From the NCBI GenBank assembly GCA_004022145.1, contig RCNU01000049.1: DNA of 17,554 nt. One strand, given 5' to 3'. Made by a program: the position numbers and the translations under genes. How positions within the stretch are numbered: position 1 is the stretch's first letter; every line of letters begins with the position of its first letter. A model generated the notes under the pieces. That model had not been told where the DNA came from and did no database searches. It saw nothing but the letters and a program-made list of their open reading frames with translations. Shown here piece after piece: positions 1 to 17,554 of this stretch. The DNA comes from Paecilomyces variotii. Taxonomy: Eukaryota.

Positions 1-1625
1 CTAGCTTATATACGCTAAGATAGCGAAAAGTATCTCGCTAGAGAGTTTAAGCTTATTAAAATAAATAGAAAGTAATATTAGTTTTTAATATTTTTAAAAT
101 AACTCTTTAATTATAACTTTAAGAATAAGAATTTTATTATAATCTTTATAATAATATATTAAAATTAATAAAATTTTAAGAGAAATTACTTATATAATAA
201 ATACTATCTATAGATTAATATAAAGTAAATTCTTAACCTATTTAAATTTAAGAAATAATAACTCTTTTTATTAATTAAGATAGTAAGATTTATATAAGTA
301 AGAATTAAGTATCTTATTTTATTAAATATTATCTTAAGCTAAAGATTATTTATTTTAAATAATATATCTATTAGCAAGCTAAATATAAAAATTTAAAGAT
401 TATTAAACCCTAATTTAATACTATTTAACTTAATAGAATATAATCTAAAATTATAAATATAAATATCTATAACTTTAATAAAACTAAATATATTATAAGC
501 TTTATTACTACTACTACTAAAATTATAATATAAGCTAAATATTATAATAGGCATTAAGTTATTTAACTAGAGAATCGCGAATAATTACTTTAATTAAATA
601 TATTAACGCTATTAAATAAGTACTGCCGCTATATATTATTTTTAAAAAAAACCTATATATAAGCTTAGTATAAAGATCTTAATTTATTAAAGAATTAGAA
701 AATTAAAGTTAGTAATAATAGCTAAACTATAAATTAAATTAAATTATACTAGCTTTAAAAGGTTTTTATACCTTAAATAATTTATTAAATAATTAGGCAA
801 TACTATCTTCTTATTTTAAATAAGTATAGTAATTATTTAACCTTTAAATTTAATAAGATTTATAATAAGAATAATATTATTCCTATTTATATACTATTAT
901 ACTTATTAGCTTATTATTAACTTTTAAATATTAGCTACTTTAAACCTTTAAAAGAAATATATAATTATATAATTTAAGATAAATAATAACGGGGGTTTAA
1001 TTATATTAATAAGCTTAACTTTCTAAATATTTACCCTAGAGCTTATATAAAGGTATTTACTTTAAATACTATTAAGAGCGAATTTAAAGTTATTAGCCTT
1101 ATCTTATTTAATCTAAAAGAAATACTTAATTAATTTACTATTTAATTAAATATACTTATACTGCTAAGGAGTTAAGGAATTATCTTAATTATTTCCTTAT
1201 CTAAAATACTAAGAAATTAAAGAAATATAGAAAAATAAAGAATTAAAATTTAAAGCTTATTTAAATAGTAAACCTAAAGTCCTTTAATAGATAATTAAAG
1301 TATTCTAAATTAATTTATTTAGTGATATAAATACTTAATAAGTAAGAAGACTCTTATAGTATAAGAAATCTAGAATTTATATTTAGCTAATAATAAAACT
1401 CTAGTAAAAAAAGCAATAATTTAATTAAAAAATAAGTACTATATAAGATTTAAGTATTAAAGAAAATTAAGCTCTTATATAGAGAAATAATAAAATAATT
1501 AAAGCTCTTCTTAGTATTATAAAAGAATTAAATTCTATAATTATATAATAGTATTAGCGAGCATTATTATAATATATAAATTACAAAGTTAAAGATTATA
1601 TTAAAGTTAAATACCTTAATTAATA
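1..1625 (+). pseudogene. Fot1/pogo DDE_1 transposase relic (DDE core, C-terminal Cys/His knuckle)
   Basis: Literal translations match family motifs after undoing transitions: 462 NIYNFNKTK (DIYNFDETG); ~561 I*LENRE* (IQPGNREW); ~801 YYLLILNKYSNYLT (YRLLILDGHGSHLT); ~878 IPIYILLYLLAYY*LLNISYFKPLK (IPICMPPHSSHLLQPLDVGCFGPLK); ~993 GFNYINKLNFL..KSEFKVISLILFN (GFNHIDKLDFL..SGFKATGLIPFD). Many stops and at least one frameshift. Confidence 0.9.
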
Positions 1626-1740
1626 TAAGTGTTTAAATCTTATAAAATAATATTACTATTTAAGTATAAATTTAAATAATATTTTATATAAGTAGTTAAG
1701 GCGGTTTAATTAAGCAAGTAGTTTAATTAGCTAAGAAATA
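1..1740 (+). mobile_element. Fot1/pogo-family (Tc1/mariner superfamily) DNA transposon, RIP-inactivated, 5' end outside window
   Basis: Contains the transposase relic listed next. It ends in 'gcggtttaattaagcaagtagtttaattagctaagaaata' followed by TA (1741-1742). This resembles a RIPed Fot1-type TIR with an internal direct repeat (gtttaatta x2) ending ACG|TA. Confidence 0.8.
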
Positions 1741-1761
1741 TATTAATTATTCTATATATTA

Positions 1762-2264
1762 TTTTAATACTTCTAAAAGCTCTAGTAATAGTCGCTTATA
1801 TTAATAGCTAGCTTAGTTAATAGAGTAATAGCTAAATAGATTAATTTAGCTTAGCCCTTAAATAATTCTTTAATAAAATATCTTTATTAGCTCTAAGAGA
1901 TTATAAGCTTAGCTTAGCCTTATTACTATTTTAAATAAATAAGCTAAATACTTTAAAGTTTTAATTCTTTAATTAAATAATACCTATAATAAGAAGTTAA
2001 ACTAATAGATTTTTAATACCCCTAGAGGCTCTAATAATAGTCGCCTACGCTAATAGCTAGCTTAGTTAGTAGAGTAATAGCTAGATAAATTAGTTTAGCT
2101 TAATTAAGCCCCTAGATAGTCTCTTAATTAAGTATCTTTATTAGCTCTAAAAGATTATAAGCCTAGCTTAACCTTATTATTATTTTAAATAAATAAGCTA
2201 AATATCTTAAAGCTTTAATTCTTTAATTAAATAATACCTATAATAAGGAATTAAACTAATAAAC
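1762..2264 (+). repeat. Two-copy tandem duplication (249 bp + 254 bp)
   Basis: 1762-2010 and 2011-2264 align along their length. They differ mainly by C/T and G/A transitions plus a 5-nt indel (gctt-agcc vs gcttaattaagcc). Confidence 0.95.
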
Positions 2265-3255
2265 CTTTATCTCTAAATAGACTAATTCTTTAAGATAATA
2301 ACTCTATCTCTAGCATTAATTTTCCTAATAGCTCTAGTAATTATAATCTATTAAAAATTAAAGCTATTAAAAATTATATAGGATAAAATATCTATAATAG
2401 CTAAATAATTAATTAATAATAATAACTTTAATAATTAGCTTTAGCTAATTAAAGAAATTCTTAGAATTATAAATTATAAGAACTTAATTAATATATCTAT
2501 TAAGAGACTTATACTTTAAGATAGAGCTAAAATCTATAAGATATAGAGAAAGCTTAGCTTAATAATAAAAAGCTAGATTAATAATTAGATAGATTATAAG
2601 CTAATTAAAACTATTAGAATTATATCTAATAAGCTAATTTATATAAATAAATATATTAAAACAATTAAGAAAGTTATTAATTATAGCTTAGCTTTAAGTA
2701 AACTCTTTATATTTTAATAAGCTATTATTATAACTAGATCTTAATATAAAATAATTAAATAATATATTATTAAATTTAGAGATTATATAATAAAATTAAA
2801 TAATATAAGCTTAATTCTCTTATCTTTTAATATAGCAATATTAATACTTAAATAATTTAAATTTAAAATATTAGTTTAAACTAACTCCTATTATATTAAA
2901 TAAGCTTAATAAATTAAACTTCTAATAAATATAATAATAGAAAAATTCTAGCAATTTAGCTTTAAAATTATTAATTAAGCTAAATCTTATAAGAATATTT
3001 AAGTAGTCCTTATTATATTTATAAATAAGATTTTTATCTAGGAGACTAGATAGTTAAATAGATTATTAAAGAGTTTATCTTTAGATAAAGACTTTCTAAA
3101 CTTCGCTTATAAGATATATAAGAAGAAACTATTTTTTAAAGGTAAATATAGATATTACTATATATTTAAATATAACTCTATAGATTATTATTACCTTAAA
3201 AAAGAAATTTCTAATTAATAATACTTATTAAGGGGTATTTAAATTCTATTAAATT
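1764..3255 (+). pseudogene. Ty1/Copia-type gag relic with CX2CX4HX4C zinc knuckle
   Basis: One frame runs from 2013 to ~3250. It reads NNNNFNN*L*LIKEIL (DDNFDNWLQ..) and TRS*YKIIK*YIIKF (RSQYETVEQYI..F). At 3147-3188 the codons tat-x2-tac-x4-tat-x4-tat give RIPed C-x2-C-x4-H-x4-C with exact spacing, followed by YYL. From recall it resembles Eurotiomycete Copia-associated gag. Confidence 0.7.
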
Positions 3256-5290
3256 AAAAGAAAGTTAACTTTAGTTTATAAAAATAAAATAAAGAAAAAA
3301 AAGATTTTAATAGCTTTATAAAGATAATAGTTTTAATAATATTTATTTTATTTATTGGCTAAATAGTAGATTTAAGAATATATAAAAATATATATAATAA
3401 TAAGTCTTAGTTTATTAAATATAAAGACTTTACCCCTAAAAAAAAGCAATAATATAAATATAATTATATTAATAATATCTTAAATAAAAGTAAAGATAAA
3501 GATATTATTAGATTAAATCTTAAGCTTAATAATAGTTATATAAATAATATCCTTATCTATACCTTATATATGCTAAAGTAAAAATATTATCTATTCTCTA
3601 TAATTTAAAATAAAATGCTATATAAAATATAGTATAACTCCTAAAATAATAGACTAATAAATATAGATATTAATTAAGTTATTAGATATATATATAAGAA
3701 TAACAACATTTTATAGCTTAAGCTTTATAGGTAGATTATAATATTAGTAATATTATTAGAGCTCTTATATAAGAGAATAAGCTATACTAGAGTTATAAAG
3801 CTTAAAACTATTACTAAATTAAACCCTATAGCTATTTAATTTACTAAAAATATAGACTTTAAGGCTTTTTAAAAATAATTAAATATTTAACAATATATTT
3901 AAATTCCTCAGAATAAGAAAAATTAAGAATATAAGTTTTCTCCTTAGTTAGAGATATAATTATATATATAAGTATAATATATATAAAAAAATAACTTAGC
4001 TAGATTTAAATAAAATTATTAATATCTTTTTTAATACTAGCTCTATTAAAAAATAATATAGAATAAACTATTTACTATAATATATTTCTATCTAAAAATA
4101 TATTTAATAATAAAGTTAAATAAATTTATATAAGTTAACTTATAATTAAGGCTTTAAAAAGATTAATAGCAGATCTATTTAATTATATAACTAAAGTTTA
4201 TATATTAACTTTAAGCTTAAAATAGATTCTATATAACTAATAATAAAACTTCTTAAATACCTTTAAGACTACTTTATATTCTCTTTTATTTATATTATAT
4301 TTCTTCTCTATATTACTCTATATACTAAACTTATATCTAATAGAATAATACTTATCTTATTATTTCTATATAATAATAATACTAAAGCCTTTTTTACTTA
4401 TATTAATAATAATAATAATATTAAATAAGAATTAAATATAGTTAATAAAGATAATTATTTAATTACTTATAAAGAGCTATTTAATCTTCTTAAAGGTAGT
4501 TTATTATTTTTTACCCTAGATTTACTTTATTCTTATTTAAAATAAATAATAAAGAGGCGCTATAATATCTTTATATTATAATATAAAAGCTTTAAAGTAA
4601 GAGGCTAATTTAAAAAATAAATAGATTTAGTTAATACTAATAGGTATAGGCTATTTTATAACTTTTTATACCTTTTCTTTATTTATATAGTAACTAAAAT
4701 AATTATATAATTATCTTATTATCTTTAAGCCTACTATAATAAATTATAACTTCTTAATAAATATAATTACCTTAATAAGCTTAAATAAATAAAGAATATA
4801 ATCTAGATTCTAAAGATACTCTAGTATATATAAGTAAATACTAAAAAATACCTCTTTATTATTATACTTTAAGTAAAAACTTTTAATACTAATATTATTA
4901 AAGAAGACTTTAATAATCTTAAATAAAGCTTTTAATAATATAAATATTATAACTTACTTAATTTACTTAATAAAATTTATAATACCTTAAAAGATTATTA
5001 TTTAATAAAAAAGTCTAAGTAAAGTTTAAATAATAATTATATCCTTATTCTCTATAATAAAAATAATTTAATTATACCTTAAAAATAAGTTAATAAAAAA
5101 TTTAAGGATAGTTTATTAAAATCTTTAGTAAATTTATAAATATTATAAGTATATTTATATTATAAACTATTATCTTATTAATTTAATTATATATATAATA
5201 ATATTAATAAGTTTATACTTATTATTTTTCTTTATAACTAAAACTAAAAATTTTAATATAAACTATAATATCGCTTAAAAATCTTATTTT

Positions 5291-5809
5291 CAGGATATAG
5301 CTTAGCCCAGCCAGGGATAAGCTTAGCCCACCCTAAAAGCTCATACCACCCAAATATTTAGGATCTCAGCGCACCCCAAGAAACTTTAATTTTTCCTAGC
5401 CTATTTAGGCATAGTAGAAATATATAAAAAATATTATAAAATAATTTATATTTTAGTCTATATTATATATTAAAATTAGGATTTTAGGATTTTAATTAGG
5501 TACGCTAGGGCAAGAGTTAGTAAATTACACATAGAAATTCGAAAATTATAAATCTTTCTTAGTTTTTTAATTCTTAAAAATCGATTTTTAGATATTTAAT
5601 TTTTCTTTTTTTATATATATAAGATATAGGTTATAACCTATATAAATATTTAATTTCGAGTAAAATATCTTTAGGTTTCAACTTTTAATAAATTTTTGAA
5701 GTTTTTAATTTAAAAGCTCGGCCTACTTAAAAAATAATAAAAATATTTGGGTGGGCTGAGCTTTTAAGATAGGCTAAGCTTGCCCCCGGCTGGGCCAAGG
5801 TATAGGCCC
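5291..5809. mobile_element. Non-autonomous Mutator/MULE-family MITE (519 bp)
   Basis: 69-bp TIRs at 5291-5359 and 5741-5809 and a perfect 9-bp TSD tcttatttt (5282-5290, 5810-5818). The TIRs match those of the 8823-15512 element. No coding capacity. Confidence 0.93.
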
Positions 5810-6639
5810 TCTTATTTTAAAGCCTTTTATATAATAGTTAAGCTATAATTTCCTTAAGCGCTTATAATAGCTAAAATTTAAAAACTTATTATACTTTATA
5901 TAAAACTATATAAATATATTATAGTAAAATAATCTTAGAATAAATTCTCTTAATATCCTTTATTAACTACTTAAAAATATTTTTTTCTTTTATAAAGCAG
6001 CTTTAGTAATATAACTCTTTTAATCTTTAAGAATTTAATATCTATAATTAATTATTCTACTTATTTAAAAATTAAGTATAACTCTTATATAATTATTATA
6101 ATTTATAGGCTAAGATATTTATTATATAATATCTTTATATTAAGCGCTAAATTCTTATAATAGCGCTCTATATATAATTCCTATTATCTTAAATCTCTAC
6201 TAAATATTTCTTTACTATTTAATTCTCTTAAATTAATAGAGTTTATCTTATTAGCTTTTTACTTTCTTAATATATTAATTATTATATAAATATAGTTATA
6301 ATAGCCTATTTATAGCTTAAGATCTAATTACTTTAAGATTTTATACTTAATACCTAGATCTATAAAGTCTAGGCGATAAATAAATTTTATTAACTTATTC
6401 TTAGCCTCTAATTAGCTAAATAATTTTATAGATTATAACCTATAAAATCTTAATAAATTAGAAGTCTATATTTTAAAATAAGTGAGATTAAATACTATTA
6501 TATTTTATATAAGATAAGAAGCTAATACTTTAGCTAAGAGATAAATAAGCTTATAAAATTTAAGTAGCTTAAGTAAAGAAAGCTATAAAGGCTAAAAAAA
6601 TAAATAATATAGTATTTTAACTCTAGTACTATAACTTAT

Positions 6640-7678
6640 ATAAGCTAATAACTAATAATAAACTATAAAAATTTAAATATAGAAGTTTAAAGCTAAGTAA
6701 ACTTAATTATTAATTCTTTATTTAAATAATAAAGATATTAAAATCTTCTCTAAGAAATAAATATATAATATTAAGACTAATATTAATAGCTTCTTAAGAA
6801 ATATAGAGCTAAATAAATAATCTATAATAACCTTTAGTAAACTATTAAATATAAATAATATTATAGCTTAATAATAAGTAAGATAGCTATTAAACTATTT
6901 TTAACCCTTATTATTATATATAAGCTATATTAAATTTAATATAATATTATTATAGCTTATTTAAAGACTTTATTAAATAATAAATAAGTCTATATATAAT
7001 AGCTAATAAAATTTACTATAATAATAAATAAATCTATATATAATAGCTAATAAATATTACACTTTATATAGATTATAAGAATTTATTAATTTATAAAATA
7101 AAATACTTATAAATAAATTTTAAGATCTTTATATCTTAATTAATATTAAATAGAAAATAATATATTATTATCTATATTAATAATATATTTATAGCAGTAC
7201 TTATAAAAGAAAATATTAATATATTTATTATAAATCCTAGCTATAATAAACCTCCTTATAATAAATTTCTTGCTATAACAAATTAAATATTATATCTAAT
7301 TTATCCCCCTATATAAATATTTATTAAATTGCCCTATAACAAAATTTGTTCTAACTCTTTAGATTTTACTGATTTTTATATAGGGATTTATTATAATAAG
7401 TAATATATTATATATAAAAATCCTTAAATAGCTAATAAAAATTATTTATTTTTAAGGCTATATTATATAATATTATAAAATTTTAGTCCCAAATAAGGAT
7501 TATATAATAAAAATTACCTTTTACTAATATTTACTATAGCGAATTACTTGCTATAATAAATCTAATATATTATCTAATTTAATTTATTATAGCTAGGATT
7601 TACAGTATTATAATTTTAAGTAATTACTTTAATATAAAAATTCTTAATAAATTCTTTAACTTCTTAAGTTATAAGCTC
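6640..7678 (+). pseudogene. Ty1/Copia reverse transcriptase relic, copy A (interrupted by a MITE, truncated at ~7678)
   Basis: K*IYNIKTNINSF (KWVYDVKTDADGF) at ~6755; IAYL (TAYL) at ~6951; IIIYINNIFIA (YVDD) at 7173-7184; after the MITE, FNIKILNKFFNFLSYKL (FDMKILGE..FLG). Confidence 0.85.
7228..7605. mobile_element. pogo/Tc1-mariner-type MITE (378 bp) inserted at TA
   Basis: TIRs ttataaatcctagctataataaa and tttattatagctaggatttacag (reverse complement ctgtaaatcctagctataataaa), flanked by TA at 7226-7227 and 7606-7607. Removing it restores the Copia RT sequence seen in copy B. The motif ctataa(c/t)aaa repeats internally. Confidence 0.88.
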
Positions 7679-7823
7679 TTAAAGCTAATAAAGATACTTA
7701 ATTAAAGAACTATTTAAAGGCTAAGCTAAACTAATCTATCTAGCTATTACTCTGCTAATTAAGCTAGCTATTAGCGCAGGCAACTACTATTAGAGCCTTT
7801 AGAAATACTAAAATATTTCCTTT
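7679..7823 (-). repeat. Probable polypurine tract plus partial 3' LTR of Copia copy B
   Basis: About 55 nt after the pol stop, the minus strand reads attaaaggaaa|tattttag, a plausible RIPed PPT followed by TG. A less AT-rich non-coding stretch follows. The partner LTR is not in the window. Confidence 0.35.
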
Positions 7824-7877
7824 AATTACGCTAGTAAATAGGTTTAATTCTCTAATTATATAATTTATTTAATCTCT

Positions 7878-8822
7878 TTAAATATCTAATTTCTTTAAAT
7901 TTATAAGCTCCTAAAACTTATTAAATTTAACTTAATTTAATAGCTTTATTAAGCTATCTGCTAGATTTATTTTACTATTAATCTTCTATAATTTAATTAT
8001 ATTATTAGCTGCTATAATTTAAATAAAGAAATAGTAATTATTTAGCTATTTAATAATTAATTTATAACTCCTATTTTTAATTAAAATTGCGGTATTTACT
8101 ACATTAGTCTAGATAAGTATAAGAATCTCTAAATCTTATTTAAGACTTAAGGGATAAGCTAGCTTTCTTATAAATATAACTTCTTTTATTATAAAATTTA
8201 ATATATAAAATTTAGTAATTATTATTAATAGAGCTATTATTTATTATTTCTTACTAGACTAGCTAATAAATATGCCTTTATATAATAATATAAATGCTTT
8301 AATTAAAGTCTTATTAGAGTTATCTAAATAACTAATATTTATATAAACTTTAATACCTCTATTAAGATCTACTCTTAGTTTAATACTATAATTAAAAGCT
8401 TAATAAATATATTATAATAAATATTTTATTACTTTAATATTTTTATTATTTAAGTTATTTATCTTTTATTATAAGCGGTTTATAGCTTAAGCTAAGTCTA
8501 ATTATATTTTAATTATTAACTAGCTTAATTTTCTAATAAAGATTTAATATTTAATTTTAATATCTTTATTAACTAATTCTTCTAAAATCTTTAGTCTATA
8601 TATTAATATTATAAAAATTTAAATTCTTATTAATTTACTATTATAAAAGCCGAAGTTAGTTAAAATAATTAATATATAGCTAGCTTAGCTTATAATAATT
8701 ATTCCTTATATTTAATCTCTATTAAGCTTATAACTTAAGAAGTTAAAGAGTTTATTAAGAATCTTTATATTAAAGTAACTGCTTAAAATTATAATAAAGA
8801 TATTAATATCTTTTTTTATAAG
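7878..8822 (-). pseudogene. Ty1/Copia RT C-terminus and RNase H relic, copy B (3' part)
   Basis: The minus strand reads FNIKILNKLFNFLSYKL, VYINISY (VYVDASY), IS*SSKK**IIALLIIITKF (SWSSKKQ..APSTT.AEF), and NYYFFI*..NLADSLIKLL (RYFFVR..NPADGLTKPL). Stop at 7878-7880. Confidence 0.9.
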
Positions 8823-8887
8823 CGGGATATAGCTCGGCCCAGCCGGGGCTGAGCTCAGCCTACTTAAAAAGCTCAGCCTACTTAAGA
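8823..8887 (+). repeat. Left TIR of MULE
   Basis: cgggatatagctcggcccagccggggctgagctcagcctacttaaaaagctcagcctacttaaga, with internal repeats of agctc(a/g)gcc. Confidence 0.93.
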
Positions 8888-9301
8888 AAAATCTAGGTTT
8901 AGCTCAGATATTAAGTTAGTTTTAGTATAGCGTTTAGGTGGGCTTAGTATATGCACAGCTTATATAACTTATAATAAAGTTTTTATATTATATTATAGTA
9001 AACTATATTTGTTAAAAATTATATATAGTATATATTCTATATATATCGCAGCATATACTAAGTATAAGTTAGAGTAATACTGGGATATATATAGGGAGCT
9101 GGAACTGATATTATTCTGCGCAGTTTATTAAGGCAATATATATAAAGGCGGTTATTAAGTATATGCTAAAGTAATATTAGAATTCTGTTATATAGAAGTT
9201 TATATTATTTATATTATTTTTAATCTTTCTAATAATACCTTTACCCTATCTCTATAGTACTATAGTCTACCTTCTTATATTATTGCTGTATAACTATAAA
9301 A

Positions 9302-10740
9302 ATGCCACTATATTTAAAGGAACTTCTTATTTATAATATAGTTTTATTAGTAGATAATCTAATAAATTATAGGTATTATTATAATAAGTATATCTCCGCT
9401 TAATATTAAGCATATATTAAATAAAAATAGGCCCAGTTCTTAACCTGAATCTAATATAGATCCTAAACTTATATATTATAGCTAAGCAGGAAAATAAGAA
9501 ATCTAATAAACAGATATTATATATATACTAAAAGCGCGCTAAATATAGATAATGTTTATAATTACTGCTAAAGAAAATGCCTATATATTAATTCTTAAAT
9601 CTTCTATCTTAAATATAAATAGGAATATATAAGTCCTTTCTTTAAAATTAACTAAGTATATATTAAGCTTTTATAGTTGTTGGGTATAAATAAATGCAAA
9701 TAGCCTATTTATATATAATAAGGTTATTAATTTATAGCCCGCTGTAAGTCTAATATAAGTTTTATATATATATAATATACTAACAGTTGAAGTTATAATA
9801 TTATATAAGGATTATATACCTGGGGGCGAATATATTATTGTCCTTAATATATATTAGATATATACTAATCTATTATAGTATTAAACTGCAATATAGAAAT
9901 TAATAATATAACTACAGATAAGAAGATAATTAGGCTATAATAAGTTTAAGATATGTTCCATATATATTAGAGCTATATTAATAATATATAGTGCGCTAAT
10001 TAAATATATTTTATTTAATAAGTAATAAGATATTAACTTTATTTATAAACTATAATAAGTTTTAGGCATATATAGAGCTTATATTAAGCTAATATTTTTT
10101 TTAGTATAGGAAGTATACTAATTAAGGGTATTATTATATCTTATAAAGAAGTAGCTTACACTAATAATAAGTTCAGAAACAGCTACAGGAGCCAGTTTTA
10201 TTAGAGAATAAATTTAGTATATACTAATATATAAATAGAATCTATATACTATTTTTTTTACTATTTATATTGCTATTTATATTATTATTTATATATAACT
10301 TATAACTCTTAGCAGGCTTTTTAAATATATTTAGTATATGCCTAATATTAACTTTAATTAATCTCGGCCTTTATTTCAGCGTCTTATATTTTTATTAACT
10401 TTATTTTATAAGCGCGTAGTAAGTATATCCCTATTTATATTATATATATGCTGACCTTATATAGACTAGAAATATCTTATTACTATAAGATAATAATAAT
10501 AGAAATAATAGTAAATAGCCTTTTAATTTATCTTATATATATACTAAACTAAGTTATAATATAGGTCTTATCTTAATTCTATTAAAGCATAAATAGTCTA
10601 TATCTTATAATAAATATGCGAATAGATATACTACTGATAAGAAAATATTAATTAAATTAGAATATAGCTATGCTTATAGTTATAGCTATAGATATTTTTA
10701 TAGCACTAATAACTATAGTGCTAAGTCTATTAATAAGTTT
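9302..10740 (+). pseudogene. Second gene of the MULE, unknown product, multi-intron, RIPed
   Basis: TATA-like tatataaagg at ~9139 and ATG at 9302. Canonical fungal introns on + at 9744-9786 (gtaagt..ctaacag) and 10419-10464 (gtaagt..gctgac..atag), plus a probable RIPed intron at ~9384-9430. The 3' end is approximate. Confidence 0.55.
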
Positions 10741-10868
10741 TTTTTTTTTTATATATAGAGTATATGCTGAGTTTATATCTATAAGTTATAATCTCCTTTT
10801 TTAAGGATAAGTTTTTAGAGGCCTTAAATATATAGATATTTAAGCCCAGCTCTCCCCTAAGCATATGC

Positions 10869-10966
10869 TTAATATTAAACTTTAATTTAATACTAAGCTC
10901 TTATGTTTGAAGATTATTAATACTAAACTTTGGTTTAATACTAAGTTCTTATATTTAAAGACTATT
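10869..10966. repeat. 48-bp two-copy tandem repeat
   Basis: ttaatattaaactttaatttaatactaagctcttatgtttgaagatta versus ttaatactaaactttggtttaatactaagttcttatatttaaagacta, differing only by transitions. Confidence 0.85.
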
Positions 10967-11377
10967 TTTTTGTATCTTTAAATAATTGCAATATAATATT
11001 CTTTATTTTTTTATTTATTCTTATTATAGGGGAAAAGGAAATATATATATATATTTATTATATAACTATAGCTATATAGATATATATATTTATTATATAA
11101 ACTATTGTAATAATCTTTTTCTTTCTTGCTTAAATTCTTATTGCCTTTATTTTATTATTTCTCTTAATTAAATAGCAAAATTAGTCTTTACTATTTTTTC
11201 TAATAAGGGTCCTCTGTTATAGTATATATAAGCTTTATTTTATCTAGAATCTATACTTAACTCTTAGATAATATATACCGGATATAAAGTTAGTATATAT
11301 TTTAGATTAGAATTAGCAGAGCTATCTAAATCTAATAAAGGGGTTTGAACCCTTCTAGATATTAGAATAGTATTAAA

Positions 11378-12054
11378 TTAAATCTGGCCTTAAATATAAC
11401 TAGAACCTTTAGATCTACCTTTTTCTTAACCTCTATTTAATATATGCTTTTTACTTAATCTGCATTGAGAAATATAATTTAAGTCTGATTTTTTAGAGCT
11501 TAGCTTAGTTTGCTTAGTCTTAGATTAAATCTGGCTTTAATAATGATTAGAACCTTTAGATTAATCCCTTTCTTAATCTTTATTTAGTATATACTCTATA
11601 TTTAATCTGTATTGAGAATAATAATCTAAATCTGATTTTTTAGAGCTTAGCTTAGTCTATTTAGTCTTAGATTAAATCTGGCTCTGATAATAACTGGAAC
11701 CTTTAAGTTAACTTTTTTCTTAATCTTTATTTAATATATGCTTTATACTTAATTTATATTGAGAATAATAATCTAAGTTTAATTTTTTAGAGCTTAGTTT
11801 AGTTTGCTTAATCTTAGATTAAACCTGGCTTTAATAATAACTAGAATCTCTAGGTCGATCCCTTTCTTAATCTTTTTCTTAATTTTTATTTAGTATATAC
11901 TCTGTATTTAATCTATATCAAAAATGATAATCTGAGTCTGATTTTTTAGAGCTTAGCTTAGTCTATTTAGTTCTAGATTAAACCTGGCTCTGATAATAAC
12001 TGGAATCTTTAAGTTAACCCTTTTCTTAACCTTTGCTTAGTATATGCTCTATAG
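11378..12054 (-). repeat. 147-bp (49-codon) tandem array, ~4.5 copies, within the transposase C-terminal region
   Basis: Units start (ttaaa(t/c)ctggc) at 11378, 11525, 11672, 11819 and 11978. Periods are 147, 147, 147 and 159, the last with a 12-nt internal duplication. Confidence 0.95.
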
Positions 12055-15000
12055 ATGTTTTATCTCTAGCCAATATATATTTAGCAGAAGGTTTAGATGA
12101 GGATATTAAAATAATCTTAAAATTAGCATTTTTATTAAAAGATTAATTATTATTATTATCTAAAGGTATATTATAGGGATTATTAGGATTAAATAGTAAA
12201 TAAGATTGATTTATTTAATAATTAGCAGCTTTTTAATTCTGTTAGTCTAAAAGATATGTTTAGTATATATTTAAAGATATATTAAACTTTTATCTTACTA
12301 TTTCTTTGTATCTATTAGGAGATCTATATAATATTACTATAGTTTTATTATGTATTATTAATACTATAGCTAAAAAGCTTTTGTTATTTAATAATATCTT
12401 CTATATATTATTATAGACTAAATATAAATTAGCCTTATTAGTATTTAATCTATATTAGACAGATATTAAGTATATGCTGAATATAAATATACCGTTAAAT
12501 AGCTTTTAGTAAAGATAGGTTTCTCCCTATATTATAATTATCTTAAAAGTAATTATTTTTAGATAATCTAATATGCTTTTAAGTATAACTCCACTATTTA
12601 AAAGGGATTTTTAATATTTCCTATAATAATACAGTAAGAATCTATAGTTTTATTTTGCTTTAAAGCTATTTTTTAGTATCTAGATATTCCTTACCCTATT
12701 AGTATATAGTTTAAAGGATTTTTTAGTAAGAATATAGATCTTATAGATATTTTAGTTAATAAATAAGGGGATAGGATTTTTTAAATTTTTTGTAGAAATT
12801 GTATTTAATATATATTTAGTAGAAGATAAATATATACTTAAGATATTTTTGCTAATCAAGGGAAGGATAAATAAAATATAAGTAGTTACTAAAGCCTAAA
12901 TATATTTAGTATATACTCTGCATCTATTAAGATAATATTAATTAGGTGCTTATTTTTTGTATATATCTATAATAATAGTTTATATCCCTTCTCTATTTAA
13001 AATATGTGCCTATTAAATATATTAATATACAGCTTATAATAATGTTTGAAATAATAATTTAAATATTTAAAAATATATATAATAAGTTTATAGAGAGATA
13101 AAAGTATAGTAATAAATATTAATCCTTAATATAAAGTTAGTATATGCTAAATGCATAATAAGGAGAAGTTAAATATATGTCTAGCTTTAGAATTCCAGCT
13201 TAAGATTAAAAAGATATTTATATTTCTAAGTACTATCTTATAAGCTAAATCTATTTTAAGATATTTAGCTTTTATAAATGCTTTTGCTTGAGTATTTATA
13301 TAATAAATAATAATATATTCTTTAGTTTTATTAATATTAATTGCGCGAATCTATTATTTATCACTTTTTCTATATTAGTTAAACTTATACTCTCGCATAA
13401 TCCCTATATAGTATTAGTATATATAAAATATATAATAAGAATAGATTCTAACTAGCAATATTTAAATTAAATAGGTATTATAGAAGTTTTTGTTTTTAAA
13501 TTAAATAAATAATTTTATCCTTAATATTTAAAGAAGCTCTAATTGAATTTAGAGCTTAACCTTAATATTTTTACTTAAATATATATATTTTAGGAGATAT
13601 TAAGAATTTGTCTATAAATATCTGGTCAGCATATATAGAATATAGGCTTAAGGTATATATAATATATGCGCAGTTATAGTAAGAATATCTCCTTAATTAA
13701 TTAAATCTGTGAGTTTTTAAATAAAATCTTAACTCAACTTAATTAATAATAGAGGAAAATATATATAATCTTCTTAATAAATAAAAAGAATAAAAGGAAA
13801 ATAATCCTAATTATAAGAAATAAAAATATTAATTAAAGCATTATATTCTTTATATAGGACTTTAGATATATCTTAAGGGTAGTTAAATCCTAGACCTATA
13901 GTTAATATATGCCTAGTATATATAGAGTAAATACCTACCGCAAATTATGTGCCTTAAAGTAGTATAGTTAATATAGATATAAGTAGATTAAATAGGAGTA
14001 TTAGTATTATATATCTTATAAGCTATTAAGATATATAAATAAGGCATATAAATTTAAGCTGTATATATAGAGATAGCTTATATAGTATACTATAGTTTAA
14101 AATTATTTGCTAATAAGCAATTAATAAAGGTAACTGGTGGTTAAGGATATATTTAACATATGCTAAGATTAAATATAGAGTTAAACTTACTTTATGCTAT
14201 TTAAAGATTACTGGAGTTTAATTTAAATATACCTATATTTTATTTTCTAGATAAAAATAATGCCCTACTGATTATTAATTTTAAAAATAAAGAAATCTAT
14301 TATACTAATTTTTAGTTTCTTTTTTAAGAAATTTATTAGCAGAAGTAGTATTGGATATATAGCTTACTTCTTTATAAAGCATTTTAAAGATATTTAATTT
14401 AATATAGTTATATTTATAGTATTGTCTAAATATATGCTCTAGTATATACTTATAATATTTAATGCCGCTATATTTATATGCCTAATAATATGCCTTGCTT
14501 TAAATTTTATTCTTTTTATCCTTTTAAAAAAGTAGGAGAGATAAGGTCTTATAATCACCTTAAGTATAGAGCTTAAACTAGATCTAAGCTATATTTAGTA
14601 TATGCTTATAATATATTAAATATCTGCTTAAGATAAGGTATAGATATACCTTTAATAAAAGTTATTGAAATATTCAATAGATATTTATATTAGAATAGTT
14701 ATAAGGCAAAGAATTTTTTTAGTAGATAAAATATAAGATATTATTAAAATAAGTTATTAGATATTTAAGAATAGATAATTTATCCTAAATATTATTAACT
14801 ATAATCTTAGAGATATTACTGTAGCTAATAATAATACCTATAAGAGAAATAGTTTTTTAGATATACTTAGCATATACCCTGCTAGAATTTATATAAAAAG
14901 AATATATTTAATTAAGTCCTATATAAAGAGGAAATTTAGGATATATCTTAAATTTTTTATTTTTACTTTTTATATAAGAATAGATACTGCTTTAATTGCT

Positions 15001-15447
15001 TATTATATCTTTAAACTAGTTTAGGTATACTTTATAAAAGTTATAGTTCTGTATAAGTTTGCTCTGTAGTAAGTTAGCGTCTAGTCTAAATATAATAAAT
15101 ATTAAATATATATTTAGTATTTGCTAGGCCTCTGTAGGAATTATATTAATATATTTAAACAGGAATATTATACAGCTATTAATTGAGAATATTATTAATT
15201 TAGCTATTAGTTATAGTTACTTAATTCTTGGCTATTTTTAGGTATTTAGGGAAAAAGTAATAGTATTTAGCTTTATATTAGCTATTATATATGTATATAT
15301 TATAAATTTTAAAGAGTTTTATTATATAAATATTATTATTAATTCTTAGATAGGCTAATCTTATATTAATTATGCAATTGGCTTATGCCGAGCTTATACT
15401 TGATCTGTGTATAAGATGGGTTAAGCTCAACCCAGCTAAGGATGAGC

Positions 15448-15512
15448 TCTAGGATAGGTTGAGCTCTTAGGGTAGGCTGAGCTCGGCCCCGGCTAGGCCG
15501 AGGTATATGCCC
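15448..15512 (-). repeat. Right TIR of MULE
   Basis: Reverse complement gggcatatacctcggcctagccggggccgagctcagcctaccctaagagctcaacctatcctaga. A subterminal near-palindrome gggttaagctcaaccc lies at 15418-15433. Confidence 0.93.
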
Positions 15513-15875
15513 TTTTATAAGTATTACTATAAGCATATTATTAATATAAATAATAATATATTATTCTCTATTTAATATAAGGATATAAAGATCTTTTTTT
15601 TAATAATATAGATCTTATTTTATAAAGTTTATCTATAAGTATTATATTTTATAAGTTAGCAGATTCTTATAATTTATATAGGATATAATAAAATAAGCAG
15701 ACTTAATATTTTTTTTATAATAAATTCTATTAGCTATTATATATAAATTTAATTATTATTTAATAAGGCATTTAAATAAGCTATAATAATATTATATTAA
15801 ATTTAATATAACTTATATATAATAATAAGGGTTAAGAATAGTTTAATAATTATCTTACTTACTACTAGTATAGTA
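15513..15875 (-). pseudogene. Ty1/Copia RT relic, copy B (5' part, containing YVDD)
   Basis: The minus strand reads IAYLNA and IIIYINNMLI (YVDDML at 15537-15548). It aligns with copy A ~6875-7208 as reverse complement. Confidence 0.88.
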
Positions 15876-17554
15876 GGGAGAAATAGTAGTTAAAGAGGTT
15901 CTAAAGATATAATTAAATTAGCAAGTCATATGCTATTATTAGAAGAGGTAGCTTAAATACTTCTAATAAGGCAGAGAAGAGGCGAGAGAGATTAATTAGT
16001 TAATATAGAATAAAATAGGCAATTCCCCTTTTAATTATTATTTAGTATTAGTTTAGTAATAAAACAGCTTCTACTTATTATATTATTTTACTATTAAAGC
16101 TTCTCTTCTAGCTCTATCTTAAGCCCTAAAAAATAGAGCTCTCTTTCTCTTTCTCTATTTTTTTATACTCTAAAACTTACTGCTGAGTTTTAATATCTTA
16201 TCCTATAATAAATTAAAGCTAAATATAGGGGGCATTAAAATATTAAATAGAAATAAAGGAGAAAAGAGAATTAAAAGCTAAGATTAAGGCTAAAGCTAAA
16301 GAAAGGAGTAAAAAATAATAAAAAGATAAATAAAATAATTAAAGAAGATTACTATTATAAATAGAAAGAGATAAATATATCTTTTAGATTAATAAGGATA
16401 GTAAATATAATATAAGGTAAAAATATATATTAGCAATAAGAGAAAAAAAAGACTGCTAAATATAAGAAAGAGCTTAATAAGTATAAAAAAAAATAGAGAT
16501 TTAAAAAGAATAGGAAATTATTAAATAAAAACTATTTATTAAAAAGTAGAAGAATTTCTTACTATTATCTTTATTACTATTTTTTTAAAAAAATATAAAA
16601 AAAAATACTAATCTTTTTAGTATTAATTAAGATAAAAAGACTTTTAGCTCCTTAATATTACTAGGTCTAGAGGTATAAATAGCTTAAGTATTTAAAAATA
16701 TAGGACTATTAATAATATAGCTAATTTAGATTATATTAGCTCCGCAGATGCTAATACTTAAAAATCCTAAGATATTATATTTTAAAAGGGATAATATTAC
16801 TTATTATCTAAGATTTTTTAAGAGGCTATATAAGGCAAATTAACTCTTAAAAAAGGAGAAAATTAAATAGTTTATAAACTATTATAGCCTATTAATATTA
16901 TTATAAATAAATACTTAATCTAAATATAAAAAAAAAATTATCTAAAATTAGCAGAAGTAACTAAATAAGAATATATTTATTATAATAAGTATTAAAGGAA
17001 ATATAATATTTAATAACTAAAAAGGTTTAAAAATATAAAATATAATAGCTCTAAGAACTTAAAAGAGTATAATTAAGAATATTAAGCTATATTAAAAGCG
17101 CTAATAACTTTAAATAAGTTAAGCTGATATTTATAGGGAGTTTAATATCTTTAAAGATTTTTAGAGAAGCTTAAGTAATAAATAATTTAAGAGTTAAATA
17201 TAGATTACTATACTTTATCTACTATTAAATATATTAATTTCTATAAAAAAATAATAAATAGGGTAAGAATAACTAAAACCCTTCGCTATCTTAATAGTAG
17301 TAAACTAGAGAAAGATTAAGATATAGCGGCTTTAATAAAGGAAAAGGTAATTAAAGAAAATAATATATAATTTCTTATTAAATCTAATAAAACCTATTTA
17401 GATAAGAATAAGAGTAGGACTAAATAATAAAGTATTAAAGTAAAGTTAATAAAGCAGTTATAGATTAATTAATTAATAAAAGAGTTTAAGAAATTAAAAC
17501 TATATAGTATATAGTATATAGGGAGGCCTAATAATAATATATCTAATATTAGTA
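15876..17554 (+). mobile_element. Probable Ty3/Gypsy LTR-retrotransposon 5' region (LTR/UTR plus gag relic), running off the window
   Basis: Abruptly replaces Copia copy B. From 16766 it reads PKILYFKRDNITYYLRFFKRLYKAN*LLKKEKIK*FINYY (P.MPYF.GDDITHYLR.FERLC....S..EK...F.DYC), similar to fungal Gypsy gag N-termini as I recall them. LTR boundaries are not resolved. Confidence 0.5.

Follow-up and report, generated by a model that had tools for sequence, protein, structure and literature searches.

A RIP-inactivated Mutator-superfamily transposon of Paecilomyces variotii with an accessory gene and palindromes in its introns

The segment 8823-15512 of the window, by which we mean the whole 17,554-nucleotide stretch of Paecilomyces variotii DNA analyzed here (contig RCNU01000049.1, assembly GCA_004022145.1), holds a copy, killed by RIP mutation, of an autonomous transposon of the Mutator superfamily, which belongs to a lineage of filamentous ascomycetes that goes undetected by Pfam. 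Next to its transposase gene lies a second gene, gene B, and an eight-letter palindrome, GCATATGC, recurs in the introns of both genes. According to our best reading, to which we give slightly less than an even chance, protein B would bind arrays of this palindrome and control the expression of the element in a manner resembling that of VANC.

Ends of the element and transposase gene

The element is bounded by terminal inverted repeats (TIRs) located at 8823-8886 (+ strand, about 64 bp) and 15449-15512 (− strand); in the consensus, the TIR is also about 64 bp long. In the window copy, the arms pair at 8824-8880 and 15455-15511 with 84% identity over 57 nt and are flanked by a 9-bp target-site duplication, 8814-8822 being perfectly identical to 15513-15521, which confirms the intact ends proposed by an earlier, sequence-only reading of this DNA. 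The left TIR contains short internal direct repeats and is common to a family of 520-bp MITEs; such inner repeats vary between families, whereas the palindrome does not. The TIR of an intact relative (L072) is 52 bp long. The left arm is present in 11 of 11 full-length copies and is collinear in all of them, ruling out that it originated as a nested element, and the transposase gene is complete in each. Ten of these copies carry a 9-10-bp target duplication (seven perfect 9-bp duplications, one 9-bp duplication with a mismatch and two of 10 bp; none for L002); the range given for MULEs in PMC6446971 is 8-11 bp.

RIP has left its mark on the whole family, with 14,284 of 14,361 differences from the consensus being C>T or G>A. 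The longest stop-free frame of the window copy does not exceed 81 codons, and every copy located in the source genome is dead. Comparison of two RNA and two DNA sequencing runs with one copy (L039) returned RIP-type fragments only and zero joints at the modelled introns. No meaningful Pfam match was obtained with 12 raw read-through frames, and a protein search using a profile of the RIP-damaged transposase exons yielded none among 8,000 candidates.

The transposase gene, of the Mutator/IS256-type DDE class and RIP-inactivated, was modelled at 11090-15235 (− strand) with roughly 11 exons, separated by 10 introns of 38-69 nt (within 12455-15154, − strand), its start and stop being approximate and exons 1 and 2 being modelled without homology support. 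MULE transposases share a DDE signature of the form D..D..CxxH..E, which is conserved in at least 90% of 65 proteins of the family. A minus-strand DDE transposase had been predicted, and we recovered its residues D (13251), D (12967), C (12821), W (12668), E (12560) and H (12551), the CxxH His (12812) being a RIP-type Tyr codon in 13 of 13 rows. The tail of the gene contains a 147-bp tandem repeat (11368-12053, − strand) with one palindrome per unit and 2.4 to 8.6 units among copies, which probably codes for a 49-residue Ser/Arg/Gly-rich unit.

Structural comparisons support the assignment to the superfamily. The best match of the family's transposase model is ISCth4 (PDB 6xgx, 6xg8, 6xgw; E 1e-4), which takes Foldseek ranks one to five for a relative (P0011), and the first Atlas match of the same protein is a MULE cluster (0.95, 181 shared features). 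ISCth4, which we take to be a member of the IS256/Mutator group, differs from the present element in being prokaryotic and encoded by a single gene, with 12% identity. Neither Pfam MULE (PF10551) nor Transposase_mut matched any of 31 family proteins, and PF10551 had zero matches in the source genome. The Pfam MULE misses mark this transposase lineage as divergent, such a match being a practical marker and not a definition of Mutator-like elements.

A second gene beside the transposase

Gene B, also RIP-inactivated, extends over 9302-10910 (+ strand) and was modelled with 13 exons and 323 codons (exons 1-7 at 9302-9383, 9431-9505, 9553-9628, 9677-9743, 9787-9829, 9879-9939 and 9992-10054; exons 8-13 at 10105-10207, 10313-10324, 10380-10418, 10465-10510, 10553-10732 and 10786-10910), separated by 12 introns of 42-105 nt (9384-10785, + strand). 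The sequence-only reading had placed here a separate plus-strand gene with an ATG at 9302 and introns at 9744-9786 and 10419-10464. Both are exact matches to introns 4 and 10 of our model, 6 of 12 copies retain the ATG intact, and relatives have a first exon of equal length. Ten more gene B introns, ten transposase introns, the zinc finger described below and the palindrome had escaped that reading. Compared with five database proteins, the spliced model obtains a score of 114 bits, the best of 500 shuffles reaching 6; residues 11-209 are the part that matches the family profile, support for exons 9-13 coming mostly or wholly from the model itself. Its frame contains 4 internal RIP-type stops and the final stop, versus 20 and 37 in shifted frames.

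The protein has a single C2H2-type zinc finger (9678-9819, + strand), split by intron 4, whose C, C, H and H are invariant in the five database proteins, the first His being a RIP-type Tyr codon in the P. variotii family. Three of eight database proteins give weak Pfam zf-C2H2 matches (E 0.07-0.09) to this finger, and no Pfam family was assigned to gene B through the eight. Exon 12 also contains a possible, lineage-specific Cys/His-rich stretch (10612-10700, + strand), mostly unrecovered from RIP. The Cys/His cluster that had been suspected at 10615-10700 does lie in frame, but only two of its Cys codons were recovered, the stretch falls beyond what relatives conserve, and the proposed LECGH string is not supported, the codon following L-E being of His type and not Cys. 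Across the lineage, protein B comprises about 260-350 residues, with an N-terminal NPS..GYH.GPIPN block, one C2H2 finger, a helical block and a variable basic tail. The structure model, built on an alignment of five sequences, has a poor pLDDT of 41.5. The best Atlas matches of protein B (0.90) are unnamed clusters, with structure matches below TM 0.35. A search of PDB sequences returned nothing under E 2, and hence no similarity to any solved structure, and protein B bears no enzyme signature.

Of 18 metagenome loci, 7 have a gene B homologue adjoining this transposase, and these are 7 of the 7 loci with visible surroundings; for the eight database proteins, genomic context was seen for P0166 (L067) only. 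Because of this association, gene B is almost certainly a dedicated accessory gene and not a captured host fragment, and the suggestion of a lineage with a dedicated accessory protein is borne out. Its spliced ORF is conserved, full-length copies exhibit no boundary of a nested element, and the gene is present in 11 of 11 of them. As expected, none of 14 candidate stretches in viral contigs and none of 15 in prokaryote genomes matched the gene B profile. For a second family of the same genome (L046), the gene B score is 38 with controls up to 34, and there is no profile match. The convergent arrangement with the transposase described earlier holds for the window element but is not fixed, the two genes being in tandem in 2 of 7 relatives. 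The layout of maize MuDR is convergent, and in this respect differs from the variable, convergent or tandem, layout seen here.

Two-gene fungal MULEs are already known, so that the novelty initially implied for this organization was overstated. According to PMC6446971, PMC5014426 and PMC9865632, Mutyl of Yarrowia lipolytica is a 7.4-kb element that has 22-bp TIRs, groups with Hop and pairs its transposase gene with mutB, a second gene whose function is unknown (given as same-orientation in the text of PMC6446971 and as antisense in its table). It resembles the present element as a fungal two-gene Mutator-like element of similar size with 9-10-bp duplications; unlike Mutyl, the lineage studied here misses Pfam MULE entirely and has about 22 introns and palindrome arrays. 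MuDR likewise bears a transposase gene and a second gene between TIRs, mudrB being described there as required for integration (PMC6446971).

Distribution and phasing of the palindrome

The element consensus contains 25 copies of GCATATGC versus 0.22 expected, with 564 occurrences genome-wide in 30.1 Mb. In the raw window, 27 sites are found inside the element (2.5 expected) and 1 outside (0.5 expected), and two intact relatives have 33 (L072) and 36 (L074) inside and 0 outside. The core of the palindrome, CATATG, is of the bHLH E-box type. A RIP-compatible palindrome occurs in 22 of 22 modelled introns, 7 being exact in the consensus among the gene B introns and 7 among those of the transposase gene. 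Sites also span the promoter region and both genes. In the left non-coding region (8947-9166, no strand assigned), exact consensus palindromes are located at 8947, 9028, 9051 and 9159, and a degraded copy at 9136. Since this degraded copy is what the consensus has near 9139, the TATA-like box previously noted there probably arose by RIP. Coding sequence accounts for 7 of 25 sites in the consensus and 17 of 71 in relatives, where 54 of 71 fall outside protein-aligned stretches that make up about 47% of the spans, as placed by automatic alignment.

Across the lineage, the palindrome is retained in almost every short intron and spacer of the two genes, often accompanied by weaker copies 11 and 22 bp away. 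Weaker neighbours of the palindrome cluster at 11 bp (78), 22 bp (21) and 33 bp (8), with 4 expected per distance. This phasing is weak in L067 (2 of 18) and, at strict settings, amounts to 3 of 25 in the RIP-damaged consensus, for which relaxed settings gave 27 neighbours for 40 sites. Eight copies of the MITE with the same TIRs contain zero palindromes; therefore, the motif is dispensable in cis for mobilisation. Several other explanations were discarded: protection from RIP is ruled out by a retention of 0.36 at the palindrome versus 0.35 at the same trinucleotide, an introner-like origin of the introns is unlikely given the variable position of the motif and its presence outside introns, and Z-DNA was rejected, as GCATATGC alternates purines and pyrimidines and the sister palindromes do not.

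The clade that shares GCATATGC has support of 100/99. The two elements examined in its sister clade have other palindromes and other C2H2 genes, and the second genes of L051 and L081 show no mutual similarity by tblastx. The palindrome and gene B vary together over just one branch, a pattern for which kinship is explanation enough.

Possible roles of protein B and its sites

We propose that protein B could bind GCATATGC arrays in double-stranded DNA, its dimers probably sitting side by side along the same helical face, and would thereby coat the whole element. The many small introns would be places to keep sites without disturbing the proteins, and bound protein B would control the chromatin and expression of the element, the most likely outcome being that it stays open in the face of host methylation or heterochromatin, a service that VANC renders to VANDAL. 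Judging from the sequences, that protein B reads the palindrome seems to us an even call; that the outcome is anti-silencing or activation is a tentative proposal. In favour of this VANC-like reading are the presence of the motif throughout the introns, the 11-bp phasing, the motif-free MITE, the swap in the sister clade and the precedent of VANC21. Against it are the single finger recognised in protein B, a small number for a site of 8 bp, the abutment of branch sites, which fits a link to splicing, and the lack of RIP protection at the motif in a genome where all copies of the element are dead. The kinship-explained co-variation of motif and gene B, the weak phasing in L067 and in the damaged consensus, the sites in coding sequence and the absence of similarity to solved structures also count against it.

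The 9-bp motifs bound by VANC21 of Arabidopsis are densest in the introns and remaining non-coding portions of its own element, and VANC binding and demethylation have been shown, the VANC motifs being non-palindromic and expanding as tandem repeats (PMC5735166). Like the present element, VANDAL21 is a Mutator-like element with an accessory gene and an 8-9-bp element-specific motif that is enriched in introns and non-coding parts and varies between related families. Here, unlike for VANC, the motif is palindromic and recurs with an 11-bp phase, in about one cluster per intron; unlike VANDAL21, the element has TIRs, and protein B is a C2H2 protein known from sequence alone. Fungal DNA transposons bearing TET/JBP genes also have a second gene, proposed to counter silencing (PMC12730594), but belong to other superfamilies and carry an enzyme as cargo, which protein B does not appear to be.

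The anatomy would be identical if protein B read the arrays to repress the transposase and its own expression, thereby limiting copy number, with sites lying over the promoter region and both genes. Promoter sites alone would suffice for such a repressor, versus about one site per 100-250 bp observed element-wide, and we consider this role unlikely. We are equally doubtful that GCATATGC is a splicing or RNA signal, either as branch-point context or in pre-mRNA bound by protein B or a host protein that would gate the 22 introns. The strong intron bias is compatible with such a signal, as are the resemblance of the sister-clade palindromes to branch sites and the branch-site consensus that directly follows the motif in 13 of 71 cases in relatives on the sense strand, versus 1 of 71 on the antisense strand. 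However, no branch consensus adjoins 58 of the 71 motifs, the acceptor lies anywhere from 4 to 88 nt away, sites also occur in spacers and coding repeats, and a strict 11-bp phase combined with two-fold symmetry is more natural for double-stranded DNA.

A conserved host factor, reading the motif with its E-box-type core, would be expected to keep its site constant, as is seen even though the transposases share only 37-60% similarity in their catalytic exon, in which case protein B would have another job, such as helping integration like MURB; yet sister elements of the same design have quite different palindromes, suggesting a reader encoded by the element and altered along with its site, and rendering a host reader rather improbable. 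Binding of the internal arrays by the transposase itself, for self-regulation or synapsis as with subterminal repeats of other DNA transposons, is more improbable still: the Cys/His-rich N-terminal blocks of the family could bind DNA and the motif follows the transposase tree no less than gene B, but the MITE is mobile without any motif, the sites are internal and not subterminal, and the TIRs have their own family-specific repeats. Finally, the earlier suggestion of a Pack-MULE-like captured host gene with no role for the element, which the annotation of the Lepraria and Phialocephala homologues as fungal genes could favour, is largely refuted, as gene B accompanies this transposase clade across unrelated fungi (7 of 7 visible loci), shares the motif in its introns and has only eight database matches, none with a Pfam family, whereas a Pack-MULE needs a lost transposase and an identifiable host-gene fragment and here all full-length copies have a full transposase gene and gene B is complete and of no known host family.

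Returning to the VANC-like reading, these elements may tentatively represent an undescribed, widespread fungal Mutator lineage with its own self-recognition, made of a zinc-finger protein, phased palindromes, micro-introns retained for a purpose and a silencing shield, in which protein and site would be replaced together between clades. Such a system, if real, would be a fungal counterpart of VANC of independent origin. The question bears on the survival of DNA transposons in fungi that defend themselves by RIP and methylation, for which the published fungal counter-silencing candidates that we located are proposals so far (PMC12730594). The lineage offers a testable set consisting of a named protein, an 8-bp site, a spacing rule and the intact L072 and L074, with the MITE as a natural negative control and sister clades providing other sites. 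Its transposase family goes unnoticed by Pfam, and its numbers in fungal genomes are probably underestimated. If our reading is true, it would explain through selection why a transposon has so many short, closely spaced introns, and would yield a tag and its reader that could be transferred together to maintain transgene expression in moulds.

A RIP-damaged Mutator element and its relatives

The element occupies positions 8823-15512, bounded by inverted ends and a perfect 9-bp duplication, and its initial reading as a complete element was borne out. Our search of the window's own genome returned 87 matches to it, and the fetched stretches include 11 full-length copies, all collinear end to end, so that the left arm, whose presence in other family members had been in question, is found in every one. 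Ten of these are flanked by their own 9- or 10-bp duplication, the sole exception being locus L002, which has no target duplication. RIP has damaged all copies: C>T or G>A changes account for 14,284 of the 14,361 departures from the consensus. Another gene of this genome proved identical to a protein recorded as coming from Paecilomyces variotii, in which RIP has been demonstrated (PMC6300479). The consensus was built from 18 rows (10 full and 8 partial copies, the left arm covered by 12 rows; the 11th full copy, found later, was excluded) and is restored only in part (37% GC).

The flanks of the element have inverted counterparts elsewhere in the window (6869-7216 with 15505-15867, 7606-7677 with 8725-8796, and 1760-1906 with 7669-7815), so it is embedded in a nest of further repeats damaged by RIP; a 254-bp tandem duplication lies near 1760-2270. 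Loci L044, L045, L050, L022 and L052 represent an older subfamily whose left arm is ~77% alike and in which the exons of the accessory gene, gene B, are also present. GC-normal, loose-ended contigs from runs X16, X19 and X20 match short stretches of locus L039 (944-980 and 6023-6073), a hint that fermentation samples contain relatives without RIP mutations, but chance may explain such short matches.

The RIP-damaged frames gave no meaningful match in Pfam or protein profile searches. Using one transposase exon as query, we found a distant, almost undamaged paralogue within this genome; through it, we counted 675 relatives, those named among the matches listed coming from Eurotiomycetes, Sordariomycetes, Dothideomycetes and Taphrina. 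The consensus is matched by 55 of 151 proteins, 150 of which are the relatives listed of the 675. The family is a divergent Mutator lineage: none of 31 family proteins tested matches Pfam MULE, and for one relative, P0011, the first-ranked Atlas cluster is MULE and the best structural match of its model is ISCth4. Signature residues conserved across 65 family proteins lie on the minus strand of the element at 13251 (D), 12967 (D), 12821/12812 (CxxH), 12668 (W), 12560 (E) and 12551 (H). A 147-bp tandem repeat at 11368-12053 reads as coding, with a 49-residue unit. A second family, with similar TIR ends, is represented by one copy, locus L046 (1935-7680, contig G000:C34), which is RIP-damaged and has a 9-bp duplication.

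A conserved accessory gene

The separate plus-strand, intron-containing gene proposed by the sequence-only reading is real. Our exon model, drawn before any homologue had been seen, runs from ATG 9302 through 13 exons and 323 codons, with 4 RIP-type internal stops, whereas shifting the frame yields 20 and 37. Against a profile of five full-length proteins it scores 114 bits (E 1.6e-34, residues 11-209), the maximum among 500 shuffles being 6 bits; neither shifted frame was listed, the unspliced raw window gave no match and the unspliced consensus a weak one. Database homologues amount to 8 proteins among 2,245 candidates, and the profile was built from the five of them that are full-length. 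Protein P0170 (355 residues) lies on a 1,291-nt contig, shorter than the ~1,690 nt spanned by the corresponding exons in locus L074, from which we infer that this contig represents the spliced mRNA of a relative. Conservation covers a block at the N-terminus, a single C2H2 finger and a helical block; the tail is not conserved among homologues, and the Cys/His stretch singled out earlier falls within it.

Scanning metagenomes with transposase patterns yielded 18 loci, 7 of which carry a gene B homologue, convergent with the transposase in L072, L074, L075, L077 and L080 and in tandem with it in L067 and L073. The expected proximity to this transposase held in these seven loci, and the convergent layout is not fixed. 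These seven loci represent about four independent lineages, since L072 and L077 are one element and L074, L075 and L080 one subfamily. Eight of the 18 loci break off 711 nt or less from the aligned transposase, too soon to show gene B; the homologue is absent from three loci with room for one (L081-L083, a single element). L072, bounded by 52-bp TIRs and a duplication of 10 bp, is a complete element and seems to be intact.

Phased palindromes confined to the element

In the 6.8-kb consensus we counted 25 copies of the palindrome GCATATGC (0.22 expected), against one per 53 kb across the genome. Fourteen of the consensus copies are intronic, 4 are in the left spacer and 7 are coding, 5 of these in the tandem repeat. 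When RIP changes are allowed and at least two of the four G/C are retained, it is found in 12/12 gene B and 10/10 transposase introns, a tally not fully independent because the motif itself helped locate introns; homology support covers gene B exons 1-8 and transposase exons 3-10. As an independent check, 27 sites of the raw window fall within the element, where 2.5 would be expected, and a single one lies elsewhere; L072 holds 33 inside and L074 36, both with 0 outside, and L046 retains 11 relics (2.7 expected). Across seven loci, L071 and L077 being omitted as duplicates of L072, 54 of 71 motifs fall beyond the protein-aligned stretches, in rough alignments with one span inflated. Exact copies number 2-36 per locus in 15 of the 18 metagenome loci and zero in three. 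Weaker copies follow at 11, 22 and 33 bp (78, 21 and 8, versus 4 expected each), such neighbours being rare in L067.

The element is autonomous, with a conserved accessory gene and phased, element-confined palindromes. The palindromes are dispensable in cis for movement: a 520-bp MITE with the same 64-bp TIRs (5292-5811 in the window; 8 copies aligned) has no GCATATGC, RIP-compatible forms included. Flanking duplications are visible for most of the MITE copies.

In a tree of one catalytic exon, GCATATGC elements form a single clade (100/99), and L081 and L051 fall in its sister clade. The L081 palindrome is AACYRGTT, likewise phased at 11 bp, that of L051 is TACYRGTA, more loosely spaced, and in each of the two we identified, by visual reading, a different C2H2 gene split by an intron; this contrast rests on one branch and so does not prove co-evolution of palindrome and finger gene. 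L081 438-8174 is a complete element (25-bp TIRs, 20 AACYRGTT, a small C2H2 gene), possibly with a third gene between its two others. L051 1460-9901 with L065 to ~3345 (G000:C1) is a distant, near-intact element with two genes, also belonging to this transposase family; it has long TIRs and a 9-bp duplication, 23 TACYRGTA palindromes, a 2-kb AT-rich insert and a convergent gene whose finger is accompanied by a CxxC-x6-C cluster.

Possible roles of protein B

We give about even chances to the gene B protein being the reader of the palindrome. In the reading we favour, protein B would bind the palindromes and, once bound, would maintain element expression despite silencing; taken as a whole, this is given clearly less than even chances. 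Against the anti-silencing role, all copies found in the genome are RIP-destroyed and RIP did not spare the GCATATGC sites; the system might counter silencing during vegetative growth alone. The palindrome might instead be a splicing signal: a branch consensus adjoins it at 13 of 71 sense sites versus 1 antisense. Alternatively, its reader may be a host factor or the transposase, or B may repress the element.

The two-gene layout is already known and its suggested novelty did not survive: PMC6446971, PMC5014426 and PMC9865632 describe extra genes in MuDR, Mutyl and VANDAL, and a table in the first assigns '1 or 2' ORFs to one fungal group. For a palindrome read by B, the closest functional likeness, with no membership claimed, would be VANC21 (PMC5735166), whose short binding motifs lie in non-coding regions, introns included, and which removes methylation. 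The literature searched turned up no account of the lineage, of protein B or of the palindrome in its introns, Repbase, subscription journals and supplements, which could hold this family, being outside its scope; PMC13004909 and PMC5751038 held nothing further on them. A conserved finger protein paired with phased palindromes in introns is a combination open to direct test.
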